A stretch of DNA of 35,280 nucleotides. It comes from Candidatus Daviesbacteria bacterium. GTDB lineage: Bacteria; Patescibacteriota; Microgenomatia; Daviesbacterales; UBA10151. The translations under genes and the position numbers were made by a program. This document shows, piece by piece, positions 1 to 35,280 of this stretch (position 1 is its first letter; every line of letters starts with the position of its first letter). The stretch is taken from contig JAUSHE010000004.1 in NCBI GenBank assembly GCA_030648435.1, forward strand, positions 1 through 35,280, read 5' to 3'. Below the pieces are notes generated by a model. The model was not told where the DNA came from, ran no database searches, and saw only the letters and a list, made by a program, of their open reading frames with translations.

Positions 1-1363
1 AAGCATTATTCTGCAAATCAGAAAAACTATTTATTCCACCGCTTGCATCCTGAACTCTTTTCGTCCAAGGCGTACTGCTCCAACCAATATCTCCGGAGTT
101 AAAAACATAGCCTCCGTGCGTTGATGAAAACCAAGCCTTAACGGGTCGACCTCCTTGAATCATAATTTTTCCCGGTGCGGCATTAACCGCTTGTTCCCAA
201 TTACCACCTTTTGGATTTGTTTGGAAAGCCTGACAATATTCATTAGCACAAATAGAAGAAGCGCCATTATTTGTCGCTGCTAAAACATATGACCTTGCGG
301 CAATTACCTGAGCTTTTAAAGCCGCAAGGTTATTATCTGTCCAGGAATCCGGAACCTCATATATTCTTTTAACATAATCCTCTAATCCTCCGCTCCAGAT
401 AATATTTCCGGAATTAAATCCGTTACTGTCATTAACTCTGATATTGATATTAGTATCAGCGTTTTGATAGCCGTCAAAATTATAATAAGCGTGCAAAATA
501 GTATCTTCATCTTGCCCGGCCTTAGCCCTGCCCCAAGCGCCAAATTGACTCAGTCCCACCCTGTTAGGAACACCATAGGTAAACATGGCAAATCTGGGGC
601 TAAAACCAGGATCAATATTTCTGTCATCGGTACAGCCACCGCGCATTGCATATGCTGATTTTGGTAAATTCAAACTACCTAATTTTGCAGCCAATAATTC
701 CTGCTGTTTAGCGGAAAGTTGGGCAATTTGTTTACCGAGGTCTGTCTGGTAAGCTTTGGCTTTTTTAACTTCTCCTCCTATAAACTTGGCATTTTTATCA
801 ACCTCTGCCTGTAAACCTGCCAGTTTTATTTTGTCTTTTTCCAGTTTATCTTTTTGGGTTAATAAATCTATCACTTCCGAAGTCACAGAAGTAATGACTT
901 GTCTGTCTTCCCTGGTAACAGTTTGCCTGTAGGAGAGTTCCCTGAATAAATCACCGGCACCCAATGAAGAAAAAATTACTAGGAGCGGGTCTGTTAAATA
1001 AGAGCGGATGTAATAAGCTTTAACCCTGGTTTCCAAAAGGGCCTGTTGCAAGGCTAGTTTATCCTCCATTGCATCCAGATCTTTCTGTTTTAGCCTGATA
1101 TTGGCAGATAAATTGTCTAAACTGGCCTGGATTTGTGCCAGTTGTCTTTGTAAAGATTCCATTTGACCTTCCAGGGGCTTGGTAGCGGCTTTCATTCTAT
1201 CTAATTCAGCAGTTAGCTGGGGTAAACATTGTCCGATTTCATCTAAGTTCAATGCAGAAGGATTACTACATTTTGCATCAACAGCTTGGACAATAGGTAT
1301 TATGTAGTATGTAGCAAGTATTATGGGTAAAACAAAAATAAAAAGTAGAAAGCGGGCATTCAT
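1..1363 (-). CDS. Secreted coiled-coil + SpoIID/LytB-domain peptidoglycan hydrolase (runs off the window edge; absent from the ORF track)
   Basis: Hand translation from ATG at 1363 gives signal peptide MNARFLLFIFVLPIILATYYIIPIVQA, a long coiled coil (LEGQMESLQRQLAQIQASLDNL..), then SpoIID-type motifs NRVGLSQFGAWGRAKAGQDEDTILHAYY and LEDYVKRIYEVPDSW..ALKAQVIAARSY. Confidence 0.85.
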   Translation of the reverse strand, partial: MNARFLLFIFVLPIILATYYIIPIVQAVDAKCSNPSALNLDEIGQCLPQLTAELDRMKAATKPLEGQMESLQRQLAQIQASLDNLSANIRLKQKDLDAMEDKLALQQALLETRVKAYYIRSYLTDPLLVIFSSLGAGDLFRELSYRQTVTREDRQVITSVTSEVIDLLTQKDKLEKDKIKLAGLQAEVDKNAKFIGGEVKKAKAYQTDLGKQIAQLSAKQQELLAAKLGSLNLPKSAYAMRGGCTDDRNIDPGFSPRFAMFTYGVPNRVGLSQFGAWGRAKAGQDEDTILHAYYNFDGYQNADTNINIRVNDSNGFNSGNIIWSGGLEDYVKRIYEVPDSWTDNNLAALKAQVIAARSYVLAATNNGASSICANEYCQAFQTNPKGGNWEQAVNAAPGKIMIQGGRPVKAWFSSTHGGYVFNSGDIGWSSTPWTKRVQDASGGINSFSDLQNNA

Positions 1364-1381
1364 GCCCTAAAATTCTACCAT

Positions 1382-1906
1382 TTACCGTGAAGCCGATCCA
1401 GTTTCCTCTCTAATTTTCTCATCTAAAAATATTTTCACCAATGATTGATAAGGCACATCTTTCTTATTGGCTAACATTTTAAGAGAGTTGAGCAAAGATT
1501 CAGTAACCCTTATGGTAATACTTCTGGTAGAGAGCTTAAGATTCGGAAAACTTGGGTTAACTATAGCTTTACTGATATCAAAATAGTCAGTAATACTATG
1601 AGTTGACCAAAACTCATCTTCTTCATCCTCGTTTTTAAATTTTGGCATAGTTTTTAACTTTTTCACCACTCTGATTTTATTATTTCTTATTGTGATTGCT
1701 AATGCCAGTTTCCTTCTATCTGTAGTTACACCAAAGATTTTGTACCGTTTCTCTGTTGCTGAGTGTTCTTCATCAACAAACACAATAAGCGGTTTGTTTA
1801 AAAAAACGTCTTCGCATTCTCTATAATCTACATTATGCTTTTTAATATGGGCAAGATTACCCTGATCCCACTTAAATCCTTCCAACGCATTAAAGTCAAC
1901 CTTCAT
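1382..1906 (-). CDS. In-frame fusion of a C-terminally truncated BrnT-family toxin and a BrnA/CopG-like RHH antitoxin
   Basis: N-half FKWDQGN..KHNVDYRECEDVF..HSATEKRY..KIRVV is BrnT-like. C-half PKFKNEDEEDEFWSTHSITDYFD..ITIRV..KKDVPYQSLVKIFLDE is CopG/BrnA antitoxin-like. Confidence 0.85.
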   Translation of the reverse strand: MKVDFNALEGFKWDQGNLAHIKKHNVDYRECEDVFLNKPLIVFVDEEHSATEKRYKIFGVTTDRRKLALAITIRNNKIRVVKKLKTMPKFKNEDEEDEFWSTHSITDYFDISKAIVNPSFPNLKLSTRSITIRVTESLLNSLKMLANKKDVPYQSLVKIFLDEKIREETGSASR

Positions 1907-1910
1907 ACTT

Positions 1911-1949
1911 TATGTATTGTACCATACCATACATAACAAATTATGTCAA
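1911..1949 (-). promoter_or_regulatory. Promoter and probable palindromic operator of the brnT-brnA gene
   Basis: Minus strand reads TTGACA, then TGG-TACAAT 9 nt before the ATG. The inverted repeat TATGTAT...ATACATA brackets the -10. Confidence 0.6.
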
Positions 1950-1950
1950 G

Positions 1951-1984
1951 ATTGTGGTCAACTGAAACTAATGTCCAAAGTTAT
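1951..1984 (+). repeat. 34-bp direct repeat, copy 1 (left flank of hicBA)
   Basis: attgtggtcaactgaaactaatgtccaaagttat; 33/34 identical to 2509-2542. Confidence 0.95.
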
Positions 1985-2211
1985 TTGAGGAGTTTGATAA
2001 ATTTATCTTTTGTAATTTCTAAATCCTTTTTGATAATCTTTGTTAACAATCCAATGCCGATGGTATCCGGCGGATGAATAGGTATGGTAGTCCTCCTACC
2101 ATCAGAATGCGTATAGACTGCATGGCTGCCACTTTGATCTCTAAATCTAAAACCAAGCCTTGTGATAATTTTTACTAAATCACGCGCTTTAACTTGGGGT
2201 AATTTTGACAT
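1981..2211 (-). CDS. hicA: HicA-family toxin
   Basis: 76 aa; LGF..QSGSHAVYTHSDGRRTTIPIH..IGIGLLTKII. Confidence 0.92.
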   Translation of the reverse strand: MSKLPQVKARDLVKIITRLGFRFRDQSGSHAVYTHSDGRRTTIPIHPPDTIGIGLLTKIIKKDLEITKDKFIKLLK

Positions 2212-2453
2212 TAGATGGAAACTTCAATAGAAGTGAGGCTAACCGGCTGAGTCCTAGGTATTTCCTGCTTTTCTGATCTCATCACTTTAAGGTTAAGCAC
2301 TATTGCATCACGGATATTAGTAATTGCTTTTTCCAAAGTCTTACCCTGCGTATGACAACCAGCAAGTTCCGGACAATCAGCCACAAAAAACCCATCCTCA
2401 TCTTTTTCAATAATAACAGGGAAATTATATGTTGTTGTTTTAATCTTTTTCAT
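2211..2453 (-). CDS. hicB: HicB-family antitoxin (short, no DNA-binding tail)
   Basis: FPVIIEKDEDGFFVADCPELAGCHTQGKTLEKAITNIRDAI. ATG 2453 is preferred because TGG-TATAAT lies just upstream. Confidence 0.92.
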   Translation of the reverse strand: MKKIKTTTYNFPVIIEKDEDGFFVADCPELAGCHTQGKTLEKAITNIRDAIVLNLKVMRSEKQEIPRTQPVSLTSIEVSI

Positions 2454-2508
2454 AAGTGAATTATACCACAAAATCCCAAAATGTGCTAAGCCACAATTAT
2501 GTAAACTA

Positions 2509-2542
2509 ATTGTGGTAAACTGAAACTAATGTCCAAAGTTAT
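2509..2542 (+). repeat. 34-bp direct repeat, copy 2 (contains the extended -10 and first codons of the pilin-adhesin gene)
   Basis: attgtggtaaactgaaactaatgtccaaagttat; TGG-TAAACT followed by ATG 2529. Confidence 0.95.
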
Positions 2543-3680
2543 CATTTTTACGCTGTTGCTTTTTGGATTGATATTTATCTACCCACAGATATATGGTCTA
2601 GTACAAGCACAAGCATTTACCATCTCCCCCCAAACCCCTACTACCCTAAATGATAGTGTAAATATCGAGATCAGCAAACTAATAAAAGATAAGGAATATG
2701 TTATAGGGATTAAAAGAGAGGGACAGAAAAACGGTGTAGACTTAATCGACAGAAAAGCAGATTCCGAGGGAAAAATTGCTTTTCGTCTTTGTCCAAGCGG
2801 CCTTGGGGGATATAACTCAGAAGATAACTGCAAAGGAACCACTTTCAAAGAGGGTATCTATCTTGTAAATGTTTCTGAGTATAAATCCACCGAAGGTAAA
2901 AAACTAGTGGCAAAATTCTCCTTCCCTGTTTCAATCAAGACTGCGGGGGTAATTGAATTCCTTAACACCAGCTTTACAACAATTGATGACATAATCATTA
3001 AAGTAAGCAATATTAGCAAGGGTTCTTACAAAATTCTAGTTGACGGAAACGATCCAACTCAAGGTAAATCGTGTGTTGACACTGATAATGATGTGCTTGA
3101 AGTTAATATAGGCAAATACTACGAAGGATCTCATAACTTAGCGATATACAGAAATGAGAAGAGTATTAAACATCCCCTCTGTGGTAAAGGAGCACTACTA
3201 ACTTATGGTTCTTTTAAAATCGATAATTCGGGAAAGGGAGGATCAGGCCCTGTAGTAAAGCCCGGAACAGAAACTCTAGAATTGCCAAATGGCAAACTAT
3301 GTAAAAGCGAAAACGATTCCACTTTCGACGAAGATACTGATATGGTTTGTTCTTCATCCGGGGGCATACCATGCGGAACAGATGTAAATAATCCGGGTAT
3401 TGCTACAGCTATTGGTTGTATTCATACCAATCCTGTAGCACTAGTTAAGGATTTTTTGAAATTTGCTTTGGGAATCTCCGGTGGTTTGGCATTTTTGCTG
3501 ATGCTTTTGGGGGCATTCCAGATGCTGACTTCTGCAGGCAACCCTGAAACGCTAGCTGCAGGAAAGGGCAGATTAACTTCTGCAATTATCGGGTTACTAT
3601 TTGTTATTTTCTCTGTCTTACTGCTAAAAATTATCGGAGTTGATATACTGGGACTGGAAAAACAATTCGGATATCCTTAA
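2529..3680 (+). CDS. Large pilin: signal peptide, ~280-aa beta-rich Cys-containing ectodomain, C-terminal VirB2/TrbC-like pilin domain
   Basis: Signal peptide ending VQAQA. The C-terminus IATAIGCI..GGLAFLLMLLGAFQMLTSAGNPETLAAGKGRLTSAIIGLLFVIFS is the helix-G(N/D)-helix T4SS pilin motif. Confidence 0.8.
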   Translation: MSKVIIFTLLLFGLIFIYPQIYGLVQAQAFTISPQTPTTLNDSVNIEISKLIKDKEYVIGIKREGQKNGVDLIDRKADSEGKIAFRLCPSGLGGYNSEDNCKGTTFKEGIYLVNVSEYKSTEGKKLVAKFSFPVSIKTAGVIEFLNTSFTTIDDIIIKVSNISKGSYKILVDGNDPTQGKSCVDTDNDVLEVNIGKYYEGSHNLAIYRNEKSIKHPLCGKGALLTYGSFKIDNSGKGGSGPVVKPGTETLELPNGKLCKSENDSTFDEDTDMVCSSSGGIPCGTDVNNPGIATAIGCIHTNPVALVKDFLKFALGISGGLAFLLMLLGAFQMLTSAGNPETLAAGKGRLTSAIIGLLFVIFSVLLLKIIGVDILGLEKQFGYP

Positions 3681-3684
3681 AAAT

Positions 3685-3999
3685 ATGCTTAAAGATGTAT
3701 TAGATAATTCCGGCTTAAATAAATTTAAGTTTGAAAATGCCAAATTAAGCGCCGTTCTATCCTCTTTTTTAGAGATTGCTTTTTTTCTGGCAGCTTTCAT
3801 GGCCTTTATTTGGCTGGTCTGGGGGGCTTTTGCTTATATTATGGCCCAGGGTCAAAAAGAAAACTTGGCCAAAGCCAGAGCCAAAATCACCTGGGCTATC
3901 ATTGGACTAATGATAGTATTAATGGCATACTTTATAACGACATTTGTTTACGAAATCTTCAAAGAGGTATTAGATAAAAGAGGAGGCGTGCCATTCTAA
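3685..3999 (+). CDS. VirB2/TrbC-like pilin
   Basis: WLVWGAFAYIMAQGQKENLAKARAKITWAIIGL. ATG 3685 is preferred over the overlapping upstream TTG. Confidence 0.85.
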   Translation: MLKDVLDNSGLNKFKFENAKLSAVLSSFLEIAFFLAAFMAFIWLVWGAFAYIMAQGQKENLAKARAKITWAIIGLMIVLMAYFITTFVYEIFKEVLDKRGGVPF

Positions 4000-4319
4000 T
4001 GACTCCGGCCTATGCATTTGAGATTGGAGAAAAATTTGGTTTTGGGGATATTACTTCCTTAGGACAAGGAGTAAGTCAATTAGTTGTACCGGTATTTTCC
4101 CTGGCAGCAGCAGCCGTAGTTATATATTTCCTCTGGGGGGCATTTAATTACCTAAAATCCGGAGGGAATAAAGAAGAAGTGGCCAATGCCCGCAACATGA
4201 TAACTCATGCTATTATTGGATTTATAATACTGATTTTTGCATTCTTTGTTTTGCAGTTTTTATTGTCCAGCTTGTTTGGGATAACTGGTACTGATTTTCA
4301 AATAATAAAATCTCAATGA
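3999..4319 (+). CDS. VirB2/TrbC-like pilin
   Basis: YFLWGAFNYLKSGGNKEEVANARNMITHAIIGF; TAATG coupling to the previous gene. Confidence 0.87.
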   Translation: MTPAYAFEIGEKFGFGDITSLGQGVSQLVVPVFSLAAAAVVIYFLWGAFNYLKSGGNKEEVANARNMITHAIIGFIILIFAFFVLQFLLSSLFGITGTDFQIIKSQ

Positions 4320-4816
4320 TTAAAAAAATTTTTATTTTATTAATAATTGGCATTCTCTATTCTTTGATAAATGTGTTTACCGCTTTGGCTTCTGACAATA
4401 TAAAGCCCACGGGAATATGTACACCGAATATTGATACTTGTGTTAGTGGTTATTCCTGTCAATTTGACGAGCATTTTAATATCTATAGTTGCCAGCCTGT
4501 CTTTGGCAAGATTCAAGCTCCTGCTCCTTTGGCTGGCTTTTTAAAGGATAACCCAACAGGAGCAAGTGCTATCAGCCAGTTTTTGTCTAATTTTGTAGTT
4601 CTCATTTATGCTGCAGCAGCCATAGTTTTAATTTTTATGCTGCTGTGGGGAGCATTTGAATGGATGGTCTCGGGCGGAGACAAGGAAAAACTATCTTCAG
4701 CCCAAAAGAGAATAATAAATGCTTTTATCGGCATACTGCTTTTCGCAGTTGCTTTTGCAGTTTTACAGGTCTTAGGCCAATTTACCGGTTTTAAATTCTT
4801 TGCCGGGCAAAAGTAA
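4316..4816 (+). CDS. VirB2/TrbC-like pilin with a small four-Cys N-terminal domain
   Basis: Signal peptide, CTPNIDTCVSGYSC..SC, then MLLWGAFEWMVSGGDKEKLSSAQKRIINAFIGI. Confidence 0.87.
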   Translation: MIKKIFILLIIGILYSLINVFTALASDNIKPTGICTPNIDTCVSGYSCQFDEHFNIYSCQPVFGKIQAPAPLAGFLKDNPTGASAISQFLSNFVVLIYAAAAIVLIFMLLWGAFEWMVSGGDKEKLSSAQKRIINAFIGILLFAVAFAVLQVLGQFTGFKFFAGQK

Positions 4817-4828
4817 TTACTTGACCCA

Positions 4829-4843
4829 TTCGACTTCACTCAG
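4829..4843. repeat. REP-like element (TTCGAC-N-CTCAG family)
   Basis: ttcgacttcactcag, similar to the copies at 16169, 16212 and 22513. Confidence 0.6.
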
Positions 4844-4876
4844 AGTCTTGATACAATCAGTTTACATGATTGTATC

Positions 4877-4906
4877 TTGACAAGCACTTTGTGATACGGA
4901 TATAGT
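4877..4906 (+). promoter_or_regulatory. Sigma70-type promoter for the pilin at 4919
   Basis: TTGACA (4877-4882), 18-nt spacer, TATAGT (4901-4906). Confidence 0.7.
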
Positions 4907-4918
4907 TAAGTTACAGAT

Positions 4919-5308
4919 ATGAAAAAATTAGCATTTATTGGATCTGTAGTAGTTTCCTTTTTAAATCCTGTGAAAATATTGGCAGCAACGCCAGATATAA
5001 CTATTGAAGCCCCTGTTAATAAATTAACCAATAAACCGCTCGGTTATAGTAATTTGGGAATATTTATCAGCAACGCAATCTCTTTAATTTTCATATTTGC
5101 AGTTATTATGGTTTTAATCATGTTAATCTGGGGAGCATTTGAATGGATAGCCTCGGGCGGAGACAAAGAAGCAGTTGGTAAAGCGAGGAATAGAATTCTG
5201 AATGCTCTAATAGGAATGGCTGTTTTAGCGGTAGCATTTGCCATATTTAAAGTGGCCGGCCAATTCTTAGGATTTGATACTTTAAATTTCGTTATACCGA
5301 CGCCTTAA
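4919..5308 (+). CDS. VirB2/TrbC-like pilin (candidate major pilin)
   Basis: Signal peptide; MLIWGAFEWIASGGDKEAVGKARNRILNALIGM; has its own near-consensus promoter. Confidence 0.88.
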   Translation: MKKLAFIGSVVVSFLNPVKILAATPDITIEAPVNKLTNKPLGYSNLGIFISNAISLIFIFAVIMVLIMLIWGAFEWIASGGDKEAVGKARNRILNALIGMAVLAVAFAIFKVAGQFLGFDTLNFVIPTP

Positions 5309-5354
5309 TAACTTTTCAATTGATCTTCAAAACTATTCGTGGTAAGTTTAGAGT

Positions 5355-5768
5355 ATGCTTCAGAAGTTTATCGTTTATAGTTTATCGTTTATAGTTTTAA
5401 TGCTATCTACTATATCTCTGACCTATGCAGCTGGCCCATCACCCGAACCTTGTATAAATGATGTTTCAATTAAGGCCGGCTACGGTCCTTGTCCTGCAGG
5501 TTTAGATCAAATTGAAGAAATTGTTGGTAAAGTAATTTCCGTCATAGTAGGTTTAGGTTTTATTGCCATGCTGGCAATGGTAGTTATGGCCGGAATCAAA
5601 TATTTAACTTCCGGCGGAGAACCAAAAGCCGTTCAGGCTGCCCATCAGGCTTTTACCTGGGCTATTTTAGGGATACTTTTTATGATTATTGCCTGGCTGA
5701 CTTTAGTGCTTATTGAAAACTTTACAGGAATAAAAGTAACTACGTTTAACATAAAAAGCCTCTATTGA
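5355..5768 (+). CDS. VirB2/TrbC-like pilin
   Basis: Signal peptide ending TYA, a Cys pair, then MVVMAGIKYLTSGGEPKAVQAAHQAFTWAILGI. Confidence 0.88.
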   Translation: MLQKFIVYSLSFIVLMLSTISLTYAAGPSPEPCINDVSIKAGYGPCPAGLDQIEEIVGKVISVIVGLGFIAMLAMVVMAGIKYLTSGGEPKAVQAAHQAFTWAILGILFMIIAWLTLVLIENFTGIKVTTFNIKSLY

Positions 5769-5803
5769 CAAAACTCTGGTAAAAGTAATAAAATACTACC
5801 AGT
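5765..5803 (+). promoter_or_regulatory. Promoter and operator of the AbrB-VapC module
   Basis: TTGACA (5765-5770), 18 nt, TAAAAT (5789-5794). The inverted repeat CTGGTA...TACCAG flanks the -10. Confidence 0.6.
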
Positions 5804-6112
5804 ATGAATATCGGCACAATAGTAACTCCAAACATAAAAGGGCAAATAGTCATCCCCAAAAAAATCAGGGACGGGTTAAATATTACAAAAAATACTCCTT
5901 TAAATATACGAGTTGTGGATAATGGCATTCATATTCATCCTATTGCAGAAGTAATAACAAATGCGGAAGAGGATAAAAGACATAGAGTACTACTGCAGAT
6001 TTTGAAGGAGACTCAGGGGGCCTGGGCAAATGATAAGGAATTTGATAAGAGACAAAAGAAAATGAGGAAAATGGAAATTGCTGCGACAAAAAGAATGAGA
6101 AAAACATGGTAA
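5804..6112 (+). CDS. AbrB/MazE/SpoVT-family antitoxin
   Basis: KGQIVIPKKIRDGLNI motif; overlaps the downstream PIN gene. Confidence 0.9.
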   Translation: MNIGTIVTPNIKGQIVIPKKIRDGLNITKNTPLNIRVVDNGIHIHPIAEVITNAEEDKRHRVLLQILKETQGAWANDKEFDKRQKKMRKMEIAATKRMRKTW

Positions 6113-6495
6113 GCAGAAAAGTTACTGTTGATACCAGCATTATTATCGATCACTTAAGGCAAATTAAACAATCGAAAACTCTTCTGAGAACAATCCTGAA
6201 AGATAAACATACAGCATTTATAATCTCTTCAGATGTAATACAAGAATTATTTGCAGGACAGAGCAGTAAAACTGTAGAGCCAAAAGATGAAATACGAAAG
6301 ATTCTACAGTCATTCCATATTATTGATGTGACCCCTGAAATTGCCGAACTGGCAGGACAAATTATGAGAGACTCCAAACTAAGTATTCAGTTTGCTGATG
6401 CTGCCATTGCTGCTACAGCCATTACTAACAATGCCCTGCTTGCCACTTTAAATAAAAAAGATTTTCAGGGGATTCCTGATTTGGAATTTGTGTAA
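6106..6495 (+). CDS. vapC: VapC-like PIN-domain toxin
   Basis: VDTSIIIDHLR..ELFAG..FADAAIAATA..LATLNKKDF. Confidence 0.92.
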   Translation: MVSRKVTVDTSIIIDHLRQIKQSKTLLRTILKDKHTAFIISSDVIQELFAGQSSKTVEPKDEIRKILQSFHIIDVTPEIAELAGQIMRDSKLSIQFADAAIAATAITNNALLATLNKKDFQGIPDLEFV

Positions 6496-6535
6496 AGACT
6501 TGCAAAAGAGGGCTAATTTGTTTTACTGTTAAGAT

Positions 6536-8368
6536 ATGACTGCCATTTTTAAATGTACAATTTACAATTTACAATGTACAATTAAACCACTTTTAATTCT
6601 TTTTGCTTTTATTTTTACATTTTACATTTTACATTTTACATTTCTTACCCCTGCTTTTGCCCAAACTGCTATCCCTGCTACTCCCCTACAGCCTGCCGCC
6701 TACAGCCTGCCGCCTGTTATCTCCCCCACTTCTCCTCTTTATACTGACCTTTTGTTAAACAACATGTTCCATTCCTTTTCCTGCCTGGCTATTGGCTCAT
6801 CTGTGATTGGCCAACCTTGTTTAACCTACCAAATTACCAAAAATGCCCAAGGGATGATTCAAAGTGTACCAATGCTTTCTTCGGTAAACTTATCAGGAGG
6901 AACTCTGGGTGCTGTTTCATCGCTAATAGGGGCTTTATACCTGAATCCTCCTGTCAGGACTGCTGATTATCTGGCATCGGTAGGGCAGGGTTTGGGAATC
7001 GTTAAAACGGCTAATGCCCAGGTGGGCGGATCAGGAGCCAGCGTCCTAAGTCCGATTATAAAACTCTGGCAGGTATCAAGAAACATTTCCTATGTAGTCA
7101 TGATAATAATATTTCTAATCATAGGTATGATGGTAATGTTTAGAAACAAAATAAATCCCCAAACAGTCATTACAGCCCAGGCAGCTTTACCGGGGTTGGT
7201 AATTGGTTTAATTTTAATTACTTTTAGCTATTTCCTGGCAGGGCTAATTTCCGATATGGCATTTGTAGGAACAAACGTTGTTGGTTATTATTTCTCCGCT
7301 ACCCAACCACCTACCGATCCCGCCACTCCGCCACAAAATTTAGTGTCTGATGCATCAGATAAAAATGTTATAGGCATTTTTAGCCGGTTTGCGGGAATTA
7401 TCAGTCCTGATGATGCAAAACATGCGCTTGATGGGATATGGAATAATCTCCCTGACGCAACACAGTACTTATTAGCTACGGTTGCAGGATTTATGGCTGC
7501 TCAATTTTCCCTTGAAAAGACGACATTTCTCGCAGCCATACCCCATGCAGGAAACGCTATACAAGCCGTAATCGCTACCATCGCAACCGTCACTGCAGCG
7601 AAATTCCCAACAACAATCGTAGGATTAGTTTTATCCTGGATAGCTACACTCATATTATTATACTCCATGTTTAAATTGTTACTGCGCCTGGTCAATAGTT
7701 TTTTAAGCATTATATTTCTAACCGTCACCGCCCCTTTCCATTTCCTGGCAGCTTCTTTACCGGGCAGGCAAAGCATTGCCACAAATTGGATGTTAAACAT
7801 GCTTTCCAACGTGTTGGCATTCCCGGCAGTAATGGGGGTATTTTATTTTGTGGCATTTCTTATGGGACCTGATCAGATAAACTCAAGCTTACCATTTGTC
7901 GTTTCTGATGCAACGAAGGTAACAGGAATCTTAGCCTTCCCTCTCTTGGGAGGCTTAGGCCGAGATTTTATCAACATACTGCTGGCTTTTGGAGCATTGG
8001 TGGCCTTACCTACTATACCTGATATTATTTCCCGAACGCTCGGCAGAGCCTCCCAGGCAGGACAGCTGCTTGGGCAAGGAATTAGCGCAGGGGTGGGCGC
8101 AGGTATGGGATACTACGGACGGGCCAACCAAGGCGCTAATGCTGCCAGTAATCTAGGTGCCAGAGCTAGAGGATGGTTTGGTGTCCCCGGGTATAAACTT
8201 GATAAGGAGGGACGCATTATAGAAACATATGAGGCAGGAAGAGGTGCTACTTTTGGAGCTATTGCTAAAAGCCAACGCTTCGGTGGATTAATCAGACGAG
8301 TTACCGGTGGTCGCATAGGAAAAGTCCCATCACAGGAGAAAAATATAGAAAATTCCACACCAGCATAA
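6536..8368 (+). CDS. Polytopic membrane protein, VirB6/TrbL-like T4SS component
   Basis: Signal peptide and multiple TM segments. LWQVSRNISY..LPGLVIGLILITFSYF and KLLLRLVNSFLSIIFLTVTAPFHFLAASLPG..NWMLNML resemble VirB6-type cores; Gly-rich basic tail; follows the pilin array. Confidence 0.65.
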   Translation: MTAIFKCTIYNLQCTIKPLLILFAFIFTFYILHFTFLTPAFAQTAIPATPLQPAAYSLPPVISPTSPLYTDLLLNNMFHSFSCLAIGSSVIGQPCLTYQITKNAQGMIQSVPMLSSVNLSGGTLGAVSSLIGALYLNPPVRTADYLASVGQGLGIVKTANAQVGGSGASVLSPIIKLWQVSRNISYVVMIIIFLIIGMMVMFRNKINPQTVITAQAALPGLVIGLILITFSYFLAGLISDMAFVGTNVVGYYFSATQPPTDPATPPQNLVSDASDKNVIGIFSRFAGIISPDDAKHALDGIWNNLPDATQYLLATVAGFMAAQFSLEKTTFLAAIPHAGNAIQAVIATIATVTAAKFPTTIVGLVLSWIATLILLYSMFKLLLRLVNSFLSIIFLTVTAPFHFLAASLPGRQSIATNWMLNMLSNVLAFPAVMGVFYFVAFLMGPDQINSSLPFVVSDATKVTGILAFPLLGGLGRDFINILLAFGALVALPTIPDIISRTLGRASQAGQLLGQGISAGVGAGMGYYGRANQGANAASNLGARARGWFGVPGYKLDKEGRIIETYEAGRGATFGAIAKSQRFGGLIRRVTGGRIGKVPSQEKNIENSTPA

Positions 8369-11300
8369 TTATAAAACCATTTTATCGAATAACCAATTAG
8401 CCCATGTCCGCCCATCTCTTGCTTTAACCGTTTGCTCTATATTAGATATCATCTCTCTACCCTCTATGTTGGTATAGTGTTCTCCTGCTTTAACTAATCT
8501 ATCTTCAAAAAATGGATCTCTAAGAACTTTGTAAATATGAGCCACATCAGGATAGGCTGCTGCTCCACCTCCAGGACCTTCATCCAAAAGCCACTCCACA
8601 TAATTATCCCAAAATCTTTCCGCGATATGCCTGGAGCTACCTGTATTCTTTTCTTTTTCTAAGGCAATAGCTGGATTAAATCTGCCATTCGGTAAAAAGA
8701 CATCTGTCTTATCCAAAAGTAATGCTCCTCCGGCACTCCTGTTATCGGAATACATAGTCCTGATTACCTTTAATGTCTCCCATGCCCTGCCAAAAGACTC
8801 CAATAAAGCATAAAAGGCTTCGTTTTCATGATTAGGCATTTGGCGGAATTCTGGAAACTTCTCCCTTAGCCGCGCCAATTGATCAGCATTATTGGTTGGC
8901 TTCGTAAACAATCCTTCGTGGTGCACTCCTGTTTTAGGATCTGTTCCTCCAACCAAAGCAAACCATAAGGCAGTACTACTATCTACCATATTAACGAATT
9001 TAGTGATCGCAAACTGACTCATTATTCTTTGGCCGGTCAATTCGTTAATATTGTCACACATCATTGAAACCGCTCCCGTTACACCTCTGCGGCCCAGATT
9101 CCTGGCCATACTGTCAAGATACATAGGAGTAGCCCCTAATGCAGCGGAAAATCTTCTGGCCCATCTCTTGGGCATTTTTGCAGCAGATGCAGCAGCGTGA
9201 ACAGCGAACCTGACATCACCACCCTGGTCTTCCTTATAATAACCAGTATCCATATGTTCCGCATTACCGTCTCTTGGCAAAAACCTTTGCCTGATAGCAG
9301 CCTTCACATAAACAGAGCCCATAAAAGATTCTTCAACTGCCGCATCAAAAACAATACCCTCTAAGCTCATTTGCTCACCGGGGAATCCTTTAACCCTGCG
9401 CAAAGTAGGATCAAGGGTCAAAAGTAAACCGGCAAAAATATCCGCGTCTTCAGACCGTATTTGTCCATCCCTGACCTGCCTGGCTTGTCTAAAAACATAT
9501 TCAGGTATTAAGGTATGAGTGTTATTGCTTTGATAAGCCCAATAAGTATGGGTCGTATGGAAAGCTAAATCACTTTCGACAGCAGTTGGAAAATCCAAAT
9601 TAACTTCTTCAACAAAAACAAAACTAGTAGGTCGACCTTCACCATCATTACGCTCTGTGATAGTATAACCTTCTTGATAAAAATAAGGGGAACGAATGCT
9701 AAGATCAATACGTCTGCGCTGTTCCACAACCTGCCCGTTTCTTACGATATCAGCAGGCTTGTTGTAAAAAATAGCTTGACCTAATTCATCGAAATCACCC
9801 TCACTTAAACCAATAGGGTGATTGTCTTGGTTGTAACCAAAAATAGGCTTGCCGTCGTTACCGAAAGCAATAACCGGCTGACCCAGTTGCGTGTAGCCGA
9901 AGACATGCGGTCTTTTTAACTTCATCACGCTGGTGCTTATTGGTGTTGGTTTATTGTCTGGATTTTTAAGCTTACCTGTTTTATCATCAAAGTAATCCAA
10001 ATACTTAGCATCAAACTCATCATGAAATAATTTGGCCTCATATCCCTTAGCCGAAATTTGCTCAACTGCCATATCATCAACGGCATGTTGGACCATAGCT
10101 GCCCGATAACGGGCTCGGAAATTAGGGACATAGTCTGGATTAGGTCTGCCTTGAGGAAAATTTCGATCAGGAGACAGAAACGGCTTTAATTTTTTGGCAA
10201 ATTCCGGTTTTTCCCAAACCTTTGCACCATCCCCATACTGAATTCTTACCCAGTTTACAGCAGCCATACCAAATTCCTCGGCCAAATGAGTAGGCATATG
10301 ATCTTTAAAATTGTCCCGCTGTTCGGGAGTTAATCCGTCGTATAACTGCCGTTCGTAGGGGAGAAGTTCATCTACTTTTGTACCTTTTGCAATCTCATCC
10401 AAAACCCAACCAATGTGTTGTTTTTTGGTAAGCTGAGTTCTTCTTTCCTCTAGGGTCCATTTGCTAATATCTTTGTCTTTGGCTTTTGTAACTTTTTGAT
10501 GCTCTTGCCGAAATATTTTATATGCTCTAACGTATTCATTCCTGGTGATAAAAAGCATTCCACCACCCCTGATTGTCCCTTCATGAGTAGCCCCCTCCAT
10601 TTGCAGAGTAATCTCAAAGGCAGCTTGCGAATCGGTATAAGCATCTGTGTAAAGCTTTTTATATAACCTCTTTTCTTTTTCCCCAATTCTTCCTAAATCC
10701 ACCAATCTGTCAATTGCCTTATCAAGCAAATCCTCACCTTTCTTTAAAACAATCGTTTTCCGATATCTAACCGACTCCCTAACCTTATCCATTGAATCCT
10801 GAATCATGCCTAATCTGACAGATGCCTGTAATTTCTTAGGCAGCTTCTGAACATCTAACCCTTTTTTAATCACATATTCCTGATAATTGTTCCGGTGAGC
10901 ATCACCTTTATCAAAACCTTCATATAAACTCTTCATCTCCTCCGCTGCTTGGTGCATGCCTATCCGTTCCCTGTTGGTTCGCAGGTGAGCTTTAGCATTT
11001 ATATAGTAGTCTCTATCCTCATCCGTTAAGCTGTTGAAATTATTCCTATTTCTTTCCAGATACTCCTCAATCTGCTCCAGACGTTGTGCCCGGAGTTGGC
11101 GCAATTTAGCATCTATACCTATTGGTACATCCCGACGATCATAGTCTTTCAAAACCACTCCCATACCTCTCTCTATCTGCATTTGATGAACGATTCTCCT
11201 AAATTCTTCCTGTGCAGGGGTATAACCACCTAACTGCCCTCTTGAGCCTTGAGCATTAATTGCTAATTCTTCAACCGCGGAATAATCATAATTCCAGGTA

Positions 11301-12853
11301 TGGAACCCTACCCCTGCTTCCACGCCTGAACGTAGAGTCCTTGTCCATCTTTGCGGGCCTTCGTGTAATGCCATGGTAGTTGCACCTGATTTACCATTTT
11401 CCTTGTTGTAATTCTCATACTGGTAAAAGGTGTACCAAAGGAAAGCCCGTCCTTCAAATTCCTGTCTAATTTCTTCGGCAAAACCGGTAGTCATTTTATC
11501 AGGTCCATCATCCATTCCTTCTTGCTCTTCTGCTAACCTGGTAGCCCGTCCGCTTAGCACTTTTTTGAAATTTATGAGGTTTTGCATTAAGTCATCAGGG
11601 GCATAACCTAAGGCATGATTTCTAACCATCTGCATAAATGTTTCCATGGCAATACGGAATTCTCTTGGGTTATTTGCGGTAATAACGTAGTAATCAGGAT
11701 AACCGCCATACGGCTGCCAATAAGTCTCTTTTTTATTTCCTGCATCTTCTCCACGAGGAGGGCGCCACTCTCCATCCTCAGGAGTCCACACTCTGCCATT
11801 GAATTCCCGCTCTAGTCTTGACCTTGCAATTTTAAGGTAAGGTTCCCATACTCCAAATAACTCACGAATTTCGGAATCTTCTTCTATTTGAGATAAATAC
11901 TCACTTTCTGCAGTGCTATAAGCTCCAGCAACTTCTTGATCTGCGTATCTTCTAATTCGATCAGGGGGAGGTTCGCCAGACTTATAAGCTAGATATATAG
12001 AATTTAAAATTTCATCTACCCCCTTTAAAAGCTCTTTTCCTTTTGCCTTCCTAAAATATTTCAATAACGCCGCCTTAGTTTCAGGTAAGTCTGCTACAGC
12101 TTTGTTCATCGTCGCCTCATCTGGAGAAAAAATATTGTTGTAGCTAGTAATTAATACCCTTAAGGGAGCAACACCAGTAAGATCCTCTGGAGTAGGAAGT
12201 GCTTCTAGTTCTGGTTTCACACCACGGTCAATCCTCTTTTGGTACGCCCTTCTTATAGCATCCATGAAAGACTCACCCTCCCTAGTCTCAACCTGATGCT
12301 CTTTTTTAAGATCCAAAGGAGCTTCTTTGTTTCTATCTTCCTGCAGCCACTCTACGTATTCTTTGAATTTTCTATATAACTCATTTAATATTGGACGATT
12401 TTCAGCTTTATACCGAACTTCATAAGGTAGTTCCGTTTCCGTGTAAAGAATCTGTTCTACCAACCATCTACCCCTTTCCGGGCTGGTTAACCATTCCGGG
12501 TGATTATTTGACTCTGGTCCATTTGGACCTCCTCCGCCCCTATTTTCTCTATCACCATCTCCACCCATTCCTCCTCCTGGTGGAGTTGAACCTTGAGGAG
12601 GAATGTCAACACCTTGAGCTGCTATGACTCCGGAGGGGAGGACACCAACATCAGGTGCCCTAGGTTGGTTTCCAATGTCTCTTAGAATTCTTTCAGCCTC
12701 GGTAACGGCGTTCTGTGTATCTGAGGGTGAAAATGTCTCCCCTTCAGGAGATTGAACTGGTGTTTGCGACCCAGTTCCTGCTTCTGCTGTTCCTGTTTCT
12801 GTCATAATTTTTTCCCTTCGACTTCGCTCAGGGTTGTAACTTTCTTGTGCCAT
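8369..12853 (-). CDS. Very large hypothetical protein (1494 aa), charged, with a disordered N-terminus
   Basis: Long open frame; no signal peptide, TM segment or motif recognised. Confidence 0.85.
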   Translation of the reverse strand: MAQESYNPERSRREKIMTETGTAEAGTGSQTPVQSPEGETFSPSDTQNAVTEAERILRDIGNQPRAPDVGVLPSGVIAAQGVDIPPQGSTPPGGGMGGDGDRENRGGGGPNGPESNNHPEWLTSPERGRWLVEQILYTETELPYEVRYKAENRPILNELYRKFKEYVEWLQEDRNKEAPLDLKKEHQVETREGESFMDAIRRAYQKRIDRGVKPELEALPTPEDLTGVAPLRVLITSYNNIFSPDEATMNKAVADLPETKAALLKYFRKAKGKELLKGVDEILNSIYLAYKSGEPPPDRIRRYADQEVAGAYSTAESEYLSQIEEDSEIRELFGVWEPYLKIARSRLEREFNGRVWTPEDGEWRPPRGEDAGNKKETYWQPYGGYPDYYVITANNPREFRIAMETFMQMVRNHALGYAPDDLMQNLINFKKVLSGRATRLAEEQEGMDDGPDKMTTGFAEEIRQEFEGRAFLWYTFYQYENYNKENGKSGATTMALHEGPQRWTRTLRSGVEAGVGFHTWNYDYSAVEELAINAQGSRGQLGGYTPAQEEFRRIVHQMQIERGMGVVLKDYDRRDVPIGIDAKLRQLRAQRLEQIEEYLERNRNNFNSLTDEDRDYYINAKAHLRTNRERIGMHQAAEEMKSLYEGFDKGDAHRNNYQEYVIKKGLDVQKLPKKLQASVRLGMIQDSMDKVRESVRYRKTIVLKKGEDLLDKAIDRLVDLGRIGEKEKRLYKKLYTDAYTDSQAAFEITLQMEGATHEGTIRGGGMLFITRNEYVRAYKIFRQEHQKVTKAKDKDISKWTLEERRTQLTKKQHIGWVLDEIAKGTKVDELLPYERQLYDGLTPEQRDNFKDHMPTHLAEEFGMAAVNWVRIQYGDGAKVWEKPEFAKKLKPFLSPDRNFPQGRPNPDYVPNFRARYRAAMVQHAVDDMAVEQISAKGYEAKLFHDEFDAKYLDYFDDKTGKLKNPDNKPTPISTSVMKLKRPHVFGYTQLGQPVIAFGNDGKPIFGYNQDNHPIGLSEGDFDELGQAIFYNKPADIVRNGQVVEQRRRIDLSIRSPYFYQEGYTITERNDGEGRPTSFVFVEEVNLDFPTAVESDLAFHTTHTYWAYQSNNTHTLIPEYVFRQARQVRDGQIRSEDADIFAGLLLTLDPTLRRVKGFPGEQMSLEGIVFDAAVEESFMGSVYVKAAIRQRFLPRDGNAEHMDTGYYKEDQGGDVRFAVHAAASAAKMPKRWARRFSAALGATPMYLDSMARNLGRRGVTGAVSMMCDNINELTGQRIMSQFAITKFVNMVDSSTALWFALVGGTDPKTGVHHEGLFTKPTNNADQLARLREKFPEFRQMPNHENEAFYALLESFGRAWETLKVIRTMYSDNRSAGGALLLDKTDVFLPNGRFNPAIALEKEKNTGSSRHIAERFWDNYVEWLLDEGPGGGAAAYPDVAHIYKVLRDPFFEDRLVKAGEHYTNIEGREMISNIEQTVKARDGRTWANWLFDKMVL

Positions 12854-12874
12854 AGTTTTGTATAAGATAAGTTT

Positions 12875-13025
12875 TCCAAAACCTATGGACTGCTTCCCTT
12901 CGATAAACTCAGGGTTATAACCAGTTTATGGCTTTGGTTAACTTACTGTCAACTACGTTCAGTTTTCATGAACGTAGTCAACTTCCTTTCTCTGGCAAGT
13001 TTATACCGAGCGATAGCGAGGTGCT
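12875..13025. repeat. ~150-bp direct repeat, copy 1 (promoter + hairpin + REP-like units)
   Basis: Near-identical to 13871-14021 (offset 996). Minus strand has TTGACA-18nt-TAAACT; stem actacgttca/tgaacgtagt. Confidence 0.97.
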
Positions 13026-13095
13026 TGATTTAATTCTGATAAAATCCTGATACGTTTAGTTTCATAAACGTATCCTGACGAGAGGGAGTCTAAAA

Positions 13096-13518
13096 TTACT
13101 TAACTAATTCTTCTAATAGTTCTTGGGGCGTTATAACCTTAAGCGGTTTAACCAATTTTCTAATATCCGGTTTTAGTAAATGTTTCTTGTCTAAAGTTAC
13201 TAAGAAATCACATTTGGTTAACTTTGCTCCTGCTATCACATGTACATCTTTTTCAACTACCGTACTTTTATACGGTTTCGCTTCAGCCAAGGAGATTCTT
13301 TTCCTTATCAAAATTGAATTATCATGCATGAATTGCCTAATTTCTTTAGCGCTTTTCCGTATCTTGACTGAGTTATCCTCCACCTCTTCAATAACTGTCC
13401 GTGAAGTAATGCCAATAATTGCTTTTAATTTTATAAATTGGACCAGTTTAAATGATCCGCCAGTTGGAGAAAGTAGCGCTGGAATTATAACTGAGGCATC
13501 AAGGAATACTTTAATCAC
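13096..13518 (-). CDS. PIN-domain toxin (PIN_3-like)
   Basis: KVFLDASVIIPALLSPTGGS..EKDVHVIAGA..DFLVTLDKKHLL. Confidence 0.92.
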   Translation of the reverse strand: MIKVFLDASVIIPALLSPTGGSFKLVQFIKLKAIIGITSRTVIEEVEDNSVKIRKSAKEIRQFMHDNSILIRKRISLAEAKPYKSTVVEKDVHVIAGAKLTKCDFLVTLDKKHLLKPDIRKLVKPLKVITPQELLEELVK

Positions 13519-13798
13519 TTTTTAAAGATTTAAGCTTCAAATCTATTTTCCGGCTCAACTTTTTGGTTAGTCTGTCTGCCTTCAACCACTGCTCTATTTC
13601 AACATCACTAAAAGTTCTGTACGGAACATTTTCTTCAGGTGCCTCTATAATTAACTTATTACCCACTTTTTCTGCTTTCACTATTCCGCCTTCTTTCAAA
13701 CCAAGCTCATCTCTCCATTCTTTCGGAATTGTAACCATACCCTTACCAAGGATTCTTAAATATTCTTGCGGAGATTCATTGGTTAATACTTGTTTCAT
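13511..13798 (-). CDS. AbrB/MazE/SpoVT-family antitoxin
   Basis: KGMVTIPKEWRDELGLKEGG. Upstream are TTGACA-17nt-TACAAT and the palindrome TTTACAATGTAAA over the -10. Confidence 0.9.
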   Translation of the reverse strand: MKQVLTNESPQEYLRILGKGMVTIPKEWRDELGLKEGGIVKAEKVGNKLIIEAPEENVPYRTFSDVEIEQWLKADRLTKKLSRKIDLKLKSLKSD

Positions 13799-13870
13799 AA
13801 GTTTAAATTTCTAACTTTTTACATTGTAAACTAACTCGGTGTTCCTGTCAATAACAAGAAAGGCTGTAGC

Positions 13871-14021
13871 TCCAAAACCTATGGACTGCTTCCCTTCGAT
13901 AAACTCAGGGTTATAACCAGTTTAGGGCTTTGGCTAACTTGCTGTCAACTACGTTCAGTTTTCATGAACGTAGTCAACTTCCTTTCTCTGGCAAGTTTAT
14001 ACTGAGTGCAACTGAGGTGCT
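13871..14021. repeat. ~150-bp direct repeat, copy 2
   Basis: Four substitutions against copy 1 over the first ~136 bp, then a short diverged patch and a shared gaggtgct. Confidence 0.97.
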
Positions 14022-14063
14022 CACCTCAGAGTCGAAGACCTGACGGGAATGAGATCGATTTTT

Positions 14064-14492
14064 CTAATCAACACTTCTCAGATATTGCAGGAAACTTGCG
14101 GGGGTCATTACCGCTATATTAAAATCTTTCTTAATTTTATCTGTTTTGAAATGTCTGATGTTATAGGAAATAAGAAAGCTTGCTTTGGACTTACTTGCCC
14201 CTGCTATGATATGCGCATCATCAGGATCAATTGTATACTCAGAATAGTTTAATTCAATTTCTTCTAATTTTTCCTTGATAAACACCTTTTTAAATCTTTT
14301 CTGAAAAAGCTTCTCGAGTTTAGCCTGATCAATCTTTAATCTATCAGCAACCCCTATTAACTCCTTTTGAGAGATATTTGAAATAAAAAACTCAAGACCG
14401 CGGGCTTGATTAAGTAAAAAGTAAGCAGCCCCCAAGGAGGAAATTAACGAAGAGACAATCACATCCGAATCAACAAATACCTTTTTAAACAT
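14064..14492 (-). CDS. PIN-domain toxin (PIN_3-like)
   Basis: KVFVDSDVIVSSLISSLGA..DPDDAHIIAGA..FLISYNIRHF. Confidence 0.92.
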   Translation of the reverse strand: MFKKVFVDSDVIVSSLISSLGAAYFLLNQARGLEFFISNISQKELIGVADRLKIDQAKLEKLFQKRFKKVFIKEKLEEIELNYSEYTIDPDDAHIIAGASKSKASFLISYNIRHFKTDKIKKDFNIAVMTPASFLQYLRSVD

Positions 14493-14756
14493 TTAGACAT
14501 TTTTCAACTTAGACCTGGTTTTTTTAATTGCTGATTGTATTTGGGGAATGTTTCTTAAATCTTCTTTTTCTGCCAAATATAAGTCATAATCCAGCCCTGT
14601 AAAAACAAAGGCTATGGAGCTTGCCGGAATACGATAAACCTTGCCGATCTTTTTAGCAATTATTTCACCCCTTTGGATTAAATCGTAAATTGTATTTTTA
14701 CTCAGTTGCAGGATATCAGCTACCTGCTCTGGGGTATATACCCTAGTACTAATCAT
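14493..14756 (-). CDS. Excisionase-like HTH_17 DNA-binding protein, probable antitoxin
   Basis: YTPEQVADILQLSKNTIYDLIQRGEIIAKKIGKVYRI; abuts the PIN gene. TTGACA-17nt-TACAAA ends 6 nt before the ATG. Confidence 0.85.
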   Translation of the reverse strand: MISTRVYTPEQVADILQLSKNTIYDLIQRGEIIAKKIGKVYRIPASSIAFVFTGLDYDLYLAEKEDLRNIPQIQSAIKKTRSKLKNV

Positions 14757-14802
14757 GGTTATTTTGTACTAAATATTACTAAACTTGTCAATAGGCAACA
14801 GA

Positions 14803-16152
14803 CTAACATTCTCTAATGGCAGGGCACTTGGGACATTTTTGTCCGTGCCTTACTATACACCAAATATATTCCCTACAAGCCCCACATCTAATACAAAAAT
14901 CTTCGTCTTTGAGCTCTGTAAGCGTAACCGTGCTTGGCATAATTACACCGCCGGATTCTGCCCCTAAACTGCTTCCCCTTAATATTCTGGCAGCCATACT
15001 AGCTGGACAACCTGCCCGACTTATCAAAAATGCAATTTCCGGTCCGAAATTATCTGAATTTTGAAGGAACGGATTATGAATTATTTTTACTTTGTATATG
15101 TTAGAAAAACTTTCCCGAATTGTAGGGTTTTTTCTTAAATGTTCTCCTGCCAAACTTAATACTGTACGTTCTATCTCTTTTGTAACCCTCTCTTGGATAT
15201 TTCTATCACCTAGCTGGTAGATTCTTCCCATAATAAACTCTCTAAGGTTAGAAATTAACTCTTCCTCCTTTTGATCAAATAACAACAACTCATCAAACTT
15301 TCTGATCTCTTCCCTTGTTTGTTCAATCGACCTTATTTCCGGAGGGCCTTCTTTTTGTAAAAGTCTGATATTTTCTCTCCCGCGAACTGCCAGTATTTTG
15401 TCTAAAACATACTCAAAAGGGTTAGTATCTGCTCTAAGTAAAGCAGGATTTCTGACTATATTTGCTAATCTTTCCTGCTCATTTTCACCTTTTAATACTT
15501 CTTCTGAAACTCCTAAACTTCTCATAACTGCTGTTGATTGGGCTTGATCTAAATCTGTAATCAGAGTCAAACCCTGTAAAATACCCTTCTGGTTTTTCCA
15601 GAAAATCATTGTTTCTGTGTTAAGGTGATTATGGCCTCGGCCGTATTGATCTACATAACCGCTCCAGCCATCAGGGCTCATTATTACAGCAAAAGAATTA
15701 AGGTCAGCCGCAAGTAGAAAAGATTCAATTATTCTTGATGCTTGCAGTACTGAGCCTTTGCGCTCCTGAGAGGAAATTGCATCAATTACTGGCCGCCCAT
15801 TATTCCCAACCATTCTTAAAACGCCGTCAACAACATCAAACCTATTTTTGTGAGGGAGAACTGTCTTGGATTTTATAAACTCCACATTATAAGTTCTGAT
15901 ATTAACTTCCAGTTCATCTGTGGCAAAATTTAACGCTTCAACCAAATTCTTGCCGGAAGCTAAAGCAAAATTTAAATCATTACCAAAACGGTCCATTTCC
16001 AACCCTAAAAGGAAACCAGTCTCTTCTGTTAAAACAGAATCCCGTCCCAATCCCGGGTACATATCAACTCTTTTGAGAGTCTGTATAGTAGAAATTTCGG
16101 CAGAATGGATTGGAGTTGGTAGATAACCTCTTTCGAGTTCTTGAATTGGCAT
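14803..16152 (-). CDS. Hypothetical protein (449 aa) with a Cys-rich C-terminal metal-binding-like tail
   Basis: Ends FCIRCGACREYIWCIVRHGQKCPKCPAIREC; AGGAG shortly before the ATG. Confidence 0.85.
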   Translation of the reverse strand: MPIQELERGYLPTPIHSAEISTIQTLKRVDMYPGLGRDSVLTEETGFLLGLEMDRFGNDLNFALASGKNLVEALNFATDELEVNIRTYNVEFIKSKTVLPHKNRFDVVDGVLRMVGNNGRPVIDAISSQERKGSVLQASRIIESFLLAADLNSFAVIMSPDGWSGYVDQYGRGHNHLNTETMIFWKNQKGILQGLTLITDLDQAQSTAVMRSLGVSEEVLKGENEQERLANIVRNPALLRADTNPFEYVLDKILAVRGRENIRLLQKEGPPEIRSIEQTREEIRKFDELLLFDQKEEELISNLREFIMGRIYQLGDRNIQERVTKEIERTVLSLAGEHLRKNPTIRESFSNIYKVKIIHNPFLQNSDNFGPEIAFLISRAGCPASMAARILRGSSLGAESGGVIMPSTVTLTELKDEDFCIRCGACREYIWCIVRHGQKCPKCPAIREC

Positions 16153-16157
16153 ATTGC

Positions 16158-16340
16158 TCCTGCACGGGACCCTTCGACTACGCTCAGGGTAAATTGTGGT
16201 CGGTCTTCTGACTCTTCGACTCGCTTCACTCGCTCAGAGCTATAGCTTGTCAAATCACAGCTGCGGCACAGTCTCTGAATTACACAGAGTTCCCAATCGT
16301 ACCTTTATCCGACATAACGCCGGAGTGATACACCACATTT
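16158..16340 (-). ncRNA. Cobalamin-riboswitch-like leader RNA
   Basis: Minus strand: TGTGGT ... GGGAA CTCTG-TGTAATT-CAGAG ACTGTGCCGCAGCTGTGA ... GAGTCAGAAGACCGACCACA (B12-box-like, closes the basal stem), then hairpin TCC-CGTGCA-GGA over the SD. Confidence 0.8.
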
Positions 16341-16343
16341 TTA

Positions 16344-16371
16344 ATAATAGCAGGAAACCAGTTTAAGTCAA
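16344..16371 (-). promoter_or_regulatory. Promoter driving the riboswitch leader
   Basis: TTGACT, 16-nt spacer ending TGC, TATTAT, about 6 nt upstream of the basal stem. Confidence 0.65.
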
Positions 16372-16482
16372 TATACTAAATGTTGTATTTAACATAGTTA
16401 CATACAGACTGCCTCAGATTGCGCTTAAATGACCTATTTTGTACCCCTAGACTATAGTTTTTTCACGAGGTAAGCTTCATTT

Positions 16483-17496
16483 ATGGATGCCCATCCGATC
16501 CCGCAAAATGTCACATCCTTCCAGTTTAAGCTGGTGGGAGATATGACTTTGAAACAGTTTTTATACTTGGCCATAGGAGTAGGCTTTGCCTATCTTTTAT
16601 TTGTCACAGTTTCTTCAAAGTATCCATTAATTACCTGGCCTATTATTATTATTTCCACTCTGTTGGGGGTGGCTTTTGCTTTTTTGCCTATTGGTTCAAG
16701 GCCACTGGACTACTGGCTGGCGGCATTTTTAAAAGCTGTTTATTCTCCAACTAAAAGAGTTTGGAAGAAAAACGGGAAAAATTATAAAGAAGATCCTTTG
16801 TTTGAGAGCCGCTTGGTGATGTACCTGGCCGGACAACAAACGCAGGTAACAGGCGACAGTTTGCAGGCGACAGCAGTACCCCAATCTCAACCAATAGCGC
16901 CTCTGCCCACACGGGAAGAATTGGGAAAAACGGTTGACCTGGCCAGACAGGCCCAACAACTGCAAATGAAGATTATCCAGACCGAGAGAACCTTATCCCA
17001 GATCAAAACCGAGGCCGAAAAACCGAATCCCATTCCCATAGACTATAGCCAACAGGCCAATGCAACTTTGGCTGATCTGCAAAGCCTGGTTAAGCAAGTA
17101 TCCGATGTTAAAACACAAATTCAGAAAGTACGAGAACCTATAAAAGAGCACGCTTCTGCTGCAACTTCTATCACGCACGAAAGAGTAAAAGTAATTGTGC
17201 CGACTAAACCAAGGCAAACCACAGTTGCCCTAACCACATTTCCAAATGTCATAAACGGCATTGTCAAAGATACTACAGGCAATTATTTGGAGGGGACTGT
17301 AGCCGTGATTTATGACAAAGAAGGTTTACCGGTTAGAGCTCTAAAATCCAATAAGCTGGGTCAGTTTACCGGCTCAACTCCCCTGCCAAACGGTACCTAC
17401 ACTCTGGAACTTGAGAAAGATAATTTTAGCTTTGATGTATTACAAATAGACTTGAACGGAGGAGTAATGTCTCCATTACTCATTGCAGCAAAATGA
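16483..17496 (+). CDS. prgI: PrgI-family (VirB3-like) protein with coiled coil and C-terminal carboxypeptidase-regulatory-like beta domain
   Basis: HPIPQNVTSFQFKLVGDMTLKQFLYL, two TM segments, RPLDYWL..P.KRVW; C-terminal INGIVKD..GQF..LPNGTYTLELEK. Confidence 0.85.
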   Translation: MDAHPIPQNVTSFQFKLVGDMTLKQFLYLAIGVGFAYLLFVTVSSKYPLITWPIIIISTLLGVAFAFLPIGSRPLDYWLAAFLKAVYSPTKRVWKKNGKNYKEDPLFESRLVMYLAGQQTQVTGDSLQATAVPQSQPIAPLPTREELGKTVDLARQAQQLQMKIIQTERTLSQIKTEAEKPNPIPIDYSQQANATLADLQSLVKQVSDVKTQIQKVREPIKEHASAATSITHERVKVIVPTKPRQTTVALTTFPNVINGIVKDTTGNYLEGTVAVIYDKEGLPVRALKSNKLGQFTGSTPLPNGTYTLELEKDNFSFDVLQIDLNGGVMSPLLIAAK

Positions 17497-18260
17497 GCAC
17501 AACACAAGAACATTTAGCTATTTCCGATATTCAAAACGACATATTGCTTCTTAAAAACGGCGGCGGGGCACTGGTGCTGTCTGTATCAGCTGTAAATTTT
17601 GGTTTACTCTCCGACAGGGAGCAAGTGGCAATCATCTCTGCTTTTGCGCAAATGCTAAATTCCCTGTCTTTTTCCATTCAGATAGTTATCATGTCGGAGA
17701 GACTTAACATCAGTTCGTATATTGCACTTTTAAATAATGCCCAGAAAGCCCAAACTAATCCCCTGCTTGCAAAAATGATCACCAACTATAAAGAATTTAT
17801 CCAGAAAACAGTTAAAGAAAATGAGGTGCTGGATAAAAAATTCTATATTGTCATTCCCCTGTTTGCGCTGGAGCTGGGACTGACCGCTTCAAAAGAACAT
17901 CTGGAACAAAAAATTAAAACCGTGCTAATGCCCAGAAGAGATCAGATCATCAGACAGCTGGGAAGGGTTGGCCTAAATGCAATTCAGTTAACCAAAAAGG
18001 AATTAATTGAACTATTCTATGACATATACAACGGAGCAGCGCTGGAAGAAAAACCAATAAGCGCACCAATAAATCCTTCCGAACTGACAGTCAGGCTGAA
18101 ACAACCTGAAGTCCGACTATCCACACCAGGGGAGTCTCCTTCGGCTCCGCTCAGGACAGGCAATCCCACCCCCGGTGTGTCTTCGCCTCCAATACAACAA
18201 GAACCAATCGTAACGCAAGGCGCGAGATCTCATCCTTTTGTGGTGGAGGAACTGGAATGA
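17493..18260 (+). CDS. TraC/VirB4 N-terminal-like accessory protein
   Basis: VLSVSAVNFGLLSDREQVAIISAFAQMLNSLSFSIQI..KKFYIVIP..ELIELFYDIYN; translationally coupled between prgI and virB4. Confidence 0.75.
   Translation: MSTTQEHLAISDIQNDILLLKNGGGALVLSVSAVNFGLLSDREQVAIISAFAQMLNSLSFSIQIVIMSERLNISSYIALLNNAQKAQTNPLLAKMITNYKEFIQKTVKENEVLDKKFYIVIPLFALELGLTASKEHLEQKIKTVLMPRRDQIIRQLGRVGLNAIQLTKKELIELFYDIYNGAALEEKPISAPINPSELTVRLKQPEVRLSTPGESPSAPLRTGNPTPGVSSPPIQQEPIVTQGARSHPFVVEELE
18121..18180. repeat. Composite hairpin with a REP-like core inside a CDS
   Basis: cacaccagggg..ccttcggctccgctcagg..cccccggtgtg. Confidence 0.7.
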
Positions 18261-20017
18261 AATTGCCAAACCTATTTAAAAAATCAAATACCCTGACAGA
18301 ACCGGTGGCTCCTCAATTGACCCTCGGGGATGCAATAGCTCCTTCGGAAATTGAGGTAGATTTTAATTTTTTGCGGGTTGATGATCATTTTTTCAGAACA
18401 TATTTTGTGTCAGACTATCCCAGATTTGTCGATCCAAACTGGCTGGAACCGCTTATTTCTTTTGATCATCCATTACTCATTTCCATGTTTATTTATCCTT
18501 CACAGTCTCAGGGGGTTTTGGATGAATTAAAACGCAAAATCGCAGAAATGGAAGCCACCCTGCAAACGGATATGGAAAGAGGCCATGTTATTGACCCTGC
18601 TGTTGAAGTAGCACTGGAGGATGCCCAAACTTTGCAGGCACAACTTGTTAGGGGAGTTGAGAGATTTTTCCAGTTTGCCCTATATGTCAATATTCCTTCG
18701 TCGTCTTTGGAGGAACTTCATAACACTTCCAAGCTTGTTGAATCAACTCTGGCATCCTTATCTATTACTGCCAGACAAACAACACTACAGATGGAAGACG
18801 GATTTAAATCGGCGCTGCCTCAGGGTACAGACTTGCTGAACCTAACCCACAACATGGATACTACGTCCCTTGCTACTACTTTTCCTTTTGCCTCATCCGA
18901 ACTGACCGCTAATGAAGGCATCATGTACGGAATCAACGAACACAACGACTCGCTGATTTTATTTGACAGGTTTACTCTGGAAAATGCCAATTCTGTAATT
19001 TTTGCCAAAGCCGGAGCCGGTAAATCCTATCTTGTTAAATTGGAGGCTTTGCGTTCATTAATGTTTGGAACAGAAATTATAGTCATTGACCCTGAGCAGG
19101 AATATTTACCGCTCTGTCAGGCAGTAGGGGGAGAATATATTAATTTTTCCGCTTCCTCGCCTGTCAAGATCAACCCTTTTGATATGTCAGGTGAGGTTAT
19201 TCCCGGAGAAAATGAGCTGGGACGGAAAATCCTGTCATTAACCAGTTTTCTGCGGATTGTTCTGGGTAACTTAAACGCCCAGGAAAATGCAGTTTTGGAC
19301 CGCGCCTTAAAACAAACCTACCAAATAAAAGGCATTACAGATGATCCAAAAACCCAAAGCTTGACCCCGCCATTGATGGAAGACTTGTATAAGGTTTTAA
19401 TTGGTATGGAGGAGGGACCGGCTATGGAGCTGGCTGCCAGACTGGAGAGATTTATCAAAGGTTCGCTGACAGGTATTTTTTCCTCGCAATCCAATATTGA
19501 TTTATCAAATTCCTTTACCGTTTTCTCTGTACGGGATCTGCCCGATCAACTGCGGCCCCTGGCTATCCATATGATATTGGATTATGTTTGGACCAAAATC
19601 AGGGGCCACTTAAAAAAACGGATTCTGATTGTTGATGAGGCCTGGTATTTAATGCGGAATCAGGATTCGGCAGATTTTTTGGTGGATATTGCCAAAAGGT
19701 CCAGAAAATATTATCTGGGACTGACCACAATTACTCAGGATATTGAAGACTTTCTCTCTACAGAACGGGGCAAAGAGATTATTTCCAATTCATCAATCCA
19801 AATCCTGCTAAAACAAGCTCCGGCTTCTATCGACCTATTGTCCCGCGTATTTAATCTATCAGAAGGAGAGCAAAGACTGCTGATGTCGGAAGGAATAGGG
19901 GAAGGGATATTTTTTGCCGGCAGCACCCATGTGGCAATCAGAGTAGTTGCTTCGGAGGAAGAACATAATTTAATCACTACTAATCCTGCTGAAATACTGG
20001 CGAGACAGGGCGTTTAG
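18257..20017 (+). CDS. virB4: VirB4/TraC-like T4SS ATPase
   Basis: Walker A AKAGAGKS, VIDPEQEY, INPFD, Walker B ILIVDEAW, KRSRKY..ITQDIEDF. Confidence 0.95.
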   Translation: MKLPNLFKKSNTLTEPVAPQLTLGDAIAPSEIEVDFNFLRVDDHFFRTYFVSDYPRFVDPNWLEPLISFDHPLLISMFIYPSQSQGVLDELKRKIAEMEATLQTDMERGHVIDPAVEVALEDAQTLQAQLVRGVERFFQFALYVNIPSSSLEELHNTSKLVESTLASLSITARQTTLQMEDGFKSALPQGTDLLNLTHNMDTTSLATTFPFASSELTANEGIMYGINEHNDSLILFDRFTLENANSVIFAKAGAGKSYLVKLEALRSLMFGTEIIVIDPEQEYLPLCQAVGGEYINFSASSPVKINPFDMSGEVIPGENELGRKILSLTSFLRIVLGNLNAQENAVLDRALKQTYQIKGITDDPKTQSLTPPLMEDLYKVLIGMEEGPAMELAARLERFIKGSLTGIFSSQSNIDLSNSFTVFSVRDLPDQLRPLAIHMILDYVWTKIRGHLKKRILIVDEAWYLMRNQDSADFLVDIAKRSRKYYLGLTTITQDIEDFLSTERGKEIISNSSIQILLKQAPASIDLLSRVFNLSEGEQRLLMSEGIGEGIFFAGSTHVAIRVVASEEEHNLITTNPAEILARQGV

Positions 20018-20032
20018 TGATACCTTTATCTT

Positions 20033-22060
20033 ATGGCACAATTTTTAATGTCAAGATTTTTAAGCCAGGCGCTTGAATGGAAAGACAGATTCCCCGCTGC
20101 TAAAGTTTATGCGGGCTTAAAATTCGAGCCTTTTATTTATACAAAAGCCCGACTGACTTTCCCGGACTACAGCAGACTATATCCTGATAATAAAGAATTT
20201 ACCCAAAAATTTGCCAGAGACTTAAGAAATAAAAACGAGCAGCTGTTAAAAATAATCAATCCCGAGGCGGTTACTTGGGAGCATACTGCCGCGAACAAAC
20301 AGTTTGAAGAAGAAGTGAATCTGGAACAACAAAATGTTGCCATGGCAACCGGACAATCCCCAGCCCAACAATTTTCTTTAATTGCGCCTCCGCCACCGGT
20401 AATCAGTCAAACCGGGCAACCTGCGCCTGAAACAGAAGTACCTCAAGATCCCGCCCAGGCTCAACCGCAAACAGAGCCGGCTCCGATTCAATCGGAGCCA
20501 ACAGTCAGCCAACCTTCATTCCAAGCTCCCGGGCTCCCGGCATCTTTTGTTAACACATCAAAAAATGTTGGTTCTAATGCACAAATATTTACCAAAAAAA
20601 ATCTTGGCAGATTAGGCAATGGTTTAAAAAATATGTTTGGAAACGCTGCAAATCTTGGAGGAAGAGCCGGACTGGGAGCTATAAACCATGGAGGAAATTT
20701 TTTAAGCAATCTTTCCAATAGTAGGTTAGGACTCTCAAACAGTCTTGGGCAAGCCAGATCAAATCTATTATCAAAAGGGGGCGGGAAAAAAGCAGCTTTA
20801 ATCTTTGCCGGAGTTTTTTTTCTGATATTTTTTATGGGAGCAGTCGGCGGATTACCGGGAACCACCCCCACCGACGAGGCTTCGCCAAGTTTGCCTGGAG
20901 CTGGAGCCAGTGATATTACTAGCTGTAAATTTACCAGAGGTCAGGAGAATCCCAAAGAAGCCAGCTTTAAAAGCAATCAACTTCTGTCATATATACAAGA
21001 AGCGTCTCAAAAATCAAACATTCCTCCGGTAGTGCTGGCAGCCTTTATCAGGGTAGAATCTCCATCCTCATCCAATAAGTCAGATGCAGAAATTGCTAAT
21101 TATTCTGCTACTTGCGCACAAAGCTCTACAGGAGCACTGGGAATTATGCAAATTCAACCTCCAGGCACAACTTCTGCGAAAGGAGACCCGGCAAGCTGCG
21201 ACGATTGTATCGACGCAGGAGCAAAGCTCGTTGGTAAAAACGTCTCTACTCTGACCACGGCAGATTACTGTGACCCAAGAACATCTATTATTGTTGGTGC
21301 CGGATGGATTTTAAAGAAAATGAGTAAATTGGGTTATGGCGATGGCACAAAATGGGATCCAGCATGGACAAATAACAAAACAGCTATTGAAGCCCTGGTG
21401 AATACTTATTATGGATGCTTACAGTATGGAGGAGCCACAGATTGTACAGGTCCTTATAACTATGCAGATGATGTTTTAACCAGTATTCAAAACTGCCAAG
21501 CTACAGGCAGTGCAATTGGTGTTAGCGGTTGTCCTGCTGTAGGCAAAATTTCTACTCCTTATGGTTTTAATATTCCAGGTTACCCTGAAGGTGTAAAAAA
21601 TGATGATTGTGGTAATTTACTTCTCTGTCATAATGGTATTGATATTGCTGCACCAGAGGGAACCCAAGTTAAATCGCCTATGGAAGGTGATATAACAATC
21701 GTAGGACAATCTAATGCCAGAGGGCGATATATAGAAATTGATAATAAAACCTCTGACTTGGCAGTTACTCTAGAACACCTACAAACAGTCACAGTTAAGC
21801 TAGGTGACCATGTTTCACGAAACTTCCCTGTGGGTACAATGGGTTCTGGAGGGGAAGGAGTAACTGGCTCTCATGTCCACTATAAAATTACCAAACCTAT
21901 AATAGGTGGGGCGCCAATAAACCCGCTTCCTACCCTAGGTTCTGCCTTAACAGATCAAGACCCAGCCTTGAAATTATCCGACCAAATAAGTCAAAATGAT
22001 TACGGTCTCGTAAAACCAAGTAGCGGCAGTAATGATAATTGGGGAAAGTGCAGCCAATGA
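20033..22060 (+). CDS. Membrane-anchored bifunctional peptidoglycan hydrolase: SLT/lysozyme-like + M23 peptidase (VirB1-like)
   Basis: TM KKAALIFAGVFFLIFFMG; SLT motifs LAAFIRVES and SSTGALGIMQI; M23 motifs HNGID, EHL, GSHVHY. Confidence 0.9.
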   Translation: MAQFLMSRFLSQALEWKDRFPAAKVYAGLKFEPFIYTKARLTFPDYSRLYPDNKEFTQKFARDLRNKNEQLLKIINPEAVTWEHTAANKQFEEEVNLEQQNVAMATGQSPAQQFSLIAPPPPVISQTGQPAPETEVPQDPAQAQPQTEPAPIQSEPTVSQPSFQAPGLPASFVNTSKNVGSNAQIFTKKNLGRLGNGLKNMFGNAANLGGRAGLGAINHGGNFLSNLSNSRLGLSNSLGQARSNLLSKGGGKKAALIFAGVFFLIFFMGAVGGLPGTTPTDEASPSLPGAGASDITSCKFTRGQENPKEASFKSNQLLSYIQEASQKSNIPPVVLAAFIRVESPSSSNKSDAEIANYSATCAQSSTGALGIMQIQPPGTTSAKGDPASCDDCIDAGAKLVGKNVSTLTTADYCDPRTSIIVGAGWILKKMSKLGYGDGTKWDPAWTNNKTAIEALVNTYYGCLQYGGATDCTGPYNYADDVLTSIQNCQATGSAIGVSGCPAVGKISTPYGFNIPGYPEGVKNDDCGNLLLCHNGIDIAAPEGTQVKSPMEGDITIVGQSNARGRYIEIDNKTSDLAVTLEHLQTVTVKLGDHVSRNFPVGTMGSGGEGVTGSHVHYKITKPIIGGAPINPLPTLGSALTDQDPALKLSDQISQNDYGLVKPSSGSNDNWGKCSQ

Positions 22061-22512
22061 AACTACCTAAAATTATAGTAATTTTATTTTTAGCAGCCTT
22101 AGGAATTGGTTTATTTTTTGCTTTTAAAAAAGGAGTTTCCACTGAGCCTATCCAGCCGCAAGTCCAAAGTAGTCCGGCTCCTGTAGACCCGAATGGCCCT
22201 CCCAAGATAGTTTCCACCAAGCCTGATCCTTTAGATGAAAATATTGTTTCTGCTTCTGAAATTGTAGAAATTACCTTTAACAGGCCTTTGGAAAATGTGG
22301 GGGAATTTAAAAGCAGGATTGAACCAAAAATAGACTACAAAGTTGAATTATCAGGAGATAGAAAAACTGCCAGAATTATCCCTATAAAACCATACAGCTT
22401 AGGCACAACCTACACCTTATATATCGGACCTGACTCTAAATTTGACGGCATAGGAGAATGGCGGGAAGATAAAACATTTCATTTCAAAACAATCACTTAC
22501 AGAGGAGTCTAG
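22057..22512 (+). CDS. Membrane-anchored Ig-like (Big_5-type) protein
   Basis: N-terminal TM; PKIVSTKP..EITFNRPL..YSLGTTYTLYI..TFHFKT; ATGA overlap with the previous gene. Confidence 0.75.
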   Translation: MKLPKIIVILFLAALGIGLFFAFKKGVSTEPIQPQVQSSPAPVDPNGPPKIVSTKPDPLDENIVSASEIVEITFNRPLENVGEFKSRIEPKIDYKVELSGDRKTARIIPIKPYSLGTTYTLYIGPDSKFDGIGEWREDKTFHFKTITYRGV

Positions 22513-22532
22513 TCCTTCGACTTCGCTCAGGA
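22513..22532. repeat. REP-like hairpin between convergent genes
   Basis: tccttcgacttcgctcagga. Confidence 0.75.
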
Positions 22533-22543
22533 TTTCGCTACGC

Positions 22544-23644
22544 TCAACTTAATCTCACGGGCATGACAATATACTGCAAGCCCAAAAGTCCGACAGGTTT
22601 AATTAAAACAGCAGACAGTGCTCCGGAAAATTCAATCATGATTTGCGGCGTTGGACAATTCGATACGGCATCCAGAATAAATTTGGTATTAAAGGCAATA
22701 GTCAACTCTTCTCCCTCCACTCCCCCTTCCACTTCATTTTCCTGACTGCCGACTTCTTTGGTGTGGGATTCCAGTTTTAATACGCCTTTTTGAGTCGTAA
22801 AAACAACAATATTTGCTTCGTTTTTGGCAAAGATGGCAGCAAGTTTAATGGCTTTTAACAGTTCTTCTTTTGCAACAACTGCTTTACCGACGATTTTTTG
22901 AGGTATGATTCTTCCCCAGGCAGGAAATTGACCCTCAATCAGTCTTGAAGAAACATGAGTGTTGCCTAAAGCAAAAACAACCTGATTCTGATTCGCTGAT
23001 GAAGCAATTTTAACCTCATCAACATCTTCTTCCGCAATAAGCCGCAATACCTCCTCAAAAGTCCGCTTGGGAATCAGGCTTTTAAAGCCGGGTGTGCCTT
23101 TTGGTAGCTCCAGTTGGCGGTGGGCCAACCTAAAGCCGTCTGTAGCCACAAAATCCAGCTTGCCTCCGGAGACTTCTGTAAATATGCCGGTCAAAATAGG
23201 CCTACCTTCATCAACTGCCGATGCAAATAAAATCTGGGAAGAAGTTAGAAATGTCTCTTTCGGGAAACTCACTCCTACATCAGAGAAGAGTGGAATAACC
23301 GGAAATTCAGAAGCCGAAATACCATTGATGCTGGCTTTCAATTTTCCGGATGAAACTGTTAAAACTTCGTTCTGAGACTCAAGGGTTATCCTGTCCGGAC
23401 CAAGACCGGAAATTAACTCCACCAATGTTTTAGCGGGCACTGTAAGCGCTCCCTGTTCTTCAGCTTCCACGGTAACATATTTAATAACCCCGATTTCCAG
23501 GTTAGTCGCGGCAATTTTTAATCTCTTTTCCTCTACGGATAAGAGTATATTATCCAAAACAGGCAGGGTGGACCTAACGCCAACCGATCTGGCAACTGCC
23601 GAAAGAGGCGGCAGTAAGTCCTGTTGCAAAATGTTGAACTTCAT
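22544..23644 (-). CDS. dnaN: DNA polymerase III beta clamp
   Basis: ATNLEIG, VATDGFRLA, SRLIEGQFP, C-terminal VMPVRL; 366 aa. Confidence 0.98.
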   Translation of the reverse strand: MKFNILQQDLLPPLSAVARSVGVRSTLPVLDNILLSVEEKRLKIAATNLEIGVIKYVTVEAEEQGALTVPAKTLVELISGLGPDRITLESQNEVLTVSSGKLKASINGISASEFPVIPLFSDVGVSFPKETFLTSSQILFASAVDEGRPILTGIFTEVSGGKLDFVATDGFRLAHRQLELPKGTPGFKSLIPKRTFEEVLRLIAEEDVDEVKIASSANQNQVVFALGNTHVSSRLIEGQFPAWGRIIPQKIVGKAVVAKEELLKAIKLAAIFAKNEANIVVFTTQKGVLKLESHTKEVGSQENEVEGGVEGEELTIAFNTKFILDAVSNCPTPQIMIEFSGALSAVLIKPVGLLGLQYIVMPVRLS

Positions 23645-23651
23645 AAAAAAG

Positions 23652-24107
23652 CTATTCGTCTCCTTTCCGGGCAGTTACAAACCTGTGAATTTCATCCTCG
23701 GTCACTTTAATTAATCTAAAATTAACTAAACCCCTCCCAATAAGGTTTTTAATGTGTTTTTCCTCATCTGTCAAGAGGGCAGCATTACCTGATTTCACTT
23801 CGATAAAGTCAATCCGTTCATTATTTTTAATACCGATAAAATCAATCGGCCAGCCTAATGGAATAATCCGGTCATAATCATAGCGCAGTTCTGCGTAAGT
23901 TAACAGCTCCGCCATTTTACCTTTATGCGGATTAATCGATCCCTGAATGGTTTGAAGTACTCTTGAGGGTAGGTCTTGAACCCCTTTGTATAAATCAATC
24001 AGATCGGTGGGAATATCAGCAGATTTTTTATTATGCAGTCTGCCAAACAAATAAGCTATTAAAATAAGCAAAATTATAATGGCAATTATCCACCAGTTTA
24101 TAAGCAT
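23652..24107 (-). CDS. Membrane-anchored PD-(D/E)xK nuclease related to archaeal Holliday junction resolvases
   Basis: N-terminal TM; KGKMAE..LGWPIDFIG..FIEVKSG..LTDEEKHIK. Confidence 0.8.
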   Translation of the reverse strand: MLINWWIIAIIILLILIAYLFGRLHNKKSADIPTDLIDLYKGVQDLPSRVLQTIQGSINPHKGKMAELLTYAELRYDYDRIIPLGWPIDFIGIKNNERIDFIEVKSGNAALLTDEEKHIKNLIGRGLVNFRLIKVTEDEIHRFVTARKGDE

Positions 24108-24179
24108 AGCTTGAAAATGTTTCGTTCGAAAGCTAGGCTTTCAAACTTGATTTATAAACATTCCTGTAGATTATACAAT

Positions 24180-24328
24180 AATTATATATAATAGTAGTAT
24201 TATTAATAGGTGTGGTGGATTTGTTGGTAAGAACTAAAATTGAATTTACTTTTTGGTTAATTTTCGTGTTGAAGTGATGTTTAAAAGTAGTGGATAAGTT
24301 GTGGATAACCTGACTTCTATGTGGATAT
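24180..24328. promoter_or_regulatory. oriC: AT-rich tract, DnaA-trios and DnaA boxes
   Basis: TAA TAG TAG TAT TAT TAA TAG (24189-24209), GGTGGATTT/TGTTGGTAA (24214-24230), AGTGGATAA (24289), perfect TGTGGATAA (24300-24308), TGTGGATAT (24320); lies downstream of dnaA. Confidence 0.85.
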
Positions 24329-25636
24329 CTTTTGTTTTACCTCAATCAATAATCTTTGTGTTTCTTTGTCTGAAATAATGAGATTCTTAATTCTGTCTCT
24401 GCCGTGCATAACGGTGGTGTGATCCCTCCCTCCTAAAACCTCGCCTATCCGTTCAACTGTTAAGTTAAGTTCTTCGGAAAGCAGATACATGGTAATATGG
24501 CGGGGTAAAACAAGTTCTTTTTGTCTTTTGGGGCCGGTCAAATCTTTGAGCGAGATATTAAAAAAACTGCAAATTACGGATAAGACATGTTTATGGTCTA
24601 AGCCGTTGGTTTTTTTTAAGGGTTGGTTTAAGAATCCGGTTAAATTTTCCGGAGTCGGTGCCAGGTTGCGGGTTTTGAGGCTTTGGATGATTTGAGTAAG
24701 TTTACCCTCCAACTCCCGGATATTGGAATCCAGGGAGGAGGCGATCAGTTTAAGTGAATCCTCCGGCAGAATAAGTCCCTGTTCAACGCATTTGGCCCGC
24801 AGGATTGCTACTCTGGTATCAAAGTCAGGTGATTGAATATCCAACATCAGTCCTCCTGCAAACCGGCTTTTTAAACGGTCTTCCAGCTTGGCAATTTCCT
24901 GAGGAGCCCTGTCTGAAGTTAAAACCATTTGGGAATTTTTGGACTGCAGTTCATTAAAAGTATGAAAAAATTCCTCTTGTGTCCCTTCCCTGCCGGAGAA
25001 GAACTGGATATCATCAACCAGGAGAATATTTGCTGATCTGTATTTTGTCCGGAAGCTGCCCATTTTGTGCTCCTGTATGGCTGAGACATAATCATTCATA
25101 AATTTATCAGAGGAGCAGTAAATAATTTTCAAATGATTCTTTTTGGCAAGCAGGGCATTGCCGATACCCAACATAAGATGGGTCTTCCCCACCCCTGTTC
25201 CGCCGTATAAAAAGAGCGGGTTGTAACTAATGCCCGGGTTTTGCACAACAGCTTGCGCTGCGGCAAAAGCGACATTATTGGAAGGTCCGACTACAAAATT
25301 TTCCAAAGTATATTTGGGATTTAAGATTGCTGAATGGTTTTGAATAGGCTGGAAAAAATCTTCCCCCCTTTCTATCTCCGGTTCAGCTGCGCCTTCTTTG
25401 ACAATAAATTCAACTGTGACCTTCTTTTTTAAAAGATCAGTAAAGATTTGTTCGATGATGGGCAGATAATTTTGGGTGAGGGTGGCTTTGGCAAAGGCAT
25501 GAGGAGTGGCGATCGTGATTTTATCTTCCGCAATGGATTTTAATGTACTGATCCTTAGAAAGCCTTTAAAATTGGATATACCTATGAGAGGCTTAGCTGT
25601 TTCAAGAAATTTGTGCCATAAGCGTAGGTTGTCCAT
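24317..25636 (-). CDS. dnaA: Chromosomal replication initiator DnaA
   Basis: YNPLFLYGGTGVGKTHL, LLVDDIQF, QEEFFHTFN, GGRDHTTVMH. Confidence 0.99.
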   Translation of the reverse strand: MDNLRLWHKFLETAKPLIGISNFKGFLRISTLKSIAEDKITIATPHAFAKATLTQNYLPIIEQIFTDLLKKKVTVEFIVKEGAAEPEIERGEDFFQPIQNHSAILNPKYTLENFVVGPSNNVAFAAAQAVVQNPGISYNPLFLYGGTGVGKTHLMLGIGNALLAKKNHLKIIYCSSDKFMNDYVSAIQEHKMGSFRTKYRSANILLVDDIQFFSGREGTQEEFFHTFNELQSKNSQMVLTSDRAPQEIAKLEDRLKSRFAGGLMLDIQSPDFDTRVAILRAKCVEQGLILPEDSLKLIASSLDSNIRELEGKLTQIIQSLKTRNLAPTPENLTGFLNQPLKKTNGLDHKHVLSVICSFFNISLKDLTGPKRQKELVLPRHITMYLLSEELNLTVERIGEVLGGRDHTTVMHGRDRIKNLIISDKETQRLLIEVKQKIST

Positions 25637-25664
25637 TTTTTGTTAAATTAATCATCGGCAGAAG

Positions 25665-25673
25665 TTATCCACA
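25665..25673 (+). promoter_or_regulatory. DnaA box upstream of dnaA
   Basis: Perfect TTATCCACA. Confidence 0.85.
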
Positions 25674-25750
25674 ATTTAATCTACTCGCCTCAAGCTTGCA
25701 ATATAGAGGAACTATTAAAAACTAGATCAAGTTATGGTATACTTTTCTTT

Positions 25751-25888
25751 ATGCCAAAGAGGACATATCAACCTAAAAAATTAAAAAGAGCCAGAAAACA
25801 TGGCTTTATGGCCAGGACTGCGACAGCCGGCGGTCGGAAAGTGTTAAAAAGAAGAAGAGCAGAGGGTAGGGCTCGGCTCACAGTCTAA
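25751..25888 (+). CDS. rpmH: 50S ribosomal protein L34 (absent from the ORF track)
   Basis: [45 protein letters not shown]. Confidence 0.98.
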
Positions 25889-26226
25889 TGCTTCCCAAAT
25901 CTCAACGGTTAAATTTAAAAAAAGATTTCAAATGGGTAGTTGCGGGTCAAAAACTGGAATCCAAATACTTAAAATTATTTTTTAAACGTGGCGACAATCA
26001 AACGCCCCGTGTCGGCATAGCAGGATCCTCCAAGACCTTTAAAAAAGCAACTGAGCGCAACCGCGCCAGAAGACTCACTTCGAAAGCCTTTGAATCTATT
26101 TATTCAGAACTACCAAAGAATATTAATATAGTGGCTCTTCCCAAAGCAGGGATAACTAGTGTAAAATCAGATCTTGTGCTTTTGGATCTGGAGTCAACTT
26201 TAAAAAATGCAAAAATTATTGATTAA
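25888..26226 (+). CDS. rnpA: RNase P protein component
   Basis: [23 protein letters not shown]; follows rpmH. Confidence 0.95.
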   Translation: MLPKSQRLNLKKDFKWVVAGQKLESKYLKLFFKRGDNQTPRVGIAGSSKTFKKATERNRARRLTSKAFESIYSELPKNINIVALPKAGITSVKSDLVLLDLESTLKNAKIID

Positions 26227-26407
26227 TTTAATAAATTTCTACCAAACTTTTCTCTCATTTGACAAGGGAGTTTTGGCTATCTTTGCGCCTGGTGGTGCCT
26301 GCAAACAAAATATCAGTTGTTCTGAATATACCAAACAAAGTGTCAGAAAATTTGGGGCATCTAGGGGAATCTTAATGGGAATGAAAAGAATTTGGAGCTG
26401 CAGATGA
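26207..26407 (+). CDS. yidD: Membrane protein insertion efficiency factor (short)
   Basis: FYQTFLS..CKQNISCSEY..KFG..KRIWSC; synteny. Confidence 0.88.
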   Translation: MQKLLINLINFYQTFLSFDKGVLAIFAPGGACKQNISCSEYTKQSVRKFGASRGILMGMKRIWSCR

Positions 26408-27261
26408 ATCTAGGATTCATAGGAGATATTTTTAACTTAGTATTTTTCGGACCTGTTGTTAATCTTCTGGTGCTGGTTTATTCCGGTTTAAATGCAATTC
26501 ATATACCCGGGGCTTTGGGATTTTCTATCATGATTTTGACTGTTTCGATAAGGTTTTTGGTCTGGCCTTTTATGGCTTCACAAATTAAAGCTACCAAAAA
26601 AATGGCTGACCTAAAGCCTCACCTAGACGCTTTAAAGATAAAGCATAAGGGCGACAAGCAGGCTATGGCGCAGGCCCAGATGGCGCTCTACAAAGAGCAC
26701 GGGGTAAATCCGGCGGGCGGTTGTTTGCCGGCCATAATTCAGATCCCGGTTTTTATTGCACTTTATCAATCAATAATTAATATCTTGCCCGGAGCGGGCG
26801 GACACATAAATACGATAAATTCTTTGTTGTACTTTCCGCAGCTCAAACTTCCGGCTACACTTGATCCAAGTTTTTTTGGTCTTAATTTAGGAATTAAACC
26901 ATCGGATTTTGGCAAGTACGGAATCTTGCTCCTCCTGATTCCTCTGGTTACTGCAGCTTTAACTTTTGTTCAGTCAAAAATGGCTTTGCCAAAACCGGTT
27001 AAAAAATACCCATCCGACTCACCCAAAGAAGTAAAAGAAAAAGCGGGAGTGGAAGAAAGTATGGGGGCGGTGCAGTCTCAAATGGTATACATGATGCCGG
27101 TGATGATTGGTTATTTTGCCTTCTCTTTTCCGGTGGGACTTGCAATTTACTGGAATACATATACAATACTGGGAATAATTCAACAACACAGGATCGGCGG
27201 TTGGGGTGGATTAGGTGATTTGATCGCAAAGGTAAAAACTTATGGAAAATCAACTAAGTGA
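26404..27261 (+). CDS. yidC: YidC/Oxa1 insertase (short form)
   Basis: ALYKEHGVNPAGGCLPAIIQIPVFIALY..PVGLAIYW..QQ; ATG 26404 overlaps the yidD stop. Confidence 0.97.
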   Translation: MNLGFIGDIFNLVFFGPVVNLLVLVYSGLNAIHIPGALGFSIMILTVSIRFLVWPFMASQIKATKKMADLKPHLDALKIKHKGDKQAMAQAQMALYKEHGVNPAGGCLPAIIQIPVFIALYQSIINILPGAGGHINTINSLLYFPQLKLPATLDPSFFGLNLGIKPSDFGKYGILLLLIPLVTAALTFVQSKMALPKPVKKYPSDSPKEVKEKAGVEESMGAVQSQMVYMMPVMIGYFAFSFPVGLAIYWNTYTILGIIQQHRIGGWGGLGDLIAKVKTYGKSTK

Positions 27262-27745
27262 GATATTAGACAATTTGCTCGGAATGTTGCTTCTGGAAGG
27301 AAGTTATGAAATCGAGGAAAAAGATGAAAACTTCACGGTTTCGATCGAAACCAAAGACGCAGGAAGATTGATAGGAGCGAGAGGTGAATCTTTGGACGGC
27401 TTGCAGACCCTGGTTAATCAAATGGTGTTTAGAAAGATGGGAGAAGTTCCAAGTCAAAAAAGAGTGGTCATAGATGTTGAGGGCTGGAGGAAGCAAAAAG
27501 AAGAAGAGTTGGCCAGCAGCGCCAAAAGTTGGGGTACGCAGGTTTTGGAGGATAAAAAGGAATTAGAGTTGGAACCAATGTCTCCATGGCAGAGAAGAAT
27601 AGTTCATATGGTGATTGCAGAAATGCCGGGACTCTCGAGTGAAAGTGCGGGAGAAGGCAGGGATCGTCATATTGTAATTAAACTCGAAACTCGAAATCCG
27701 AAATCCGAAACTGAAGAACAAAATGCTGAAGCAAGCGGCGCCTGA
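27242..27745 (+). CDS. jag: Jag/KhpB-like KH + R3H RNA-binding protein lacking the Jag_N domain
   Basis: GRLIGARGESLDGLQ; LEPMSPWQRRIVH..SESAGEGRDRHIVI. Confidence 0.92.
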   Translation: MENQLSEILDNLLGMLLLEGSYEIEEKDENFTVSIETKDAGRLIGARGESLDGLQTLVNQMVFRKMGEVPSQKRVVIDVEGWRKQKEEELASSAKSWGTQVLEDKKELELEPMSPWQRRIVHMVIAEMPGLSSESAGEGRDRHIVIKLETRNPKSETEEQNAEASGA

Positions 27746-28910
27746 GGCGCTAAAAAAGATTGAGGATTTCTTCCTCTTTTTAACCCTGCTTTTTTTACCC
27801 ACTCAACTAGGTTTACATTTTTGGCCAAAGTTTTCCTATATTTATTCTCTCAAAATAGATTATCTCTCCCCTGTTGTTTATTTTTGGGATATTTTGGTAA
27901 TGCTGCTTTTTATTTTATGGATTTTTGGAAAACCCAGGATTAATAAATTAGCCCTTAACTTAATGTTACTTTTTTTGTTTACCCAAGCTTTATCCCTGCT
28001 CGGGACTGCTAATTTAGGAGCAGGACTGGTTCGGTTAGAGCAATATATTATTGCAGGATTTTTTGGCATCTATCTGTCGTCTCTGCAAAATAAAAAAGCT
28101 ATTTATCTGCCATTGTTGTTGGGAGTTCTGGGAGAATCACTTATTGCGATTTTACAATTCATACATGGGGCAACTTTGGGACTTTGGATTTTGGGGGAGC
28201 GAAGTTTTAGTATCACAACTCCAGGTATTGCCAAGTTTGATATTTTTGGGATGCAATTTTTGCGCCCTTACGGCACATTCCCCCATCCTAATGTTTTAGC
28301 AGGATACATGTTAATAGTATCAAGTATCTTGTATCAAGTATCATGGGGAAGACAGAAAATATTTAAGATTGCACTTCTTTTTTCAGGAATTTCTATTTTT
28401 TTAACGATGTCGCGGACTGCTATTCTTTACGGTTTTATACTGCTGGTTTTTCTACGTAAGAAATTTCTAATATTGCTTGTTTTACTGCTAACTCCGGTTT
28501 TATTTATCCGATTTTCCAGTATTTTAAATTTTGATAATTTGGCGCTTCTGCGCCGTGAAGAACTTATTGGTTCTGCCTGGCAACTTTTTTTAAAATCCCC
28601 CCTTTATGGAATCGGTCTTAATAATTTTATCCCGGCACTTGCCAATAATTTGATCAGCGGCCCCAGTCGTTTTCTGCAACCAGCACATAATATTTTCTTT
28701 TTAACTTTAGCCGAAACAGGAATAATTGGTTTAACGGGTTTAATAATTATGATTGGCTACCCTATTGTAAAAAAAGCAAACCTTTTGCCTTGGCTGATTA
28801 TTATTTTTTTGGGATTGTTTGATCATTATTTTTTAACCTTGCCGCAGGGGTATAGATTATTATTTTTGGTATGGGGTCTGTCTCTGTCCCGTGTTAAAAT
28901 TGTTTCGTGA
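27723..28910 (+). CDS. O-antigen ligase/polymerase-family (Wzy_C) membrane protein
   Basis: RPYGTFPHPNVLAGY, LTMSRTA, PLYGIGLNNF, PAHNIFFLTLAETGIIG. Confidence 0.88.
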   Translation: MLKQAAPEALKKIEDFFLFLTLLFLPTQLGLHFWPKFSYIYSLKIDYLSPVVYFWDILVMLLFILWIFGKPRINKLALNLMLLFLFTQALSLLGTANLGAGLVRLEQYIIAGFFGIYLSSLQNKKAIYLPLLLGVLGESLIAILQFIHGATLGLWILGERSFSITTPGIAKFDIFGMQFLRPYGTFPHPNVLAGYMLIVSSILYQVSWGRQKIFKIALLFSGISIFLTMSRTAILYGFILLVFLRKKFLILLVLLLTPVLFIRFSSILNFDNLALLRREELIGSAWQLFLKSPLYGIGLNNFIPALANNLISGPSRFLQPAHNIFFLTLAETGIIGLTGLIIMIGYPIVKKANLLPWLIIIFLGLFDHYFLTLPQGYRLLFLVWGLSLSRVKIVS

Positions 28911-30085
28911 ATCATTTTTCCAAAATCTTTAAACAAACTTCATGGCAGGTGGCGGGTAAGGTTGTCACGTCGGCGTCTACTTTTATTATCCTCGGACTGG
29001 TAGCGAGAAATTATGGCAAAGAAGGAACGGGAATTTTTACATTGGCACTCACCTATTTAGCAATGTTCTATATGCTGGCGGACTTCGGCTTTAACGCTCA
29101 TGTGTTAAAGAAGGGAGATATCGAATGGAATAAATTATTGGGGGCGAGAATTATTTGGTCTGGTGTATTGGTAGTTTTGGCTCTTGGGTTGTTGCCTTTT
29201 CTGCCGTTTAAAACTCCCCTTTTTTCCAACGCTGTTTTATTTGGAGTGTTGGCAATTTTTGGATCTTCTGTATTTACGACCTGTAATTTAATTTTTCAAA
29301 AAAAACTGCGTTATGACTTATCTGTTTTGGCATCCAGCATCGGTACAATAATTAGTTTATTGATTTTTGTAGGTTTTGTTTCATTCAAATTTCCTGTTTC
29401 TTCCCTATTGTTTGCGCATTTTATTGGCTGGATTATTATTGCTTTTTTTGCTTTGATTTTGGTTAGAAAATTTCTGCGTAATGTATTCCCACTATACGAT
29501 ATACGCTATACATTATACTTATTTAAGGATTCCTGGCCGATTGCTGCAACACTTGCCTTAAATGTAATTTATTTCCGGGCTGATTCTTTTATGATTGCTT
29601 ATTTTAAGAATACCGCAGATGTCGGGATTTACAATATTGCCTACTCTATTTTTCAAACGGCCCTGGTTTTGCCAACTTTTATTATGAATGCGTATTATCC
29701 TTTGATGCTTAAATCTCTTAAAAAAATAAAACTGATTGGTTTGAGCCTTTTGGGCCTGGCTTTTATTGGGACTATTTTTACAATAATTTTTGCCCCATTC
29801 GTGATTAAAATTTTAACCGGTGGGGGGTTTGAGGGCTCTGTTGCAAGTCTTCAGATTTTATCCCTGGGTTTTCCGGCCTACTTTTTATCAGCACTTTTGA
29901 TGTGGCTTCTGATTACCAAGGGCAAGTATAAACAGATGTTTGCAATTTACGCATTTGGACTGCTTGTAAATATTATTCTTAATTTTATTTATATCCCTCA
30001 GTCCTCATTTATTGCCGCGTCATGGACTACTGTCATTTCCGAGTACTTGATTTTAATTCTGCAAATACTTATCCTTAGAAGATGA
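28907..30085 (+). CDS. Wzx-like oligosaccharide flippase
   Basis: ADFGF, IYFRADSFMI..VGIYNIAY, VNIILNFIYIP..AASWTTVISE. Confidence 0.88.
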   Translation: MNHFSKIFKQTSWQVAGKVVTSASTFIILGLVARNYGKEGTGIFTLALTYLAMFYMLADFGFNAHVLKKGDIEWNKLLGARIIWSGVLVVLALGLLPFLPFKTPLFSNAVLFGVLAIFGSSVFTTCNLIFQKKLRYDLSVLASSIGTIISLLIFVGFVSFKFPVSSLLFAHFIGWIIIAFFALILVRKFLRNVFPLYDIRYTLYLFKDSWPIAATLALNVIYFRADSFMIAYFKNTADVGIYNIAYSIFQTALVLPTFIMNAYYPLMLKSLKKIKLIGLSLLGLAFIGTIFTIIFAPFVIKILTGGGFEGSVASLQILSLGFPAYFLSALLMWLLITKGKYKQMFAIYAFGLLVNIILNFIYIPQSSFIAASWTTVISEYLILILQILILRR

Positions 30086-30492
30086 AACTTATCATCTACA
30101 CCGACGGAGCTTCCCGCGGCAATCCCGGTCATGCCAGCTATGGTTTTACTATCTCAGACGAAAAGGGAAAACTGATTTTTGAAGAAGGAAAATATATCGG
30201 AATTGCGACGAATAATGTTGCAGAGTATATGGCAGTTTTGGAAGCTTTGAGATATATCAAAAAAAGTCTCAGCAAGCAGACTTTGCAGATAGAACTTTAC
30301 GCCGATTCAAAACTGGTAGTTGAACAACTCTCCGGCAGATTTAAGGTTAAGAGTCCTCACTTAAAACCATTGATTGAGCAAATACAGATTTTGAAAATGG
30401 AACTGGGCGGAGCAATACATAATCATGTGCCACGGGAGAAAAATACAGAAGCCGACAGACTGGCAAATTTAGCTCTTGATACCCGCATTTAA
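30082..30492 (+). CDS. rnhA: Ribonuclease HI family protein
   Basis: YTDGASRGNPG, TNNVAEY, DSKLVVEQ, HVPREKNTEADRLAN. Confidence 0.95.
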   Translation: MKLIIYTDGASRGNPGHASYGFTISDEKGKLIFEEGKYIGIATNNVAEYMAVLEALRYIKKSLSKQTLQIELYADSKLVVEQLSGRFKVKSPHLKPLIEQIQILKMELGGAIHNHVPREKNTEADRLANLALDTRI

Positions 30493-30570
30493 TTACCTAG
30501 CCTTAAAATGACATAGAATGTAACGTTTCCTCTATATTGCTTTTAAGTCCAGTGGTGATACGATTTACGC

Positions 30571-33384
30571 GTGGACGAATTAGTGGTATCTAGCAATAAA
30601 AAAAATAGCATTTTGCTTTCGCGAAACAAGCCTGTGGCATTAGTTGTGGGAGCTGCGGGATTTCTGGGCTCTCATTTGGTTGACGTGTTGCTGGATAAAG
30701 ATATTCAGGTAGTTGGGGTTGACAACAAGAAAGAGAATTTAAGAAAAGCAACTGAAAACCGCAACTTTCATTTTATTTTAGAGTCAATCGAAAGCATAAA
30801 TTTTGCGCCGGAGCGGCTTGACTACTTATTTATAGTTTCCTCAGAAAAAGAAGATTTAAGCAAAGTGCTTGCTGTTTTTAAGGAAACAAAATGCAGATGT
30901 CTTTTTGTTTCATCGATTGATCTTTACGATAAAGAAAACTTAAACGAAGACTTAAAAATATTAAAACTGAAGGAAGCGAAAATTGCAAAGTTCGCAGCCG
31001 ACTTTGGATTAAACGCCAGAATTTTGCGGCTGGGTCCTGTCTTTGGACCAAGAATGAATTTTGAAGAACATGACCCGCTTATCAAATTACTAAAGCAATC
31101 TTTGACGGATAATTTGCAGAAAGACGTTTCGCTGGAGTTTTCGACGCGCGCTTTGTATGTGGCAGATGCCATGGAGCTGATGATAAAAACAATATTTGCC
31201 GGATCTACCTCACAGAAAATCTTTGACGGTGTAAATACTGCTCCGCTTAAGGTTTCAGAAATTAAGCAGGTACTTCTCGATCCTGTCTGGTATGAAAATA
31301 GAGATTTTGTTTTTTCTGCTCTTCCTCCCTGGCCAACTCCGAATTTAGAAAAAACTATAAAGTTTCTAAATTGGCAACCGAAATCCAAAATACTGTCAAA
31401 ACTAAGAGATACACTGGTATTTTTTAAGGATAATGAAATAGAAATTCCGGAGGAGGAAGAAGAAAAAGTAGTGCTAAATCAGGAAAAGAAGGCGGAGATA
31501 GAGGAGTTTAAAAAAGAGGAAGGGGGAGAGAAAAAAGAAAATAAAAAGAAGGGGAGTCAGTCAAAAATTAAAATTCCTTTTTCTAAAATATATTTATTTG
31601 CGCTTATTGCACTGGTAACATATGCGCTGATTTATCCGGCGCTTACTTTGGGATGGGGAATTTTTACTTTTCAAGCAGAGTTTAAATCAGCAATTGTAAA
31701 TTTACAAAAAGGGGAGTTTGAAAAAAGTTTACAGAATATAAACAATGCAGAGGGCGGTGCTAACGCAGTAAAATCAATTTTTGAATCAATAGAACCTATT
31801 ACAAAAAGGGGATTGCCTTTAACAAATTTAGCAGACTTTTGGCTGAGCGGTGCTGAAGGAACCGTCAAAGGAGTGCAACAGCTGTTGCTGGGTTTAAAAG
31901 CGGTGACAGGGGAGTTACCGGAGTCACCGGAGGTTTATTTTAGCTCTGCTACATCCGAACTGGCCTCTGCCGGTGACAACCTATCAAGAGCAGACGCACT
32001 GATGGGCAGTCAGGAGTTTAAAAAGAATCTGCAGGCTGTCTTTACAGGAGAAATTAATAATCTCTCTTCCAAAGTATCTCTTTACCGGAATTTAATAAGT
32101 AAGGCGCAGGCGTTGTCCGTTTTGCTGCCGAAGCTGGTGGCGATTGAGGGAAGCAAAGATTATTTGATTCTGCTTCAAAATAATATGGAGCTCCGGCCGG
32201 GTGGCGGTTTTATCGGCTCTTTTGCAAAAGTTTCATTTGAAGGAGGGAAATTAAAGAAATTAACAGTTAATGATATCTATTCCATAGACGGGCAACTTTC
32301 AATTCATGTCGAGCCTCCCAAGGAGATCAAAGAGGATTTGGGGCAGAACAACTGGTATCTTAGGGATTCAAATTGGGAGAGCGATTTCCCGACCAGTGCC
32401 CGCCAGGCCGAGTGGTTTTATACAAAAGAAACAGGGGAGACAGTTGAGGGTGTGATAGCGATGGATGTCTCAGCTATGGGGAAACTACTGTCGGCAATCG
32501 GGCCTTTGACTCTCTCGGATTATAATGAAAAAATTACAGCAAATAATCTTTTTGAGCGGGCAATATCTCACGCGGAAATGAGTTTTTTCCCGGGTTCCCA
32601 GGCCAAGAAGAGTTTTCTGACGGCTCTCACAAATGAGGCTTTTAATAAAATATTTTTTCTTCCCCAAAATAATTGGCCGGGGGTAATTACGGCGGCAAGT
32701 GAAGCGCTGGATGAAAAACACGTCAGTATCTATTTAAATGATGCCAAGCTTTTTTCCTACGCCGACTCATTGGGCTGGACTCATGCGTTTCCAAGAGCTA
32801 CAAAAAATAACAGCAGTCAGGATTTCTTAAGTTTGGTGGAAGCAAATCTGGGGGCCAATAAAGCTAATTATTATGTGGACAGAAGTTATAATCTGGCAAC
32901 AACAGTTGGCAAAGAAGGTGAAATAAAACACAGGCTCCGGGTAAGTTATGTAAACAGAAGCCCTTCGGACACTTTCCCCGGGGGAAAATACAAAGACAGA
33001 ATGCGGATTTATTTACCCTTCGGCAGCAAAATAACACAGGTGCTTTGGGGAGAAGCGAACAAAACAGGGGAGCTAACCGGCTTCGTAGATTATGGTAGGG
33101 CGGGTTATTCGATACTGCTTGAGATCAACCCCAAAGAGCAAAAAACTTTGGTCATAGATTACACGGTGCCGATAAAACTGGAATTTGTGAGTGGACAAGC
33201 GCAATATAGATTGAATGTTGTTAAACAGGCGGGAACCCTAAAGGATCCGTTTGCCTGGACAATTACTTATCCGATAAGCTACCAGTTGGTCTCTGATAAA
33301 GCCAAAAAAGTTGGACCACAAGAACAAACGATAACGACTGATTTATCAGTTGACCGCAGTTTTGAAGTGGAGTTTAAGAAATGA
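30571..33384 (+). CDS. Fusion of an NAD-dependent epimerase/dehydratase-like domain, a TM segment and a DUF4012 extracellular domain
   Basis: VGAAGFLGSHL, RLGPVFGP, ALYVADA; TM; LLQNNMELRPGGGFIGS, LRDSNWESDFPTSA, NLGANKAN. Confidence 0.85.
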   Translation: MDELVVSSNKKNSILLSRNKPVALVVGAAGFLGSHLVDVLLDKDIQVVGVDNKKENLRKATENRNFHFILESIESINFAPERLDYLFIVSSEKEDLSKVLAVFKETKCRCLFVSSIDLYDKENLNEDLKILKLKEAKIAKFAADFGLNARILRLGPVFGPRMNFEEHDPLIKLLKQSLTDNLQKDVSLEFSTRALYVADAMELMIKTIFAGSTSQKIFDGVNTAPLKVSEIKQVLLDPVWYENRDFVFSALPPWPTPNLEKTIKFLNWQPKSKILSKLRDTLVFFKDNEIEIPEEEEEKVVLNQEKKAEIEEFKKEEGGEKKENKKKGSQSKIKIPFSKIYLFALIALVTYALIYPALTLGWGIFTFQAEFKSAIVNLQKGEFEKSLQNINNAEGGANAVKSIFESIEPITKRGLPLTNLADFWLSGAEGTVKGVQQLLLGLKAVTGELPESPEVYFSSATSELASAGDNLSRADALMGSQEFKKNLQAVFTGEINNLSSKVSLYRNLISKAQALSVLLPKLVAIEGSKDYLILLQNNMELRPGGGFIGSFAKVSFEGGKLKKLTVNDIYSIDGQLSIHVEPPKEIKEDLGQNNWYLRDSNWESDFPTSARQAEWFYTKETGETVEGVIAMDVSAMGKLLSAIGPLTLSDYNEKITANNLFERAISHAEMSFFPGSQAKKSFLTALTNEAFNKIFFLPQNNWPGVITAASEALDEKHVSIYLNDAKLFSYADSLGWTHAFPRATKNNSSQDFLSLVEANLGANKANYYVDRSYNLATTVGKEGEIKHRLRVSYVNRSPSDTFPGGKYKDRMRIYLPFGSKITQVLWGEANKTGELTGFVDYGRAGYSILLEINPKEQKTLVIDYTVPIKLEFVSGQAQYRLNVVKQAGTLKDPFAWTITYPISYQLVSDKAKKVGPQEQTITTDLSVDRSFEVEFKK

Positions 33385-33396
33385 TATGATTGGTCA

Positions 33397-34239
33397 ATGG
33401 CAAATTTAGGATTTTTGGCGGCACTGGGGGCGGCTTTGGCTTGGGGCACCTGGATGGTTCCTTTTAAGAAATCAGGTAGTTCCAACTTAATTCAGTCTCA
33501 GGCATTGATTGCTGTAGCCATTGGATTTTCGGGGCTGATTATTTCACTGCTTTTAGGTTTCCCATTAAATTTTAATATTTACGGCTTAATCAGCGGTGTG
33601 CTCTGGGCAATTGGATGTGCAATTTCTCTGACAGCCTTAGTAAATTTAGGCTTATCCATCGCTACGCCATTGCTATCCTCTCTGGTTGTATTATCTTCTT
33701 TTTTGTGGGGAGCATTAGTTTTTCATGAATTGCCCGGAGGGTTGATGTTGGGTTTTCTGGGGATGGGGTTAATAGTAGCAGGAGTAATAATAGTTAGTAG
33801 TACAGGGAACATGACAAGCCGTAACGCCAAAAAAGGCCTTCTGGCAGGAGTGATTGCGGGATTAATTTTTGGCAGCCAGCTGGTGCCTATAAAAATCGGA
33901 CATGTGTCTACAGCAGATTTCTTCTTTTCTGTTTGCCTGGGGATATTTATAACGGGACTATTAATTGCTTTTATCATGAGGGTGAAATTTGAGAGAAAAG
34001 CGATTGGATCTAGCTTGTTTTGCGGGGTGATTTGGAATCTTGGTAACCTTTTATCTCTTGTTGCCGTTTCTTTAATAGGTTTAACGAAGGCTGGGCCGGT
34101 CAGTCAAGTAGCAGCGCTGGTGGCAGTTCTTTGGGGTGTGTTTTATTTTAAGGAGATCACCAAACGCCGTCAAAAGATACAGGTTTTGATAGGAGCGGCA
34201 GTTCTTGTTGGCGGAGTAATTGTGTTGGGATTTAGTTGA
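33397..34239 (+). CDS. DMT-superfamily transporter (GlcU/GRP sugar-transporter-like)
   Basis: About 10 TM; ALAWGTWMVPFK, SGVLWAIG, GLSIATP, LWGVFYFKE. Confidence 0.8.
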   Translation: MANLGFLAALGAALAWGTWMVPFKKSGSSNLIQSQALIAVAIGFSGLIISLLLGFPLNFNIYGLISGVLWAIGCAISLTALVNLGLSIATPLLSSLVVLSSFLWGALVFHELPGGLMLGFLGMGLIVAGVIIVSSTGNMTSRNAKKGLLAGVIAGLIFGSQLVPIKIGHVSTADFFFSVCLGIFITGLLIAFIMRVKFERKAIGSSLFCGVIWNLGNLLSLVAVSLIGLTKAGPVSQVAALVAVLWGVFYFKEITKRRQKIQVLIGAAVLVGGVIVLGFS

Positions 34240-34286
34240 GTCTTGCCCATTGAGCTCAAATGTGATAAATTACCCTAGTAAAAAAT

Positions 34287-35027
34287 ATGGACAGATTAAG
34301 TTTACAAGCCGAAGAAAGAATAATCCTAGGTAAAAAAGTTAAGAATTTAAGAAAAGACGGTCAGTTGCCGGGTCACGTATTTGGCAAAGGGCTGGAAACC
34401 GAACATGTCTCTGTTGACGGAAAGACTTTTTTGAAAATCTTCAAAGAAGCTGGAGAGACCGGTTTAATTGATTTGAAGATTGGCACAGAAACAATAAGGC
34501 CGGTCATGGTTAAAGGAATTCAATACAACCCCGTTTCAGGTCAGCCCGTTCACATTGATTTTTATCAGGTTAACATGTCCGAGACAGTCAAGGTGCCGGT
34601 GCCTTTGGTGCTGATTGGGGATGAACCTGAGTCAGTCAAACTGGGGGAGACGATTGTGTTGCAAACCTTAAATGAGATTGAAGTGGAAGCGCTGCCTGCG
34701 GACCTGATCGAAAAGATTGAAGTAGATATTACAGTTCTCAAGAATATTGATGATGCCATTACTGTCGGACAATTAAATTTTGACAGAACAAAATTAACGA
34801 TTGAAACAGATCCTGAAGAAATTGTTGTAAAGCTCGCTCCGGCTATTACTGAGGAAATGAAGAAACAGGCAGAAGAGGCGGCGGCGGAAACTGCTGCAGC
34901 TGCTGCTGAGACTGAAGCGGGTGCAGAGAAAGCTGAGGGTGCGGAAGGTGAGGCTCCGGCTGAGGGTGAAGCTGTTCCTGTTGAAGGTGGAGAAGAAAAA
35001 CCTGCTGAAGAAGCTCCTAAAGAATAA
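34287..35027 (+). CDS. rplY: 50S ribosomal protein L25 (long Ctc form)
   Basis: GKKVKNLRKDGQLPGHVFG, HIDFYQV, EVEALP; acidic Ala/Glu tail. Confidence 0.97.
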   Translation: MDRLSLQAEERIILGKKVKNLRKDGQLPGHVFGKGLETEHVSVDGKTFLKIFKEAGETGLIDLKIGTETIRPVMVKGIQYNPVSGQPVHIDFYQVNMSETVKVPVPLVLIGDEPESVKLGETIVLQTLNEIEVEALPADLIEKIEVDITVLKNIDDAITVGQLNFDRTKLTIETDPEEIVVKLAPAITEEMKKQAEEAAAETAAAAAETEAGAEKAEGAEGEAPAEGEAVPVEGGEEKPAEEAPKE

Positions 35028-35057
35028 AGTTCGATATTTTTTGCGTCAATTCTGCGG

Positions 35058-35280
35058 TTAATTTGCGGGAATTGTAGCTTCAGGCCAACTTGTATTCATT
35101 ATTGAATCCCCTTTATGTTCAAGCTTTTTCCAAAGTTCTTCTGTGATGAAGGGCATAAATGGGTGTAGCAGTTCCAGGCAAGTCTTGAAAATATGTTCCA
35201 GCGTCGATTGAGCTTCTGCTCTTCTTGTTTTTGTGCTTTCGATATACTTATCTGCAAACTCATGCCAGATGAATTCATAC
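35058..35280 (-). CDS. valS: Valyl-tRNA synthetase, 3' end (partial; absent from the ORF track)
   Basis: Hand translation: YEFIWHEFADKYIESTK..LLHPFMPFITEELW..SIMNTSWPEATIPAN*. Confidence 0.9.
   Translation of the reverse strand, partial: YEFIWHEFADKYIESTKTRRAEAQSTLEHIFKTCLELLHPFMPFITEELWKKLEHKGDSIMNTSWPEATIPAN

Follow-up and report, generated by a model that had tools for sequence, protein, structure and literature searches.

The window analyzed here is the whole of a 35,280-nt stretch of DNA (contig JAUSHE010000004.1, positions 1 to 35,280) from a groundwater bacterium of the Candidatus Daviesbacteria type, the genome of which measures 784 kb and is 93% complete. The window carries the genes of a type IV secretion system (T4SS) of the Patescibacteria type, with six pilins, PrgI, a TraC-like protein, VirB4 and an M23/SLT hydrolase, and adjoining dnaN and dnaA. 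The GC-skew minimum lies near 24 kb of the window, and the repeat locus described below is ~11 kb from both dnaA and that minimum. A Pfam search of the 35 window proteins detected no integrase or transposase. The features of the locus are the following.

1951..2542, plus strand: mirror slot at the pilin end, with hicBA between two copies (1951-1984, 2509-2542) of a pilin promoter and first codons
8369..12853, minus strand: hypervariable 1494-aa gene, the swapped gene
12875..13025, minus strand: repeat copy 1, the native promoter region of the 1494-aa gene, with two -10 boxes, one -35 and an inserted hairpin
12923..12952, minus strand: promoter P2, TTGACA-18-TAAACT, a patch conserved in the family
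12952..12978: hairpin insertion with a 7-bp duplication (12948-12954 / 12977-12983); in copy 2 at 13948-13974
12998..13003, minus strand: promoter P1, -10 hexamer TAAACT at a fixed 19 nt from the box, without a canonical -35
13023..13050: conserved 28-bp box, three heptads at an 11-bp period and a weaker dyad; single copy in the genome
13049..13074: second, related hairpin, inserted where the box ends on the right; its 7-bp duplication is 13044-13050 / 13072-13078
13096..13798, minus strand: toxin-antitoxin (TA) unit A by Pfam, AbrB/MazE antitoxin (13511-13798) and PIN toxin (13096-13518)
13851-13823: unit A's own promoter, TTGACA-17-TACAAT
13871..14021, minus strand: repeat copy 2, a stranded promoter copy that ends 22 bp short of where the start codon of the large gene would be
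14012..14043: REP-like unit in place of the box at copy 2, with a box remnant of the first three and last five bases
14064..14756, minus strand: TA unit B by Pfam, HTH_17 antitoxin (14493-14756) and PIN toxin (14064-14492)
14803..16152, minus strand: 449-aa gene, the right-hand end of the slot, in the same place in most relatives
16483..22060, plus strand: T4SS core (PrgI, TraC-like, VirB4, M23/SLT hydrolase), annotated at Pfam level

The first-pass annotation of this DNA had described two near-identical repeats, and these are indeed present as direct repeats of 151 bp (12875-13025 and 13871-14021), spaced by 996 bp, identical at 142 of 151 positions and each directly 3' of a PIN gene. Three of the differences fall in the first 132 nt and six in the last 19. 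BLAST of both 300-nt neighbourhoods against the whole genome revealed no third copy, such that the genome-wide search proposed at the time yields two copies only. The description of the toxins as distantly similar, with unrelated antitoxins, was likewise accurate: the two PIN proteins are 25% identical (37/146), and Pfam assigns their partners to AbrB/MazE and HTH_17. Unit A is 98.6% identical in sequencing run X3, where homology begins at the end of the box and the large gene is uncovered. The promoter of the 1494-aa gene that had been placed within the repeat, TTGACA-18-TAAACT, is found at 12952-12923 in copy 1 and at 13948-13919 in copy 2. A scan for promoters of this type gave 5 sites compared with 5.7 in shuffles, no better than chance, and support for P2 therefore comes from conservation, the patch recurring in 44 of 129 related contexts. 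The hairpin (12952-12978) and the REP-like units reported within the repeat were also recovered; however, the hairpin was inserted later, is flanked by a 7-bp target duplication and is absent from relatives. An Rfam search returned a single chance match (E 4.9). The last 19 nt of copy 2 are closest to those of a copy beside an AbrB-PIN pair in another genome (16/19). On sequence grounds, the repeat looks like a promoter that stayed in place when the adjacent large gene was replaced by another allele, and not like a dedicated cassette end.

The annotation had taken the repeat itself for the element, whereas the conserved core sits outside it, at 13023-13050 and at copy 1 alone: a search of the genomic DNA of 41 genomes identified the 28-bp box as the best-conserved piece just beyond copy 1. 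Allowing up to two mismatches, the box is present in 47 of 96 family genomes (reversed control, 0), and it occurs in 19 metagenome stretches. Exact matches in a genome collection number 29, labelled Ca. Daviesbacteria (13), Microgenomates (1) and "uncultured Gammaproteobacteria" (15). No match was seen in shuffled sequence or in viral contigs, and an exact 38-nt search of metagenome contigs returned 0. For the counts below, 49 genomes are taken as box-bearing, after weak single matches in G051, G058, G071, G075 and G078 were dropped. Wherever mapped, the box occupies the gap that separates the large gene's start from the stop of the following gene, the median distance to the latter being 21 nt (45 cases). 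No box is present at the T4SS locus of G023, G106, G107, G098 and G078, where the large gene is shorter. The box-less family members L157-L161 carry a shorter gene, of 613-812 aa, in the place of the large gene.

The position of the box relative to the promoter is strikingly constant. A minus-strand TAnnnT lies exactly 19 nt from the box in 72 of 82 contexts, whereas none of 24 other offsets exceeds 13, and the same spacing is seen in 20 of 22 held-out sites and in 114 of 126 contexts of a larger set, although the bases between box and -10 vary. The column profile of the box gives a direct-repeat score of 0.281 at a shift of 11, all other shifts scoring 0.021 or less; read as an inverted repeat (an 11-6-11 dyad) the box scores 0.197, below the direct repeat. 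Among 100 distinct boxes, conservation is highest in the outer positions and the supposed spacer of that dyad and lowest at positions 8-10 (67-75%), with position 15 conserved in 100% and position 17 in 94%; the right arm starts with TTA in 2 of the 100. The box is unpaired in folds, and hairpin insertions at its end were seen in 11 contexts. Pho-box and SARP-type sites consist of heptad direct repeats at an 11-bp period that replace the -35 and are bound by OmpR-type winged helices. Similar to these, the box has heptads at an 11-bp period in the -35 place, a fixed distance to the -10, as anticipated for a winged-helix site, and a candidate Trans_reg_C binder. Unlike these, the candidate has a degenerate AAA+ domain in place of a receiver or BTAD, and the last heptad is 18-19 nt from the -10. 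A Xer-dif reading of the box is made less likely by the fixed -10 spacing, the shift-11 repeat, the conserved centre and the presence of the box at the regulator promoter described next. In dif sites, the inner arm bases TAA / TTA are conserved and the central region is free. When 5 near-complete genomes were searched for the classical dif pattern, matches were no more numerous than in the reversed control, and the present genome gave nothing convincing.

The box also covers the promoter of a gene for a 370-aa AAA+/Trans_reg_C (winged-helix) protein, usually as TTGAC-17-TATAAT. By hand count, it lies within 500 bp of the start of this gene in 32 of 37 genomes with a close orthologue; in the remaining 5, three have a diverged box in the same place, one has two genes inserted and one is without the 5' part. 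A second count gave 30 of 33 loci and is partly circular, since many of these loci were fetched for the box. Where the orthologues are only 41-45% identical, the box at the regulator promoter has diverged in step. The structure model of the protein resembles Orc1/Cdc6, its AAA+ domain being degenerate and its Walker A lacking the lysine. By analogy, this layout would be that of an autoregulated winged-helix activator, with binding of the box predicted, and the box can be read as the site of an OmpR-type winged helix, most likely that of the candidate AAA+/Trans_reg_C protein. In the draft assemblies available, the regulator gene was found in 35 of the 49 box-bearing genomes and was not found in 14, including the present genome (93% complete) and G004 (99%, with 8-9 boxes). 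In 4 genomes, no box precedes the genes for OmpR-family response regulators, and a complementary distribution of response regulator and AAA-wHTH protein was not seen among the 96 genomes, 86 of which contain PF00486. Small inserts flanked by two boxes, three of them HicA-like, occur at the regulator locus. That locus (L030, L031, L037, L045, L050 and others) also encodes a divergent 370-430-aa acidic, low-complexity protein, and its intergenic gap contains one or two boxes, sometimes enclosing a HicA-like gene.

To follow the locus across relatives, we mapped the T4SS side in 41 genomes, all picked for carrying the box. A single copy is present in 27 and 2-8 copies in 14; these counts are lower bounds owing to split contigs, and include the dead copy of the present genome and two pairs 10-11 kb apart. 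As the annotation had suggested might be seen in comparison, the number and identity of TA units vary, from empty slots (G011, G007, G012, G017, G003, G111, G082) through AbrB-PIN only (unit A, in G016 and G005) or HTH17-PIN only (unit B, in G008) to as many as 8 units. The single-copy unit-B allele of G008, which is another species, has a different promoter interior. Cargo of the arrays includes PIN, RelBE/YafQ, HigBA-like, Phd-PIN, AbiE, Fic, AAA_14-DUF4143, DUF3800 and one metabolic block. Promoter-bearing copies separate TA units in relatives as they do here, but the rule of one repeat per unit breaks down, as many TA units share a slot with no copy between them, and the 996-bp cassette and the 151-bp repeat are both lengths particular to this genome. 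Upstream of the box, fewer than 25 bp are common to the copies in 11 of 17 arrays, and at least 25 bp in 6 (106 bp in six copies with the same left base in G004, 122 in G056, 71-88 in G067, 27 in G066, and 35 with 8 mismatches in two metagenome arrays). The common element is therefore the box with a short promoter patch and not a long repeat. Thus, of the proposal that TA units accrete at promoters by an integrase-independent route, the lack of an integrase in the window stands, whereas the long repeat is not the common element of the arrays. Five junctions in G004 coincide to the base, 106 bp away from the box and with 0 mismatches, and are more regular than chance joins would suggest. The polarity of decay along arrays, judged by eye, is mixed. 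All array copies of the box are in direct orientation. An inverted box in G004 (L021:2587) precedes an inserted 98-aa gene, which separates the large gene from the 610-aa gene. Pairs of direct boxes enclose 10-11 kb at L036:9630-19445 and L051:6524-17625, blocks of this kind containing PEP-utilising enzymes and an amidohydrolase (G024) or very large unassigned genes (G044).

At the pilin end of the T4SS, hicBA was said to follow the same logic. Promoter copies do flank the cargo there; the element, however, is a different one, a pilin-gene promoter without the box. Copies of the pilin promoter separate TA or ATPase cargo in G004, G006, G016 and G003. Nearby, at 1382-1906 of the window, BrnT toxin and CopG-type antitoxin domains are joined in a single 174-aa frame that corresponds to two genes in the relative L171. 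A third AbrB-PIN pair lies at 5804-6495, between the pilins and the 610-aa gene, and G004 shows the same placement.

The large gene ranges from 1200 to 1760 aa across relatives. Its protein has no Pfam, NCBIfam or Atlas match, and its named homologues are from Daviesbacteria. Residues 300-1494 gave a confident, mostly helical model (pLDDT 79.6, pTM 0.82) that, searched as a whole, has no Foldseek match at E 0.001 in PDB or BFVD, the best Z being 7.7 over 88 helical residues; for a search of this scope, the missing structural match is no proof of a new fold. The 449-aa protein at the far end of the slot gave no usable Atlas match. Median identity between relatives is 0% for the large gene (91 pairs), compared with 51% for the 610-aa neighbour (78) and 87% for VirB4 (55), and a variable gene is thus replaced between conserved flanks. 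An example is the pair G008 and G013, which are 95-96% identical from the box rightwards and 92% identical left of the 610-aa gene, with large genes that cannot be aligned. The single box of G008 has the left flank of the first box of G013 and the right flank of its second, the crossover falling at box positions 10-12, at the arm/spacer border of the 11-6-11 dyad and not in the longest shared stretch. In relatives the box forms the right-hand border of the swapped DNA. Positions 1-11 never differ in box pairs with identical upstream DNA, a mapping that rests on 4 cargo-linked and 27 non-independent promoter-linked pairs, and L134 and L081, with 98% identical cargo, differ up to 20 nt beyond the box.

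Remnants of replaced alleles stand in the arrays. A signature of the large-gene N-terminus (for example MAERLMA, MAERIIMAEG and MAEGATGQG), built from the native starts and matching 29 of 34 of them, is found in 9 of 34 internal copies, compared with 1.35% of random windows. Five of the nine stubs are clear, whereas two stem from a single unit counted in duplicate and may belong to the start of an ATPase. In the other 25 of the 34 internal copies, including copy 2 of the window, the stub is absent. Of the non-native copies, 37 of 47 match native promoter regions.

Taken together, we favor sequential displacement, with a probability of about 0.6: an incoming allele would replace the large gene, bring a TA unit with it and strand the old promoter, the box being the usual crossover patch. 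Under this proposal different Daviesbacteria exchange the large 1494-aa gene among themselves. DNA that enters the cell, probably by natural transformation, would pair by way of RecA with the conserved left-hand genes and would carry a new large-gene allele together with its promoter, the box and the TA or ATPase unit that follows. On the right, this DNA would be joined at a short patch that both sequences share, be it the conserved opening codons of the resident allele, the P2 promoter patch or the box itself. Were the join to fall at the first box, nothing but the gene would be swapped; were it to fall within the 5' end of the old allele, the old promoter would stay behind the new unit, giving one extra repeat. 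A crossover between two boxes would add or remove whole units. The box would be conserved as a regulator-binding site (OmpR-type winged helix, binding predicted) in the -35 place, and we propose that it is for this reason the longest shared sequence in an otherwise divergent region. Natural transformation, this order of events and the identity of the box-binding protein are what we infer from the arrangements described above. RecA, ComEC and DprA are all encoded in the genome, and we count them for displacement; the regulator missing from 14 of 49 genomes, the stubs missing from 25 of 34 copies, the regular junctions of G004 and the crossover at positions 10-12 count against it. The recA gene lies within an 804-aa open frame as two separate matches (G000:C45:2335-4467), probably owing to an intein. 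If displacement is correct, a row of TA units would be a readable record of array growth without an integrase, at both T4SS promoter ends.

Several of the same observations could be accommodated if the box were also a site-specific recombination site for a host tyrosine recombinase, such as a XerC/XerD-like pair, with the units moving as circular cassettes that each bring a -10, which would turn into a full promoter beside the site. We consider this rather unlikely. The 11-6-11 dyad, with its inverted score of 0.197, the invariance of positions 1-11, the G008/G013 crossover at positions 10-12 and the identical junctions of G004 all suit such a site, as do the 11 of 17 arrays that share the box alone, the box pairs around small and partly HicA-like inserts at the regulator locus, and the retention of the box in genomes where the regulator was not found; furthermore, two XerC/D-like genes are present in the genome, scoring under the XerC/XerD cut-offs. 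On the other hand, conservation that peaks in the outer positions and supposed spacer and is lowest at 8-10, a right arm that starts with TTA in 2 of 100 boxes, a location ~11 kb from dnaA and the GC-skew minimum, and the lack of any match in viral contigs all speak against a recombinase site; the L134/L081 pair differs as far as 20 nt beyond the box despite its 98% identical cargo, the start-codon stubs are left unexplained, and a promoter role is required in any case to account for the fixed -10 spacing and for divergence in step with the regulator. A related and doubtful suggestion is integron-like capture without a linked integrase, in which a 28-45 bp element would combine the regulator-bound half of a promoter with a recombination site; it is equally doubtful that the cassette (TA pair, ATPase or large T4SS gene) would bring only its -10 and land under the T4SS regulator. 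Were the box also a recombination site, it would define a new cassette system. An integron proper was rejected, there being no integrase beside the array and both genome recombinases scoring far below the IntI cut-off, as were attC hairpins, given that the box is unpaired in folds and the nearby hairpins are optional insertions.

According to the original proposal, TA cassettes move by RecA recombination between long promoter repeats and the large gene is a bystander. RecA is present, loss of units by this route is plausible, and long near-identical copies exist, of 132 bp here, of 106 bp in G004 (six copies), of 122 bp in G056 and of 71-88 bp in G067. Nevertheless, such recombination covers loss and spread and not the first joining of a new unit to a promoter copy, 11 of 17 arrays are without long repeats, and internal copies hold stubs of the large gene, making this account improbable. 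None of the 15 contig joints listed, out of 37, skips 996 bp, an event that contigs are unable to reveal because 61 bp of the repeat are identical. The annotation had also named an assembly chimera of two strains, one with each TA unit, as the result that would overturn it. Relatives with unit A alone (G016, G005) or unit B alone (G008) exist, and in run X1, which may be the source sample, a contig of depth 18 joins the unit A promoter to the 449-aa gene and no contig bridges the repeat, 61 bp of which are identical, although unit B and the next gene are on one contig. Yet in X1 the left flank is read at depth 55, unit A at 62-67 and unit B with the gene after it at 60; that both TA units reach full flank depth argues against a chimera, the join itself being unbridged by contigs. 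In addition, 9 differences set the two repeat copies apart, the depth-18 contig departs in sequence at the join and belongs to a different organism, and 13 other genomes show the same architecture. A chimera is therefore very improbable.

Sequential displacement has a close counterpart in the T6SS effector-immunity loci of Vibrio cholerae, where, according to the sections consulted of PMC5361080, it proceeds by homology-facilitated illegitimate recombination. Both are secretion loci where a variable gene is replaced without an integrase, on a one-sided homologous anchor that is putative here, and where what is left of the former allele is moved back to join an array. Unlike V. cholerae as described in those sections, the remnant here is a promoter with first codons, the hitch-hikers are type II TA and AAA-DUF4143 units in place of immunity genes, and a regulator box marks the border. 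Restriction-modification insertions with long target duplication, as covered in the sections consulted of PMC2853133, are similar in involving addiction-type genes, direct repeats over 30 bp, inserts under 20 kb, no mobility gene, a competent host and lower GC content (here 0.35 and 0.34 compared with 0.42-0.43). The window fits this pattern, with a 151-bp repeat, an 845-bp insert and no transposase or integrase; an empty site from the same species was not seen, the comparison set containing no same-species genome. In contrast to the insertions in those sections, the event is repeated many times at one promoter across the family, is coupled to exchange of the neighbouring gene, and most arrays share the 28-bp box alone. 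Rows of 1-kb TA modules bordered by 28-bp sites that may be read as 11-6-11 also recall the Acinetobacter dif/pdif islands, as presented in part of PMC12907356. In contrast to the arrangement given there, the array sites here are all direct and not alternating C/D and D/C, and the box is conserved in its centre and outer ends, tied to a -10, near the origin and without the XerC/D consensus. Two defining features of pdif islands fail here, the inner arm with free centre and the alternating orientation.

The chromosomal T4SS of Patescibacteria has been described (PMC12102498), and the window agrees with the passages seen of that report in VirB4, PrgI and a pilin array beside dnaA/dnaN/rnpA, with no relaxase seen in the window. 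The passages searched make no mention of a promoter motif, a TA array or a hypervariable large gene ("promoter" and "hypothetical" occur 0 times). More broadly, no published report of the box, the regulator or the array was found in a search that took in neither subscription papers nor supplements, and the large gene may be listed in the supplements of PMC12102498, which lay outside that search. As far as searched, the conserved box, the candidate regulator and the promoter-copy arrays thus appear new to the literature. The class of mechanism is already known, but the conserved box, its candidate regulator and the exchanged T4SS gene open the regulation and variation of the T4SS in these bacteria to direct tests. 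The genomes of Patescibacteria are reduced, few of their regulators are known, and the use of their chromosomal T4SS is obscure. For a T4SS gene, the locus offers a candidate pair of regulator and operator, consisting of a 370-aa protein and a 45-bp site, and the large gene, swapped between close relatives, is a prime candidate for a host-interaction substrate.

The hairpins of the locus belong to a dispersed family with the loop AGTTT A/T CAT and variable arms, which are inserted in promoters with short target duplications. Members lie in the window at 12952-12978, 13049-13074, 4850-4877 and 2498-2515 and on contigs C11, C19 and C45. Two more dispersed hairpin families are marked by their loops, TCGTCAA in 11 copies and GAGTCAAAGCCCAC in 8 copies with variable arms, and a REP-like 16-mer occurs in 13 copies compared with 0 in a shuffle. 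Further hairpin and REP copies are found on G000 contigs C2, C5, C12, C23-C25, C28, C29, C32 and C41.
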